Shown here: positions 1-64,000 of the stretch, piece by piece
Numbering within the stretch: the first letter of the stretch is position 1
Layout of the letters: each line of letters starts with the position of its first letter
DNA from: Gemmatimonadales bacterium
Lineage (GTDB): Bacteria; Gemmatimonadota; Gemmatimonadetes; Gemmatimonadales; GWC2-71-9
DNA length: 64,000 bases
Reading direction: 5' to 3'
NCBI GenBank assembly: GCA_039794085.1
Contig: JBDIWC010000012.1
Coordinates: 23,760-87,759, forward strand
The notes under the pieces: generated by a model
Database searches by the model: none
Told to the model about the DNA's origin: nothing
What the model saw: the letters and a program-made list of their open reading frames with translations, nothing else
Position numbers and translations under genes: made by a program

Positions 1-14
1 CTGCGGAAAGTCGG

Positions 15-272
15 TCAGGTCTTTTGGGCCTGGACGGTGCGGGCCAACCGATGCTTGGTCCGGGCCGCGGTATTGGGGTGAATGAGGTGCTTTCTCCCCG
101 CACGGTCGATGATCTTCTCCGCCGCCGCAAAAGCCGCCTGGGCTTCCTCCGGCGTCGGGGCCGTGCGGACATGTTTGATAGCGGTGCGGAGCGCACTGCG
201 CTGCTGGCGGTTCTGTTCGGTCCGGGTGCGGGTCTGCCGCATCCGTTTCTTTGCGGATTTGATACGGGGCAC
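15..272 (-). CDS. rpsT: 30S ribosomal protein S20
   Basis: (V)PRIKSAKKRMRQ...IIDRAGRKHLIHPNTAARTKHRL is typical S20; GTG start at 272 preceded by GAGGTGG SD. Confidence 0.95.
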   Translation of the reverse strand: MPRIKSAKKRMRQTRTRTEQNRQQRSALRTAIKHVRTAPTPEEAQAAFAAAEKIIDRAGRKHLIHPNTAARTKHRLARTVQAQKT

Positions 273-390
273 AGCCACCTCAACGGGACTTCGAGTGGAA
301 TTGTTCGGCGCACCCGCGTTTTCCGGGTGCGTGTTACCAAGCCCACCAAGATACCCGGATACGGGTGGGTGCCGCAAGGCGTCGGTTGTT

Positions 391-420
391 TTGACTTGGG
401 ACGTGGGGGCCCGCTAACTT
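391..420 (+). promoter_or_regulatory. sigma70-like promoter of the site-2 protease/scpAB operon
   Basis: TTGACT-N18-TAACTT upstream of first gene. Confidence 0.5.
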
Positions 421-448
421 CCCCCCCGCCCTGACACGAGGACGTCCC

Positions 449-1138
449 CTGCTCGGTGATTTTGCGCTGGCCCTTCCCGTACTCGTCTTTTCCGTGGTGG
501 CACACGAGTACGCTCACGGGGCGGTTGCCCTGAGCCAGGGGGACCAGACGGCGGCTCGGCTCGGACGGCTGACCCTCAATCCGCTGCCCCATACCGACCT
601 GTGGATGACCATCCTGCTGCCGGCCCTCCTCTGGTTCGGCTCGGGAGGACAGTTTACGTTCGGCGGGGCGAAGCCCGTTCCGGTGGATCCACGCAACTTT
701 CGCGATCCCCGGTGGAGTGACGTGCTGGTGTCGGCGGCGGGGGTCGTGACCAACGCTCTTCTGGCCCTGGTGGCCGCCCTGGTGTTCGTGGTGGCAGGTC
801 TCGTGGCCGGTGCCTGGCCCGACGCTGTCCCGATGGCTGATGTGGTCCAGCGGATGATGACCTGGGGGATCTGGCTCAATCTCATGCTTGCCGTTTTCAA
901 TCTCATCCCGGTGCCGCCCCTCGACGGCTCCCACCTCCTGTATCACTTCCTCCCCCCCCGGATCGGGCTGGCCTACCGGCAGGTGGCGCGGTTCGGGGTC
1001 ATTCCGCTGCTCCTGCTGATGGTGTTCTACCCGGGGGGAATTTCCCTCCTGCTCGCGCCGGCCCGGTGGGGGGTGTCCTGGTTGCTCGACCTCGTGGTGC
1101 CGTTCGCCGCGGGGACGGGATGGAACATCTTCGGATGA
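449..1138 (+). CDS. Site-2 protease family (M50) intramembrane metalloprotease
   Basis: HEYAH zinc motif, GRLTLNPL, FNLIPVPPLDG; probable CTG start at 449 behind GAGG (track gives GTG 494, which removes the TM segment before HExxH). Confidence 0.9.
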   Translation: MLGDFALALPVLVFSVVAHEYAHGAVALSQGDQTAARLGRLTLNPLPHTDLWMTILLPALLWFGSGGQFTFGGAKPVPVDPRNFRDPRWSDVLVSAAGVVTNALLALVAALVFVVAGLVAGAWPDAVPMADVVQRMMTWGIWLNLMLAVFNLIPVPPLDGSHLLYHFLPPRIGLAYRQVARFGVIPLLLLMVFYPGGISLLLAPARWGVSWLLDLVVPFAAGTGWNIFG

Positions 1139-1887
1139 CGGTCGCGGAATCCGGTGCCCCGGTGCGCGGTACCGTGGAGGACGGCGGTTTCGTCGTCCGT
1201 CTCGATTCGTTTTCGGGGCCTCTCGACCTGCTTCTGCACCTCCTTCGCGAGGAGCAGATCGACATCGCCGACATTCCGATCGCGAGGATCGCGGATCAGT
1301 TTCTGGCCGCCATCCATTCCCTGGGTCTGAACCAGGCCGCGGACTATCTGGACCTCGCCGGCCGGCTGGTTCGGCTCAAGGTTCAGATGTTGCTCCCCCG
1401 GTCGGGAGACGGAGAGGAGTGGGTCGATCCCCGGGCGGAACTGGTCCGGCGGCTCCTCGAGTATCAGCAGATCAAGGAAATCGCCCTCTGGTTCGACCGG
1501 GCGGCGTCGGAGCGGGGGAACCGTTTCGCGCGGGGCTATCTTCCGGAGCCACCGGCCCTGCCCCCTCCCCCCCTGCAGCTTGATCTGGTCGAGCTTCTGA
1601 GTGCCGTGGAGCGCGTCATCGCGGGGATCATGCACCCGGTGATGCACCGTGTGGTGGCCCGTCCCCTGGACGTGGAGGGGGCCACGGCACGGATCATGAC
1701 ACTGCTCGAGGACCAGGACGCTTTCGACTGGCGCCGTGCCCTGGGAGAGCGTCCCACGATCGTCGAGGTGCTCTCCACTCTCCTTGCGCTGCTGGAACTG
1801 GCCCGTCATGGTATCGTTCGGGTGGCCCAAGCATCGCCCTTCGCCTCCATGATGGTGACCCGTGACTCCTCTCGCCCAGCTGATTGA
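1135..1887 (+). CDS. scpA: Segregation and condensation protein A
   Basis: FSGPLDLLLHLL, DPRAELVRRLLEYQ, LALLELAR; ATGA overlap with upstream gene. Confidence 0.92.
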   Translation: MTVAESGAPVRGTVEDGGFVVRLDSFSGPLDLLLHLLREEQIDIADIPIARIADQFLAAIHSLGLNQAADYLDLAGRLVRLKVQMLLPRSGDGEEWVDPRAELVRRLLEYQQIKEIALWFDRAASERGNRFARGYLPEPPALPPPPLQLDLVELLSAVERVIAGIMHPVMHRVVARPLDVEGATARIMTLLEDQDAFDWRRALGERPTIVEVLSTLLALLELARHGIVRVAQASPFASMMVTRDSSRPAD

Positions 1888-2446
1888 AGCGGCCCTGTTC
1901 GCCGCCCCGCGACCCCTGACCGCGGAGGAACTGCAGCCTCTCGATCCCGAACGCTCCCTGGACGAGGTGCGGGAGGCGCTTGCCCAACTGCGCGACCACT
2001 ATGAGTACGACGGCCATGGTGTCGAACTGCTGGAAATCGGGGGAGGAGTTCAGATCGTCACCCGCCCCGCCTTTGCCGCGGCGATCGAGCGCGCCCAGTT
2101 TGCCGTGCGGGCACCAAGGTTGACACCGGCGATGCTCGAGACCCTCGCGGTCATCGCCTACCGGCAGCCGGTGGGACGGGCGGAGGTCGAGGAGATTCGC
2201 GGCGTGTCGGCGAGCGGAGTGCTCCGGACACTGCAGGAACGGGGGCTCATCGAGGTGGTCGGGCGGAGTGAGGGGCTGGGTCGCCCTCTGCTGTACGGCA
2301 CCACCCCGCTTTTCCTGGAACTGCTGGGCCTGGCGGATATCGGGAATCTTCCCCGGGCGGAGGAGTTGAGCATCGCCCTCGCGCCCCCGGTGCCGGAACA
2401 GGTTGACGCGGACGACGCCACGGTGTGGGTCGAGGCCGACGCATGA
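1862..2446 (+). CDS. scpB: SMC-Scp complex subunit ScpB
   Basis: IEAALFA, LETLAVIAYRQPV, EEIRGV, GRPLLYGTTPLFL. Confidence 0.95.
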   Translation: MTPLAQLIEAALFAAPRPLTAEELQPLDPERSLDEVREALAQLRDHYEYDGHGVELLEIGGGVQIVTRPAFAAAIERAQFAVRAPRLTPAMLETLAVIAYRQPVGRAEVEEIRGVSASGVLRTLQERGLIEVVGRSEGLGRPLLYGTTPLFLELLGLADIGNLPRAEELSIALAPPVPEQVDADDATVWVEADA

Positions 2447-3243
2447 CTCTCATGAGATTGCAGCGCGCCCTGGCCCGGGCGGGCGTCGCGTCGCGCCGGG
2501 CGGCCGAGGAGCTGATCACGGCCGGGAAGGTCCGGGTGGACGGAGTGGTGGCCACGCTCGGCAGCAGTGTCGATCCGGACACGCAGTCCATCAGTGTGGG
2601 GGGACGACGTGTCTCCCTCAAGACCACGCGCTGGCTCGCGGTCCACAAGCCGCTGGGGGTGGTGACCAGTGCCTCGGATCCGGAGGGACGCCGCACCGTG
2701 TTCGACCTGGTGCGGGATCCCGCGGGACTCGCCTATGTGGGGCGACTGGACATCAACACGACGGGCCTCCTCCTGCTGACGACCGATGGGGATGCCGTGC
2801 ACCGGCTCACCCACCCACGGTACCGGGTGCCCCGGGAGTACATCGCCCTGGTCCATGGACGCGATCCGTCCGAGGTCGCCGGATTGGTGTCGAAACGGGT
2901 GGTGGTGGACGGACGGCCCATCCTGCCCACCGGGGTGCGGGTCACGCCCGGCCGAGAGGGGCGGAGCGTGGTGCACCTGACGCTCACCGAGGGGCGCCAC
3001 CACGTGGTGCGCAAGTGGTGTGGCGAGCTCGGCCTCAAGGTGGAGCGTCTGGCCCGGGTGGCCTACGGACCGATCCGCCTCGGGGACCTTCCGGTGGGCA
3101 AGACCCGGCCCCTCACTCCGGGCGAGGTGTCGGCCCTGCGCCGGCTGGTGAACCTCGAGGAGGGGACCGATGAAACCGTCCGCCGACCCGGGACGTCGAG
3201 CAAGAGGACCCCCCGTCGCGGGGGAGGCAAGGAGAAGACATGA
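2443..3243 (+). CDS. rluB: rRNA pseudouridine synthase (RluB/RsuA family, S4 domain)
   Basis: RLQRALARAGVASRR S4 domain; VGRLD catalytic motif; follows scpB as is common. Confidence 0.85.
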   Translation: MTLMRLQRALARAGVASRRAAEELITAGKVRVDGVVATLGSSVDPDTQSISVGGRRVSLKTTRWLAVHKPLGVVTSASDPEGRRTVFDLVRDPAGLAYVGRLDINTTGLLLLTTDGDAVHRLTHPRYRVPREYIALVHGRDPSEVAGLVSKRVVVDGRPILPTGVRVTPGREGRSVVHLTLTEGRHHVVRKWCGELGLKVERLARVAYGPIRLGDLPVGKTRPLTPGEVSALRRLVNLEEGTDETVRRPGTSSKRTPRRGGGKEKT

Positions 3244-4229
3244 GCGCGGACCCGATCACAGCCCCGAGGAGCACCGGAGTGGGAGCCACTCCCATCGCGG
3301 CCGTGGTGGCCGAGATCGGAAAGCGGGTCGTGGGGCAGGATGCGATGATCGAACGGCTTCTCATCGGCCTTCTCACCGGAGGGCACGTGCTGCTCGAGGG
3401 GGTTCCGGGCCTGGCCAAGACTCTCGCGGTCCGGACCCTCGCGGAGGTGCTGCACGCCTCGCATGTGCGGATTCAGTTCACCCCCGACCTGCTGCCGTCG
3501 GATCTGATCGGGACCATGGTGTTCAACCAGAAGACCCAGGAGTTTTCGGTCAAGCGGGGTCCCCTCTTTGCCCAGATCGTTCTGGCGGACGAAGTGAACC
3601 GGGCCCCGGCCAAGGTGCAGGCGGCGCTGCTGGAGGCGATGCAGGAGCACCAGGTCACCATCGGGGGAACCACCTTTCCTCTGGAGGAGCCCTTCCTCGT
3701 CCTGGCGACCCAGAATCCGATCGAGAGCGAGGGGACCTACCCCCTTCCGGAGGCGCAGCTCGACCGATTCATGATGAAGGTGCATGTCGGGTACCCTTCC
3801 CGGGCCGAGGAGCGGGAAATGCTGGCCCGGATGGCGGGCGGCGTCCCGATCCCGGTGCGCCGGTTGATGACGCCGGAGGCGATCCTCGCGGCCCGGCTCG
3901 AGGTCCTGGCTCTGCACCTCGACCCCCGTCTGGGCGACTACATCGTGGACCTCGTGCGCGCCACCCGTGCACCCGCCAGCGTGGGACTGTCCACGCTGCA
4001 GCCTCTGGTGGGCTTTGGAGCCTCACCCCGGGCGTCGATCGCGCTGGCCCAGGCCTCGCGCGCCCACGCGTATCTCCGGGGGCGCACCTTCGTGACCCCG
4101 GATGACGTGCAGGCGGTGGCCCCGGACGTGCTGCGGCACCGCGTCGTGCTCACCTTCGAGGCCGAGGCCGAGGACGTGACGAGCGATGTCATCATCAGCC
4201 GCATCCTGGGAGTGGTCAAGCCAGCGTGA
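3240..4229 (+). CDS. moxR: MoxR family AAA+ ATPase
   Basis: HVLLEGVPGLAKT, RIQFTPDLLPSD, DEVNRA, ATQNPIE, PLPEAQLDRF. Confidence 0.95.
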   Translation: MSADPITAPRSTGVGATPIAAVVAEIGKRVVGQDAMIERLLIGLLTGGHVLLEGVPGLAKTLAVRTLAEVLHASHVRIQFTPDLLPSDLIGTMVFNQKTQEFSVKRGPLFAQIVLADEVNRAPAKVQAALLEAMQEHQVTIGGTTFPLEEPFLVLATQNPIESEGTYPLPEAQLDRFMMKVHVGYPSRAEEREMLARMAGGVPIPVRRLMTPEAILAARLEVLALHLDPRLGDYIVDLVRATRAPASVGLSTLQPLVGFGASPRASIALAQASRAHAYLRGRTFVTPDDVQAVAPDVLRHRVVLTFEAEAEDVTSDVIISRILGVVKPA

Positions 4230-4236
4230 GGGACGT

Positions 4237-5133
4237 GTGACGTATCCCATCACTCCCGCCATCCTGAAGCAGGTCAAGTCCATCGCGATCCGGACCCGTG
4301 GCCTCGTCGATGCCCTCCTGGGCGGTGAGTACCGGAGCGTCTTCCGGGGGCAGGGGATGGAGTTCCTCGAGGTCCGGGCCTACGAAGCCGGCGACGACTA
4401 CCGGGTGATCGACTGGAACGTCTCGGCCCGGCTGGGGGAACCCCACGTCAAGACCTTCACCGAGGAGCGGGAACTCACGCTCTTCCTGGTGGTGGACCAC
4501 TCCGGGAGCACCGATGTGGGCGCCCCCGTGACCAAGGTGGCCCGCGCCGTCGAGATCGCCGCCGTCCTCGCCCTGGCGGCGGTGCGCCAGCAGGACCGGG
4601 TGGGGGCCCTCCTCTTCACCGATCGCATCGAACATGTGGTGCCCCCGGCCAAGGGACGGCGCCACGCGCTGCGCGTCATCCGCGATCTGCTCGCCTTCTC
4701 CCCCGTGGGGCGCGGTACCGACCTCGCCGCGGGTCTCGACTACGCCGCCCGCCTCCTGCACCATCGAAGCATCGTGGTGATCCTGTCGGATTTCGTGGCC
4801 GAGGGATGGGAACGTCCGCTCGCGCGGCTCGCGGCGAAGCATGACGTGCTGGCGATCACCATCGACGACCCGCGGGAAGTGTCACCGGTGGCCTCGGGGT
4901 GGATCACCTTCTCCGACCCGGAGGGAGAGGCCGAAAGTCTGGTGGATCTGGGAGACGCGCGCGTGCGGGCGGCCTGGCGGACCGAGGCGGCCCGGATGGC
5001 GGAGACCCGGTCCCGGGCGTTCCGGGTGAGCGGAGTCGACCATCTGGCGCTCGACACCACGGGAGACTACAGCACGGCGCTGCGGCGGGCCTTTGCCCGT
5101 CGCCCGCGGCGTCGGGGCCGGGTGGCGCGATGA
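4237..5133 (+). CDS. DUF58 domain protein (MoxR-associated, VWA-like)
   Basis: GEYRSVFRGQGMEFLEVRAY..GDD.R.IDWNVSAR, EEREL. Confidence 0.9.
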   Translation: MTYPITPAILKQVKSIAIRTRGLVDALLGGEYRSVFRGQGMEFLEVRAYEAGDDYRVIDWNVSARLGEPHVKTFTEERELTLFLVVDHSGSTDVGAPVTKVARAVEIAAVLALAAVRQQDRVGALLFTDRIEHVVPPAKGRRHALRVIRDLLAFSPVGRGTDLAAGLDYAARLLHHRSIVVILSDFVAEGWERPLARLAAKHDVLAITIDDPREVSPVASGWITFSDPEGEAESLVDLGDARVRAAWRTEAARMAETRSRAFRVSGVDHLALDTTGDYSTALRRAFARRPRRRGRVAR

Positions 5134-5894
5134 TCGCGGTCGGGTGCCTCCTGCTCCTCCAGACGGCGACCTCCCCCTTTACGGTGGGCGACACCGTGAC
5201 GATCCTGCGGACGGTGACCCTCCCCGTGGGAGCGGTGCTCCGGTTTCCGCCCCCTCCCTCCGACCGGGATCATGCCCATCTCTCGGCCCCCGTTGTGGAG
5301 CCCGACCCCGACGGTCGCTCGGTGCGGATCCGGTATACGCTCACCTTCTGGCGGGCCGGGTCGCATCCGATCGAGATTCCCGGCCCCGTGGTGGTGCGGG
5401 CGACGGGGAGTGCGGACACGCTTCCCCCGTACCGGATCACCGTCCCGATTCAGTCCGTGCTTCCCCCGTCGGCCAACGATTCCACGCCGCCCCAGCCACC
5501 GGTGGCGGTGATCCCCCGCGGGACCCGTGTTCTCTGGCCCGCCCTGCTCCTTCCCCTCCTGGCCCTGGGAGTGATCCTTCCGGTGCATCGAGGGCGCCGT
5601 CGTCCGCCCCCGCCCCTCCCTCCTCCGGCACCGCCCCCGGGCCTGTCCGGACCGGAGGTGCTCCTCCCCGCGTGGGTTGCTCTCGGTGAGGTGCGTACCG
5701 CGGCGGCACACTGGCTCGCGTTGCTCCCCGCCGAGGGGACCGCCGGGGAGGAACTCGCGGAGCTGAGAGAGCGCCTGACCCGAGCCCGGTTCAGCGCCCC
5801 CGATCTTCCCGATGGCCGCCAGGCGTGTGTGGACGCCGCCGCCTGGTGGGCCACCTCCCGAGGGGCAAGCGGGGGAGAGGGGAGTACCCCATGA
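5130..5894 (+). CDS. Hypothetical membrane-anchored protein of the Bat/MoxR cluster
   Basis: Signal-like N-terminus, one TM, Pro-rich linker; ATGA-coupled on both sides. Confidence 0.65.
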   Translation: MIAVGCLLLLQTATSPFTVGDTVTILRTVTLPVGAVLRFPPPPSDRDHAHLSAPVVEPDPDGRSVRIRYTLTFWRAGSHPIEIPGPVVVRATGSADTLPPYRITVPIQSVLPPSANDSTPPQPPVAVIPRGTRVLWPALLLPLLALGVILPVHRGRRRPPPPLPPPAPPPGLSGPEVLLPAWVALGEVRTAAAHWLALLPAEGTAGEELAELRERLTRARFSAPDLPDGRQACVDAAAWWATSRGASGGEGSTP

Positions 5895-6862
5895 GCCTGG
5901 CGCGCGGGTGGATGCTCCTCCTGCTCCTCCCTCTGGTCTGGTGGTGGTGGATCGGTCGTCGGCGCCGGGTCACGGTGCCCACCGGGGACTTTCGTGCCGC
6001 GGCCCATGCGGCGCGTCACCAGGGGTGGGCTCACCTCCCTCCGATCTTCCGCACCCTGGGGATCGCCATGCTGGTGATCGCGGCGGCTGGTCCCCTGCTC
6101 GGGGGAAGGGAACGGACTCTCCGGAAGGACGGGATTGCGATCGTCATCGCCATCGACGTCTCCAGCAGCATGCTCGCCGAGGACTTTGCGCCGAGCAATC
6201 GGTTGGAGGTGGCGAAGCGACAAGCCATCAGCTTCATCCGGGGGCGCGACGCCGATCGGATCGGGCTGGTGGCCTTTGCCGGCGAGGCCCTGACCCAGGT
6301 TCCGGTGACGCTCGACTACCTGGTGCTGGAGCAGGCGGTGACGAACCTGCGGGTGGGGGTGCTGGAGGATGGCACCGCCATCGGCAGCGGGCTGGCCACG
6401 GCGGTGAACCGGCTCCGGCGGGTGCCCGGACCCTCCCGGGTCGTCCTCCTGCTGACGGACGGCGAAAACAACCGGGGTGCGGTGGATCCCCGGACCGCCG
6501 CCGCCACGGCTGAGAGCTTCGGGGTGCGGATCTACACGGTGGGGGTGGGTACCGAGGGTGAGGCACGGATTCCCACGGGGCGGGGCCTGAGCGGATATCG
6601 CTACGAGGTGCTCCCGGTTCGCATCGATGAGGCGCTTCTGACGGAGATCGCGGAGCAGACCGGCGGCCGGTACTTCCGCGCCAAGGACAGCGAGGCTCTG
6701 AGCCGGATTTTCCGGCAGATCGACGCCCTCGAACGGGCCCCCGTCGACGTGGTGCAGTATGCCTCGCGCGAAGAGACGACGCGGCCCTTTCTGCTGGCTG
6801 CTCTCGTGTTCCTGGGAGTGGAGCTCGTGGTGAGCGCGACCCGGGTGGTGAGGGTGCCGTGA
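5891..6862 (+). CDS. VWA domain protein, BatA-like
   Basis: DVSSSM MIDAS, DRIGLVAFAG, DGTAIG, LLTDGENN; N- and C-terminal TMs. Confidence 0.9.
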   Translation: MSLARGWMLLLLLPLVWWWWIGRRRRVTVPTGDFRAAAHAARHQGWAHLPPIFRTLGIAMLVIAAAGPLLGGRERTLRKDGIAIVIAIDVSSSMLAEDFAPSNRLEVAKRQAISFIRGRDADRIGLVAFAGEALTQVPVTLDYLVLEQAVTNLRVGVLEDGTAIGSGLATAVNRLRRVPGPSRVVLLLTDGENNRGAVDPRTAAATAESFGVRIYTVGVGTEGEARIPTGRGLSGYRYEVLPVRIDEALLTEIAEQTGGRYFRAKDSEALSRIFRQIDALERAPVDVVQYASREETTRPFLLAALVFLGVELVVSATRVVRVP

Positions 6863-8505
6863 GGATGGATGCCCCCCTTCTCCTGGTGCTGGCCCCCGTG
6901 CTGGCGCTGGCTCTCGGGGCCCTGGCCTGGAGAGCCCGCCGCGCCCGGGTGCGCCTGGCCACCGCGTGGTCGGACGCGCTGGGCCAGAGAGCCCGCGGGA
7001 TCAATCGGCATGGATTCCTGGTCTTCGGCGTGACGGGTGTGCTGCTCGGGGTTGGCCTCGCGGGCCCGCGGGGGGGCCGTCTCGACGTCGACGCCACCAG
7101 CCGGGCCCTGAACCTGGTGATCGGCGTCGACCTGAGCCGGTCGATGCTCGCCGAGGACGTGGCCCCGAACCGGCTGGGCCGGGCCGTTCGGGAGGCGCGC
7201 CGCCTGAGCCAGGATCTGGCGCAGGACCGGATCGGCCTTCTCGGGTTTGCGGGAAGCAGCTACATCCTGGCTCCGTTGACGCTCGACCATGCGGCGGTGG
7301 AACTTCACCTCACCGCCCTCGACCCCGACCTGGCGAGTGAGGGAGGGACCAATCTGGCCCGGGTTCTCCGGCAGGGCGCCGAAGTGCTGGACGGTGCGGG
7401 ACAGGGAGGGGACCGGGCCCTCGTGCTGTTCACGGACGGTGAGACACACGACTCGCTGTCGGAGAGCATTGCCGCGGCGGCCGCGCTGCGCGAGGTCGGC
7501 GTGACCCTGGTGCTGGTCAGTGTGGGGGACACGATCCCGGCCCGGATCCCGCTTCGCGATCCCGGCGGCCGGCGCATCGGCGACCAGCAGACCGCGGAGG
7601 GAACCCCGGTGGAGACCCGACGCCGGGATGACCTGCTGCGTCCCGTGGCCGAGGCGGCGGGCGGAACGGTGGTGCCCGCCACGGTGCAGAACCAGAGTGA
7701 CGTGGTGGTCGGAATCCTGCGGGATCTGGCCCGGGCACCGGCCCGGGAGCGCCGGGCGCAGGATCGGAGACCCCTGGCCTGGGTCACGGCGCTGCTGGCC
7801 GCTCTTCTCCTGGTGGGACACACGCTGTCCCGCCGGGGAGCCGCCCTCCTGTCACTCGCGGTGCTGGTTCTGCCGACGCCGCAAGCCGCCGAGGCCCAGC
7901 GGCCCTCCGGGGGCATCACCCCAGCCCGCCGGGGAGATCATGCCAAGGCCGAATCGGCCTTCCGGGCCGAGGCGGCCCGGGCTACGGGGGCTGCTCGTGA
8001 CACCGCACTCTTCAACGCGGGAACGGCCGCACTCGCCGCCGGCCGGTACGCCGAGGCCCACGGGGCCCTGGACAGCGCCGCGAGTACTCCCGATCCGGAG
8101 CTCCGATACCGGGCCTTGTACAACCATGGCGTGGCCTCGCTTCGTGCCGCGGCCCTGGACAGCGTCCATCGGGATTCTCTCCTGGGCCTCGCCGCCGAGC
8201 GGCTCAAGGAGGCCCTGCTCCTCCGTCCCGACGCCGACCGGGCCAAGTGGAATCTCGAACTGGCCATGCGCCGTCCCCCCCCGCCCCCTCCCTCGCCGCA
8301 GGGCGGTGGGGGAGGAGGGAACCCGCCGCCGCCACCACCGGGCAACGGTCAAGGCCCGGAACGGTCTCCGGAACCCCGCCCTGGTGCCATGACCCAGGCG
8401 GAAGCCGAGGCCATCCTCTCCTCCGTGGAGCGGGGCGAGGCGGCCACCAGGGCCGAACAGGCGCAGCGTCGCCGGGCCACGGCCCGGGTGGTCAAGGACT
8501 GGTGA
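6859..8505 (+). CDS. VWA + TPR protein (BatB/BatC-like fusion)
   Basis: DLSRSM, PNRL, LFTDGE; TPR-like helices (ALYNHG, AKWNLELA); Pro-rich linker; ends KDW. Confidence 0.85.
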   Translation: MRMDAPLLLVLAPVLALALGALAWRARRARVRLATAWSDALGQRARGINRHGFLVFGVTGVLLGVGLAGPRGGRLDVDATSRALNLVIGVDLSRSMLAEDVAPNRLGRAVREARRLSQDLAQDRIGLLGFAGSSYILAPLTLDHAAVELHLTALDPDLASEGGTNLARVLRQGAEVLDGAGQGGDRALVLFTDGETHDSLSESIAAAAALREVGVTLVLVSVGDTIPARIPLRDPGGRRIGDQQTAEGTPVETRRRDDLLRPVAEAAGGTVVPATVQNQSDVVVGILRDLARAPARERRAQDRRPLAWVTALLAALLLVGHTLSRRGAALLSLAVLVLPTPQAAEAQRPSGGITPARRGDHAKAESAFRAEAARATGAARDTALFNAGTAALAAGRYAEAHGALDSAASTPDPELRYRALYNHGVASLRAAALDSVHRDSLLGLAAERLKEALLLRPDADRAKWNLELAMRRPPPPPPSPQGGGGGGNPPPPPPGNGQGPERSPEPRPGAMTQAEAEAILSSVERGEAATRAEQAQRRRATARVVKDW

Positions 8506-10832
8506 GCCCTATCCTTCTCCTCTCCCTCGCCCTCCTGGGCGCGTCGGCGCCGAAGCAGGGACAGGGACTGCTGGTGTCGGCCGTCCTCGATCGGGATCGC
8601 CTTCCGGTCGGGGAGGAACTGACGGTCACCCTCCGGGTCAGCAGCACCTCGCCGGAACCGATCCGCTTCGTCGTTCCCGCGCTGGATGGATTTTCTCTGG
8701 TCTCGCGGGTGGAGTCGGCCGATGTCGTGCCCGGAAACCCGCCCCGGCGTTCGGCGGTGCTGGAGCTTCGCCTGCGGGCCACTCGCGGTGGAACCTGGCG
8801 CATCTGGCCCATTCGCATCGAACAGCAATTCCAGGTCGTCGTGGCCCCCCAGCTCGAGGTGCAGGTGGACGGCGGGGCGGCAAGCGATCCCGCTCCCGCC
8901 GATGCGGAGGTCGCCCGCCTGCTGCGGCGGGTGCCGCCGCCGACCGCGGGGGACGTGACCGTCGCCACCGTCCTGTCCCGGGACGAGGCGACCGTCGGTC
9001 AGCAGATCGACCTGGCCACGGTGGCCTGGTTTCCCCGGAGCCTCCTCGCCCGGCTGCGACGTCCGCCCACGCTGAAACCGCCCACCGTGGATGGGGTCTG
9101 GAATCTGCCGCAGTCCACCACCCCCGGGGTCGTGGCCAGCCGGCTGGTGGAAAACGAGTGGCATGACCTTTTTCTCACCCGGCAGGTGTTCTTTCCGCTG
9201 ACGGCCGGCCCCGTGACCATTCCACCAGCCTCCCTGAGTTTTGCGGTCCCGGAGGGGCGGCAATTCTTTTCCCAGGAGCGGCGGTACGATCTGGAAAGCG
9301 ACCCCCTCACGCTCTCTGTCCGTCCCGCGCCGGCGCCTCCCGCGGGGATCACCGGCGGACCCACGGCTGCGGGGCTGCGCCTCCGGTATCAGGTGCCGGA
9401 CGACGGCATCGAAGCGGGGACGCTGTCGAGCGTCGCCGTGGTGGTGGAGGGGGAGGGGAATGTGGCCCTGTGGCCCGAACCGGATGTGGAATGGCCCTCG
9501 ACGGTTCGGGCCTACCCGGACCGGGTCGAGGAGACCGTCCGGCCGGTGGGGGGTCGTTCGGGGGGAAGGAAGGTCTTTCATTTCACCATCCTGCCCGATT
9601 CGGCCGGTCCGGTCGTCCTGCCGGACGTGCGCTATCCCCACTACGATGCGGAGCAGGACCGCTGGTCGGTGGCGGTGGCATCCTCCACCATCCTCCGGGT
9701 GGCTCCCGTGGCACGGCTCCCGAACGCCCGAACCGCGGTCCCGCTCCGATCGATCCCCACGACCCCGGTCATCGCCCGCTGGTGGACGGCCACGCCCGGG
9801 CCGGTCTGGGTGATCCTGGGGGTGATTCCCCTCGGGATCCTGATCCTGCAGCGGGGGCGGCGACGCTGGAAGGGCCGTGCCGGGGTCCCCGGGAGCAGGT
9901 ACCACGGAATGAGCCTGGAACGATGGGTTCAGTCACTCCTGCCGCCCGGCATGAGCCGGGAACCGGCCCAGGTGCTCGCCGTGCTCCGGCGACGGGGCGT
10001 GCCTCCGGATCTGGCCCGCGAGGTGGCGGCCGCCTATGAGCGGTTGCGGACGGTGGAGTACGGCCCCCCGGAATCCGCGGACGACCCCGGCCCGCTGCGC
10101 GAGCGGGAGGACTCCCTCCGGGAACGGCTTCGCCGGGTGCTCGGCCCCGCCGCCGGACTGGTGCTGCTTCTCGCCGTGGCCCAGAGCCTGGCGGGCCAGA
10201 TGGCCGCCGCCGATTCGCTCTACCGCACGGGGCGGGTGCGGGGAGCCCTGGAAGCCTATCAGGCAATAGCCCTCAGGATGCCCGGTGACCCCGGGATCTG
10301 GTACCGCGTGGGTCTGGCGGCCTTTGCCACCGGGGACGACGCCGTCAGCGCGGCGGCCCTCCTGCGAGCCCGGCGGCTCGCGCCCCGGTCCCCGGTGGTG
10401 AAGAGCGCGTGGGATCAGTTGGCGGACTCGACCGGGGGACGATTGGGTGGAGTCCCGCCGGTCTGGCCGGTGCGGCCGGAGGAACTGTTCCTGGCCGCCC
10501 TGGTCCTCTGGACCGCGGGATGGGGGCTGGGGATGGCGCGTCCCCGGTCTCGCCGGGTCGGCGTCATTATCCTGCTGGCCGGCGTCGCGGCCGGCGGAAC
10601 CGGGCTCTGGATGTCCTCGGCTCAGCGGGTGCCGGTCGGCTTTGCCCGGAAGGAAACACCGGCGCGCCAGGCCCCTCATGGCCTCGCGGCGGAAACGGGC
10701 GCCGTCCCCGCTCTGGCGCTGGTGCGCGTCGAGGCCAGGTCGGGTGGCTGGGTGCGGGTCCGTCTGCCGGGTGGCCGGCCGAGCTGGATCGCCGCCGCCG
10801 ACCTGGCACTGGTCCGGACCGGGTCGCGCTAG
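8502..10832 (+). CDS. BatD-like protein fused to TPR/SH3-like BatE-type C-terminus
   Basis: Signal peptide, repeated beta-rich BatD-like domains, TM, TPR-like helices, C-terminal GWVRVRL...SWI SH3-like motif; GTGA overlap. Confidence 0.75.
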   Translation: MSPILLLSLALLGASAPKQGQGLLVSAVLDRDRLPVGEELTVTLRVSSTSPEPIRFVVPALDGFSLVSRVESADVVPGNPPRRSAVLELRLRATRGGTWRIWPIRIEQQFQVVVAPQLEVQVDGGAASDPAPADAEVARLLRRVPPPTAGDVTVATVLSRDEATVGQQIDLATVAWFPRSLLARLRRPPTLKPPTVDGVWNLPQSTTPGVVASRLVENEWHDLFLTRQVFFPLTAGPVTIPPASLSFAVPEGRQFFSQERRYDLESDPLTLSVRPAPAPPAGITGGPTAAGLRLRYQVPDDGIEAGTLSSVAVVVEGEGNVALWPEPDVEWPSTVRAYPDRVEETVRPVGGRSGGRKVFHFTILPDSAGPVVLPDVRYPHYDAEQDRWSVAVASSTILRVAPVARLPNARTAVPLRSIPTTPVIARWWTATPGPVWVILGVIPLGILILQRGRRRWKGRAGVPGSRYHGMSLERWVQSLLPPGMSREPAQVLAVLRRRGVPPDLAREVAAAYERLRTVEYGPPESADDPGPLREREDSLRERLRRVLGPAAGLVLLLAVAQSLAGQMAAADSLYRTGRVRGALEAYQAIALRMPGDPGIWYRVGLAAFATGDDAVSAAALLRARRLAPRSPVVKSAWDQLADSTGGRLGGVPPVWPVRPEELFLAALVLWTAGWGLGMARPRSRRVGVIILLAGVAAGGTGLWMSSAQRVPVGFARKETPARQAPHGLAAETGAVPALALVRVEARSGGWVRVRLPGGRPSWIAAADLALVRTGSR

Positions 10833-10835
10833 ATT

Positions 10836-12614
10836 GTGTCCATGACGTCCGGCAATCTCCCGCGCGTGCGGATCCTCCCCGATGTGGTGGCCGACCAGAT
10901 CGCCGCGGGCGAGGTGGTGGAACGTCCCGCCTCCGCGGTGCGGGAGCTGGTCGAGAACGCGATCGATGCCCGGGCCCGGCACGTCCGCGTCACGGTGGAA
11001 GGGGGGGGGAAGACCTTGATCGAGGTGAGTGACGACGGGCATGGCATGGAACGGGAGGATGCGGTTCTGGCCCTGGATCGTCACGCCACGAGCAAGATCG
11101 CGACGGCCGCCGATCTGGTGGGGGTGACCAGCTTCGGCTTCCGCGGCGAGGCGTTGCCCGCCATCGCTTCGGTGTCCCGCTTTGCCCTGGTCACCGCCAC
11201 GGGCGGCGGACCGGGCACGGAGATCCGGGTCACCGGGGGACGCATCGATCATGTGGGGGACGCGGCCCGGCAGCCGGGAACGACCGTCACGGTGCGGGGA
11301 CTCTTCTTCAATACCCCCGCCCGGCGCAAGTTCCTGCGGTCCGTGTCCAGTGAATCCCGCATGACCTGGGACGCGATCGCCACACTGGCACTGGCTCATC
11401 CCGGCGTCGGCTTCACCCTCACCATGGATGGGCGGGAGCGCCTCCAGGTTCCCGCGGAGCAGAGTGCCGAGGACCGGCTTCGCGCGGTCTGGGGACGGGA
11501 GCTGGCGGACACCATGCTCCCCGTGGAATACGCCATTGGCGCCTTCCGGGTGCACGGGTACATCCAGCGACCCGCCGATGCGCAGCCCACCGGCCGCCGC
11601 ACCCAACTCTTCGTGAACGGTCGCCCGTTCCGCGACACCTTCCTGGTGCGCGCGGCGGAGGCGGGGTATCGGTCCGCCATTGCCCCGGGCGATCGCCCGA
11701 GTCTGTTCCTCCACCTCGAGACCGACGGCAGTGAGGTGGACGTCAATGTGCATCCCGCCAAGCTCGAGGTGCGCTTTCGCGAGCGTCTGGCGGTGGAACG
11801 GGTCCTGGAGGAAGGGGTGCGCATGGCTCTGGGCCAGTGGGCCAGTGCGGCTCCCCTGCGTTCTCCCGGCTCGGCCCCCGCGCGATGGACGGGGGGAGGC
11901 GCCCGGGGGGATCGCGGAGGTGTCCTGCCCGAGGGAGCGGTGGATCAGGCGCTGGGCCTGGTGACGGATCTCTTCGGAGAGCGGGGGGTGCTGGAGCGCC
12001 GGAATGCCGGTGACGGGGAGGAGGAGGCCCCTCCCTTGCGCAGTTTTGCCGCGCCCCTCTGGCAATTGTTCGACACCTACATCGTGTTCGAGGAGGGAGA
12101 CGGGTTGGTGTTCGTTGACCAGCACGCCGCCCATGAGCGCGTGCTCTTCCAACGCATCATGGAACAGCTCGGCGGCCAGGACGCTCCGTCGCAACGACTG
12201 CTCCTTCCGGTCACGGTGTCCCTGACCGATGAGGAACTGGAGGTGGTGGAGTCGTCCCGGCGGCAGTTGGAACGGGTCGGTTTTCTGGTGGAGCCGTTCG
12301 GAGGACGGGAGGTCGTGCTCCAGGGGGTGCCGACGCCCCATCCGCGCTTCGATGCGGTGGCCTGCTTTCGCGATCTCGTGGCGGACCTGGCCCGGGGCCG
12401 GTTCGGCGGCTGGGCCAACCACCTGGAGCGATTCGCCGCCAGCTATGCCTGCCGGGCCGCGGTGAAGGCGGGACAGCGCCTCGGCGAGACGGAGATGCGG
12501 GAACTCCTGCATGCCGTGTTCGTCACGCCGCTTCCGGCGCATGACGTGCACGGGCGATCCACCATCGTGCAGTTGCCCCGGGACGAACTGGAGCGGCGAT
12601 TTGGCCGACGCTAG
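10836..12614 (+). CDS. mutL: DNA mismatch repair protein MutL
   Basis: QIAAGEVVERPASAVRELVENAIDA, SFGFRGEAL, VDVNVHPAK, DQHAAHER. Confidence 0.97.
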   Translation: MSMTSGNLPRVRILPDVVADQIAAGEVVERPASAVRELVENAIDARARHVRVTVEGGGKTLIEVSDDGHGMEREDAVLALDRHATSKIATAADLVGVTSFGFRGEALPAIASVSRFALVTATGGGPGTEIRVTGGRIDHVGDAARQPGTTVTVRGLFFNTPARRKFLRSVSSESRMTWDAIATLALAHPGVGFTLTMDGRERLQVPAEQSAEDRLRAVWGRELADTMLPVEYAIGAFRVHGYIQRPADAQPTGRRTQLFVNGRPFRDTFLVRAAEAGYRSAIAPGDRPSLFLHLETDGSEVDVNVHPAKLEVRFRERLAVERVLEEGVRMALGQWASAAPLRSPGSAPARWTGGGARGDRGGVLPEGAVDQALGLVTDLFGERGVLERRNAGDGEEEAPPLRSFAAPLWQLFDTYIVFEEGDGLVFVDQHAAHERVLFQRIMEQLGGQDAPSQRLLLPVTVSLTDEELEVVESSRRQLERVGFLVEPFGGREVVLQGVPTPHPRFDAVACFRDLVADLARGRFGGWANHLERFAASYACRAAVKAGQRLGETEMRELLHAVFVTPLPAHDVHGRSTIVQLPRDELERRFGRR

Positions 12615-13536
12615 GGTGCCGGTGCTGGTCGGGCCCACCGCCGTGGGGAAGACCGCGGTGGCCCTGGCCCTGTCGGCTCACTGGCCGCTCGAAGTGATCT
12701 CCGCCGACTCCCGCCAGATCTATCGCCGGCTGGACATTGGTACCGCCAAGCCGACCCGCCGCGAGCGCGCGCGGGTTCCCCACCATCTCCTCGACATGAC
12801 GGAGCCGGGACAGCGCTACAGTGCCGGGCGGTTCGCGACCGATGCCGGCGCGGTCCTGTCCGGAATCCATGAGCGGGGGAATCGTCCGGTGGTGGTGGGG
12901 GGGACCGGTTTCTACATCCGGGCCCTGGCCGAGGGCCTCTTCCTCGAACCGGGGATGGATCCCGCCGCACGGCGATCGATCGAGGGGTACCTGAGTGGCC
13001 TCCCCGACGCCGAGCTGGTGCGGTGGGCGGCTCGCCTGGATTCCGGATTTGCCGGAGGTGGCCGGCAGCGCGCCCTGCGGGCCATCGAGGTCGCGCTCCT
13101 GTCGGGGTGGCCTCTGTCGGTCTGGCAGCAGCGGGCCCGGCGGGCCGCGGCCATCGCACCCTGGTACGTCGTCCTGACGGTTCCTCGCCCCGTGCTGCAT
13201 CGCCGGATTGCGGTGCGGGCGGCCGAGATGGTGCGGCGGGGAGTGATCGAGGAGGTGGCGGCGGTCCTGGCCGAGGGACACGGCGCCCAGGCGCCGGGTC
13301 TCGACGGCGTCGGGATTCGGGAGGCGGTCGACTATCTTCACGGGCGGCTGGCCCGGGATGCGGTGGCGGAGGCGATCACGGTGAGCACCCGGCGCTACGC
13401 CAAGCGCCAGGAAACCTGGTTTCGTCACCAGCTCCGGGGGCCGGTGCTGATGTGTGACGCGACGCGGCCCCCGGAGGACATTGCGCGCACGATCGCGGCG
13501 GCCTGGGAGGCGAGGGACGCGATCAGGACGACTTGA
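12601..13536 (+). CDS. miaA: tRNA dimethylallyltransferase
   Basis: GPTAVGKT, ISADSRQIY, DIGTAKP, VVGGTGFY, RRYAKRQETWF; TTG start inferred. Confidence 0.95.
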   Translation: MADARVPVLVGPTAVGKTAVALALSAHWPLEVISADSRQIYRRLDIGTAKPTRRERARVPHHLLDMTEPGQRYSAGRFATDAGAVLSGIHERGNRPVVVGGTGFYIRALAEGLFLEPGMDPAARRSIEGYLSGLPDAELVRWAARLDSGFAGGGRQRALRAIEVALLSGWPLSVWQQRARRAAAIAPWYVVLTVPRPVLHRRIAVRAAEMVRRGVIEEVAAVLAEGHGAQAPGLDGVGIREAVDYLHGRLARDAVAEAITVSTRRYAKRQETWFRHQLRGPVLMCDATRPPEDIARTIAAAWEARDAIRTT

Positions 13537-13553
13537 GCAGAGACGAGACCACC

Positions 13554-14681
13554 ATGCGGATCGGCATCACCTGTTACCCCACGTACGGCGGATCGGGGGC
13601 CCTGGCCACGGAACTCGGGCTCGAGCTCGCCCGCCGCGGGCATCAGGTTCATTTCATCACCTACGACTCTCCCTTCCGTCTCCGGGGATACACGGAGGGG
13701 GTCTACTTTCACGAAGTGGACACCCGAAGCCGCTACCCGCTCTTCGATCACTACCCCTACACCCTGGCGCTCGCGTCGAAACAACACGAGGTGGCGCTCC
13801 ATGAACGCCTCGACGTGTTGCACGTGCATTATGCGATTCCCCACGCCACCGCCGCCTGGCTGGCCCGCGAGATGCTGGGAGCCGACCATCCCCTCAAGGT
13901 GATCACCACGCTCCACGGGACCGACATCACGCTGGTGGGGCAGGAGGCGAGCTTCTACGCGATCACCAAGCTCTCCATCGAGCGATCCGACGCGGTGACG
14001 GCGGTGTCCTCCTATCTGCGGGATGAGACCTACCGCGCCTTCGGGTGCGTGGGGTGCACCATCGACGTCATTCCCAACTTTGTCCGGCTCGCCGAGTATC
14101 ACCCCGGATCCGAGAACGATACGCAGAGCCTCGCTCCCGCCGGACACCGCGTGATCACGCACGTCTCCAATTTCCGTGAAGTCAAACGGGTGCGGGACGT
14201 GATCAGGATCTTCGCCCGCATCCGGCGGGCGATGCCGGCGACACTCATCATGGTGGGGGATGGCCCCGACCGGGACACGGCCGAACAGGAGGCCCGCGAT
14301 CTCGAGGTGGCCGGCGACGTTCGTTTTCTCGGCCGGCTCGATTCGGTGGTCACCCTGCTCCAGGCCAGCGATCTCTTCCTCCTCCCCTCCCAGTCCGAAT
14401 CGTTCGGGTTGGCCGCGCTGGAGGCGATGGCCTGCGGGATCCCGGTGGTGGCGAGCCGGGCCGGCGGGCTCCCCGAAGTCATCACGGACGGAGTGGACGG
14501 GATTCTCGAACCGCCAGGGTCGGTCGAGGCCATGGGGCGCCGGGCGGTGGAACTCCTGCGCGACACCGACCGCCATCGCCGGATGGGGGAGTCGGCCCTG
14601 GCCAAGGCCACCCAGTTCGCCGCGGAGGTGGTGGTGCCCCAGTATGAGGCGCTGTATCACTCCGTGGTGTCCGGGAAATGA
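13554..14681 (+). CDS. bshA: N-acetyl-alpha-D-glucosaminyl L-malate synthase (bacillithiol, GT4)
   Basis: MRIGITCYPTYGGSG, HVHYAIPHA, TTLHGTDITLVG, ESFGLAALEAM. Confidence 0.92.
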   Translation: MRIGITCYPTYGGSGALATELGLELARRGHQVHFITYDSPFRLRGYTEGVYFHEVDTRSRYPLFDHYPYTLALASKQHEVALHERLDVLHVHYAIPHATAAWLAREMLGADHPLKVITTLHGTDITLVGQEASFYAITKLSIERSDAVTAVSSYLRDETYRAFGCVGCTIDVIPNFVRLAEYHPGSENDTQSLAPAGHRVITHVSNFREVKRVRDVIRIFARIRRAMPATLIMVGDGPDRDTAEQEARDLEVAGDVRFLGRLDSVVTLLQASDLFLLPSQSESFGLAALEAMACGIPVVASRAGGLPEVITDGVDGILEPPGSVEAMGRRAVELLRDTDRHRRMGESALAKATQFAAEVVVPQYEALYHSVVSGK

Positions 14682-15451
14682 CGTGGTGGGAGGGATTGAT
14701 CCTGGGTGTGCTGCAGGGACTGACGGAGTTTCTTCCCATCAGCAGCTCCGGCCATCTGGTGGTGGCGGAGGGGCTCCTGGGGCTCCACGCTCCCGGTGTC
14801 GCGGTGGAGGTCATGCTGCACCTCGCCACTCTGCTCGCGGTCGTGATTGTCTATCGGGTGGCCCTCCTGCGGCTGGCTCGGGGCCTCTGGCGCCGGGAAA
14901 GTGATGCCTCGGCCCAGGTCATCTTTCTCGTGGCGGCCTCCGTCCCCGCGGCGGTCGTTGGCCTGGTCTTCCGGGATGCGCTGACCTCGGCGTTCGATTC
15001 CTACCGTCTGGTGGGGGTTGATTTTCTCCTCACCGGCGTCCTGCTCGCGAGTACCCGGTGGATCCGTCCCCGGCCGGAGCGCACCATCACCCTCGGCACC
15101 GCCCTTCTGGTGGGTGTGGCGCAGGCCGTGGCCATTCTACCCGGCATCTCCCGGTCCGGCACCACGATCGCGGCCGCGCTGTGGCGCGGCGTACCGGCGT
15201 GGCGCGCGGCGGAATTCTCCTTCCTCATGGCCGTGGTGGTGATCGCCGGGTCGGGCGCCCTGGAGGCGCGGAATCTCGGCGCCCTTCCGCTGACGGGGGG
15301 ATTGGCCACGGCCTTTGTGAGCGCGCTGGTGGCCGGTGTTATCGCGATTCGATCGCTGCTCTGGCTCCTCCGGACCCGGCGCTTCCATCACTTCGCACCC
15401 TACCTTTTCGTTGTCGGCGGGTTCACGCTCCTCTGGTTTCGCGGGTCGTGA
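14678..15451 (+). CDS. uppP: Undecaprenyl-diphosphate phosphatase
   Basis: LGVLQGLTEFLPISSSGHL, PGISRSGTTI, AAEFSFL. Confidence 0.95.
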   Translation: MTWWEGLILGVLQGLTEFLPISSSGHLVVAEGLLGLHAPGVAVEVMLHLATLLAVVIVYRVALLRLARGLWRRESDASAQVIFLVAASVPAAVVGLVFRDALTSAFDSYRLVGVDFLLTGVLLASTRWIRPRPERTITLGTALLVGVAQAVAILPGISRSGTTIAAALWRGVPAWRAAEFSFLMAVVVIAGSGALEARNLGALPLTGGLATAFVSALVAGVIAIRSLLWLLRTRRFHHFAPYLFVVGGFTLLWFRGS

Positions 15452-16194
15452 TCCCTCCTCCGACTCCGGCGCCGGTGCGTCGCGTCTCCACCACGACCTC
15501 GACCCAGGATCTGGCCCACGCCGAGGCGGCTCGGGGAGCTCCGCACGGGTGGATGGTGGTGGCGGATGAGCAGACGGGGAGCCGGGGATCCCGAGGGAGG
15601 ACCTGGCTGGCCCCGGTGGGCGGGGCGTGGGTCAGCGTGGTGGTGCGGCCGGAATCGGCGGAGGGAGTGGCCCTGCTGAGCCTGCGGGTCGGTCTCCTCG
15701 TGGCGGAGACGCTCGAGCGGTGGATGGGAACGGGATCGGGGGCGCCGCAACTCAAGTGGCCCAACGACCTGATGGCGGGGTCCGGGAAACTGGGGGGCAT
15801 TCTCTGTGAGGCGCGATGGCAGGGGGATCACCCGTCCTGGGTCGTGGCCGGCATCGGAGTGAATGTGCACAACCCGGTTCCCGCCGGGCTGGATCCACCG
15901 GCCGTGCGCCTGGCGGATCTGGCGCCGGGAGCGCCGGCCGGTCCGGAGGTGGCCCGGATTCTGGGGAGCATCGTGGCGTCGGTGGAGACCGCTCGGGGAA
16001 CACTGACGGCGGCGGAGCACGCCCGGTTTGACGCCCGGGACTGGCTGCGGGGACGGAACGTGGACCTGGGGCCGGACACCCGCGGGCGAGCCGAGGGGGT
16101 GTCGCCTGACGGCCGTCTCCGTGTTCTCGTGTCCACCCCCGACGGCAGGGAACGCGTGTCCTTCCTCACCGCGCCCGGCGGGACCTGTTCGTGA
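15448..16194 (+). CDS. birA: Biotin--[acetyl-CoA-carboxylase] ligase (no HTH)
   Basis: STQD, ADEQTGSRGSRGRTW, LKWPNDL, KLGGILCE, GIGVNV. Confidence 0.9.
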   Translation: MIPPPTPAPVRRVSTTTSTQDLAHAEAARGAPHGWMVVADEQTGSRGSRGRTWLAPVGGAWVSVVVRPESAEGVALLSLRVGLLVAETLERWMGTGSGAPQLKWPNDLMAGSGKLGGILCEARWQGDHPSWVVAGIGVNVHNPVPAGLDPPAVRLADLAPGAPAGPEVARILGSIVASVETARGTLTAAEHARFDARDWLRGRNVDLGPDTRGRAEGVSPDGRLRVLVSTPDGRERVSFLTAPGGTCS

Positions 16195-16282
16195 TCCCCG
16201 GGGAACGTCCGGGGCTTGGCCCGCACGGGTGGGGAACCTTATCTTTGCACCATTCACCTGGCTGCCAGCGGAGCTCCCTGCC

Positions 16283-16906
16283 ATGAACAACCCGGTACCC
16301 GGCGCGACGGACCAGACCGATCTCCGGCACGTGCTCGTCTCCTCCCTCAAGATCGGCGTCCTCGTCAGTGCGCTCGTCGCGCTCTTCTCGGTCACGGGCC
16401 GCCTGCTCGACGGCATGGCCGAGGTGGCCGTTCAGGCACTGCTTGTGGCCGCGGGCGTCTGGATCACCACGATGTTGCCCGGTCTCTGGACCCGGGCGCG
16501 GTCGATCGAGGGGATCGCCGGGGCGGCCGGGATCGGACTCGCCGGAACCGTGGTGTTCCTTCTGATCGATGTCTCCCTCCTCCAGCCCTTCGGGGTCTAC
16601 TCCAACCGGTGGCTCGAGATCGGGGGAGGAAGCAATTGGTGGTATCACCCGGTGTGGTGGATGGCGGGCACCTTCCTCCCCTGGATGGGGGCCTTTGCTC
16701 TGGCCAACCAGGCCGCGCGGGGGCGCGATCCATCGGCTCCCTCGGTCTTCGTGATGGCCGTGGTACTGGCGCTCGTCGTGGGGGGGCTTGCGGCCATGCT
16801 GGGATTCCCGGGCGCCACGTTCAGCCTGGGAACCATGGGGGTCGCCTTCCTCCCCGCCATCGCCCTGACGGCACTCGTCACCGGCCTTGGAGCGCGGCGC
16901 GCCTAG
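16283..16906 (+). CDS. Hypothetical integral membrane protein (~6 TM)
   Basis: Hydrophobic helices; GGAG SD before ATG. Confidence 0.7.
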   Translation: MNNPVPGATDQTDLRHVLVSSLKIGVLVSALVALFSVTGRLLDGMAEVAVQALLVAAGVWITTMLPGLWTRARSIEGIAGAAGIGLAGTVVFLLIDVSLLQPFGVYSNRWLEIGGGSNWWYHPVWWMAGTFLPWMGAFALANQAARGRDPSAPSVFVMAVVLALVVGGLAAMLGFPGATFSLGTMGVAFLPAIALTALVTGLGARRA

Positions 16907-16915
16907 GGGCGCTCC

Positions 16916-17224
16916 GTGCCGATCGTCCGGGGATTCGCCAGAGTTTTCGGCTGGCTTCTCACGCCGGTCGTGGCGTGGATCGCCTCCTTCCTGGGCGCCT
17001 GGGTCGCGGCCTCCCTGACCAGCAGGGACCTCGATTTGAGATGGCGCCTCGGCGTCGTCATCGGGACGGGGGCCCTCGCCGCGACCGTGTCGGCGATTCT
17101 GTGGCTCCGCCTGATTCGCCGTTCCCCCACCCTGCAAACCGCCCTGGCGGTCCATCCCGATGGGACGCCCGTCGCGGCCGACGCGGGCTCCGAGGGAGGG
17201 GATCAGGAGGATCCCGCCCCGTGA
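16916..17224 (+). CDS. Small hypothetical membrane protein (2 TM)
   Basis: Two hydrophobic segments; operonic spacing. Confidence 0.6.
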   Translation: MPIVRGFARVFGWLLTPVVAWIASFLGAWVAASLTSRDLDLRWRLGVVIGTGALAATVSAILWLRLIRRSPTLQTALAVHPDGTPVAADAGSEGGDQEDPAP

Positions 17225-17634
17225 TCGGTGCCCGAGGATGGTTGACGCGAGGTTCCCTGGTCGCGCTACTGGCATGCGGTCCTCCGGCCGACTCTTCGCC
17301 CGCCGTGGACTCCTCCTCGGGCGAGCTCCCCACCCCCGCGTCGGCGCGGACCGCAACCCTCCCGGATTCGCTCCTTCTCACCCTCGGATCGGGGGCGACC
17401 GTCTGGTGGACCACCGGGCGGGAGGTGGAGGGTGAGGAGGGAACGACCTGCCTGGAACGGGCGATCGAGATCCGTGTGGATACGACTCGCCGACTCGTCC
17501 CCCTCCTCTACACCAGGACCGCGCCGGTCGCCCTGTCCGACTCGGTCTTCCGCGCCGCCCTTTCGACCCGGTGCCGTCCGGGGGGGATGTATCGCGTCCA
17601 CGTTCGCACCGCCCAGCCGGAGCCGATCGAATGA
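17221..17634 (+). CDS. Hypothetical lipoprotein
   Basis: GTGA overlap; lipobox-like LLAC. Confidence 0.55.
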   Translation: MIGARGWLTRGSLVALLACGPPADSSPAVDSSSGELPTPASARTATLPDSLLLTLGSGATVWWTTGREVEGEEGTTCLERAIEIRVDTTRRLVPLLYTRTAPVALSDSVFRAALSTRCRPGGMYRVHVRTAQPEPIE

Positions 17635-18611
17635 CACACCCACCCCGTGGGATTCTGCCCGTGAGAACAATCCTTGCCCTCGTCCTCCTGGGGTGGGACG
17701 GGTTCATCGAGATCCATCCCGCCTCGGCTCAGGAGGTCGCCCTTCGGGTGAGCCGGTTGATCGGAAACGAACCGGACCTCGACGGACTCTTCGTCTCCTT
17801 CTCGAACGGGACCGGAGTGGCGGCGATCGAGGTCAATGCGGGCCGGTGGAATCTCCGGGGAGCCCAGGACGGAGGGCTCTATGGGATTGGAGCGGATGCC
17901 CGGCTCTTTCGAGGGACTCTCGGCCCCTTCTACCTCATCGGTGGAGTGCAGGGCGGGTTCGGCACCAAGGACGCGTCGACCCTCTGGGGGTCCTGGTCGG
18001 TCGGGGGCGGGTACGACCTCCTCGTCGCAGGACCGATCCGGCTCGGCCTCGAGGCCCGGTACCGTGGGGTGTCCCAGGACTCCCGGAATGGGATCGAGAT
18101 AGGCGGCCGGATCGGAATCGGGTTCGGTGGGGGGGATGGATCGGGGCAGAGCAGGGTGTCGGCCCTTCCCGGGACCAGGCCAGCCACCACCTCCCCGCTG
18201 GGAAGCGCCGCCGCAGGCACGTCAGCTGTCGAGGGGGTGGTCCAGGTGGCGCTCGATGCGATGGGGACGCCCTATCGGTGGGGGGGATCCAGCGCAAACG
18301 GATTCGACTGTTCCGGCCTCATTCACTTTGCCTATGGACAGCGGGGAGTGACCCTCCCGCGCCGCGGCGAAGACCAGGCCCGGATGGGGACGGAGGTGCC
18401 CCGCGTCATGGCCGCCCTCCGGCCCGGGGACATTCTCACATTCGGAAGCGGGGAAGGGAAGCCGGTGACCCATGTGGGTCTCTATCTCGGGGAGGGCCGG
18501 TTCATACACAGTGGGAGCTCCGGGGTCCAGATCAGCGCGCTGAGCGAGGCCGATCCGACCGGCGCCTGGTGGCGCGCGCGCTGGGTGGGTGCCCGGCGAA
18601 TTCTGGAGTAG
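17631..18611 (+). CDS. NlpC/P60 (C40) peptidase with predicted N-terminal outer-membrane beta-barrel
   Basis: GTPYRWGG..GFDCSG, PGDILTF, THVGLYLGEGRFIH; N-terminal alternating Gly/hydrophobic strands. Confidence 0.88.
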   Translation: MTHPPRGILPVRTILALVLLGWDGFIEIHPASAQEVALRVSRLIGNEPDLDGLFVSFSNGTGVAAIEVNAGRWNLRGAQDGGLYGIGADARLFRGTLGPFYLIGGVQGGFGTKDASTLWGSWSVGGGYDLLVAGPIRLGLEARYRGVSQDSRNGIEIGGRIGIGFGGGDGSGQSRVSALPGTRPATTSPLGSAAAGTSAVEGVVQVALDAMGTPYRWGGSSANGFDCSGLIHFAYGQRGVTLPRRGEDQARMGTEVPRVMAALRPGDILTFGSGEGKPVTHVGLYLGEGRFIHSGSSGVQISALSEADPTGAWWRARWVGARRILE

Positions 18612-18689
18612 GCAGAGCAGAACAACAATACGGGGCGCTCGACTGAGCACCCCGTCTTCGCGTGACAACCGGGCCCGGAGGCCCCATGG

Positions 18690-19811
18690 CTATCGGCGAT
18701 TCTGAATCGGTTTTGCCGACGGCTTGGCAGGGGTCGGCATCGTGTGGCCCGCGTGGTCGTCGGCGCCACTGTGCTGGTGACCACCCCCCATCTCCTCCAA
18801 CTTGGCGAGATCGGTCTGCAGGGTTTCGTCCGCGAGGTCAATGGTCGGCCACTCGCCCAGGTTGTCCGGTGCGAAGAGCCCCACCATGTGCGCCATCGCG
18901 CCCGGAATCATCTTGCCGGTCGGGTTGTCATAGACCCCGACAACCCGGTAGCGCTTTCCGGCCTCGAGCTTGAGCCCCTTGCCCGAGACGCCGAACAGTT
19001 TCCGGTCAAGTTTCAGGAGCCGCCCCTCCGCGTCCTTCCGGGCCTTGATCTCGGTCAGAACCTTCCCGTTCTCGACGTCCTCGAGTCGCACCGCAGTCCC
19101 GTAGTCGTGCATGTGGCCTCCCACACCGAGCAGCCGGCCGTTGATGGGGAAGGTGAACTCGTAGCTCTTTTCGGAATGGCCCGCGGGCATGTCGAAGGCA
19201 TTGCCCTCGCCCACCGTCAGGTTGACGTCCATGTAGATGGGAAGGGCATGCACCGGCTGGGGGTTCAGGTTGGCCGGGCTGTACTGCATGATGATGGTGA
19301 ACTGGACCCCTTCCAGGTCCTTGCCGGTTTCGTTGGACCACATGAAGTAGGCTCCGAGACGCTGGCCGGGCTCGAGGGGCACGCCGATCGTCCGGGGGAT
19401 GGTGGTCTCCCCGGTTTCCTGACCCGCACCCATGAGGCGCTCGACCGCCGGGTAGAGGAGCTGGCGGCGATCGAAGTTGATCATGATCATGTGGTGCAGG
19501 ACCCGGGAAGGAACCTCCACCCCGTTCTTGTCCTTCATCTCGTAGCGAAAGCCCCGGAACCAGGACTGGTTGGGCCATGCGAACCGGTAGACCGGGCTGT
19601 TGCCGTGCTCGCCCCCGTCCATCTCCATTTCGTCGTGGGACATGCCGGGCGGGAGTGCGGGGATGTCGAAGGGCCCGACCGTGATGATCACTTCCCGGCG
19701 CGAGGAATCGACCACGACCCGGGTTGTGACCTCGTCGGACGGGGTGGTGACGACAGGCCAGGGGCCGGCGGACAGCGCGAGGAGTGCGGTTGAGGCCATC
19801 ACAGCGAACAT
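18690..19811 (-). CDS. Secreted copper type II (PHM/DBH-like) monooxygenase-fold protein
   Basis: AAGGAGG SD; signal peptide; VLHHM, GGHMHDYG, YDNP..GAM motifs; His-rich tail. Confidence 0.7.
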   Translation of the reverse strand: MFAVMASTALLALSAGPWPVVTTPSDEVTTRVVVDSSRREVIITVGPFDIPALPPGMSHDEMEMDGGEHGNSPVYRFAWPNQSWFRGFRYEMKDKNGVEVPSRVLHHMIMINFDRRQLLYPAVERLMGAGQETGETTIPRTIGVPLEPGQRLGAYFMWSNETGKDLEGVQFTIIMQYSPANLNPQPVHALPIYMDVNLTVGEGNAFDMPAGHSEKSYEFTFPINGRLLGVGGHMHDYGTAVRLEDVENGKVLTEIKARKDAEGRLLKLDRKLFGVSGKGLKLEAGKRYRVVGVYDNPTGKMIPGAMAHMVGLFAPDNLGEWPTIDLADETLQTDLAKLEEMGGGHQHSGADDHAGHTMPTPAKPSAKPIQNRR

Positions 19812-20170
19812 TCGGTTTCCTCCTTGTCGAGATCGGATCCGGGGCGAGCCGGGCGACACGGGACTGGGTCAGTTCAGGGCAGCAAGAAAGACGTGGGAAT
19901 GATGGTTTGTCAAGCAAGTCAGGAAGGCGAATCCCGACGCCTGAACTCAGTTTATTCACACGAACGTCGCGGTCGGAAACTGCTCGTGAGGCCGCTACAG
20001 AGAGAAGAACGACGCCGGGAGAGAGACGGTTCCGTGTCAGGTCAGGGTGCCGGAGGTGGACGGGTGAACAGGCGGGTGAACATGGCGGTCCGGTTGGGTA
20101 GCTGGGGTTCTCGTGTCGGCCAAAACGGCAGGATTTACGGGCACGGAGTCTGCTAAACAGAGGGTGCCGC

Positions 20171-20198
20171 TTGACAGGCACCCGGGGCGGCTTATCTT
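20171..20198 (+). promoter_or_regulatory. sigma70 promoter of groESL
   Basis: TTGACA-N16-TATCTT just upstream of CIRCE. Confidence 0.7.
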
Positions 20199-20209
20199 TG
20201 GCCTCGGGT

Positions 20210-20236
20210 TTGGCACTCGTGGCATGAGAGTGCCAA
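20210..20236 (+). promoter_or_regulatory. CIRCE element (HrcA operator)
   Basis: TTGGCACTC-N9-GAGTGCCAA perfect inverted repeat upstream of groES. Confidence 0.95.
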
Positions 20237-20289
20237 GCAATTGTCTGATGGTAAGTTACACGTTAACCCGAAGGGTGAGGAGTCCGTCA

Positions 20290-20610
20290 ATGTCCACTGC
20301 CGCAGCCACCAAGGCCAAGCCGAAGCTCAAGATCACCCCCCTCGAGGACCGGGTGGTCATTCTCCCGTCCGACGAGGAGGAGACGATGCGGGGAGGGTTG
20401 TACATCCCTGACACCGCCAAGGAAAAGCCCACCCAGGGCGAAGTCATCGCGGTCGGTCCCGGCCGGATGGAAAAGGGAGTCCGCGTCAAGGTCGACCTCG
20501 CGGTCGGCGATGTGGTGATCTACGGGAAGTACAGCGGGACGCCGTACACCGTCAACAACACTGAAGTCATTTTGATCAAGGCTTCCGACGTCCTCGCCAA
20601 GCTTGGCTGA
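20290..20610 (+). CDS. groES: Co-chaperonin GroES
   Basis: PLEDRVV, GGLYIPDTAKEKP, GEVIAVGPG, KYSGT. Confidence 0.97.
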   Translation: MSTAAATKAKPKLKITPLEDRVVILPSDEEETMRGGLYIPDTAKEKPTQGEVIAVGPGRMEKGVRVKVDLAVGDVVIYGKYSGTPYTVNNTEVILIKASDVLAKLG

Positions 20611-22275
<1,665 letters not shown>

Positions 22276-22320
22276 CCACCCGTCCCCCCCTCGGGGGGGC
22301 TGCGGTCGGAAGGCGTGCGG

Positions 22321-22355
22321 CGGGGCGGTCCTCTCGGGGGCCGCCCCGTTGTGCT
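22321..22355 (+). terminator. Putative terminator hairpin after groEL
   Basis: CGGGGCGGTCC...GGGCCGCCCCG stem followed by a weak T-rich tail. Confidence 0.6.
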
Positions 22356-22441
22356 GTCCCGCCTCGTGTGCATGAGGCTGACGGTGAGTCGTTATATTGC
22401 GGAATGAGATCGATCCTCGCGCGCTCCGGAAAGGGGGCCCC

Positions 22442-22861
22442 ATGACATTTCGATCGGTGCTGGCCACCCTCTCCCTCACCCTGGGACTCGCCTGGGTGAG
22501 CCCGGCGTCCGTCACGGCCCAGAAGGCCCCGGCGGCTGATCCCCTGTACGGAACCTGGGAAGCCAAGACGAAGGAGGGGGTGCATACCGTGGTCATCCGG
22601 TCCGACTCGAGCGCGAGTTACGGAGAGGAGACCGTGCGGTGGCGGATCCAGAAGGACGTCATCTGGCTCGCCCTGGGAGGGGAATGGGTGGATTACCGGA
22701 TGAAGCTCCGCGGCAGGAGCCTCACTCTCTCCGGGGGTGACCTGACCGAGCCGATCACCCTCACCAAGATCGGTCCGCCGTCTCCCCGGGCCACGGGCGT
22801 GGCGGTTCCCCCCGATCCCGACGCGGTTCCCCGCCGGTCGGTCAGGGTACCGAAGCGGTAG
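22442..22861 (+). CDS. Hypothetical exported protein
   Basis: AAGGGGG SD, signal peptide, LYGTWE motif, beta-rich. Confidence 0.7.
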   Translation: MTFRSVLATLSLTLGLAWVSPASVTAQKAPAADPLYGTWEAKTKEGVHTVVIRSDSSASYGEETVRWRIQKDVIWLALGGEWVDYRMKLRGRSLTLSGGDLTEPITLTKIGPPSPRATGVAVPPDPDAVPRRSVRVPKR

Positions 22862-23663
22862 TCGCTCCCCCCAGGGTGATGGGCGGGAGAGAATCTCCCT
22901 GGGAGGCGACGAAGAGTCCCCCCGCAAATCCCACTTCCTCCAGGGCCGTTCCCACGGTCTCCCGGGCCCGATCGGGCGCGTTGCAGTTCTGGCTCAGGTG
23001 CGCCAGCACCACGGCCTCCAGGGCGGGATGCCAGAGCTCTCGCAGCAGATTGGCGGTGACGCGATTGGACAGATGCCCCTCCGACCCGGCGATCCGGGCC
23101 TGGACGGAGGCGGGATACCCGCTCGATCGCAGCAGCCCCTCGTCGTAGTTGGCCTCGATCACCATGGCATGCACCCCGCTGAGCAGATACCGCACGCCCG
23201 TGGTCGGTCGTCCCAGATCGAAGGCGAACCCGATCCGGACCCCGGTGCGGGAGGTGACCGCGAGAGCCATCGGTTCGGCGGCATCGTGCACGATCGGGCT
23301 TCCGGCCACGCTGAAAGGGCCGATTTCCACATGCCCGGAAAATCCGACCCGGAGATGGATGAGAGAGTCCGGCCGGCCTGACAGGCGTCGCCAGGTCCCG
23401 CCCGAGGCCAGGACGGGGACGCCCAGAAGGCCAGCGATCCGGACCGCACCCCGCGAGTGATCGCCGTGCTCGTGGGTCAGCGCCACGCCCACGACGCGAT
23501 CCGGATCGAGGCCGTTGTCCGTCATTCGGCGCATCAGCTCGCGGGCACTGAATCCTGCTTCGACGAGGAGCAGGGCCTCTTCCGACTCCACCACGAACGC
23601 GTTCCCCTTCGAGCCCGATCCGAGCACATGCAAGCGCGTCCCGGGGGTGAACGCTGTCGTCAT
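22842..23663 (-). CDS. MBL-fold metallo-hydrolase (YycJ/WalJ-like)
   Basis: LGSGSKGN, THEHGDH, HDA, IEANYD, GHLSN, LAHLS. Confidence 0.9.
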   Translation of the reverse strand: MTTAFTPGTRLHVLGSGSKGNAFVVESEEALLLVEAGFSARELMRRMTDNGLDPDRVVGVALTHEHGDHSRGAVRIAGLLGVPVLASGGTWRRLSGRPDSLIHLRVGFSGHVEIGPFSVAGSPIVHDAAEPMALAVTSRTGVRIGFAFDLGRPTTGVRYLLSGVHAMVIEANYDEGLLRSSGYPASVQARIAGSEGHLSNRVTANLLRELWHPALEAVVLAHLSQNCNAPDRARETVGTALEEVGFAGGLFVASQGDSLPPITLGGATTASVP

Positions 23664-24832
23664 CGGGTCAGCCGGGCATGGAGCCGACGAAGCGACGCCT
23701 CTCGGTCCGGTGTCAGTTCCACCCCGCGGCGCGGCATGACCCGCGTGGCCACGCGAAGGAACCCCTCGAGGGTCACCCGCTCCGCACCGTCGGCACCCCA
23801 CGAAAACGCGGGCACGTGGCGAGGGACGGGAGGAGGGCCATGGACACTCGCCCCCGCCCCGATGATCGTCCCGGTGGCCAGGAGAGTCCCGATCGCCGTC
23901 TTGGCGTGATCGCCGATGAGGGAGCCCAGAAACATCCGCCCGGTGGGGAGAGGCCCCTCGGGGAGGGCGAGGGAGATCTCCCCGTAGGTGTTCTTCAGGT
24001 TCGACGTGATGGTCCCCGCCCCGAGATTGACCCACTGCCCCAGCACGGAATGCCCGAGGAATCCATCATGCGCCTTGTTGGCAAATCCGGTGAAGACCGA
24101 GGAGGCCACTTCGCCATGGACGCGACAGGAGGGACCGATCACGGAGTGACGGATGCTCCCGCCCAGCAGGACCGTGTCGACCTGGACATGGAGCGGTCCT
24201 TCGAGGCGGGTTCCCGACCGGACCACGACGCCCTCCTCCAGCACGATCGGTCCTCCCCGGAGGTCGAGCACCACGCCCGGCTCGATCACGGCGTCCCCGG
24301 CGGCGAGGAGGGCCGGATCACCGAGGACGATGGTGCCCGCGGGGACGGGGGAGGAATCGAGGAGCTGCAGGCAATCGGATCCGAGGCGGTGCTCCAGCAT
24401 GTCGAGGAGGCTCGCCGTCCCGGTGAGGTGCATTCCCGAGACGGGTGTCGTGGGATCGGAGCGCTGGTCGGCCCCGGTCCACACCGATCCGCGGGGCACC
24501 CACCAGCCGACGGGGGTTCCGGCCTGGTCCACAAGTGTGCCGGCCGGGTCCGGTCCCGGTCGCGCATCGAGGTCCGGCGCGAAGTCGGAACGCACCACGA
24601 GCGCCGGCCCGGAAAGGGAAGTCGCCGACGGGACCACGGGGATGGTCCCGGTGTCCGCGAAACCGGAAACGGCGTCGCTCAGGATGCTTGCCGTGGGAAG
24701 AGTCGTCACGAGTTCCCACCGCTCACGAACGAGGAGGGCACCGGCCCGCAACTCGGAGACGGGTCTCACGCCGGCAAAGGGAGCCCACGCGGAGGTAGCC
24801 GGGGGATCGAGGAGATGCAACACGGCGGTCAT
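23660..24832 (-). CDS. GlmU-related sugar nucleotidyl/acyltransferase with hexapeptide repeats
   Basis: RPVSELRAG, NKAHDGFLGHS, VNLGAGTITSNLKNTY, IGDHAKTAIG. Confidence 0.85.
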   Translation of the reverse strand: MTAVLHLLDPPATSAWAPFAGVRPVSELRAGALLVRERWELVTTLPTASILSDAVSGFADTGTIPVVPSATSLSGPALVVRSDFAPDLDARPGPDPAGTLVDQAGTPVGWWVPRGSVWTGADQRSDPTTPVSGMHLTGTASLLDMLEHRLGSDCLQLLDSSPVPAGTIVLGDPALLAAGDAVIEPGVVLDLRGGPIVLEEGVVVRSGTRLEGPLHVQVDTVLLGGSIRHSVIGPSCRVHGEVASSVFTGFANKAHDGFLGHSVLGQWVNLGAGTITSNLKNTYGEISLALPEGPLPTGRMFLGSLIGDHAKTAIGTLLATGTIIGAGASVHGPPPVPRHVPAFSWGADGAERVTLEGFLRVATRVMPRRGVELTPDREASLRRLHARLTR

Positions 24833-25860
24833 GCGGGCTCCTGAAGGCCGGGGGGGAGCCGGGCCAGGAGGGCCTTGAGGTCGGGTGCGCGCTCCCGGGG
24901 AAGCACCAGAATCCGCCCCTGAGCCGCCACGATGATGAGATCCGAGACCCCGGCAGCCACAATCACCGGGCCGTCGCTCCACGCCAGGGAGTTCCGGGTG
25001 TCCAGCAGGGTGACCGGGCCGACCGGGATGTTCCCGTCACCATCCCGTTCCCGGACCCGGAAGAGCGCATCCCAGGTTCCCACGTCGTCCCAGGGAAAGC
25101 TCGCGGCAACCACGCCCACCCGATCGCTCCGTTCCAGGACCGCATGATCGACGGCGATGGGGGTGACGCGCTCATAGAAAGTGGTCACCTCGCCGGACTG
25201 CAGCAACGGAAGGTGAGGCGCGAGTTCCGGACTCCAGCGTTCGACCTCGGCCAGAAACCGCCGGGCGGACCAGGCAAAGAGTCCGCTGTTCCAGAATGCG
25301 CCCCGGGCCATGAGTTGGCGTGCCACCTCCGGGGCCGGTTTCTCCACGAACCGGTCCACGATCCGGACCCCGGACGCCAGGGGGGGACCGGGCATGATGT
25401 ATCCGAACCCGGGGTCGGGGCGGGTGGGCACGAGGCCCACCGTCAGCACACGGTCCACCTCGGGAGCGGCGGCCAGAATGGTGGCGGTGGCGCGCCCGAA
25501 GGCCTCCGGGTCGGGGAGGTGCCAGTCGGCGTGGACCGACACCACCACGGCATCCGGATCCCGCCGCAGCACCTCCGAAGTGCCCCAGGCCAGGGCCGGG
25601 GCGGTGGAGGCGGCGCGGGGTTCGGCGAGCACGTTCTCGGGGTGGACCCCGGGGAGGGAGCGGAAGGCCGTGGCCAGAGCGGCGCTCGTCACCACCAGGA
25701 TGCGTTCCGGGGGGATCCGTGCGGACAGAATGGAGACCATCGAGGCCGCCGTGCTGCTTCCCTCTCCCGTGAGGGGAAGGAGTTGCTTGGGGCGGGCAGG
25801 CGTACTGAGGGGCCAGAAGCGTGTTCCTCCGCCTCCGGCCAGCACGATCGCCCAATGCAT
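24829..25860 (-). CDS. manC: Mannose-1-phosphate guanylyltransferase
   Basis: VLAGGGGTRFWPLS..PKQ, FVEKP, WNSGLF, WDDVGTW. Confidence 0.92.
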   Translation of the reverse strand: MHWAIVLAGGGGTRFWPLSTPARPKQLLPLTGEGSSTAASMVSILSARIPPERILVVTSAALATAFRSLPGVHPENVLAEPRAASTAPALAWGTSEVLRRDPDAVVVSVHADWHLPDPEAFGRATATILAAAPEVDRVLTVGLVPTRPDPGFGYIMPGPPLASGVRIVDRFVEKPAPEVARQLMARGAFWNSGLFAWSARRFLAEVERWSPELAPHLPLLQSGEVTTFYERVTPIAVDHAVLERSDRVGVVAASFPWDDVGTWDALFRVRERDGDGNIPVGPVTLLDTRNSLAWSDGPVIVAAGVSDLIIVAAQGRILVLPRERAPDLKALLARLPPGLQEPA

Positions 25861-25870
25861 GGGGCCGGCC

Positions 25871-26218
25871 TCAGAGCTGGGCGGCGAGAGCGTCCTGCTC
25901 CTGCCGCAGGAGATAGAGCAGATCGCCGAGGTCGGCGTCGCCCCGGGCGAGGATCAGGAGCCGGGTGTCCTGGTCGAGGCGGCTCACGATGACGACGCGG
26001 GTGGCGAAGTCCAGGACGAAGGATCCGGCGTTCTCTCCGCCCACCGCGGCGCCGAGTTCGTCCCCGTGGCGGGCGATGGTGGCGGCGAGGGCGACCGCGG
26101 CGTCGGTGTCAGCCCCCGGGGGGAAGGTGCTCTGCACCGGGAGGCCGTCACTGCTGAGCAGGGCGGCTCCGACCACCTCGGGGCGGGCCGCCAGGCGGGA
26201 CATCGACTCCTTCAGCAC
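25871..26218 (-). CDS. Roadblock/LC7 domain protein (MglB-like)
   Basis: VVGAALLSSDGL, ADLGDLLY.LR pattern; start uncertain (26218 or 26263). Confidence 0.8.
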   Translation of the reverse strand: MLKESMSRLAARPEVVGAALLSSDGLPVQSTFPPGADTDAAVALAATIARHGDELGAAVGGENAGSFVLDFATRVVIVSRLDQDTRLLILARGDADLGDLLYLLRQEQDALAAQL

Positions 26219-26305
26219 GGGGATCCCTCCGGGCAGTCTGGATTGGGGAACACAGGGGAGCAACGTAAGGCGGCGCGGGCGCGGAAGTCAAGCAGTGCTA
26301 GCGGG

Positions 26306-26334
26306 TTGACCCGGTTTCGCGGCCCTCTTAGTCT
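26306..26334 (+). promoter_or_regulatory. sigma70-like promoter, probably leaderless transcript
   Basis: TTGACC-N17-TAGTCT, 5 nt before ATG 26340. Confidence 0.5.
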
Positions 26335-26339
26335 TCGGC

Positions 26340-26906
26340 ATGTCTCGGCGCCTTCGTCTGCTCCCCTCCGTGATGGTTCTGGCCTCTGTCAGTGGCTGCG
26401 GGGGAAACGACCAGCTCTTCCCGGCCTTCAACGCCAACGTGGAGAGCGAGGCCGTCATGGAGGCGCTCAGCGGGACACCGGTGACCGCGGCCAGCGGCTT
26501 CTCGATCATCGGCCAGCGGGCGACGCGTCTGGACCTGGCCACCAGCGTGGACTTCATTTTCGACCTCGATGACGAGGACCGTCCACTTTTTCTCCCCGCC
26601 CGGGCCGCGGGGTTTCCCGACACCCGCCTGAACGCCGGGCTCAAGTTGATGAGCGTTCCGTTCGATTCGATTGATCTGGCGGACACCGATGGGTACACCA
26701 CACTGGAGCCGGTCTTTGTTCAGGTGGGGGAGGTGTACCTGGCCCGGACCGGTCTCGACGTCAACACCTGCATCCTCTCCCTCCCCCTGTACATGAAGCT
26801 CGAGGTGCTGGAGGTGGATCTGGCCGCGCGATCGATCCGGATGCGCGTGCTGGCCAACACCAATTGCGGTTTTCGAAGTTTGCTCCCCGGCGTTCCCGAG
26901 AGATAG
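26340..26906 (+). CDS. Hypothetical lipoprotein
   Basis: Lipobox VSGC; C-terminal NTNCGFRSL. Confidence 0.75.
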   Translation: MSRRLRLLPSVMVLASVSGCGGNDQLFPAFNANVESEAVMEALSGTPVTAASGFSIIGQRATRLDLATSVDFIFDLDDEDRPLFLPARAAGFPDTRLNAGLKLMSVPFDSIDLADTDGYTTLEPVFVQVGEVYLARTGLDVNTCILSLPLYMKLEVLEVDLAARSIRMRVLANTNCGFRSLLPGVPER

Positions 26907-26911
26907 TCCCC

Positions 26912-28195
26912 ATGATTGACATCCGCGACCTCCGGACCGATCCGGAGGGGACGATTGCTTCCCTCGCCCGGCGAGGGGATCCGGATCTCCCCGGTCTCCT
27001 GCGGGACATTCTCGCCCTGGATGCCCGGCGGCGGACGCTGCTGGCCACCGTCGAAACCCGGAAGGCGGAGCGGAACACCGCCACGGAGGAAGTGGCCCGC
27101 CGCAAACGCGCCGGGGTCCCGGCCGATGACCTCGTGGCCGCCCTGCGCGACTCTGGGGACATCGTGCGGGCGCTCGACACCGAGGTGCGGGAGATCGACG
27201 TGGCCCTGGAGGAGCGGCTCCTAGCCGTTCCGAATATCCCGGATCCGGCGGCACCCGACGGGTCCGCCCTGGCCAACCGGGTGATCCGGTCCTGGGGAAC
27301 CCCCCGGCCGGGCGGGGGAACCTGCCGCCCGCACTGGGATCTTGGCGAATCCCTGGGTCTGCTGGACCTCCCTCGCGGGGCTCGGATCGCGGGATCGGGT
27401 TTTCCGCTGTATCGGGGACTGGGGGCGCGGCTCGTTCGCTCGCTGGCGTCGTTCATGATCGACCTGCACACCGAGGAGCATGGCTACGTCGAGGTGCTCC
27501 CGCCCTACCTCGTCAACCGGGCGTCCCTCCAGGGCACGGGGCAGCTGCCCAAGTTCGCCGAGGAGGTGTATCACTCGACTGCGGACGACCTGTACCTGAT
27601 CCCGACCGCCGAGGTCCCGGTCACCAACATCCATCGGGATGAGATCCTCGAGGAGTCCCAACTTCCGCTCGCCTATGTCGCCTGGACTCCCTGTTTCCGC
27701 CGCGAGGCCGGGGCGCATGGAAAGGATACCCGGGGGCTGATCCGGGTGCATCAGTTCGACAAGGTGGAACTGGTGCGACTGGTGGAGCCGGGCACGAGCG
27801 CGGAGGAACTGGAGCGGATCACCGGGCACGCCGAGCGGGTGCTCCAGCTCCTGGAGCTTCCTTATCGCGTGGTCGAGCTGGCCGCGGGAGACACCGGGTT
27901 CAGCGCCGCGCACACCTTCGACCTCGAAGTCTGGGCCCCGGGGGCGCAGGCCTGGCTCGAGGTCTCGAGTGCCAGTATGTTCACCGACTTTCAGGCCCGG
28001 CGGGCCAACATCCGCTATCGGCCGGCCGGGGGAGGGAAGCCCCGGTTTGTGCATACCCTGAACGCCTCCGGGCTGGCGTTCCCGCGGGTCATCGCCGCTC
28101 TGCTCGAGGTCCATCAGCAGGCGGATGGGTCGGTCCGGCTTCCGGCCCCTCTGGTGCCCCTGATGCGGACCGACAGCCTGGTGCGGGCGTCATGA
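26912..28195 (+). CDS. serS: Serine--tRNA ligase
   Basis: GTGQLPKF, LIPTAEVP, FRREAG, RVHQFDKVEL, HTLNASGLA. Confidence 0.98.
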   Translation: MIDIRDLRTDPEGTIASLARRGDPDLPGLLRDILALDARRRTLLATVETRKAERNTATEEVARRKRAGVPADDLVAALRDSGDIVRALDTEVREIDVALEERLLAVPNIPDPAAPDGSALANRVIRSWGTPRPGGGTCRPHWDLGESLGLLDLPRGARIAGSGFPLYRGLGARLVRSLASFMIDLHTEEHGYVEVLPPYLVNRASLQGTGQLPKFAEEVYHSTADDLYLIPTAEVPVTNIHRDEILEESQLPLAYVAWTPCFRREAGAHGKDTRGLIRVHQFDKVELVRLVEPGTSAEELERITGHAERVLQLLELPYRVVELAAGDTGFSAAHTFDLEVWAPGAQAWLEVSSASMFTDFQARRANIRYRPAGGGKPRFVHTLNASGLAFPRVIAALLEVHQQADGSVRLPAPLVPLMRTDSLVRAS

Positions 28196-30492
28196 CCCCG
28201 GGGGAAGGAACGACTCTGCCCGGCTTGAACGCCGCCCAGCGCGAGGCGGTGGCGCATACCCACGGTCCCCTCCTCGTTCTCGCGGGGGCCGGATCGGGAA
28301 AGACCCGTGTTCTCACCGCCCGGATTGCGCATCTGCTGGAGTCCCACGGGGTGGCGCCCGACCGCATCTTCGCCGTGACGTTCACGAATCGCGCCGCCGG
28401 CGAAATGAAGGCTCGCGTGGCTCATCTTCTGGGCCGGGATCCGGCGGGGCTGTGGATCGGGACCTTCCACTCTCTTTCGGCCCGCCTGCTGCGCCGCGAG
28501 GCGCATCGGCTCGGGTTCGCCCCCGGGTTCACGATCTACGACGAGGACGATCGCCTGCGGCTCCTCAAACGGGTGATGGAGACGCGGAACCACTCCACCA
28601 AGCTCTTCCCCCCCAAGCTGGTCCAGCACATCGTTTCCTCGGCGAAGAACCGGATGCTGTCTCCCGAGGCGCTCCTGGCCGGCGCCCCGAACGATCCGCT
28701 GATCGCGGTGGCCGCCGACGTCCTCGGAGCCCTGGGCCGGGCCCTGCTCGCCGCCAATGCGATGGACTTTGACGACCTCCTCCTGCATCCGCTCACGCTG
28801 TTCCAGCAGCATCCGGATCGGAGAGAGGCGTGGCAGCGCCGGTTCCAGCATGTGCTGGTGGACGAGTTCCAGGACACCAACCTGGCGCAGTATCAGCTGG
28901 TCCGGTCGCTCGGACATCACGGCAACGTGTGCGTGGTCGGGGATGACGATCAGTCGATCTACGGGTGGCGGGGCGCGGATGTGGGAAACATGAGGGCCTT
29001 TCAGAAGGACTTTCCGGGCGCGGCGCTGATCCGTCTCGAGGAGAACTACCGGTCCACCCGGGTGATTCTCGACAGTGCCAACGCGGCGATCGCCCGGAAC
29101 CAGGGACGGATCGGCAAGACGTTGCGGACGGTTCGCCAGGGGGGGGAACGGCTGACGGTCCTGTCCGCGGCGGACGAGCGCGACGAGGCGGAATGGCTGG
29201 CGGCCGAGCTGGACCGCCGGATCCAGTCGGGCGATCGCGAGCCGCGCGAGATGGCCGTGTTGTATCGCACCAATGCGCAGTCCCGGGCCCTCGAAGAGGC
29301 GTTCCGGCGCGCGGGAATCCCCCATCGCATCATCGGAGCCATCAGCTTCTATGACCGGCGCGAGGTGAAGGACCTGATCGCCTATCTGCGCCTGGTGGTG
29401 AATCCCGCCGACGACCAGGCCTTCCTGCGCGCGGTGGGTGTTCCGAAGCGCGGCATCGGGGAGGCGAGCCTCGGGCTCCTCCAGGAACGCGCCACCACCT
29501 GGGGCATGTCCCTGCACGAGGCGGCCCGCCGGGCGGAGTGTCTCGACGGGCTCCGCCCCAACGTCCGCTCCGCGCTCCAGCGATTTGCCGGCCTGACGCG
29601 CGACCTCGCGGATCGTCACCCCGAGGCCCCTCCCGCCGTGGTGATCGAGGACCTGATCCGGTCCCTCGACTACGAGGGCGTGCTGCGGGCGGAGGGGCCG
29701 GAGGGCGAGGAACGCTGGGACAATGTGCGGGAGCTCCTCGCCGCCGCGGCGGCCTGGTCGGAGGTGGTTCCCGAGGAGCCGGCCGAGAGCGAGATCCGCA
29801 CGTCCCCGCTGCACCGATTTCTGGCCGAGGCGGCGCTGCTGTCCGGCGACGACCGGCGCACGGGATCCGAGGACGGGGTGACGCTGATGACCCTGCACAC
29901 CGCGAAGGGCCTGGAGTGGCCGGTCGTGGCCCTCGCGGGAATGGAGGACGGCCTGTTTCCCCTGGGACGCGCGCTCGAGACGGTCGATGGTCTGGAGGAA
30001 GAACGGAGGCTGTTTTACGTGGGACTGACACGGGCCAAAGACACCGTGATCCTGACGTGGGCCCGGGCCCGTCGCCGGGGTGGCGAATTGAAGCCGGGAA
30101 CCGCCTCCCGGTTTCTCGATGACCTCCCTCCGGCGCTGGTGGAGGAGCGGCAGACCTCCACCATGTGGCGCCCCACCCTCGGAGGACAGCGCGGATGGCG
30201 GGGGGCGTCGCGGTCCTCCTCCTGGTCCGGAGGTGCGGCCCCCCGGGCCGCGCCCGCGAGGGCGGTACCGGTGGCGGACACCTGGCCCGAGGAGGAGGCC
30301 TCGCAGGTGGCTCCCCGCTACGTCAAGGGGGAACGGGTGCGCCATCGCCGCTTCGGGAGCGGGGTCATCCGGGGCCTCACCGGGACGGGAAAGGCGCTCG
30401 CGGTGTCGGTCGTTTTTGATGACTCCGAGATCGGAGCCAAGACCCTGCTGGTGGCGTATGCCGGCCTCGAACGCGATTGGGATCCCGCATGA
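28192..30492 (+). CDS. pcrA: UvrD/PcrA ATP-dependent DNA helicase
   Basis: LAGAGSGKT, VDEFQDTN, GDDDQSIY, TLHTAKGLE, EEERRLFYVGLTRA; C-terminal GERVRHRRFG domain. Confidence 0.95.
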   Translation: MTPGEGTTLPGLNAAQREAVAHTHGPLLVLAGAGSGKTRVLTARIAHLLESHGVAPDRIFAVTFTNRAAGEMKARVAHLLGRDPAGLWIGTFHSLSARLLRREAHRLGFAPGFTIYDEDDRLRLLKRVMETRNHSTKLFPPKLVQHIVSSAKNRMLSPEALLAGAPNDPLIAVAADVLGALGRALLAANAMDFDDLLLHPLTLFQQHPDRREAWQRRFQHVLVDEFQDTNLAQYQLVRSLGHHGNVCVVGDDDQSIYGWRGADVGNMRAFQKDFPGAALIRLEENYRSTRVILDSANAAIARNQGRIGKTLRTVRQGGERLTVLSAADERDEAEWLAAELDRRIQSGDREPREMAVLYRTNAQSRALEEAFRRAGIPHRIIGAISFYDRREVKDLIAYLRLVVNPADDQAFLRAVGVPKRGIGEASLGLLQERATTWGMSLHEAARRAECLDGLRPNVRSALQRFAGLTRDLADRHPEAPPAVVIEDLIRSLDYEGVLRAEGPEGEERWDNVRELLAAAAAWSEVVPEEPAESEIRTSPLHRFLAEAALLSGDDRRTGSEDGVTLMTLHTAKGLEWPVVALAGMEDGLFPLGRALETVDGLEEERRLFYVGLTRAKDTVILTWARARRRGGELKPGTASRFLDDLPPALVEERQTSTMWRPTLGGQRGWRGASRSSSWSGGAAPRAAPARAVPVADTWPEEEASQVAPRYVKGERVRHRRFGSGVIRGLTGTGKALAVSVVFDDSEIGAKTLLVAYAGLERDWDPA

Positions 30493-31757
30493 CCCACGTC
30501 TCCCACCCCCCGGTTCCCGCAACCAGCGGTCTCATGGACGTGGCCACCATCCGGGAGGCGTTCCCGGCCCTGGATCGCCGCCACGGTGACCAGGCGGTGG
30601 CCTATTTCGATGGCCCGGGAGGGACCCAGGTGCCTCGTGTCGTGGGCGAGGCGATGCTCGACTATCTCTACCATCACAACGCGAACACCCACTGGCACTA
30701 TCCATCGAGTGCCGAAACCGACGCGATTCTGGCCGACGCGCGGGAGACCTTCACGGCCCTGCTCGGGGGGACCGCCCGTGAGGTGGTGTTCGGTGCCAAC
30801 ATGACCACCCTCACCTTCCATGTGGCGCGGGGGCTGGGCCGGGAGTGGGGGCCGGGGGACGAAATCGTGGTCACCGACCTGGACCACCATGCCAACGTGG
30901 CCCCGTGGCGGGCCCTGGCGGACGAGCGCGGGGTCACCATCCGGTCGGTTCCCTTCCACCCGGAGGATGGCACGCTGGATTGGGAGCGGTTCGCCGAGGC
31001 GGTCACGCCACGGACCCGGCTCGTGGCGGTGGGCGCCGCCTCCAACGCTCTCGGCACGGTGAACGACCTGCCCCGCGCCGCCGCTCTGGCCCGGGAGGCC
31101 GGGGCCCTGTTGTTCGTCGACGCGGTGCATGGGGCGGCGCACGGGACCTTCGATCGGGTGGCCCTCGGGGCCGACCTGATCGCCTGTTCCCCCTACAAGT
31201 TCTACGGCCCCCATCTCGGCGTGTTGAGTGGCGACGAGGCACTCCTCACCCGGATCCGCATTCCCCGGTTGGATCCCGCCCCGGCGGACGCACCGGAACG
31301 GATCGAAACCGGCACCCAGAACCACGAGGCCATCGCGGGAGCGGCGGCCGCCGTGCGGTGGCTGGCGTCTCTCGCGCCGGACGAGAGTGGTCGTCCGCTC
31401 CGGTCGAGACTCCAGGATGTCATGCACGGACTGCATGAGCGGGGACAGGTGCTCTGTACGGCGCTGTGGGCGGGGTTGAGCGGGTGCCCCGGGGTTCGGC
31501 TGTATGGTCCCCCTCCGACGGGAGAGCGGACGCCTACCGTGGGATTCACCGTGGAGGGAGTTTCCTCCGCGCGGGTGGCCGAGGCGCTCGCCGACCGCGG
31601 GGTGTTCGTGTCCCATGGCGACTTCTACGCGGCCACCGTGGTCGAGCGACTGGGTCTGGGGGACGACGGTCTGGTGCGGGCGGGTGCCGCCTGCTACACC
31701 ACCATGGCGGAAGTGGAGCGACTCATCGCGGGGGTGGAGTCCCTGAGTCGGGAGTGA
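30489..31757 (+). CDS. Cysteine desulfurase-like PLP enzyme (class V aminotransferase)
   Basis: YFDGPGGTQVP, LDHHANV, DAVH, SPYKFYGPH, ETGT. Confidence 0.88.
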   Translation: MTHVSHPPVPATSGLMDVATIREAFPALDRRHGDQAVAYFDGPGGTQVPRVVGEAMLDYLYHHNANTHWHYPSSAETDAILADARETFTALLGGTAREVVFGANMTTLTFHVARGLGREWGPGDEIVVTDLDHHANVAPWRALADERGVTIRSVPFHPEDGTLDWERFAEAVTPRTRLVAVGAASNALGTVNDLPRAAALAREAGALLFVDAVHGAAHGTFDRVALGADLIACSPYKFYGPHLGVLSGDEALLTRIRIPRLDPAPADAPERIETGTQNHEAIAGAAAAVRWLASLAPDESGRPLRSRLQDVMHGLHERGQVLCTALWAGLSGCPGVRLYGPPPTGERTPTVGFTVEGVSSARVAEALADRGVFVSHGDFYAATVVERLGLGDDGLVRAGAACYTTMAEVERLIAGVESLSRE

Positions 31758-32748
31758 GGTCGGGGGCGGCGGGTGATCCATTGCGGGGGACCGTGGCGAC
31801 CGCGGTGGCCGCCGCCGCGGCCGCGGCCGCCTGGACCCAGGGACGGTCCAGGATGGCGTCGCGCCAGTAGGTCCGCGCCTCGGTGGGCAACCCGAAATGA
31901 CCTTCCGCCACCTCCAGGAGACGTTCGGGCTCGTACCATCCCCCGCTCAGGAGGGCGGTACGCCGGATGCGTTTGGCTCGCTGGAGCGGGTCATGACCCA
32001 CCGGGTCGAACTGATGCACCCGCGCCGTGTCTCCCGCCAGCGTCTCCATCGAAAAATCGTACGCCAGGCCGAGATGACGCTCCACGTCGGCATCGGTGAG
32101 CAACCAGCGACTCCGCTCCCGCGCCACCTGCATGGCCCGCTGCCAGCTCCGGGTGTGGGTCAGGTGGACCATGCCGCGGAAGATCCGGCGGTTGGTCGGG
32201 ACACTGAAGAGGGTGGGGGAGATGATCTGTTCCAGGTGCCGGTCCGCCGGCTCGTGGTCGAGCTGGATGATCTCCCGGGCACGCCGGGCGTACCGGTCGG
32301 TGAGGTGGGTCTCGGCTCGGCTCTCCCAGTAGCTGTGTCCCATTGAACGGGTGCTGCTGGTGAGGAGCAGCTGTCGCGGCACGAAGTAGTTGTGGGCGAC
32401 GGTGTCGGCGGCCAGATGCGTGAGATACCCGAGACCGAAAGCGCGAAGTGCGTCCTGCTCGGCGCGGGTGTGGACCTCATGACCGACCTGCCAGAAATGG
32501 GAGTGACGTCCCGGCGGAACGTAATGCTTGGCGATCGACGTGTCCGGGGCGATGGTCCCGTAGAGAAAATCATACGGGAAGGCATGAAGCAACTCGGCCG
32601 TGGCCGCGGGAAGCAGCCGGAGGTTGGTGAGGATGGACTCACCGAGGTAGATGTGCGTACCGGGAGTCCACGCCCAGGCGCTGTCGGGGAGGATCACAAG
32701 CAGCAGAATCCCGGCCACCAGGACCCGGCCTGCCGCGCGAACGGTCAT
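31723..32748 (-). CDS. Zinc-dependent phospholipase C family protein
   Basis: Signal peptide then W-TPGTH; APD, GYLTHLAADTVAH, H..WE. Confidence 0.82.
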   Translation of the reverse strand: MTVRAAGRVLVAGILLLVILPDSAWAWTPGTHIYLGESILTNLRLLPAATAELLHAFPYDFLYGTIAPDTSIAKHYVPPGRHSHFWQVGHEVHTRAEQDALRAFGLGYLTHLAADTVAHNYFVPRQLLLTSSTRSMGHSYWESRAETHLTDRYARRAREIIQLDHEPADRHLEQIISPTLFSVPTNRRIFRGMVHLTHTRSWQRAMQVARERSRWLLTDADVERHLGLAYDFSMETLAGDTARVHQFDPVGHDPLQRAKRIRRTALLSGGWYEPERLLEVAEGHFGLPTEARTYWRDAILDRPWVQAAAAAAAATAVATVPRNGSPAAPDLTPDSGTPPPR

Positions 32749-33236
32749 CCGCGCTTCCGCTTCTGAGCTCGCCGGCTGAGGAAGCGGGACACCTGCCCAC
32801 CGATCCGGGCGAATTTCCCTCCCAGGCCAACCCCGGTCCGCACCGTTCTGACGGCGGCCGCGACACCCAGCGAGGTGTCCTCCACTTCCTCCCGCAAGAC
32901 CTCGTACAGTGTGTCGAGCTCCTCGAACCGCTCCTGCAGCCGATCGGCTCCCCGGGTGACGCGTCGGCGCAGGCGGCGGCTGGTCAGGAGGATCGCCTCC
33001 ACCTCGTGACGGACGGAATGTTTGAGGGAATCGGCCTCCCGGACCAGGGAGGCAAGCGCCGTGATCGTGGGCCCGAGTTCGGTGGTCAGCCGATCCACGT
33101 TCTGCGCCATCCGGTCACTCTGGGCCTTGAAGTCGAGGGCAAGCCGGATCAGGACACCCGCGATGATCAGGAATGCCACGGCGATCAGAACCAGAGCGAC
33201 GGCCACAACGGGCCCGACCCAGGCCGGTGTCACCAT
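32745..33236 (-). CDS. Membrane-anchored coiled-coil protein (DUF948-like)
   Basis: N-terminal TM then heptad helices; overlaps start of PLC gene. Confidence 0.65.
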   Translation of the reverse strand: MVTPAWVGPVVAVALVLIAVAFLIIAGVLIRLALDFKAQSDRMAQNVDRLTTELGPTITALASLVREADSLKHSVRHEVEAILLTSRRLRRRVTRGADRLQERFEELDTLYEVLREEVEDTSLGVAAAVRTVRTGVGLGGKFARIGGQVSRFLSRRAQKRKRG

Positions 33237-33341
33237 GGGGAGCCTCCCGAAGTTGGTGATCCATGGGTGCTCGGCATGGAGGGAAGATAATGCCCCGGGA
33301 CTCCGCTTGACGGACTTTCGGCAACCGGCGAGGTTTGCGCG

Positions 33342-34625
33342 ATGGCTCCTCGATTCCATGTCCTCGGTGGTCGCCCCCTGACCGGCACGATCCATCCCGC
33401 CGGGAACAAGAACGCGGCTCTTCCCCTCATCGCCGCCACCCTGCTCGCCGACGGACCGGTGGAACTGGGGAATATCCCGAGAATCCGGGATGTGGAGATG
33501 CTTCTCGCTCTCCTCGAGCATCTGGGATCCCGCGTGGAATGGACCGCGGCCAATACGGTGGTGGTGGATACCGCCGCGGCGGAACCCCGGGCCCTCGATC
33601 CCGATCTCTGTGCCCGCATCAGAGCCTCGATCCTCCTCGCCGGCCCCCTCCTGGCCCGGTTCGGAGCGGTGGCCCTTCCTCCCCCCGGTGGCGACGTGAT
33701 CGGCCGTCGCCGGGTGGACACTCATTTCCTGGCGCTGGAACAGCTCGGCGCCCGCATCCACGTGGGGGAACGCTACGAAATCGAGGGGCGGAATCTCCGG
33801 GGAGCGGACATCTTTCTGGACGAGCCGAGTGTGACCGGAACCGAGAACGCCCTGATGGCCGCTGTGGCCGCCTCGGGAAGGACGATTCTCCGGAACGCCG
33901 CCTCGGAGCCCCATGTGCAGGACCTGGCGCGAGGGCTGGTCGCCATGGGCGCCCGGATCGACGGGATTGGCACCAATGGGTACATCATCGAGGGCGGCCT
34001 CCCGCTCCGGGGGTGTCCCATCACGATCGGGGCTGATCACATCGAGATCGCCAGCTTCATCGGGTTGGCTGCCGCCACCAACAGCGAGATCACCATCGAC
34101 GGGGTGCGGGGGGAGGATCTCCGGAGCACCCTGACGGGGTTCGAGCGGCTCGGGGTCCGGCCCCGGCTGGAGGGACATCTGCTGCATGTCGACCGGGACC
34201 AGGAGCGGCGGATCCGTCCCGATCTGGGCGGACATGTGCCGAAGCTGGAGGATGGACCGTGGCCGGCCTTCCCGGCCGACGCCATGTCCATCGCCCTGGT
34301 CACGGCCACCCAGTGCCAGGGGCTCCTTCTCGTGTTCGAGAAGATGTTCGAATCCCGGCTTTTCTTCGTCGACAAGCTCATCGGCATGGGGGCGCGGATC
34401 GTCCTCTGTGATCCGCATCGCGCGGTGATTGCCGGCCCCTCTCCCCTGCGGGGCGCCGTGGTGGAATCCCCCGACATCCGGGCCGGCATGGCGATGCTGG
34501 TGGCCGCCCTTGCCGCCGAGGGAACGAGCACCATCCACAACGTCGGGCAGATCGAGCGGGGATATGAGCAGATTGACTCCCGCCTCCGCGCCCTGGGGGC
34601 GGAGGTGGAACGGGTGGACGATTGA
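33342..34625 (+). CDS. murA: UDP-N-acetylglucosamine 1-carboxyvinyltransferase
   Basis: KNAALP, RASIL, PGGDVIGRR, SVTGTEN, DIRAG, IERGYE. Confidence 0.97.
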   Translation: MAPRFHVLGGRPLTGTIHPAGNKNAALPLIAATLLADGPVELGNIPRIRDVEMLLALLEHLGSRVEWTAANTVVVDTAAAEPRALDPDLCARIRASILLAGPLLARFGAVALPPPGGDVIGRRRVDTHFLALEQLGARIHVGERYEIEGRNLRGADIFLDEPSVTGTENALMAAVAASGRTILRNAASEPHVQDLARGLVAMGARIDGIGTNGYIIEGGLPLRGCPITIGADHIEIASFIGLAAATNSEITIDGVRGEDLRSTLTGFERLGVRPRLEGHLLHVDRDQERRIRPDLGGHVPKLEDGPWPAFPADAMSIALVTATQCQGLLLVFEKMFESRLFFVDKLIGMGARIVLCDPHRAVIAGPSPLRGAVVESPDIRAGMAMLVAALAAEGTSTIHNVGQIERGYEQIDSRLRALGAEVERVDD

Positions 34626-35410
34626 CCGAGCGTGACCTCAGCCCGGCCCCGTCCATTCCGATCGGTCTGGTGGAAGGGTGGCACGCTCTCGGTGTCGTGG
34701 CGGGTATGACCGAGCGCCCCGATCCTCTGGGCGGCGATTTCGACCTTGGCCTTCGTGGCCGGGAGCCTGCCGGAGAGGTCATGGCCCGCTGGGATCGTTT
34801 CCGGGCGGCGTTCTCCGGCTTTCAGGCCTTTCGATCGGGGCACCAGGTTCACGGCACCACGGTCCTCCGACACCAGGGGGAAGGACCACCGGGGTGGACC
34901 ATCACGGAGGGTGTGGACGGGCACGTCACCGACGCTCCCGGGATTCTCCTCCTGGTGACGGTGGCGGACTGTATCCCGGTGTTTCTCTTCGATCCGGTGG
35001 CTCGGGTGGCGGGGTTGATGCATGCCGGATGGCGCGGAACAGCGGGGGGAATACTCGGTGCCGGGTTGGAGATGATGACCCACTGCGGAGCCGCTGTTGA
35101 AAACACGATTATGCACTGTGGCGTAGGGATTTGCGGTGGTTGCTATGAGGTGGGAAGCGAAGTTGCGGACGCCTTGGGAATCGCCACAGCAGGTGATGTG
35201 GGACGGTTGACGGTTGATCTCCGGGCGTGCCTGGTGGAGGAGGGGAGGCGGGCAGGGATTCGAACGATCTCGGTCGCTCCTGAATGCTCCCGGGAACGGG
35301 AGGATCGCTTCTTCTCTCACCGGCGAGGTGGTGTGGGAGAAGGACGGATGGTTGCCTTTCTGGGGATGCCGCCCCGAAGGGGTCCCGCGGGGGCGGGCTC
35401 ACCCGTTTGA
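34622..35410 (+). CDS. pgeF: Peptidoglycan editing factor PgeF / YfiH family
   Basis: QVHG, VADCIPV, HAGWRG, CYEVG, FFSHRR. Confidence 0.9.
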   Translation: MTERDLSPAPSIPIGLVEGWHALGVVAGMTERPDPLGGDFDLGLRGREPAGEVMARWDRFRAAFSGFQAFRSGHQVHGTTVLRHQGEGPPGWTITEGVDGHVTDAPGILLLVTVADCIPVFLFDPVARVAGLMHAGWRGTAGGILGAGLEMMTHCGAAVENTIMHCGVGICGGCYEVGSEVADALGIATAGDVGRLTVDLRACLVEEGRRAGIRTISVAPECSREREDRFFSHRRGGVGEGRMVAFLGMPPRRGPAGAGSPV

Positions 35411-35435
35411 CGTCACCCCCTGACAGGGCTATGTT
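35407..35435 (+). promoter_or_regulatory. sigma70 promoter of the nusA operon
   Basis: TTGACG-N17-TATGTT. Confidence 0.6.
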
Positions 35436-35470
35436 TACGGTCTGGCTGGATCCCGTTGGGATCCCGGGTG

Positions 35471-35500
35471 ATGTGGGGTCCGTCCCCACATTTTTCTTTT
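35471..35500 (+). promoter_or_regulatory. rimP-leader-like attenuator hairpin
   Basis: ATGTGGGG-TCCGT-CCCCACAT followed by TTTTCTTTT, upstream of nusA. Confidence 0.7.
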
Positions 35501-35662
35501 CCCCGCTGGCGGGTGGCTTTCCCATCCGTCCTTGTCTCGAGATCCCTCTCGCAACGGGCAGGTCCGTGGAGCGGGTTCCGGGCGTCAGCCCCCGCGAATG
35601 CGGCGGCACGACGGCGGGGCCACGGACGTGCGCAATCGCAGCCGTTCCTGCGCTGGAGTACC

Positions 35663-37030
35663 ATGATGGCCGGTTCAGTGGAAATGTTGGCCGCGTTTCG
35701 GGAGTTGGCCACCCTGAAGCAGCTCGATCGGGGCGACCTCATCGATCTGCTGCAGGATGGAATCCATGCGGCGCTGATGCGGAAGTTTGGCCCCAATGTC
35801 AAGTTCGAGATGCAGCTGGATGACCTGAACGGGACCATTCGAATCACCCGGCTCCGGCAGGTGGCCCTGGAGGTGGAGGATCCGTCCGCTCAGGTGTCGC
35901 TCGAGGATGCCCGATACGAGGATCCGGAGTTCGAAGTGGGGGACATGCTGGAGGAGGATGTCCCGTTCGAGGAATTCGGGCGCCTGGCGGTGCAGGCCGC
36001 GAAGCAGCGGATTCTTCAGCGGGTGCGGGAAGGGGAGCGGACCCGGATTCGGGAGGAATTCGGCCATCGGATGGGAGACCTCCTCTCCGGGGAGATCCAG
36101 CAGATCGAGAGGGGGAAGATTGTCCTTCTTCTTCCCAAGTTTCGCGAGGCGGAGGCCATCATCCCCTACCGGGAGCAGAACCACCGCGAGCACTTCCACC
36201 AGGGGGACACCATCCGCGCCGTCCTCAAGCGGCTGGAGGAGACCCCGAAGGGCCCCCGCCTGGTCCTGTCCCGCGCCGATCCCGGTTTCGTGGCCGCGCT
36301 CTTCAAGCTGGAAGTTCCGGAGATCGCTCAGGGAATTGTGGAGATCCGTGCCACGGCGCGCGAGGTGAGCAGCCGGACCAAGGTCGCCGTCATCAGCCGG
36401 GATGATGCCATTGACCCGGTGGGGGCCTGCGTCGGCCTGAAGGGAAGCCGGGTTCAGGCGATCGTGAACGAACTGGGGGGAGAGCGGATCGACATCGTGC
36501 CCTGGTCGCCCGATCCGGAGCGGTTTGCCCGGCTCGCCCTCGCCCCGGCGCGGGTGGCCAAGGTGTTCTCGGTGCCGGACACGCGTACCATTCAGGCGGT
36601 GGTGGACGAGGATCAGCTCTCCCTTGCCATCGGCCGTAACGGCCAGAACGTGCGACTGGCGTCGGAACTGACCGGATGGAAGATCGATCTCTATTCCAGC
36701 CGGGAGTGGATGGAGCGGGGTGGGGAGGGTCCGCTCTTCCTGCCGGCCACGGAGGAGGAAATCGTCACCCGAGTCCCCCTGTCGGAGCTCAAGGGACTTT
36801 CGGAGGAGCTGGTGGCCACGCTGGCGGCGGCGGGACATGTCATGCTCGACGACATCCTCGACCTGGAGCGGGCCGACATCAGTGCGCTCCCGGGCATCAC
36901 GCCCGCGGCCGAGGAGCAGCTGGTGGCCTTTCTGGCCGATCTGCTCGACGAGGGTGAGGAGCCGGGTGACGGGGAGGAGTCTGGCGAGGGTGTGACGCCG
37001 GAGAGTGTCTCGCCCCCGCCCGCCGGGTGA
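35663..37030 (+). CDS. nusA: Transcription termination factor NusA
   Basis: FGRLAVQAAKQ, EVPEI, DPVGACVG.KGSRV, QLSLAIGRNGQNVRLA; GGAG SD. Confidence 0.97.
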   Translation: MMAGSVEMLAAFRELATLKQLDRGDLIDLLQDGIHAALMRKFGPNVKFEMQLDDLNGTIRITRLRQVALEVEDPSAQVSLEDARYEDPEFEVGDMLEEDVPFEEFGRLAVQAAKQRILQRVREGERTRIREEFGHRMGDLLSGEIQQIERGKIVLLLPKFREAEAIIPYREQNHREHFHQGDTIRAVLKRLEETPKGPRLVLSRADPGFVAALFKLEVPEIAQGIVEIRATAREVSSRTKVAVISRDDAIDPVGACVGLKGSRVQAIVNELGGERIDIVPWSPDPERFARLALAPARVAKVFSVPDTRTIQAVVDEDQLSLAIGRNGQNVRLASELTGWKIDLYSSREWMERGGEGPLFLPATEEEIVTRVPLSELKGLSEELVATLAAAGHVMLDDILDLERADISALPGITPAAEEQLVAFLADLLDEGEEPGDGEESGEGVTPESVSPPPAG

Positions 37031-37335
37031 CAGGTCTGGAGGGGTTGCTGGGTCTCGGTGCGCGAGCCGGTTCGATTCTGATCGGTGTGGAAGCGGTGCG
37101 GGCGGGATTGCAGCGGGAGCGGTGCCGGGTCGTGGTGATTGCCTCCGATGCGAGCCCTCGGGCTCGGGAGAAGGTGGAACGTCTCGCGGCCGGTCGCGGA
37201 ATACCCCGGGTTGTCGGACCCGGTTCGGATGCACTGGGGCGGCAATTGGGTCGTCCGCCCGTCATGGTAGTCGGGATCGTCGATCCCGCCCTTGCCCGAG
37301 GGATTGTACGAGCCGCTCCCGGCGGACCGGCCTGA
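37027..37335 (+). CDS. L7Ae/L30e family protein (YlxQ-like)
   Basis: LLGLGARAG, VVIASDAS, LGRQLG; between nusA and infB. Confidence 0.88.
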   Translation: MTGLEGLLGLGARAGSILIGVEAVRAGLQRERCRVVVIASDASPRAREKVERLAAGRGIPRVVGPGSDALGRQLGRPPVMVVGIVDPALARGIVRAAPGGPA

Positions 37336-37345
37336 GGAGGAGTTT

Positions 37346-40153
37346 GTGGTCAAGACGAAAGTCAAGGATCTCGCGGAAGAATTCGCCACGTCGCCTGAGC
37401 AGGTTCTCGCGATGTTGCATGAGATGGGCGTGACCGTCCGGAGCGCGGGAAGTGCCGTGCCGGAGGATCAGGTCTCCGCCGCCCGCGTGCGGTGGGAGCG
37501 GGAAAAGAGGAGGCAGGCCGCCGCCGAGGCGGCTCCCCCGAAGAAGGCCCGCCGGAAGAAGGCTGCCGAGCCCGAGGTGGCCCCGGAGGAGGCGTCCCCC
37601 ATTACGGCCCGGGCGACCAAGCGCCGGCGCACCGCCGCTGAAGTGGCCGAATCAGAGGCGACGCTGGCCGCGGAGCGTGAGGCCGAGCCGCCGACGGCGG
37701 TGGATCTCGCGCGCACCCTCGCCGAACGTCCGGAGCCCGCCCCGAAGCAGGTGTCCCTGGAAGAGCGGGCCAAGGCCCTCTTCAAGGACCTTCCCCCCTC
37801 CGCCCCGGACGAGGAACCGGTTCGGACGGAATCGGAACCGCAGCCCAGCCGGGAGTCCGCGGCGGCTTCGCAGCCCCCGCCACGTCCGTCTCCCGCCGCT
37901 GCTCCCCCGCGTGCGGTTTCGGCGGTGACGCCCCCGGCGGAAGCGGGAACCTCCCCCTCACCGGCCGAACCCCCGGCGCGTCCGGAGCGGAAGCCCTTCA
38001 TCCCACCCCGGGTGGCGCGCCCGGCTCCTGCAGCCGAGGGACGGCCGGCGCGGGGGAGGGGACCCACGCCCGTCTTCAGCAGCAGCTCTCCTTCCTCCCC
38101 CCGGAGTGGAGGGGGCGCGGGCACGGCCGGCACGGATCGTCCGGCCCGGAGTTTCGGACCCGATGCCGCTCCCCGGGGCGCCGCGGGACGGAAGAAGGGG
38201 AAGAAGGGCCGCCGGGCCCATGTGGACCAGGATGCGGTCCAGCAGAACATCATGAAGACCCTGCAGGGGATGAAGGGCAGTGGCGGCCGGAAGGGCCGGG
38301 GCCGGGCGGGAGAGTCGAACTATCGGCAGGTCATGGCCGGCCTGGCGGCGGAGGAACGGGAGCTCGAAAAGACCCGGATCCGGGTGAACGAGTTCGTGTC
38401 GGTGTCGGAGCTGGCGGAGTCGATGAAGATTCCCGCCACCGCCATCGTGCAGTATGCGTTCAAGGAACTGGGACTCATGGTGACGGTCAACCAGCGTCTC
38501 GACTTTGACCAGATCGAGCTCATCGCCTCCCAATTCGGGTTCGAGGCGATCCGGGAGGATGAATACGCCGCCGATGTGGCCACGGCTCCCACCGACGACG
38601 CGGGAGATCTCGTGCCCCGGCCTCCGGTGGTGACTATCATGGGCCATGTGGACCACGGCAAGACCTCGTTGCTCGACCACATCCGGAGCGCCAACATCGT
38701 CGCGGGGGAGGCCGGGGGAATCACCCAGCACATCGGCGCCTATCACGTCGTCCTGCCGGACGGTCGTGCCCTGACCTTCCTCGACACGCCGGGCCACGAG
38801 GCGTTCACGGCCATGCGGGCCCGCGGAGCACAGGTGACGGACATTGTCGTCCTCGTCATCGCGGCCGACGACCAGGTGATGCCCCAGACCGTGGAGGCGA
38901 TCAGCCATGCACGGAATGCCGGCGTGCCGATCGTCGTGGCGATCAACAAGGTGGACCTCCCCAGCGCGAACGTCGCGAAGGTGAAGCAGGACCTGCTCCA
39001 GCAAAACGTCGTGCTCGAGGAGTTCGGGGGCACGGTGCTGAGCGCGGAGATCTCGGCCAAGACCGGCCGAGGGGTGGACCAGTTGCTCGATCAAGTCCTG
39101 CTCCAGGCCGAGATGCTCGATGTCCAGGCCAATGCCGGGGCGGAGCACGCTTCCGGCACGGTCCTGGAGGCCTCCCTCGATCCCGGCAAGGGGCCGATCG
39201 CAACCATTCTCATCCAGCGCGGAACGCTCGTCCTGGGCCACGATTTCATCTGCGGCATGTACTCGGGCCGGGTGCGCGCCATGCACGATGAGCGCGGCAA
39301 GCCCATCCAGTCGGCGGGACCGTCGATTCCGGTTCAGGTGCTGGGCTTCGATGGAGTTCCGGCCGCGGGCGACACCTTCCTGGCGATGGCCGATGCGGCC
39401 GAGGCGCGGCAAATTGCCCAGAAGCGCCAGCGCCTGGAGCGGGAGGCCCAGAACCGGCGAAGCGCCCGCGGGGGAACCCTGGAGGACTTCAGCCGGGCTC
39501 TCCGGGAGGGGCAAGTCACGAATCTGCCGATCATCCTCAAGGCCGACCAGGGAGGGCCGGCCGAGGCCCTCGCCGACGCTCTGGCCCAGCTCGGAACTTC
39601 CGAGGTGCGGGTGGACATCGTGCACCGGGGGGTTGGGGCGATCACCGAGAGCGACGTCCTCCTGGCCAAGGCGTCGGGAGCGATCATCATCGGATTCCAT
39701 GTCCGCCCCGATGCCAATGCCCGGTCCACGGCGGAGCGGGAACAGGTCGATGTGCGCACCTACCGCGTCATCTACGAGGCGGTGGACGATGTGCGCCAGG
39801 CGCTGGAGGGGCTCCTCAAGCCGGAGGAGCGGGAAACGATCCTGGGCGAGGCCGAGGTGCTCGAGGTGTTCAAGGTGAGCAAGGTGGGAACCATCGCGGG
39901 GAGCATCGTGCGTCAGGGAACCATCGCGCGCACCGGCCGGGTCCGGGTGGTGCGGGATGGCAAGATCGTCTACACGGGGGGCATCAGCAGCCTGAAGCGC
40001 TTCAAGGACGATGTGAAGGAAGTGCGCGATGGGCTGGAGTGCGGCATCGGGATCGAGAACTTCAACGACGTGAAGGTCGGGGACCGGATCGAGGCGTTCC
40101 GCATGGAGGAGATCAAGCGGACCCTCGAGTCGGTCGCGGCCGAGTCGGCGTAG
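37346..40153 (+). CDS. infB: Translation initiation factor IF-2
   Basis: [45 protein letters not shown] before GTG. Confidence 0.98.
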
Positions 40154-40159
40154 GCCGGC

Positions 40160-40534
40160 ATGCGTCGGCGCATCGGAACTCATCGGCCCGAGCAGGTGGC
40201 CGAAGTGGTCCGCCAGGTGGTGGCCACCGCGCTGGTGGAAGGGGTTCGGGATCCCCGGGTGGGCCCGGTGACCGTGACCGGCGTCTCGGTGACCCGGGAC
40301 CTGTCCCACGCCCGGATCCGGGTGGTGATCGGCGGGGCCGAAGACGATGAAACCCGGGTGCCGCGCGCGCTGGAGGGACTGGCGAGTGCGTCGGGGTATC
40401 TCCGGAGCCAGGTGGCCCGGGCGCTGGCCACCCGGGTCGTCCCCGAACTGCACTTCGACCACGATCTCGGGGAGTCGCACCGGGCGCGCATCGAGGCGCT
40501 GCTGGCCGGCCTGCGTGAGGAACCGGACCCCTGA
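40160..40534 (+). CDS. rbfA: Ribosome-binding factor A
   Basis: VRDPRV, VTVTGVSVTRDLSHA, PELHFDHD. Confidence 0.95.
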   Translation: MRRRIGTHRPEQVAEVVRQVVATALVEGVRDPRVGPVTVTGVSVTRDLSHARIRVVIGGAEDDETRVPRALEGLASASGYLRSQVARALATRVVPELHFDHDLGESHRARIEALLAGLREEPDP

Positions 40535-41421
40535 CCGGGGCTCTCCTCATCGACAAGCCCCGGGGCCCGACCTCGCACGATGTCGTGGCGCGAGTGCGGA
40601 AGGCATACGGGATTCGGTCTGTCGGCCACGCCGGGACGCTGGATCCCTTCGCCACGGGGCTGTTGGTGGTCCTGACGGGGTCCGCCACGCGATTGGCCCG
40701 GTTCGTGTCGGCGCAGTCGAAGACCTACGTCGCGGTGGCCCGCCTGGGACGGCGAACGGCCACAGACGATTGTACGGGAGAGGTCCGCTCTGAGTCCGAC
40801 GGTCCCTGGCCGACCAGGGCCGAGGTCGCGGCGGTTCTCGAGGGAATGGTGGGGACGGGGTGGCAGCGCCCGCCGGCGTTCTCGGCCAAGCGGGTGGCCG
40901 GGGTGCGGAGCTATGCGAGGGCCCGGCAGGGAGAGGACGTCGTCCTGGAACCGGTCGAGGTGACGATCGACGCGATGTCGCTGGACGAGTACATGCCGCC
41001 GCTGGTTCAGTTTCGGTGTACCGTGTCCGCAGGGACGTACGTTCGGGCCATCGCCCGGGATCTGGGCGAGGCACTGGGTCCGGGGGCCTCGCTCGATTCC
41101 CTGCGGCGGGTGGCTGTCGGGAAGCTGCGGGTGGAGGACGCCATCCCCCTCGAGGCCGTGACCGCCGCGCAGGGGATGCGACCGGCCGGGGAGGCGATCC
41201 CCGACCTTCCCCGGGTCGCGGTGACGGAGGAGGAGCGGAATGCCCTGCGGCAGGGGCGGCTGATTCAGCCCGGGAGCGGGGTCCTTTCCCTGTCTCCGGG
41301 GGAGATGGTGGCACTGGTGGCCGGAGCGGGTCAGGGAGAGGGGGAAGGGGAGATCCTGGTCGCGGTCGGGGAATGGCTCAGGGATGGCCGGGTGCAGCCC
41401 CGGGTCGTGCTCAACTCCTGA
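40531..41421 (+). CDS. truB: tRNA pseudouridine(55) synthase
   Basis: LLIDKPRGPTSHDVV, GHAGTLDPFATG, PPAFSAK, SAGTYVR; CTG start implied by upstream in-frame stop. Confidence 0.95.
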   Translation: MTGALLIDKPRGPTSHDVVARVRKAYGIRSVGHAGTLDPFATGLLVVLTGSATRLARFVSAQSKTYVAVARLGRRTATDDCTGEVRSESDGPWPTRAEVAAVLEGMVGTGWQRPPAFSAKRVAGVRSYARARQGEDVVLEPVEVTIDAMSLDEYMPPLVQFRCTVSAGTYVRAIARDLGEALGPGASLDSLRRVAVGKLRVEDAIPLEAVTAAQGMRPAGEAIPDLPRVAVTEEERNALRQGRLIQPGSGVLSLSPGEMVALVAGAGQGEGEGEILVAVGEWLRDGRVQPRVVLNS

Positions 41422-42359
41422 TGCGCAGAATCCGGGGAGGTTGTGTGGTGAACGGGAAGGGGACCGTCGTCACCGTGGGATCGTTCGACGGGGTCCATCT
41501 GGGACACCGGGCGGTGTTGCAGGAGATCGCCCGGCGGGCCCGGGCCACGGACCGCACCGCGTTGCTCGTCACGTTCGACCCGCACCCGCTGGTGGTGGTG
41601 AATCCGGCGGCCGCGCCCCCGCTCCTGACCACGGGGGCGGAACGACGCGAAATCCTGGCCGGGACGGAACTCGACTGGGTGGTGTTCCTGCACTTCACGC
41701 CGCAGCTTGCGGAACTGGCGCCCGAGCGCTTCGTGCGGGACATTCTGCGGGAACGCTATGGGATGCGGGAATTGGTGATCGGCCCCGACCACGGTTTCGG
41801 GAAGGGACGACAGGGGGATGTGGAACTGCTTCGCACCCTGGGGCGGGAGATGGGGTTCCCGGTGGATGTGGTCGACCCGGTGAGCCGGGAGGGGGCCGAT
41901 GGCCCGGTGTCGAGCACCCGGATCCGCCGGGCCATCACCGGGGGAGACCTGGCCGGGGCGGCCCGGATGCTGGGGAGACCTTATCAGGTCAGTGCACGAG
42001 TCGGACGGGGGGCGGGACGGGGGAGGATGATCGGCGTGCCGACGATCAACCTCGCCGATCTCTCCCCGCGGAAGCTGCTCCCGCCCGATGGCGTCTATGC
42101 GGTGCGGGTGGAGTGGAGAGGCGGGGTGGCGGAGGGCATGATGAACCAGGGACCGCGGCCCACGTTCGGCGAGCCCGGGCGCGTGCTGGAAGCGCATCTC
42201 TTCGACTTCTCGCGCGATCTGTACGACGAGTGGGTCCGGGTGGAATGGGTGCGCCGGCTTCGGCCCACGCGCGCCTTTGGATCGATGGAGGAACTCCGCC
42301 GGCAACTGGCGGACGACCGTGAGCAGGCGGTGGCCGCGTTGGCCCCGCCCCGCTCCTGA
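41421..42359 (+). CDS. ribF: Bifunctional riboflavin kinase/FAD synthetase
   Basis: GSFDGVHLGH, TFDPHP, VSSTRIR, PTINL, RPTF, EAHLFDF; start may be GTG 41445/41448. Confidence 0.95.
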   Translation: MRRIRGGCVVNGKGTVVTVGSFDGVHLGHRAVLQEIARRARATDRTALLVTFDPHPLVVVNPAAAPPLLTTGAERREILAGTELDWVVFLHFTPQLAELAPERFVRDILRERYGMRELVIGPDHGFGKGRQGDVELLRTLGREMGFPVDVVDPVSREGADGPVSSTRIRRAITGGDLAGAARMLGRPYQVSARVGRGAGRGRMIGVPTINLADLSPRKLLPPDGVYAVRVEWRGGVAEGMMNQGPRPTFGEPGRVLEAHLFDFSRDLYDEWVRVEWVRRLRPTRAFGSMEELRRQLADDREQAVAALAPPRS

Positions 42360-42393
42360 GCTCAACGCGCTTGCGGCAGGAACACCACTGACG

Positions 42394-44049
42394 ATGTTAG
42401 CCTCTCTGCGGAACCGACTCATCCTGGTGGGGATCCTCATCCTTACCTCGATCTTTTACCTCTTCCCGCGGGACATCACGATCCGCGAAAGGGGGCCTGA
42501 CGGGGTCATGCGGGACGTGGCGGTGACCCGCGTCCCCCTGAAGCTCGGGCTGGACCTCCAGGGCGGCATGCACCTGGGCCTCGAGCTCGACCAGTCCGCC
42601 ACCGTCTCCTCCGATCCGGCCCGGGACATCGACCTCGCCCTGACCGTGCTGCGGAAACGGGTCGACGAGTTCGGCGTCACCGAGCCGGTGATCCAGAAGG
42701 TGGGTGACGAGCGGATTGTGGTCGAGCTGGCGGGAATCTCCGATCCGGCCCGTGCCAAGGCCATCGTGCAGCAGAGCGCCTTCCTCGAGTTCCAGATCAC
42801 CGACAAGACCGCGGGACTGGAAAAGGCCCTGCCGGCAATGGATCGGGTCCTGCGCGGCCTGGGGGTGCAGGGGGGTGGTGCTCCCGGAGGCCCCGAACGC
42901 CCGGCCGTGACGTCCGCGGTCCAGGATCTGCTCGGCGGAGACTCCACGGCCGCGACCGGGGACTCCGCCACGGCCCCGGGGGACACCGGCCCCGCCGTGC
43001 TGAGCAGCCTGATCCTGGGCTCGGGTAGCGGTGTCCCGGGGGAGTACATGGTCCCCGAGGCGGCCTTCCCCCGGGTGGACAGCATGCTGGCCATTCCGGA
43101 GGTGCGGCGCCTGGTTCCCCGCGGCATCGAACTCAAGTGGTCGAACCAGCCAATCGCCGTCGGAGTGGATACCTACCGGTTTCTCTACGCCCTCGAAGAC
43201 CGTGCCATGATTGACGGGCGCAGCCTCACCGATGCCCAGGCCCAGATCGATCCGCTGACCAACGGTCCGATCGTCACCTTCACCCTCGATCGAGCCGGCG
43301 GGCGGCGCTTCGGTGTTGAAACCGCACGGCACATCGGCGACTACATGGCGATCGTGCTGGATGACCGGGTGCAGGGTCAACCTCCGGTGATCCAGGGCCG
43401 GATCGACCGGAACGGGCAGATCACCCTCGGGAATCGCACCATGCTGGAGGCGCAGGATCTGGCGCTCACGCTCAAGGCAGGCGCGCTCCCGGTGCCGCTC
43501 CAGATCGTGGAAGAGCGACAGGTCGGACCAAGCCTCGGTCAGGACTCCATCCGTCAGGGAATCACGGCCGGGGTGGTTGGAACGATCCTGGTCATCCTGA
43601 TCATGATCGGCTACTACCGGATGAGCGGGGCCTTGGCCGTTCTGGCACTCGGGCTCTATCTGCTCTTCACGTTGGGGGCCCTCAGCATGCTCGGCGCCAC
43701 GCTGACGTTGCCGGGGCTGGCCGGCCTGGTGCTTTCCATCGGGATCGCCGTCGATGCCAATGTGCTGATCTTTGAACGGATCCGCGAGGAGCTCCTGCTC
43801 GGGAAAAGTGTTCCCCTTTCCGTGGACGAGGGTTTCCGCCACGCCATGTCGGCGATCATCGACAGCAACGTCTCCACCGTCCTCACCGCACTGTTTCTCT
43901 TCCAGTTCGGGACCGGGCCGGTGAAGGGCTTTGCGGTGACCCTGATCGTCGGGATCGCCGCCTCGCTCGTGACCGCCGTGTTCGTCACTCGCACGCTGTT
44001 CCAGCTCTGGCTCCAGCGCCAACCCGCCCTGAACACACTGAGCATCTGA
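42394..44049 (+). CDS. secD: Protein translocase subunit SecD
   Basis: LKLGLDLQGG, RVDEFGVTEP, VGPSLG, IGIAVDANVLIFERIREE. Confidence 0.97.
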   Translation: MLASLRNRLILVGILILTSIFYLFPRDITIRERGPDGVMRDVAVTRVPLKLGLDLQGGMHLGLELDQSATVSSDPARDIDLALTVLRKRVDEFGVTEPVIQKVGDERIVVELAGISDPARAKAIVQQSAFLEFQITDKTAGLEKALPAMDRVLRGLGVQGGGAPGGPERPAVTSAVQDLLGGDSTAATGDSATAPGDTGPAVLSSLILGSGSGVPGEYMVPEAAFPRVDSMLAIPEVRRLVPRGIELKWSNQPIAVGVDTYRFLYALEDRAMIDGRSLTDAQAQIDPLTNGPIVTFTLDRAGGRRFGVETARHIGDYMAIVLDDRVQGQPPVIQGRIDRNGQITLGNRTMLEAQDLALTLKAGALPVPLQIVEERQVGPSLGQDSIRQGITAGVVGTILVILIMIGYYRMSGALAVLALGLYLLFTLGALSMLGATLTLPGLAGLVLSIGIAVDANVLIFERIREELLLGKSVPLSVDEGFRHAMSAIIDSNVSTVLTALFLFQFGTGPVKGFAVTLIVGIAASLVTAVFVTRTLFQLWLQRQPALNTLSI

Positions 44050-44051
44050 CC

Positions 44052-45038
44052 ATGGTGAGACTCTTTGCGAACGCCCAGTACGACTTCATCGGGTTCCGAC
44101 GGATGGCCTACGGCGTCACCGCGGCGATTCTGGCTGTCGGTCTGCTTTTTCTCACGATCGTGGGTCTCAACTACAGCATCGAGTTCACCGGCGGAACGCT
44201 GATCCAGGTTGAGGCGCAGGCGCCGGTGGATGTGGCCCTCCTGCGGAGCGGCCTGGAAGCCCAAGGCATCCGCGGTGCGGAGATCCAGTCGTTCGGGTCG
44301 GCCAACACGGAGTACGTCATCCGGGCGCGCACCGCCGCCGAAGGGAGTGACGCCGACAACACCCAGGCCACCTCCGATGCGGTGGGAGCGGCACTCGATG
44401 CGACACTCGGGGCGGGGACCTACACGATGCTGCGAACCGAGGCGGTGGGCCCCAAGGTCGGGGGCGAACTGCGGCAGAAGGCCTTCCTGGCCATCTTTCT
44501 GTCGTTCTTCGTGGTGCTGGCCTACCTGGCCTATCGCTTCGAATGGCGGTTCGGCCTCGCCGCCGTGGGCGCCACCGCGCACGACCTGCTCGCCACCATC
44601 GCCTTCATCTCCATCATGCGCCTCGAAGTGAGCCTGGTGGTGGTCGGCGCGGTGCTGTCCATGGTCGGATACTCCCTCAACGACACGATCATCATCTTCG
44701 ACCGGGTGCGGGAAAACCTGCACAAGTCGAAGAAGGAGGGTCTGGTGTCGATCCTGAACCGCTCGATCAACGAAACGCTGCCCCGCAGCGTGCTGACCCA
44801 CGGGACCACGATCGCCACCCTCCTCACCCTCGCGATCTTCGGGGGCGAGGTGATCCGTCCCTTTGCCCTGGTGATGCTCTTCGGCGTGTTCACGGGGACG
44901 TTCTCCTCCATCTTCATCGCCGCCCCTCTCCTTCTCCTCATCGAGGAGCGGTACCCCCGCGCCGACGCCCGGGGTCGAGCGGGAGCACGACCGGCCCCGT
45001 CCGGCGTAAGAAGCCCCAAGGTCACGGCGACCACCTGA
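44052..45038 (+). CDS. secF: Protein translocase subunit SecF
   Basis: IEFTGG, VGPKVG, GYSLNDTIIIFDRVREN. Confidence 0.97.
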   Translation: MVRLFANAQYDFIGFRRMAYGVTAAILAVGLLFLTIVGLNYSIEFTGGTLIQVEAQAPVDVALLRSGLEAQGIRGAEIQSFGSANTEYVIRARTAAEGSDADNTQATSDAVGAALDATLGAGTYTMLRTEAVGPKVGGELRQKAFLAIFLSFFVVLAYLAYRFEWRFGLAAVGATAHDLLATIAFISIMRLEVSLVVVGAVLSMVGYSLNDTIIIFDRVRENLHKSKKEGLVSILNRSINETLPRSVLTHGTTIATLLTLAIFGGEVIRPFALVMLFGVFTGTFSSIFIAAPLLLLIEERYPRADARGRAGARPAPSGVRSPKVTATT

Positions 45039-45053
45039 GCGCCGGGGCTTCCG

Positions 45054-45839
45054 GTGCTGGTCGACACCCACTGCCACCTCGCGGACCCTGCCTTTGCACC
45101 GGACCGCGAGGCGGTGCTCCTCCGGGCTCGCGCGGCGGGCGTGGGGCATGTGGTGGTCGTGGGGGAGAATCCGGAGCGCGCCCACGAGGCCATGGCCCTG
45201 GCTCGGGAGCACCCCTGGCTCTCCGCGACGGCCGGACTCCACCCCCATGAGGCCTCTCGCTGGAATCCCTCCCTGGAGGAGACGATCGCCCGGCAACTGG
45301 CGGATCCCGTGGTGGTCGCCGCCGGCGAGATGGGTCTCGACTATCACTATGAGTACTCCCCCCGCGAGGCCCAGCGGACCGCGTTCGATGCCCAGCTCGC
45401 GCTGGCCCGGGCGGCGGGTCGTCCGGCGGTAATTCATGCCCGCGAGGCCGATGCCGACGTGGCCTCCGCGTTGCGGGCCCACCCCGGTACCGTCGCCATT
45501 CTCCACTCCTTCAGCAGCGGTCCGGATCTGTTGCAGACCGCCCTGGCCCTCGGACACTACGTCTCCTTCAGCGGCATGATCACCTTCCGGTCCTGGTCGC
45601 TCGATGCGGCAATCCGGGAGGTCCCTTCGGATCGTCTCCTCCTGGAAACCGATGCGCCCTATCTGGCGCCAGTGCCCCACCGGGGACATCGCAACGAGCC
45701 GGCCCATGTGCGCCGGGTGGCGGAACGGCTCGCCGAGGCGCGCCAGGTCCCGCTGGCCGACCTGTTGACCCAGACCGGGCAGAACGCGCGCGACGTGTTC
45801 GGCCCCCGACTCACTTCACCCCGCGAGGAGTGCCCGTGA
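45054..45839 (+). CDS. tatD: TatD family hydrolase
   Basis: DTHCHL, GLHPH, GEMGLDY, IHAREA, LLETDAPYLAP, NEP. Confidence 0.93.
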   Translation: MLVDTHCHLADPAFAPDREAVLLRARAAGVGHVVVVGENPERAHEAMALAREHPWLSATAGLHPHEASRWNPSLEETIARQLADPVVVAAGEMGLDYHYEYSPREAQRTAFDAQLALARAAGRPAVIHAREADADVASALRAHPGTVAILHSFSSGPDLLQTALALGHYVSFSGMITFRSWSLDAAIREVPSDRLLLETDAPYLAPVPHRGHRNEPAHVRRVAERLAEARQVPLADLLTQTGQNARDVFGPRLTSPREECP

Positions 45840-47509
45840 CCCAGGTTCCGTCCGACATCGCGATCGCCCAGGCCGCCACCCTCCGTCCGATCGGAGACGT
45901 CGCCGTGGACATCGGTCTCGGGGCCGACGAGATCCTTCCCTACGGCCGGTACAAGGCCAAGATCACTCCGGAGGCCATCGCCCGGCGCCCTCCCACCGGC
46001 CGGCTCGTGCTGGTGACGGGGATCAACCCGACCCCGGCGGGGGAGGGGAAATCGACCGTGACGGTGGGGGTCACCCAGGCGCTCCAGAAGATGGGCAAAC
46101 GGGCAGTTGTCTGCATCCGCGAACCGTCACTGGGCCCGGTGTTCGGGATCAAGGGCGGTGCGGCCGGTGGCGGCTACGCGCAGGTTGTCCCCATGGACGA
46201 GATCAACCTGCACTTCACGGGGGATTTCCACGCCATCACCTCGGCGCACAATCTTCTCTCCGCCCTGCTCGACAATCACATCCACCACGGCAACGCCCTG
46301 GGGATCGATCCTCGGCGGATCACCTGGCCCCGCACCATCGACATGAATGATCGCGCCCTCCGGCAGATCGTCGTGGGATTGGGCGGCCTGAACGGCGGGC
46401 CCAGCCGGGAGGACCGATTCGTCATCGTGCCCGGCAGCGAGATCATGGCGATTCTCTGCCTCGCCTCCGACCTGCAGGATCTGGAGGCCCGGTGTGCCCG
46501 CATCATCGTCGGACTCACCCGGGACCGGAAGCCGGTGCGGGCGGGAGACCTCAAGGCCTCGGGGGCGATGACCCTTCTGCTGCGTGACGCCCTGATGCCC
46601 AACCTGGTGCAGACCCTCGAAGGGGGCCCGGCGATCGTGCACGGGGGCCCCTTCGGCAACATCGCGCATGGCTGCAACTCCCTCATGGCCACCCGGTTCG
46701 GGCTCGGCGTCGCCGATATCGTGCTCACCGAGGCGGGCTTCGGCGCCGATCTGGGCGCCGAGAAATTCTTCGATATCAAGTGCCGGATCGGCGGCCTCAA
46801 CCCCGAGGCCGCCGTGGTCGTCGCCACCATCCGGGCTCTCAAGATGCACGGCGGTGTGGCCAAGGACGCCCTGAGCACTCCTGATGTTGCCGCCCTGAAA
46901 CGCGGGATGGCCAATCTCGAGGCCCACGTCCGGAATGTGCAGCAGTTCGGTGTCCCGGTGGTGGTGGCGGTCAACCGATTCCTCTCGGACAGCCAGGAGG
47001 AGATCGATACCGTTCTCGAGGCCTGCGGCTCCTGGGGGGCGCGCGCGGCGCTGAGCGATGTCTGGGCCCGCGGGGGAGAGGGCGGTGAGGCGGTGGCGCA
47101 CGAGATCCTGGCCATGCTCGATGCCGGCGAAAGCAAGTTTGCGCCGATCTACGACACCGCCCTCCCCATTCGGGAAAAAATCGAGACGGTCGCCACCCGG
47201 ATCTATGGGGCCGAGGGGGTGGATTTCCTCCCTGCCGCCACCCGGGCCATCGCCCAGTGCGAGGCCATGGGGCTCGCCGACACCCCGGTGTGCATCGCCA
47301 AGACCCAGTACTCGTTCAGTGACAACCCCGCCCTGCTGGGACGTCCCTCCGGGTTCCGGATCACCATTCGCGACGTCTCCCCCTCGGCGGGAGCCGGCTT
47401 TGTCGTTGCCCTCGCCGGGGATATCATGACCATGCCCGGGCTGGCGAAGACCCCGTCCGCCGAGGCGATTCGTGTTCTCCCCGATGGAACCATTGAAGGC
47501 CTTTTCTGA
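45836..47509 (+). CDS. fhs: Formate--tetrahydrofolate ligase
   Basis: PTPAGEGKST, REPSLGP, KGGAAGGGY, HGGPFGNIAHGCNS, TMPGL. Confidence 0.98.
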   Translation: MTQVPSDIAIAQAATLRPIGDVAVDIGLGADEILPYGRYKAKITPEAIARRPPTGRLVLVTGINPTPAGEGKSTVTVGVTQALQKMGKRAVVCIREPSLGPVFGIKGGAAGGGYAQVVPMDEINLHFTGDFHAITSAHNLLSALLDNHIHHGNALGIDPRRITWPRTIDMNDRALRQIVVGLGGLNGGPSREDRFVIVPGSEIMAILCLASDLQDLEARCARIIVGLTRDRKPVRAGDLKASGAMTLLLRDALMPNLVQTLEGGPAIVHGGPFGNIAHGCNSLMATRFGLGVADIVLTEAGFGADLGAEKFFDIKCRIGGLNPEAAVVVATIRALKMHGGVAKDALSTPDVAALKRGMANLEAHVRNVQQFGVPVVVAVNRFLSDSQEEIDTVLEACGSWGARAALSDVWARGGEGGEAVAHEILAMLDAGESKFAPIYDTALPIREKIETVATRIYGAEGVDFLPAATRAIAQCEAMGLADTPVCIAKTQYSFSDNPALLGRPSGFRITIRDVSPSAGAGFVVALAGDIMTMPGLAKTPSAEAIRVLPDGTIEGLF

Positions 47510-47522
47510 CCCTGGAGCTGTC

Positions 47523-47903
47523 ATGACATTGCTCACCATCAGCACGCCGGACGCACCCGCCGCCATCGGCCCCTACAGCCAGGGAGTGGTGGTCGCCGGG
47601 TTTCTCTATACCGCGGGGCAGATCGCCCTCGACCCGGGGTCCATGGCCGTCGTTCCGGGCGGGGTCGCCGAACAGACCCGCCAGGTCATGGCCAACCTTC
47701 GTGCCATTCTGAGTGCGGCCGGATCGGGGCTCGACCAGGTGGTGAAGACCACGGTTTTTCTGGTGGACATGAAGGATTTCGCCGAGATGAACGCGGTCTA
47801 CGCCGAAGCCTTCGGAGATCACCGTCCCGCCCGGTCCACGGTGGCGGTGTCGGGACTGCCGAAGGAGGTGAGGGTCGAGATCGAAGTGGTTGCGCGAGTG
47901 TGA
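47523..47903 (+). CDS. ridA: RidA/YjgF family deaminase
   Basis: APAAIGPYSQ, AGQIALDP, VVKTTVFL, PARSTV, VEIE. Confidence 0.93.
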   Translation: MTLLTISTPDAPAAIGPYSQGVVVAGFLYTAGQIALDPGSMAVVPGGVAEQTRQVMANLRAILSAAGSGLDQVVKTTVFLVDMKDFAEMNAVYAEAFGDHRPARSTVAVSGLPKEVRVEIEVVARV

Positions 47904-47913
47904 GGGGGGCGGC

Positions 47914-47962
47914 GGGGTGCTGGGTGCTGGGTATTGGGTGCTGGGTATTGGGTGTTGGGTCC
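47914..47962 (+). repeat. Tandem heptamer array (TGGGTRY) x7
   Basis: GGGGTGC TGGGTGC TGGGTAT TGGGTGC TGGGTAT TGGGTGT TGGGTCC. Confidence 0.9.
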
Positions 47963-48051
47963 GTTATCTTCGTCGGGTCTGAGGCGCGGGCCGCCCGCTT
48001 CGGCCCACGACATTCGCCTGCGCGGCAGGAATGCACCTGATGGATGGACCA

Positions 48052-48149
48052 GGGGGCGGATCGGGCCTGGTGGCTCGGCCGGTCTTCAAAACCGCGACAG
48101 AGACGCCTTCGGCGGCTCTGGTGGGTTCGATTCCCACACGCTCCCGCCA
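48052..48149 (+). tRNA. selC: tRNA-Sec (anticodon TCA)
   Basis: 8/5 fold, 6-bp D-stem with 4-nt loop, CTTCAAA anticodon loop, long variable arm, GTGGG-TTCGATT-CCCAC T-arm, G discriminator + CCA. Confidence 0.93.
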
Positions 48150-48636
48150 TCCGTCTCTTCCGGTCCACGTCCTGCTGTGCCTGGTGCTCGTGGTCGGGGC
48201 ACGCGGCCTGAACGCCCAGGGTCCTCCCTCGGTGGCGGGAGCGAGGCCCCCCGATTCCTCCAGCGCATCCACGGAGCGGGTTCTCAGTCCCTCAGGGGCA
48301 TTCCTCCGGTCCTTTCTGGTGCCCGGCTGGGCCCAGGCCAAGCTCGACCGGCGGCTGACCGCCGCACTCTTCATCGCCTGGGAAGGGGTCACGCTCGGCA
48401 TGAGCCTCAAGACCCACCATGAGCTCGGTGTTCTGCGGCGCCGGGACGATGAGCGGACCGACTCGAAACGACAGGAACGGGAAGACTGGCTGATCCTTCT
48501 CGCGTTCAACCATCTGCTGTCGGGTCTCGAAGCCTTCGTCTCCAGCCAACTCACCGATTTCCCCAGGGACGTGAAGTTGCGAGCCACTCCCGATGCCCCC
48601 GGGGTCATGGGCACCATCCCCTTCCGGATCCGATGA
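48121..48636 (+). CDS. Hypothetical exported/membrane protein (DUF5683-like); start uncertain, overlaps tRNA-Sec
   Basis: SPSGAFLRSFLVPGWAQ motif; signal-peptide-like segment; ATGA-coupled to murI. Confidence 0.7.
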   Translation: MGSIPTRSRHPSLPVHVLLCLVLVVGARGLNAQGPPSVAGARPPDSSSASTERVLSPSGAFLRSFLVPGWAQAKLDRRLTAALFIAWEGVTLGMSLKTHHELGVLRRRDDERTDSKRQEREDWLILLAFNHLLSGLEAFVSSQLTDFPRDVKLRATPDAPGVMGTIPFRIR

Positions 48637-49442
48637 ACCGCGCCCCGGTGGGGATCTTCGATTCGGGTTTGGGTGGGCTCACCGTGGTGCGCTCGGTTGT
48701 GGCCCGGCTCCCCCATGACGACATCGTCTATGTGGGGGACACCGCGCGCGTCCCGTACGGTCCCAAGTCACCCCGGACGGTGCGGCGCTACAGCCACGAG
48801 ATCCTGGCGTGGCTCCTGGCCCGTGGCGTCAAGGCCGTGGTGGTGGCGTGCAATACGAGCACGGCCCACGCCCTGGAGAGCCTGCAGGAGGCCTCCTCGG
48901 TGCCGGTGCTCGGCGTGGTCGATCCGGGAGCCCGGGCCGCGGCCCAGGCCACCCGAACGGGTCGGATCGGAGTGATCGGGACCGTGGGAACAATCGGGAG
49001 CGGGGCCTATGAGCGGGCCCTCCGGTGCTACCGGCCTGACGCCGTGATTCAGCAGCGCGCCTGTCCCCTCTTCGTGCCCCTGGCCGAAGAGGGATGGTTC
49101 GACCACCCGGCGACCGAGCTCGTGGCGCGGGAGTACTTGGCTCCGTGGCTCACCGGAGGCATCGATACCCTGGTTCTCGGCTGCACCCACTACCCCTTGC
49201 TCAAACCCTTGCTGGGACGGATCCTGGGCCCCGACATCGCCTTGATCGACAGCGCAGAGGAGACGGCCATCTCTCTCGCCTCCCTCCTGGCCAACCGGGG
49301 CCTGGAGGGCCCGGCGGATCGGGTACCGTCCCACCGGTTCGCGGTGACCGACGAAGTGGCCCGGTTCCGGGAGGTTGGCGCACGGTTCGTGGGGGCTCCG
49401 CTCGACTCGGTCGATCTGGTGGCACTCACCGACACCGAGTGA
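48633..49442 (+). CDS. murI: Glutamate racemase
   Basis: IFDSGLGGLTV, DTARVPYG, ACNT, LVLGCTHYP. Confidence 0.97.
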   Translation: MNRAPVGIFDSGLGGLTVVRSVVARLPHDDIVYVGDTARVPYGPKSPRTVRRYSHEILAWLLARGVKAVVVACNTSTAHALESLQEASSVPVLGVVDPGARAAAQATRTGRIGVIGTVGTIGSGAYERALRCYRPDAVIQQRACPLFVPLAEEGWFDHPATELVAREYLAPWLTGGIDTLVLGCTHYPLLKPLLGRILGPDIALIDSAEETAISLASLLANRGLEGPADRVPSHRFAVTDEVARFREVGARFVGAPLDSVDLVALTDTE

Positions 49443-49467
49443 CGAGTGCGCCAGCCGGGGGAACGGG

Positions 49468-50202
49468 TCAGCCGAGGGGGAAGTGGAGCAGATCGATGTG
49501 AGAGGGAGTGACCACGGCGTACTGACCCGCCTCCATCCACGCGCCCGGATTGAGCCAGAAGCGACCGGGGTGGAGTTCGGCGCATCGGGCGCGGTGGGTA
49601 TGGCCCAGAATCAGGAGGTCGACGGGAGGATCGGCCGCGAGACGGGTGGCGGCCCAGGACTCCTGCCTCGACATCGCGGCTTCGAGGACGGCCTCGTGGC
49701 GCGTGGTGTCGGCGAGCCGCGGGCTCAGGGTTCGGATCAGGGCCATTCCGAGGTCGGGGTGCAGGAGACCAAAGGCGGCCACGAGGGGCTTGCTCCGGGT
49801 CAGCCGATGGATCAGGCGGGCCCCCTGGTGCTGTTCGGCGAGACCATCGCCGTGCCGGGCTTCGATGCGGCGGCCCGCGGCCTCGAACCGGAGACGGTTC
49901 GGGTGAAACGGGATGCCCATGTCGCGTTCCCAGAAGGTGCCGCCCCACCGATCGTGGTTACCTCCGGTCAGCACGACGGGGATCCGGCGCCGCAGCTGGG
50001 CCAGGGCCCCGGCCACGCGCACTCCGGTGCGGGGGACGGCGCTCCGCCAGGCGAACCAGAAGTCGAAGAGATCCCCGTTGATGAGGAGGCAATCGCCGAG
50101 GGCGGGGGCCTGATCCAGAAAGTCGAGGAGGGCGGTTTCCACCGCATCAGGAACGGCGCCGAGATGGGCGTCGGAAAGGACGACCAATTGATGTCCGAGC
50201 AC
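49468..50202 (-). CDS. lpxH: UDP-2,3-diacylglucosamine diphosphatase (LpxH-like metallophosphoesterase)
   Basis: SDAHLG, NGDLFDFW, GNHD, HGDG, GHTH, NPGAW. Confidence 0.8.
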   Translation of the reverse strand: MLGHQLVVLSDAHLGAVPDAVETALLDFLDQAPALGDCLLINGDLFDFWFAWRSAVPRTGVRVAGALAQLRRRIPVVLTGGNHDRWGGTFWERDMGIPFHPNRLRFEAAGRRIEARHGDGLAEQHQGARLIHRLTRSKPLVAAFGLLHPDLGMALIRTLSPRLADTTRHEAVLEAAMSRQESWAATRLAADPPVDLLILGHTHRARCAELHPGRFWLNPGAWMEAGQYAVVTPSHIDLLHFPLG

Positions 50203-50664
50203 GACACGAAGATAGGGCGACAGGCCGTCTCCCGCCAATCGTCTCCCGGCCCGGTCACCCGCACGACGGTGCGGGTCAACTATTCGGAAACCGATCAGAT
50301 GGGGGTGGTCTACCATGCCCGGTACGCGGTGTGGCTCGACATTGCCCGGACGGAGCACCTGAGGTCGGCGGGGATGTCCTATGCCGATCTCGAGGCCCGC
50401 GGCTTCCGGCTCGCGGTCCTGGAGCTGCAGATCCAGTACCGTCACCCCGCCCGGTTCGATGACCTGATCGAGATTCGCTGCTGGGTGACGGAGTGTGCCT
50501 CGCGCCGGGTGACGTTTGCCTACGACATCAGGCTGCGGGACACGGGAACCCTCCTGGGGACCGCCAGAACGCCCATGATCGTTCTGGATGCGGCATGGCG
50601 ACCGGTGCGGCTCCCCCCCGACGCGGCGGCACTCCTGCCGGTCTCCGGGGGTCCGGACGCGTGA
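50191..50664 (+). CDS. Acyl-CoA thioesterase (YbgC/FadM hotdog family)
   Basis: VRVNYSETDQMGVVYH, ARTE, Y..PARFDD; start uncertain. Confidence 0.9.
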   Translation: MSEHDTKIGRQAVSRQSSPGPVTRTTVRVNYSETDQMGVVYHARYAVWLDIARTEHLRSAGMSYADLEARGFRLAVLELQIQYRHPARFDDLIEIRCWVTECASRRVTFAYDIRLRDTGTLLGTARTPMIVLDAAWRPVRLPPDAAALLPVSGGPDA

Positions 50665-50689
50665 CGGAAGGCCCGCAACCCGTTAGAAT

Positions 50690-51430
50690 ATGAGGATGTA
50701 CAGCCCCTGCCCCCGGAGCCGACCCCGGCCCAATCTCCCCCGCTTTCGCCGGATCGCCCTTCTCGGTATCACCCTTGCGTCCGCCTGCGGAGGGGGCAAG
50801 CTTGCACCCCTCGTGCCGGTGGGGTTGGAACCGTCCTCCGTGGCCGCCGTGGAGCCGTGGATCGACTCCCTGAAGCCCCGGAACTGGCAGTTTCATCGGT
50901 TCCGGTGGCAGTTTCGGGACGACCGGGGAGCAGCCGGGGGGAGGGGAAGCGCCCATGTGGCGGGGCCCGACTCGCTCCGTTTCGATGTGGCCGGTCCGTT
51001 CGGGTCTGGCAAGGCAGCGGCAGCCGTGGTGGGTGACACCGCGATCTGGGCGGAACCGGAGGAGGATGTCCAGCGGCTGGTGCCCAATTACCCGTTGCTC
51101 TGGGCCATGCTCGGGGTCCCTCTCGGTCCCGTGACAGGGGCGGAGGTCCGCCGGTTTGCCAATGACCGGATGGTGGCGTGGCAGTTCGTGCGCGGGGCCG
51201 ACACGGTGGAGTACGCCTGGACGCCGGGGGATCCCGGGGAGTTGATCGCGGACGTGCGGGAGGGGGGCAAGCGCATCGGGCGGGTGACGACCCGGATCGC
51301 GGCGAGCGGGGCTCTGATGTCCTCCCGTCTCCTCGTCCCCTCCGCCCCCGCCCGGCTGGATATTTCGTACTACCTTTCACGGGACGAACCTGCCTTTGAG
51401 CCTGATGTCTGGATCCGTCCTGCGCCTTAG
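50690..51430 (+). CDS. Hypothetical lipoprotein
   Basis: Hydrophobic segment with LASAC lipobox-like motif; beta-rich. Confidence 0.65.
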   Translation: MRMYSPCPRSRPRPNLPRFRRIALLGITLASACGGGKLAPLVPVGLEPSSVAAVEPWIDSLKPRNWQFHRFRWQFRDDRGAAGGRGSAHVAGPDSLRFDVAGPFGSGKAAAAVVGDTAIWAEPEEDVQRLVPNYPLLWAMLGVPLGPVTGAEVRRFANDRMVAWQFVRGADTVEYAWTPGDPGELIADVREGGKRIGRVTTRIAASGALMSSRLLVPSAPARLDISYYLSRDEPAFEPDVWIRPAP

Positions 51431-51896
51431 CGCCTGTCTCCTCCTGGGGGGGTGCTACAGCTTCGCCGGTGGGGGGCTTCCCCCCGCGGTTCGAACCGTG
51501 GCGGTCATCCCCTTCGAAAACCTGACCGCCGATCCGGTCCTGGCCCAGGAAATCAACGACGCCGTGCGGGAGGCGCTCGAACGCCGCCTGGGCCTTCGCC
51601 AGGCGGGGGAGGGAACCGCGGACGCCATCGTGGAAGGATCGATCACCCGATTCGCGGCCGATGTCCCGATCGCCGTGACCGCGAACGAGGCCAACCAGGT
51701 CACCGTCGACCGCCGCCTGGTGCAGATCACGCTCAACGTCCGGATCACCAATCGCGAAACCGGCGACATCATCTGGGAACAGCAGGGGATGCGGCTGGAG
51801 GGTGACTATCAGGGAAATGACGAGGCCGCCGGTCGCCGGAAGGCGCTCGAGCGGCTGACCATCAACATCGTCGATGGAGCGCAGTCGCAATGGTGA
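51405..51896 (+). CDS. lptE: LPS assembly lipoprotein LptE family
   Basis: LGGC-YSF lipobox, VRTVAVIPFEN, ADAIVEGSI, C-terminal W. Confidence 0.78.
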   Translation: MSGSVLRLSACLLLGGCYSFAGGGLPPAVRTVAVIPFENLTADPVLAQEINDAVREALERRLGLRQAGEGTADAIVEGSITRFAADVPIAVTANEANQVTVDRRLVQITLNVRITNRETGDIIWEQQGMRLEGDYQGNDEAAGRRKALERLTINIVDGAQSQW

Positions 51897-52267
51897 ACGC
51901 CCCGGGGAGGGAACGACGCCGAGGCGCCAGCACCCTGGGGTGCCTGTTCTCGCTCGTTCTCTTCCTCGGGACCATCTACTACGGCTCGCAGATCGGGGTC
52001 ATCTACTGGCGGCTCTTCGAGCTCCGGGACAGCATGCGACAGGTCGCCCGCTTTTCCCAGAACCAGACCGACGATCAGGTCCGGCGCCAGCTGGTGTCCC
52101 AGGTCCGGGAAATCGGGCTGCCGCCCGAGGCCACCCGGTTCCGGATCCGGCGGACCGGGCGGCCCAACCGGATCGTCATCGAGACCTCCTACTCCGAAAC
52201 CCTCGAACTCCCCTTCATCGAGGCCCGCGTCATCACGTTCTCCCCCCGGGTGGAGCACAGGTACTGA
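51890..52267 (+). CDS. Hypothetical single-TM protein (DUF4845-like)
   Basis: RRRG-ASTLGCL followed by TM helix. Confidence 0.6.
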   Translation: MVNAPGRERRRGASTLGCLFSLVLFLGTIYYGSQIGVIYWRLFELRDSMRQVARFSQNQTDDQVRRQLVSQVREIGLPPEATRFRIRRTGRPNRIVIETSYSETLELPFIEARVITFSPRVEHRY

Positions 52268-52270
52268 CGG

Positions 52271-52747
52271 GTGTCCTCCTCCCGGTACAAGATCGCGACG
52301 CCGACCGAAGCGATCCGCTGGCGTGCCCGCCAACAGGGGAAGGTCGTCCTGACCAACGGCGTCTTTGATCTCCTGCACCCGGGCCATCTGGACTATCTGG
52401 AAGCGGCCCGCGCCCTGGGCGACGCCCTGATCGTGGCCCTGAACAGCGATGCGTCGGTCCGGCTCCTGGGCAAGGGCCCCGATCGCCCGGTCCTCCCGCT
52501 GGAGGATCGCGCCCGGCTCCTGGCCGGCCTGGGCTCTGTCGATCTCGTGGTTCCCTTCGACGAGGCGACTCCGTTGGCCCTCATCGAAGCGCTGCGTCCG
52601 GATGTGCTCTGCAAGGGGGGTGATTATACTCGTGCTACGATTGTGGGCGCCGATTTCGTGGAACAACAAGGAGGGCTCGTGCAGGTGATTCCCTGGATTC
52701 CCGGCTACTCGACCACCGCGCTTCTCGGGCGGCTTCGTGCGCAGTGA
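52271..52747 (+). CDS. rfaE2: ADP-heptose synthase, adenylyltransferase domain (RfaE domain II)
   Basis: [29 protein letters not shown]. Confidence 0.9.
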
Positions 52748-53444
52748 CGGCCGGAGTGCCACCGATCTGCGGCCCGTGGCTCTCGAACGAGGAGCCAACC
52801 CTTATGCCGAGGGCTCCTGCCTGGTTCGGTTCGGCGGAACCCTGGTCCATTGCACCGCCAGCGTGGAATCCGGCGTCCCGCCGTTCCGCAAGGGGACCGG
52901 CCTCGGATGGGTCACGGCCGAATACGCCATGCTCCCTCGCGCCACGTCGGAACGCACCAGCCGGGAACGACACGGACCGGGTGGGCGAAGCCAGGAGATC
53001 CAACGCCTGATCGGCCGGTCACTCCGCGCCGCCATGGGGACGATGGCGTTCGGGGAGCACACCATCCGGATCGACTGCGATGTGCTCCAGGCCGATGGCG
53101 GGACCCGCACGGCGAGCATCACGGGGGCCTGCGTGGCGCTGGTGGATGCCTGCGCCTGGCTGGCCCGGGAAACGGGGATCGAGTCCCCCTTCGGACGGCT
53201 GGTGGCCGCGGTGTCGGTCGGAGTCGTGGGGGAGGAGATCCTGCTCGATCTCGCCTACATCGAAGACCGGGATGCCGTGGTCGACGCCAACATCGTCATG
53301 CTCGAACCGGACCAGTTTGTCGAAGTGCAGGGGACCGGGGAACAGGGCTCCTTCAGCCGCGCCCAGCTCGACCAACTGGTGGACGTGGCCACCCTCGGCC
53401 TCGCCGATCTGTTCCAACTCCAGCGGAAGACCCTCGGCTGGTGA
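52737..53444 (+). CDS. rph: Ribonuclease PH
   Basis: [44 protein letters not shown]. Confidence 0.97.
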
Positions 53445-54070
53445 GGCTGCTGGTCGCCACCCGAAGCCCGGGGAAGCAGAGGGAACTCAGGGCTCTGCTG
53501 GGCTCCCGAGGCATCGAGGTTCTCTTTCCGGGAGATCTCGGACTGGAGCCCGACCCCGCCGAACAGGAGGTCGAGGCCTTCCCGACCTTCGCCCGGAATG
53601 CGGTGGCCAAGGCGGAGTATTTCTTCCGCCGAAGCGGAGGGATCCCGACCCTGGCCGACGACAGTGGCCTGGAGGTGGACGCCCTCGATGGCGCCCCCGG
53701 GGTCCTGTCCAAGCGCTGGGCAGGCCTGGAGGGCGACGGTCCGGAGGTGGACGCCGGCAACAACGCGTACTTGCTCTCCCGGCTGGCCGAGGTCCCCGCA
53801 GACCGGAGGACGGCGCGGTACCGGTGTGTTCTCGCGCTGGTCGAACCGGATGCCGCGCCGGTCACCTTCGTCGGCATGACCGAGGGTACCATCCTCGACT
53901 CCGCCCGAGGATCGGGCGGGTTCGGCTACGATCCGCTCTTCCTGAGTCACGACCTCGGATGCACCTTTGCCGAGGCCCCGGCCGACGCCAAACATGCGGT
54001 GAGCCACCGGGGCCGGGCCCTCCAGGAGTTTCTTCGTTCCCTCACTCTCTCTGAACTCAGGCCTCGATGA
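53441..54070 (+). CDS. rdgB: Non-canonical purine NTP pyrophosphatase (HAM1)
   Basis: ATRSPGK, ADDSGLEVDAL.GAPGV.S, GFGYDPLF, K..VSHRGRA. Confidence 0.95.
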   Translation: MRLLVATRSPGKQRELRALLGSRGIEVLFPGDLGLEPDPAEQEVEAFPTFARNAVAKAEYFFRRSGGIPTLADDSGLEVDALDGAPGVLSKRWAGLEGDGPEVDAGNNAYLLSRLAEVPADRRTARYRCVLALVEPDAAPVTFVGMTEGTILDSARGSGGFGYDPLFLSHDLGCTFAEAPADAKHAVSHRGRALQEFLRSLTLSELRPR

Positions 54071-54849
54071 CCGTCCCCGTCATTCCTCCCACTCGTCTTC
54101 GTCGCACCCTCGAGACGGGGATCGCCGTCGGCACCATGGTGGTGGAGTTTCGCCAGCCCGCCGTCATGCAGCTCCTGGCCAATGCGGGGCTGGACTTCGC
54201 CATTCTCGACAATGAGCACGGCCCCTTCCCGATCGACGCGATCGCCGATCTCTGCCGCGCCGGGGTGACCGCCGGAGTGACCCCGATCGTCCGGCCCCCG
54301 GAGCTCAGCTACGCGCACATCGCCGCCCCGCTCGATGCCGGCGCCCAGGGGATCATGCTTCCCCGGGTGACGACCCCGGCGGAGATCACCACCTGCATCG
54401 AGTATATGAAGTATCCACCGGTGGGAAGGCGTGGGGCGGTGCTGGCCCGGGGGCACACCCAGTTCCGGGGGGGGAATCTGATCGAGGCACTGGCGACGGG
54501 AAATCGGGAGACCTTTCTCATCGTCCAGATCGAAACGCGCGAGGCGGTCGAGCGGCTTGACGACCTGCTGTCAATCCCCGGGGTCGACGCCGCCCTGATC
54601 GGGCCGACCGACCTTTCCCTGGCCCTGGGCGTGGGGGGGGAACTGGAGCACCCCCTCCTGGTCAGCGCCATCGAGGCCACCATTGCCGCCTGCCAGCGGC
54701 ATGGGGTGGTCCCCGCCATTCATCACAACGACGCCGCCCAGGCCGCCCGGTGGGCCGCCGCCGGAATGCGGCTCGTGAGTGTGGGGAGCGAGGCGGGACA
54801 CCTGGTGGCGGGGGCGAGCGGTGCCGCATCCCGGGTGCGAGGTGGGTGA
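54067..54849 (+). CDS. HpcH/HpaI aldolase family protein
   Basis: LDNEHG, LDAGAQG, KYPPVGRRG, VQIET, IGPTDLS. Confidence 0.9.
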   Translation: MTVPVIPPTRLRRTLETGIAVGTMVVEFRQPAVMQLLANAGLDFAILDNEHGPFPIDAIADLCRAGVTAGVTPIVRPPELSYAHIAAPLDAGAQGIMLPRVTTPAEITTCIEYMKYPPVGRRGAVLARGHTQFRGGNLIEALATGNRETFLIVQIETREAVERLDDLLSIPGVDAALIGPTDLSLALGVGGELEHPLLVSAIEATIAACQRHGVVPAIHHNDAAQAARWAAAGMRLVSVGSEAGHLVAGASGAASRVRGG

Positions 54850-54906
54850 CGGGGAGGGGCTTCCCGGCTAGATTGCACACCGCAGGAGCAGTGAAGTCCG
54901 ATCCAA

Positions 54907-54980
54907 CGGGGTGTGGCGCAGTCCGGTAGCGCGCCTGCTTTGGGAGCAGGAGGCCCCGGGTTCGAATCCCGGCGCCCCGA
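54907..54980 (+). tRNA. tRNA-Pro (anticodon TGG)
   Basis: CGGGGTG acceptor, CCTGC-TTTGGGA-GCAGG anticodon arm, TTCGAAT T-loop; CCA not encoded. Confidence 0.95.
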
Positions 54981-55172
54981 TGAAGTAAACTGGGTGTGAT
55001 GACGCAACGGTGTACCCCGGTCACTGTCCTCGTCACCCCCAATGCCGCCGTGGTGGAATACCATGTGGGTTTTTGTGCCCGGTGGGCGGCTATCGTAGTA
55101 GCATTGGCAACTATCAAAAGGTGCATTGCCCCGAGGGATTGCGGAGGGGGTTGGCTGGGTTCGGGGTCAGGG

Positions 55173-55892
55173 TCAGGCCGTGCTGCCCGCCAGGTTAGGA
55201 TGGACCGCGGGCGCCGGGGACCCCACGTTGGCGCGGTACCCGGCATAGAGCAGGAGAAGCCCGAGCAACTCCGTCACATACAACACCTCCACATGGCCGA
55301 AGCGCGTGAAGGTGCCGCCGATTCCCGGCAGGATGGCTCCCACGGCAATCAGCAGGTTGCCGAGCACCCGTCCCCCCGCCTCGCGGCGACGGGCATACTT
55401 GTAGGCCGACCAGAGCGCCCCACCGATCAGGAAGAACACCGCATACAGATTGATGAACGGGCTGAAGAGGCGGACCCAGGTCCACTCCATCACCCGTCCC
55501 GACAGTCGGTACGGCTCCACCAGCGCGAGGTTGAGCGGGCTCAGGAAGACCATGGTGGCCGCGAGGGCCACGGCGGCCACGAGCATCGCCGTGAGTCGGT
55601 CCGCCCAGCGCCGGGACAGGAGCAGGTACACCGTTCCCTGGGCCAGCGGCGCCCCGCCGAGCAGGGCCCCCGACACGTACCAGAGCCGGAACACGAGCGG
55701 GTCCCAGCCGAGAAGGGTGGTGAGGGACTCGGTCAGGGTGCCGACCCCGTACATCGTCACCCCGATGCCCCACCAGAGAAGGTGCAGGCCACCCCGGTCG
55801 CGGTAGCGTTGAAACAGCACGATCGCGAAGGGAATCGAGACGAGGGTCGTCAGGATCGGGAGAAAGTGGACCAGGCTACGTTCGGTCTCCAT
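55173..55892 (-). CDS. Stand-alone multi-pass (~7 TM) membrane protein of unknown function
   Basis: About seven hydrophobic helices; starts 1 nt after the receptor stop. Confidence 0.8.
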   Translation of the reverse strand: METERSLVHFLPILTTLVSIPFAIVLFQRYRDRGGLHLLWWGIGVTMYGVGTLTESLTTLLGWDPLVFRLWYVSGALLGGAPLAQGTVYLLLSRRWADRLTAMLVAAVALAATMVFLSPLNLALVEPYRLSGRVMEWTWVRLFSPFINLYAVFFLIGGALWSAYKYARRREAGGRVLGNLLIAVGAILPGIGGTFTRFGHVEVLYVTELLGLLLLYAGYRANVGSPAPAVHPNLAGSTA

Positions 55893-55893
55893 G

Positions 55894-58083
55894 TCAGAAC
55901 CCCGTGCGCCAGGAGAGAATGAACATCCGCTTCGGCTCCGGGCGGAAGAAGGCGGCGTTGGTGAATTCGGCGTACAGCTCGTTGGTCAGATTTTCCACCG
56001 CGAACTGCACGGAGTGGGTGACCGGACCGCGGCGGAACACGGTGATCCCCCCGCGCAGGGAGTGCACGGTGAAGGAGGGGAACACGTTGCCGATCGGGTT
56101 GTCCACCAGGGACACATCGCCACGCTCCCCGTTGTGGCGCACCCCGTAGATGGCCCAGAATCGGCGGGCGGGATCGCGATACCGGGCCTCCCCGGTGATC
56201 CGGCTGCTGAACGTGTCGCCCACGGGATTGTTGTCCTCCAGGACGTTGTCGCTGTCGAGACGGCCCCAGTTGCCGCCGACCGAGAGCCCCCGCCCCAGGT
56301 CGAGGTCTGCGGTGAGCTCGATTCCCTGATCGCGGATCTTGTCCACATTCACGTTGCGGAACCCGGGAAAGGGACCCACCATCGTGTCCACCGGCTCGAT
56401 CCGGATGCCATCGGAAATGGTGTTCCGGAACACGAATCCCTCGAGTTGCACCGGGCCCTGACGGAACCGGACCCCGAGGTCCACATTCACGCTGGTTTCC
56501 GGTTCCAGATCGGGATTGCGGATCTGGAAGCCGGTCCCCTCCGGGGTGGCGCCGTTGAAGAAGCGTTCCACGAGATTGGGCGCTCGAAAGGCGCGACCCA
56601 CGGTTCCGATCACCGTGAGGGAGGGGAGGGGGCTGTAGGCCACGTTGGCGCTCGCCACCACGGTCTGGTTGCTGCTCGAGACCAGGGGGGCGGTGATGCC
56701 ATCGGTCTGTCGCGTCCGGGCCCGGACATCCTGCACCCGGAGGCCGAGCACGGCGTTCAGGTTGTCGGTGACATTGAGGTCGCCCTGCACGAAGACGCCG
56801 CCACTCTTGAAGGTGGCATTGGGAGTCGTGGGGACGTCGTTCACGGTCGTCTGGGTCGGGCCGAAGCCGGCGATGATGGTGGTGTTGGTGTCGGTGTTGA
56901 AGGAGGCATCCCGAAACCAGTCCACGCCGTAGGTCAGGGTGTGGCGTCCCCCGAGCACCCGGGACGCCTCGAGGCGGAACCCCCGGGTATCGAGGTCGGT
57001 GAAGTTACGGGTTTCCGAGGTGAGCCCCGCACCAGGAGGTCCGAACGGGACAAAGACATCCAGGTCGAGGGTGCGCGTGTTGCTGGAGGCCCATCCCGAG
57101 ACCTCCAGACGGTCCGCGAGAACGCTTCCAAGCCCCGAGGCCCGATACCCGGCGGACACCCGGTCCACGGTCTGCTTCGGATACCGGATGGCGATCGTCG
57201 GAGCGCTCGGGTCTCCCAGGGCCGCCCCGGGAACGAATCCGAACCCGGCGTCGAGCGCCTTGTACCGGGAGTACTTGGCGAAGACCTCGCTCACCTCGCT
57301 GAGACGGTAATGGGTCCGGAGGGACCAGTTCTGGTCCTCCACTCCGGTGTCCTCCACCCGGGTGTCCCCGGGGAGCGTGATATTGCCCCAGGTGCCACCG
57401 GGGGCGTCATACGCTTCCGCGTCCCGAAACGATCCGGTGGCCACGAACCCGAAGCGTCCCAGGTGACCCGTGGCATCGAAGGTGGGGTGCTGCTGGCGGT
57501 CCTCGGAACTGTACCGGTAACTGAGCGAACCATGGAGACTCCGCCCCTCTCCCGTCGGAGGCTCCAGGCTGATCATGTTGACCACGCCGCCGATGGCGTC
57601 GGTTCCGTAAAGGACCGACGCCGGACCCTTGACCACCTCGACGCGCCGGAGCGCATTAGGGTCCACCAGGGCGGGGAGCTCCCCGAAGTCCTGTTGTCTC
57701 CGGGAATTGTTCATCCGCAGACCATCCTCGAGCATCAGGATTCGCTGGCCCCGCTGGCCCCGAATCGACAGGCGACCCTGGTTGGGCCCGACCCCGGTGA
57801 CATCGATGCCCGCCACGTTCCGGAAGAGGTCGGCGATTCCGTTCCCCATGCGCTCCCGGATGGCCGCCGAATCCTTCACCACGGTCGGGGAGGGGACTCG
57901 AAAGACGCCCCGGGGGCTTCGGGTCGCCGTCACCGTGACCTCTTCGAGTATGATCGCCGTCGTGTCCTTCTTCGCGCGGCGGAGGGTGTCCGGGTCTTGC
58001 TGGATGTGGGCGTGCAACGGAGTGGAGGGAATGAGGAGAAGGAGACTGCAGAAGCCGGGGAGCAATCGTGCCATGGAGCCCAT
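55894..58083 (-). CDS. TonB-dependent outer membrane receptor
   Basis: Signal peptide, EEVTVTATR TonB box, IRG..., VEVVKGPASVLYG.DAIGGVVN plug, FRAPN/NPDL.PE, C-terminal F. Confidence 0.95.
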   Translation of the reverse strand: MGSMARLLPGFCSLLLLIPSTPLHAHIQQDPDTLRRAKKDTTAIILEEVTVTATRSPRGVFRVPSPTVVKDSAAIRERMGNGIADLFRNVAGIDVTGVGPNQGRLSIRGQRGQRILMLEDGLRMNNSRRQQDFGELPALVDPNALRRVEVVKGPASVLYGTDAIGGVVNMISLEPPTGEGRSLHGSLSYRYSSEDRQQHPTFDATGHLGRFGFVATGSFRDAEAYDAPGGTWGNITLPGDTRVEDTGVEDQNWSLRTHYRLSEVSEVFAKYSRYKALDAGFGFVPGAALGDPSAPTIAIRYPKQTVDRVSAGYRASGLGSVLADRLEVSGWASSNTRTLDLDVFVPFGPPGAGLTSETRNFTDLDTRGFRLEASRVLGGRHTLTYGVDWFRDASFNTDTNTTIIAGFGPTQTTVNDVPTTPNATFKSGGVFVQGDLNVTDNLNAVLGLRVQDVRARTRQTDGITAPLVSSSNQTVVASANVAYSPLPSLTVIGTVGRAFRAPNLVERFFNGATPEGTGFQIRNPDLEPETSVNVDLGVRFRQGPVQLEGFVFRNTISDGIRIEPVDTMVGPFPGFRNVNVDKIRDQGIELTADLDLGRGLSVGGNWGRLDSDNVLEDNNPVGDTFSSRITGEARYRDPARRFWAIYGVRHNGERGDVSLVDNPIGNVFPSFTVHSLRGGITVFRRGPVTHSVQFAVENLTNELYAEFTNAAFFRPEPKRMFILSWRTGF

Positions 58084-58198
58084 GGTTGGGTGCCTGAGTG
58101 TGGGTGGCCGGTGCCGTCCCGGTGGGGAACGGTGCGAGCGGCTGGAGAGTACTCGGTTGTCGCCTCGGGCACAGGCGCAAAGGTACGGCAGCAGGCAT

Positions 58199-58212
58199 CC
58201 GTAGTTGTACGG
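58199..58212. promoter_or_regulatory. Palindrome CCGTA-N4-TACGG, candidate response-regulator site
   Basis: Dyad adjacent to a minus-strand TACCTT -10-like box (58180-58185) upstream of the receptor. Confidence 0.45.
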
Positions 58213-58215
58213 GTG

Positions 58216-58567
58216 GGACGGAGGACGGAGGACGGAGGGCGGAGGACGGAGGACGGAGGACATAGGACATAGTCGCCTCCGTCGTGCTCCAGGTCCTCCG
58301 CCGGGTGGAAAACGGCCACAAGAGGCAGAGAAGACACAAGTGGCACGCGACCGGGCAGAAAAAGGGAGGGTCGATGAACCGGCGACATCAGTCTTGTGTC
58401 TTTTGTGCTTTTTGTGGTCGGCCATCCAACGGAATGGACCGTGTCGTGCGCCAGTTGTCACGTGGTGGGGAAGCAGAAGGGGCGCACGCGGAGCCGCGGA
58501 GACGAAGTCGAGGAGAATTGTCCTCTGTCCTCTGTCCTCTGTCCTCTGTCCTGTGTCCTACGTCCTC
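58216..58567. repeat. Inverted heptamer arrays enclosing a nonamer-periodic inverted repeat
   Basis: 8 x GGACGGA/GGACATA (58216-58271) ... 7 x TGTCCTC-like (58519-58567); inner IR 58314-58340 / 58393-58419. Confidence 0.88.
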
Positions 58568-58599
58568 ACAAGGTCCTGCCGCATCGTGCGGGAGTCGAC

Positions 58600-59253
58600 T
58601 CAACCCTGGTCCCGGGTCAGCCCGGCCAGCAGGGCGAGGCGGGTCAGCTCCGCCACGCTCCGAAGACCAAGTTTGCGCATCAGACTCTCCCGGTACGATT
58701 CGACGGTGCGGATACTGAGGGTGAGCCGTTGGGCGATCTCCCGGTTCGTCTCCCCGCTCACCACACCGAGGAAGACGTCCCGTTCCCGCCGGGTGAGGAG
58801 CGCCAGGCGATCCCGGGCATCCGGCACGGCGGGGGCTGCCGTCTCGGGGGCATCCCCGGCGGGGAGATCGAAACAGGTCTCCCCGGCGGCGAGGCGGCGC
58901 ACCGCATCCCGCAGAGCGGCGGGAAGTGTGTCCTTGCGCAAGTACCCGTGGGCCCCGGAACGCACCGCTTCGAGAACATATTCCGGATGATCGTGCACGC
59001 TCAGCATCAGGATGCGGGTGTCGGGCACGGTCCGGCGCACCTGGGGCAGGACCTCGAGCCCCGACCCGTGCGGCATGGAGACATCGAGAATCAGCACGGT
59101 GGGGCGGAGGGCCGCGGCCTGTGCCAGGGCGTCCTCCCCGGTCGAGGCCTCACCGGCCACGAGGATGTCCTCCTGCCCCGAAAAGACCTGGCGGATCCCC
59201 TCGCGCACCAGCGCGTGGTCATCGGCGATGAGAACGGTGATGGGTCGCGGCAT
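58600..59253 (-). CDS. NarL/LuxR family response regulator
   Basis: LIADDHALVREG, LDVSMP, GYLRK, LTRRERDV, TNREIA..L.LS.RTVESYR..LMRKL. Confidence 0.95.
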   Translation of the reverse strand: MPRPITVLIADDHALVREGIRQVFSGQEDILVAGEASTGEDALAQAAALRPTVLILDVSMPHGSGLEVLPQVRRTVPDTRILMLSVHDHPEYVLEAVRSGAHGYLRKDTLPAALRDAVRRLAAGETCFDLPAGDAPETAAPAVPDARDRLALLTRRERDVFLGVVSGETNREIAQRLTLSIRTVESYRESLMRKLGLRSVAELTRLALLAGLTRDQG

Positions 59254-61007
59254 CAGGCGTCGGCTCCTGCGGGGGGAATCGAGGGACGGGGGATCGTGAC
59301 CCGCAGAACGGTTCCTCCGGCCGGCCCCGGTTCCACCTCCACCGTTCCTCCCTCCTGGGCGATGCGTTCCTGCATCCCGGTCAGTCCGGTGCCGGTGCCG
59401 GTGCGGGGGGTCGGACCAATGCCATTGTCGCACACCTGCAGGGAGAGGGCCCCGTTTTCTGCCGACAGGGTCACCGCCACCTGCGAAGCGTTCGCGTGCC
59501 GGGCCACGTTGCTCAGCGCTTCCTGCAGGGCCCGGAAGAGGGCGAGTTCGGCATCCTCGGTGAGCGCGGGACTTCCCGCCCGGTCATCGAAGGCACAGGC
59601 GATGCCGGTCCGGGACCCGAAGTCGGACACCAGGGCCCGCAGGGCGGGCACCAGTCCCAGATCGTCGAGCACCGAGGGCCGCAGGGCCTCGGTGACATTC
59701 CGGATGCTGCGCATGCCGGTGTCCACCATTCCCACGAGATGGTCGATGCGGGGCGTCAGCTCATGGGGAATGCCCTCGCGCAGGGCCCCCAGCTGCAGCT
59801 TCATGGCGGAAAACACCTGGGCCGTTTCGTCATGGAGCTCCCGGGAGAGGCGGTGCCGTTCCTGCTCGTGTTGACGGATCATCCGGGCGGACAGCCGTTC
59901 CAGGTCGGCCTGGCGGCGGGCCAGCCGGGCATGCAGATCGGAACGCTCCAAGGCGGTTCCCATCTGGCGTCCCAACGTCAGAAGAAAGTCATCGTCCAGC
60001 GCGGTGAACGGGTCTCCCACCTCTCCCACGATCACCAGCGCGGCCATCACGAGGTCCTCCCGGAAGACGGGAAGAACCAGGGCAAACCCCCGGCCGCCGG
60101 GAGCCGTGAGCCGGGGGCGCCTGGCGTCCACGGCCTGGAGGATCGTGGGACGGATTTCCCCATCGGGGATCGAGGTCGCCTCCCCCCATTCCCGGCACAC
60201 TCCGGCTCCCCGTGTGAAGCGGACCGTGGGCGTGAGGCCGGCGGCATGCACCACGTCATAGAATGCGCTTCCTCTGACCCCCGCCAGATCCAGAGGTCGC
60301 GTCAGCAGGGCATCGAGGGCGTCGGCCTCGCCGCGGGGACGGTGGAGGTCTCCCGCCATGGCGGAGAGGGTCCGAAGACCGGTGCGGAGTTCCTCGATCA
60401 GGAGCAGCAAGGTCCCCGATCCGATCGCCAGAATGAAGGCGATGTCGAGATAATAGCCCCAGGGGGTCCACGCCCCGCGGGCGCGAAGCAACGGATAATC
60501 GAGATGATGCAGCGCCCAGAGGAGAAAGGTCCACCCCAGAAATCGGGCGGAGGAGGAACCGGTCTGTCGGCGAAACCGGAAAAAGGCCACGCCGGCCGCC
60601 GCGGTGGCCCCGCTCAGGAAGACCACGGCGGGGAGAGCGGCGAGAAGGAAAGTTTCCAGCCGGTAGATCGCCAGGATGGACCAGAGAGGGGGGAAGAGGA
60701 GAACCAGAAGATAGCGGGAGCGCCACCGGGTTCCGCGGGCGAAGACGAGAGTGGCCCAGAGGGTGGCCAGGGCGGTCCACCCGGTGAGCACCTGGTGGGC
60801 GAAGAGCCAGAAGCGGTCGGCGGTGACCAGAAAGGTGCTGATCGCCCCGATACGAACGCCGAACATGGTCCAGGCCACCGCCCACCAGCCAAGGTAGGGC
60901 TTGCGATACCGGGAGTGCAGGACGGCAAAGAGCGCCGCCAGACCGAAGGTGATGGCGGCCTGAAGGAGCGCGGCGTCGAGCTCGAGGGTGGTGGGCGAAA
61001 GATCCAT
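59253..61007 (-). CDS. Sensor histidine kinase (multi-TM sensor, GAF-like, HisKA_3, HATPase)
   Basis: ERHRLSRELHDE, LRPSVLDDLGL, QEALSNVARHA, DNGIG, GLTGMQER. Confidence 0.93.
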   Translation of the reverse strand: MDLSPTTLELDAALLQAAITFGLAALFAVLHSRYRKPYLGWWAVAWTMFGVRIGAISTFLVTADRFWLFAHQVLTGWTALATLWATLVFARGTRWRSRYLLVLLFPPLWSILAIYRLETFLLAALPAVVFLSGATAAAGVAFFRFRRQTGSSSARFLGWTFLLWALHHLDYPLLRARGAWTPWGYYLDIAFILAIGSGTLLLLIEELRTGLRTLSAMAGDLHRPRGEADALDALLTRPLDLAGVRGSAFYDVVHAAGLTPTVRFTRGAGVCREWGEATSIPDGEIRPTILQAVDARRPRLTAPGGRGFALVLPVFREDLVMAALVIVGEVGDPFTALDDDFLLTLGRQMGTALERSDLHARLARRQADLERLSARMIRQHEQERHRLSRELHDETAQVFSAMKLQLGALREGIPHELTPRIDHLVGMVDTGMRSIRNVTEALRPSVLDDLGLVPALRALVSDFGSRTGIACAFDDRAGSPALTEDAELALFRALQEALSNVARHANASQVAVTLSAENGALSLQVCDNGIGPTPRTGTGTGLTGMQERIAQEGGTVEVEPGPAGGTVLRVTIPRPSIPPAGADA

Positions 61008-61120
61008 GAATCGGGTCGAGGTGTCCCAAACATAGCCGGACGCCCCGGGCGACGCGCCGGGCGGTCGCCCACCGCCAGGATGGCAGGGGACCTCCGCTTC
61101 CCTTAAGTTTGATCGAGTGT

Positions 61121-61194
61121 GCGCCCGTAGCTCAGGTGGATAGAGCATCGGCCTTCTAAGCCGAGGGTCGCAGGTTCGAATCCTGCCGGGCGCA
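61121..61194 (+). tRNA. tRNA-Arg (anticodon TCT)
   Basis: GCGCCCG acceptor, TCGGC-CTTCTAA-GCCGA, GCAGG-TTCGAAT-CCTGC; CCA not encoded. Confidence 0.95.
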
Positions 61195-61228
61195 TGGGGG
61201 GTGACGAGAGGACATAGGAGGACATAGG

Positions 61229-61320
61229 ACCCAGGACAGCAGGACATAGCAACCCAGGACAGCAGGACATAGCAACCCAGGATAGCAGGACATAGCAACC
61301 CAGGACAGCAGGAGATAGCA
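61229..61320 (+). repeat. Four tandem 23-bp repeats ACCCAGGACAGCAGGACATAGCA
   Basis: Copies start at 61229, 61252, 61275 (one mismatch) and 61298 (one mismatch); no spacers. Confidence 0.92.
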
Positions 61321-61551
61321 CAGCCTGGGAGGGGGCGCGGACCCAGCGTCCCTCCCAGCGTCCCCGTCCCATGTGCTTCCGTCCTATGTGTCCTCTGTCG
61401 TCTGTCCTCTGTCCTCTGATCCTTAACACTTCTCCCCCAGCCTGCGTACTTCTCTCGATGGATGCGAGATTCGCGTCCTGAGACTGGACCCGGTCATGCG
61501 CCGATGTGCGGAGCGCCGGGTGGTCTCGACCACTTTGTGGAGATTGGCCCC

Positions 61552-61971
61552 ATGCGCCCTGGCTTGTTCCTCCGTACCTCGCTTCTCGCTGCCGCCGCCC
61601 TGTTCGCCCTCCCCGTCGCCCACGCCGTGGCCCAGGGCACGGGAGGGGGCGGTCCCGGCGGTGCCGCCCGCCAGCAGGAGTTGATCGACCGGGTCACCAA
61701 AGAACTCAGCCTCGACGCCAAGCAGGCCGAGAAGGTCACTTCCATCCTCAAGGCGGAGACGGAAAAGCGAAACACCCTCTTCCAGGAGATGCGATCCGGG
61801 GGTGGGGATCCCCAGGCGATGCGCGCCAAGATGGGCGAGTTGACCGCGGAAACCGAGAAGGAATTGTCCGCCGTGCTCACCAAGGAACAGGTGGCCAAGT
61901 ACAAGGAGATCCGGACCGCCTGGCAGGCCGGGGGCCGGGGTCAGGGGCGGCGTCCAAATCCAAGTCGTTGA
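61552..61971 (+). CDS. Exported helical protein (Spy/CpxP- or DUF4890-like)
   Basis: Signal peptide, KELSLD..Q..KV, AVLTKEQ..KY; GGAG SD. Confidence 0.7.
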   Translation: MRPGLFLRTSLLAAAALFALPVAHAVAQGTGGGGPGGAARQQELIDRVTKELSLDAKQAEKVTSILKAETEKRNTLFQEMRSGGGDPQAMRAKMGELTAETEKELSAVLTKEQVAKYKEIRTAWQAGGRGQGRRPNPSR

Positions 61972-61988
61972 TCGGACTCGTTTTCCCC

Positions 61989-62026
61989 GCGGGGTCCATC
62001 CGGGTTCACCCCCGGATGGACCCCGC
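61989..62026. terminator. Perfect 16-bp hairpin, probable terminator
   Basis: GCGGGGTCCATCCGGG-TTCACC-CCCGGATGGACCCCGC. Confidence 0.6.
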
Positions 62027-62080
62027 TAGCTTTCCGGGTTCGACCTGGCTTCCTGGAGTGGTACCTGAATGGTGGATGAC

Positions 62081-63487
62081 ATGCGCCCCGGCTCTGACCT
62101 GATTCCTCCGGCCCCGGCCGGTGGAATGGGTGCGTTGCTGCGCCTGGCGCTCCCGGTCGTCACCGTTCAGGTCGGCATGATGACGATGGGTGTGGTGGAC
62201 ACTCTCATGGTGGGACGGGTGTCGCCGGCAGCGCTCGCCGCCGTGGCGCTCGGCAACCTCTACTTCTTCGCCTTCGCCGTCTTCGGCCTGGGGGTCATCT
62301 CCGCCCTCGACCCGATCGTGTCCCAGGCGGTCGGCGCCGGGGACAACCCCGCCGTGACCCGGGGCCTCCAACGGGGTCTCGTTCTCGCTGCGGCCCTCTC
62401 GATTCCCGTCGGGATCGTCCATCTCCTCGCCGGTCCGATCCTGGCCCTGGTGAGGCAGCCCGTGGAGGTGGTCCCCCTGGCTGCGGGATATGCCCTCGCC
62501 ACCATCCCGGGGATTCTCCCCTTCTTTGCCTTCACCGTCTTCCGTCAGACCCTCCAGGCCATGGGACACCTGCGGGCGGTGGTGGTGACCATCGTGTTGG
62601 CCAACGCGGCCAATATCGTCTTCAATGACGTGCTGATCTTCGGCCGGTTGGGTTTCCCCCCTATGGGGGCGGTGGGCTCCGCGTGGGCATCCACCCTGAG
62701 CCGGTGGCTCATGGCGGGGCTCCTGCTTCTGGCGGCCCGGCGCACGCTCCTTCCCCATCTCCTTCCCTGGCGCCGGGACGCCTTCCAGGCGGGGCCTCTG
62801 GCGCGCATGATGCGGCTGGGGGCACCCATCGGCGGGCAGATGCAACTGGAGTTCGGGGCCTTCGGGGGAGTGGCGCTCCTGATGGGATGGTTGGGCACCG
62901 ACGCCGTGGCCGGTCACCAGATCGCCATCAATCTCGCGTCCCTCACCTTCATGGTTCCGCTGGGGCTCGGGATGGCAGCCGCGGTGCTGGTGGGCCAGGC
63001 GGTGGGGCGGAATGACCCGGAGGACGCCCGGAGGACGGCGCGCGGGGCCCTCCTGACCGGGGCCTCCTTCATGACGGGAACCGCGATCCTCTTCCTCGGC
63101 ATCCCCGGAGTCCTGGCCCGATTCTACACCACGGACCCGGCGGTCCTGGCCGTGGCCATCGCACTCCTCCCGTTGGCCGGGATCTTCCAGGTGTTCGACG
63201 GCATTCAAGCGGTCTCCATCGGAATCCTGCGCGGGGTGGGGGACACGAGCGGGCCCTTCCTCATCAACATTCTCGGCTTCTGGTGCGCAGGGATTCCCCT
63301 GAGCCTGCTCCTCGGATTTGGCCTCGGACAGGGGCCCGTGGGCCTCTGGTGGGGCCTCGTGGCGGGGCTCGGCATCGTGGCGGTGATCCTGGTGCTCCGT
63401 GTGAGGCGGAAGCTACGGGGGAGTCTGCAACGGGTGATCATCGACACCACCCCGGCGCCCGAGCTTCAAGCGGGAGTGCTCGCGTGA
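62081..63487 (+). CDS. MATE family efflux transporter (NorM-like)
   Basis: LLRLALPV, VDTLMVGR, GAVGSAWAS, AGHQIA, FQVFDGIQ..GILRG.GDT. Confidence 0.93.
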   Translation: MRPGSDLIPPAPAGGMGALLRLALPVVTVQVGMMTMGVVDTLMVGRVSPAALAAVALGNLYFFAFAVFGLGVISALDPIVSQAVGAGDNPAVTRGLQRGLVLAAALSIPVGIVHLLAGPILALVRQPVEVVPLAAGYALATIPGILPFFAFTVFRQTLQAMGHLRAVVVTIVLANAANIVFNDVLIFGRLGFPPMGAVGSAWASTLSRWLMAGLLLLAARRTLLPHLLPWRRDAFQAGPLARMMRLGAPIGGQMQLEFGAFGGVALLMGWLGTDAVAGHQIAINLASLTFMVPLGLGMAAAVLVGQAVGRNDPEDARRTARGALLTGASFMTGTAILFLGIPGVLARFYTTDPAVLAVAIALLPLAGIFQVFDGIQAVSIGILRGVGDTSGPFLINILGFWCAGIPLSLLLGFGLGQGPVGLWWGLVAGLGIVAVILVLRVRRKLRGSLQRVIIDTTPAPELQAGVLA

Positions 63488-63915
63488 AGCATTCCCTCTG
63501 GTACACCGAGGAACCGGGCCCCCTCTTCGCGCCGAGGCGGGATCGCTCGTGGATCGGACTGGCGATCAGTGCCGGTCTCCATCTTCTCCTCATCGCCCTG
63601 GTCGTGCAGCGGGACATGCTCCCCGAGGCCATGGAGCCCGAGAAATCGGCCACCGGGCAGGTGGACTTCATCCCCCTGAATCCTCCGCCTCCTCCGCCCG
63701 GTCCCGTCCCCCAGGCACTGGTTGCCCCTCCGATTCCCGAGTCGGCAGTGCCCGAGCCGCCCCCCCCCCCCCCCCCCCCCCCGCCCGCCCCGCGCCCCCC
63801 CGCCCGACCCCGGTCTGCCCCCCTCCCCTCCCCCACCCCCACCACCACCCGGCGCCGGCCCCCCGCACCGCCACCCCCCCCCCCCCCCCCCCCGCTGCCG
63901 CCCCCGGAGGCTTAG
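63484..63915 (+). CDS. Membrane-anchored Pro-rich protein (TonB-like N-terminus); 3' part unreliable
   Basis: GTGA overlap; ISAGLHLLL S-x3-H TM motif; poly-Pro; long poly-C runs suggest sequence error. Confidence 0.5.
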   Translation: MKHSLWYTEEPGPLFAPRRDRSWIGLAISAGLHLLLIALVVQRDMLPEAMEPEKSATGQVDFIPLNPPPPPPGPVPQALVAPPIPESAVPEPPPPPPPPPPAPRPPARPRSAPLPSPTPTTTRRRPPAPPPPPPPPPLPPPEA

Positions 63916-64000
63916 CGCACCGGGCCCCCGACCCACCCCCCGCCGCCGGCCGGCCGGGACGGCACGAGGAGGACGGAGACCGCGCCGGCGCCCGCGCGGC

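Follow-up and report, generated by a model that had tools for sequence, protein, structure and literature searches.

The closest described counterpart of the locus considered here is found in Alphaproteobacteria, in which selC, the gene for tRNA-Sec, is nested in the 3' end of the selB open reading frame (ORF; Mukai 2021, PMC8124441). In the accessible part of that report, the nested gene is mostly 93 or 96 nt long, keeps a conserved frame and has the Sec elongation factor as its partner; the host ORF ends in a stop codon that overlaps the start of the following gene, tRNA processing is proposed as an alternative to translation, the nesting is lost in some relatives, and the evidence is bioinformatic only. 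The same text cites a tRNA-Lys inside cox1 of the Armadillidium vulgare mitochondrion, a tRNA that lies fully within a coding region of the same strand and whose processing excludes translation (as cited in PMC8124441).

The window (the whole 64,000-nucleotide stretch of Gemmatimonadales DNA that was analysed) carries the gene order ridA, selC, DUF5683-like ORF, murI. Comparison of this locus with its orthologs suggests that the DUF5683-like gene is probably translated from a start upstream of selC, with the tRNA read as the front of an extended signal peptide. The locus shares with the selB-nested selC a complete tRNA-Sec gene enclosed by a bacterial ORF of the same strand (provided that translation begins at ATG 48040), a host-ORF stop that overlaps the next start (ATGA, with murI), processing as a proposed alternative to translation, loss in some relatives, and evidence of a bioinformatic kind. 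It differs in that selC, 98 nt long, sits at the front of the gene for an unrelated exported protein, is read in three different frames among orthologs, would form a disposable signal n-region and is followed by a coupled murI. The arrangement works like selC-in-selB and is not a member of it, the host gene being another, the end the opposite one and the frame free. The mitochondrial case differs in its compact organelle genome and in that no signal peptide is involved. The features of the locus are as follows, a slash marking the predicted cleavage site.

47523..47903, + strand: ridA-family gene, the upstream neighbour (PF01042, E 3e-43)
48007..48199, + strand: imperfect inverted repeat flanking the tRNA, with its core at 48020-48030 and 48170-48180 (predicted folding)
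48027..48030, + strand: AGGA, SD-like site for ATG 48040 (from the sequence; anti-SD pairing -5.5; identical in the relative G028)
48040..48042, + strand: ATG, the likeliest start as inferred, 12 nt before the tRNA (MDGP start common to P0001-P0004; upstream starts of orthologs in frame)
48052..48149, + strand: selC, tRNA-Sec(UCA) (ARAGORN and Rfam; 7/5 acceptor/T fold, encoded CCA, 98 nt)
48067..48072, + strand: CTG-GTG in the D-arm, an alternative in-frame start behind the G-rich 5' acceptor strand (SD energies -8.9/-5.3)
48121..48123, + strand: GTG at the T-stem, an alternative in-frame start (SD energy -5.0)
48151..48216, + strand: h- and c-region of a predicted Sec signal peptide ending LNA/Q (hydropathy peak; family-wide AxA/Q; heuristic)
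48217..48636, + strand: mature DUF5683-like protein, a low-complexity linker followed by three predicted helices (PF18935, E 1.2e-4; Atlas 0.96; model)
48633..49442, + strand: murI, glutamate racemase family, its start overlapping the ORF stop as ATGA (PF01177, E 3e-26)

The window tRNA-Sec has a TCA anticodon in the DNA and scores 69.3 bits against Rfam RF01852 (gathering cut-off 47), with the UCA anticodon, long variable arm and G discriminator of that family; the canonical 8/5 (13-bp) acceptor branch is absent, 7 + 5 pairs and an unpaired A standing in its place. A 7/5 (12-bp) acceptor branch is described among bacterial tRNA-Sec, and in the accessible text these tRNAs resemble the window selC in their 7-bp acceptor, 5-bp T-stem and accompanying selA, selB and selD; the main text, to which the search was confined, contains no match for "Gemmatimonad-" (Santesmasses 2017, PMC5330540). 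Among the 50 tRNAs called in the window genome (G000) this is the sole tRNA-Sec. The selA, selB and selD genes of G000 all exceed their cut-offs, selB on a contig other than that of selC, and selD (L354, G000:C4:72190-73110) carries an in-frame TGA, within a G-U-A-C-K motif and with a predicted hairpin behind it, so that it likely encodes a selenoprotein. Because selA, selB and such a selD are present, the window tRNA-Sec is likely in use. A promoter and terminator scan found neither near selC, and no terminator 3' of it. Elsewhere in G000, a tRNA-Pro(cgg) call at G000:C33:32372-32452 falls within a long open frame that continues for 781 codons beyond it, and may be a false tRNA call inside a gene.

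Either ridA or selD directly precedes selC in 95 of 104 orthologs, selD being the neighbour in several other families (L053, L061, L080, L163, L188, L390-L412). Between ridA and selC the window has a run of GGGTGCT-like heptamers at 47915-47960; similar runs make up most of the 54 matches in G000 and 53 in G028, and other heptamer runs lie 5' of selC in several relatives. A third genome of the genus, G098, has only the ridA match, with another gene after it.

The ORF (48031-48636) is open across the whole tRNA, and selC would supply codons 5-37 if ATG 48040 is used. The initial annotation of this DNA placed selC, the ORF, the AGGA 9 nt before ATG 48040, the GTG codons at 48121, 48184 and 48190 and the TRSRH segment correctly. 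It was also right that the frame is stop-free across selC, but in the window this is no evidence of coding, because the tRNA contains no TAA, TAG or TGA in any of the three + frames. The candidate starts differ in other respects. Anti-SD pairing is -5.5 for ATG 48040 and -5.0 for GTG 48121, and -2.8 or weaker for all starts 3' of the CCA; SD use is moderate in G000, where 54% of near-certain ATG starts reach -3.5 or better vs 35% of random codons. The predicted cleavage is at LNA/Q, with Q at 48217. GTG 48184 and GTG 48190 leave only 11 or 9 aa before it and have no SD. The list of starts had passed over four in-frame codons: CTG 48067 and GTG 48070 in the D-arm, and CTG 48172 and CTG 48175 after the CCA, which leave 15 or 14 aa to the predicted cleavage without an SD (-2.4 or weaker). 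A signal begun at CTG 48172 would have 15 aa and no basic residue. By the heuristic call, the h- and c-region are present in the window and a basic n-region exists only if the tRNA is translated, as TRSRH, encoded by 48136-48150.

In G028 the equivalent of ATG 48040 is unchanged and the next codon has a synonymous change; the MDGP start is common to four proteins, P0001-P0004, which are 85-99% identical and whose starts are gene-caller choices, not measurements. ATG 48040 or GTG 48121 had been proposed as the usable start; the sequence comparison favours ATG 48040 as likeliest, and the T-stem GTG is weaker than upstream or D-arm starts. Initiation at ATG 48040 (or at 48031) has somewhat better than even chances, while the D-arm, the T-stem and the stretch after the CCA are each an improbable, and equally improbable, place for the window start.

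The product matches DUF5683 (PF18935) at 22.5 bits (E 1.2e-4), which is below the curated cut-off of 26.7, so it is referred to as DUF5683-like. Most of its close homologs carry PF18935, and it shares the PGW.Q motif and helical core of DUF5683 proteins; the named homologs are nearly all from Gemmatimonadota. The structure model has a mean pLDDT of 68, and a fold search with it gave no PDB match at E 0.001. The product is likely a small envelope protein that is exported and, in the model, has three helices. The literature searched gives no function for DUF5683; one table row lists a Porphyromonas member among vesicle proteins (PMC13744359).

The gene was matched in 138 of 151 family genomes, a tally that includes the unpublished G134, G014 and G068, no locus of which enters the counts. 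The 352 loci gathered are a sample, drawn from two pattern scans over 4/64 and 5/64 of the collection parts and from G loci chosen by score and genus. The conserved core is found in 191 loci, with selC no more than 520 nt upstream in 131. From these 131 were dropped 9 without a cleavage call, 2 duplicates and 4 with too little upstream DNA, as well as 12 in which a stop follows the CCA or a long spacer accompanies a doubtful call, leaving 104 adjacent loci. A locus was classed as "no-room" where no ATG, GTG or TTG after the CCA precedes the h-region and leaves 15 aa, and otherwise as "room". On this definition 63 of the 104 are no-room and 41 room; the share would be 63/116 with the 12 dropped loci, most of which are conventional genes. 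The signal and cleavage calls behind the classes are heuristic and err both ways: L229 is wrongly no-room (it has a usable ATG), some cleavage sites are miscalled, and L246, L288 and L290 sit at the edge of the room class. Among 46 loci without an adjacent selC (two loci skipped), 45 begin at a normal start that gives a signal of 18-35 aa.

The region after the CCA is, judged by its composition and open frames, translated. Between the CCA and the conserved core, 103 of 107 loci have no stop in the gene's frame, against 32 and 71 for the other two frames. Over 697 codons before the first canonical start, T stands at codon position 2 in 302 cases vs 95 and 94 at the other positions, a bias partly built into the no-room definition; ordinary spacers have none (66/63/69). 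Substitutions by codon position in close pairs are flat (38/32/37). The basic n-region appears to have moved into the tRNA: a K or R of the gene's own before the h-region occurs in 6 of 26 loci where the tRNA frame is the most basic one, in 26 of 37 loci in the other frames, and in 43 of 45 non-adjacent loci. The initial annotation attributed the n-region TRSRH to the 3' acceptor strand and CCA; this is so in the window, but the peptide is not a conserved feature of orthologs because orthologs differ in the frame in which the tRNA is crossed (45/39/22 of 106 loci).

Translation could instead begin 3' of the CCA, at a late codon or one outside the canonical set (CTG 48172, CTG 48175 or GTG 48184), giving a short signal without n-region and no overlap with the tRNA. 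In its favour, CTG 48172 would yield a 15-aa signal and is conserved in G028, relatives seem to use CTG as a start (the L028 kinase), and the start does lie 3' of the tRNA in 41 of 104 adjacent orthologs. This reading is nonetheless quite improbable as an account of the locus. The window codons in question have no SD (-2.4 or weaker), and 27 loci have no ATG, GTG, TTG or CTG that leaves 13 aa. In 34 of 63 no-room loci no near-cognate codon is available either, that is, none of ATG, GTG, TTG, CTG, ATC, ATT, ATA or ACG leaves 15 aa, and 6 of the 63 have no ATG, GTG or TTG before the conserved core at all. A start after the CCA would also leave unexplained the frame-specific upstream starts and stop avoidance described below.

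All three frames relative to the CCA are used by the no-room loci (27/27/10 of 64), a spread that speaks against a conserved peptide as well as any mechanism of fixed register. This bears on the proposal that the tRNA structure positions the ribosome, through a tmRNA-like resume or leaderless initiation on the processed 3' trailer. The h-region does begin no more than 5 codons from the CCA in 38 of 63 no-room loci, as such positioning might produce. The proposal predicts a fixed register to the CCA, though, and the constant register between tRNA-like domain and ORF that would make this a tmRNA-like resume ORF is absent; no AUG follows the CCA, a tRNA with a 3' trailer cannot be charged, and the idea is hardly credible.

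Starts upstream of the tRNA are concentrated in the gene's own frame. All 63 no-room loci keep that frame open as far as the 5' end of the tRNA (other frames 50 and 56), and a start lies no more than 45 nt upstream of the tRNA in 44, compared with 8 and 4 in the other frames; for ATG alone the figures are 18 vs 2 and 2. With a 60-nt interval bounded by the upstream stop, an upstream start is present in 47 of 63 (9 and 4 in the alternative frames). Each of the remaining 16 carries an in-frame GTG or ATG within the first 20 tRNA bases (a post hoc rule), so an upstream or first-20-base start is found in 63 of 63, with 23 and 23 in the other frames (the D-arm part being post hoc). Stop triplets in the tRNA are likewise avoided in the gene's frame: none of 16 falls in it in no-room loci (permutation mean 6.2), and the avoidance extends along the full tRNA length, D-arm included. 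A start between the upstream gene's stop and the tRNA occurs in 44 of 60 no-room loci vs 12 of 35, and one overlapping or abutting that stop in 19 of 60 vs 3 of 35; a -1 register to the upstream stop was considered as a common rule and rejected, since it is not enriched (18 of 34 no-room vs 13 of 24 others). After collapse to 88 clusters an upstream start remains in about 42 of 54 vs 14 of 34, kinship still inflating the p-values. In room loci the signal is weaker, not null: an upstream start in 14 of 41 (other frames 4 and 10), and 2 of 16 tRNA stops in frame (permutation mean 5.9, p 0.03). Some of these genes may themselves start upstream; the alternative is that common descent exaggerates the signal. 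A -10-like hexamer ahead of selC is only weakly commoner in loci without an upstream start (13 of 41 vs 8 of 63).

In nine loci the in-frame start codon ends on tRNA base 1 (ATG in L085, L173, L229 and L257; TTG in L134, L195, L268 and L294; GTG in L008), and 5' processing would therefore cut through it; in three of these loci the start also overlaps the ridA stop as TGATG. The tRNA-derived peptide is part of 106 of the 120 nearest homologs as gene-called, a count biased by the query, and of 39 of 150 cluster representatives. In P0085 this peptide is shorter and may be what is left of a tRNA that stayed in frame, and P0031 and P0106 have altered T-arm-derived residues.

A kinase gene that follows selC served as a control. 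It has an upstream in-frame start in 2 of 27 loci (other frames 11 and 7), and 24 of 27 start normally after the tRNA by eye. In some genera a lipid-kinase-like gene lies between selC and the DUF gene (L028, L029), with an apparent CTG start behind a strong GAGGAG SD. Because the D-arm rule was noticed only after the 16 loci had been seen, a prediction was fixed before new families were examined. These gave 40 new loci, with selC adjacent in 19 and no-room in 9; an upstream or first-20-base start in frame was present in 8 of the 9 (other frames 4 and 1), and an upstream start alone in 5 of 9 (other frames 0 and 0). The 21 new-family loci without adjacent selC have ordinary starts by eye. The one exception, L399, has an in-frame TGA in the D-loop, and its start must therefore lie further inside the tRNA, at base 22 or later. 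L399 and L406 share a tRNA-Sec variant at bases 19-24, in which an in-frame D-loop TGA is directly followed by ATG.

L399 counts in favour of a start in the 3' half of the tRNA, at GTG 48121 in the window or at an ATG of the variable arm in relatives. Such a start would give the shortest extension and a near-normal signal of 32 aa with the basic n-region TRSRH, behind a weak SD-like site (-5.0), and 27 of 64 no-room loci use the frame that carries the T-stem GTG; an in-frame start in the last 30 tRNA bases is available in 11 of the 16 no-room loci without an upstream start. The remaining 37 of 64 use frames without that GTG, the GTG 48121 site is base-paired in the predicted fold, and both the enrichment of starts upstream and the avoidance of stops along the whole tRNA, D-arm included, are left over. 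Initiation this far inside the tRNA is an improbable explanation.

The preferred reading, initiation upstream of selC, would work as follows. Ribosomes would bind the transcript while it is still unprocessed, upstream of the tRNA or in its 5' part, and unfold the cloverleaf, giving a precursor signal of about 42-67 aa (one of 88; 59 aa from ATG 48040) with its hydrophobic core just after the CCA. Signal peptidase would cut at AxA/Q and remove the tRNA-coded residues with the signal; any stop-free frame would therefore do. Against this stand the length of the predicted signals, about twice the family's normal length, and the need for the ribosome to read through a stable tRNA fold. Transcripts that fold first would be cut at both tRNA ends, leaving tRNA-Sec and a 3' fragment without start codon. 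tRNAs are processed at their 5' and 3' ends. As processing separates the start from the ORF, each molecule would have one fate, pre-tRNA or mRNA. That a single transcript serves as one or the other, as first proposed for this locus, gains support from the comparison, in which translation very likely starts before the CCA.

The coupling to murI described at the outset (overlap at 48633-48636) is common: murI is the next gene in 105 of 132 loci with enough DNA, and its start overlaps the ORF stop in 97 of the 105. The mean SD energy of murI in the 105 loci is about -1, vs -5.7 for coupled ATGs in G000; because of the stop-start overlap and the near lack of an SD of its own, murI likely depends on translation of the DUF5683-like ORF and would share its fate. 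In the window, a leader-trailer repeat is predicted to bury the SD of ATG 48040, the predicted unpaired probability of the SD falling from about 0.25 to 0.03 once base 48185 is transcribed. The repeat is present in G000 and G028, two genomes of one genus, and the window helix lies in the 2% tail of the genome background, second of 50 tRNAs. As a general feature it was rejected: the mean z is -0.32 in the 63 no-room loci, which is not significant, and the helix is strong in L001, L002 and L080 only.

These features could be taken to mean that the selC-DUF5683-murI transcript is a selected dual-function RNA across Gemmatimonadota, in which a kinetic contest between folding and maturation of the tRNA and ribosome loading upstream of it sets the output of an envelope protein and glutamate racemase, with the helix that buries the SD after complete transcription of the tRNA as a timer in this genus; this is an unlikely interpretation. 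Nothing in the sequence comparison points to control by selenium. On an 80-row tree (quick search, weak support), 32 changes are required to account for the six frame/start states; the states are scattered and the tree does not fix the ancestral one. So many changes are easier to reconcile with a private start that was lost and regained more than once than with a fixed regulatory device. The alignment of orthologs that the initial annotation recommended gives a mixed picture in the same sense: the open frame through the tRNA is not conserved, a usable downstream start is lacking in 63 of 104 loci, and a normal one is present in 41. Some orthologs have the stops or frameshifts between tRNA and ORF that had been named as counter-evidence, and the claim outlasts them in that the overlap is labile. 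The arrangement is probably a tolerated compaction, repeatedly gained and lost, that would lower output, and not a selenium sensor.

No report on the selC-DUF5683-murI locus was found in the literature searched, which comprised accessible main texts. If the reading is true, the locus would provide an independent, widespread second example of a functional bacterial tRNA that is also translated into protein, with the tRNA as the disposable front of a signal peptide, which would explain why the overlap is tolerated in any frame. Annotation rules that forbid CDS-tRNA overlap would truncate the DUF5683-like gene or drop selC in many genomes. The locus would also offer a simple system in which to study how the ribosome competes with tRNA folding and RNase P for a single transcript, to which a gene for a peptidoglycan precursor is coupled on the 3' side.
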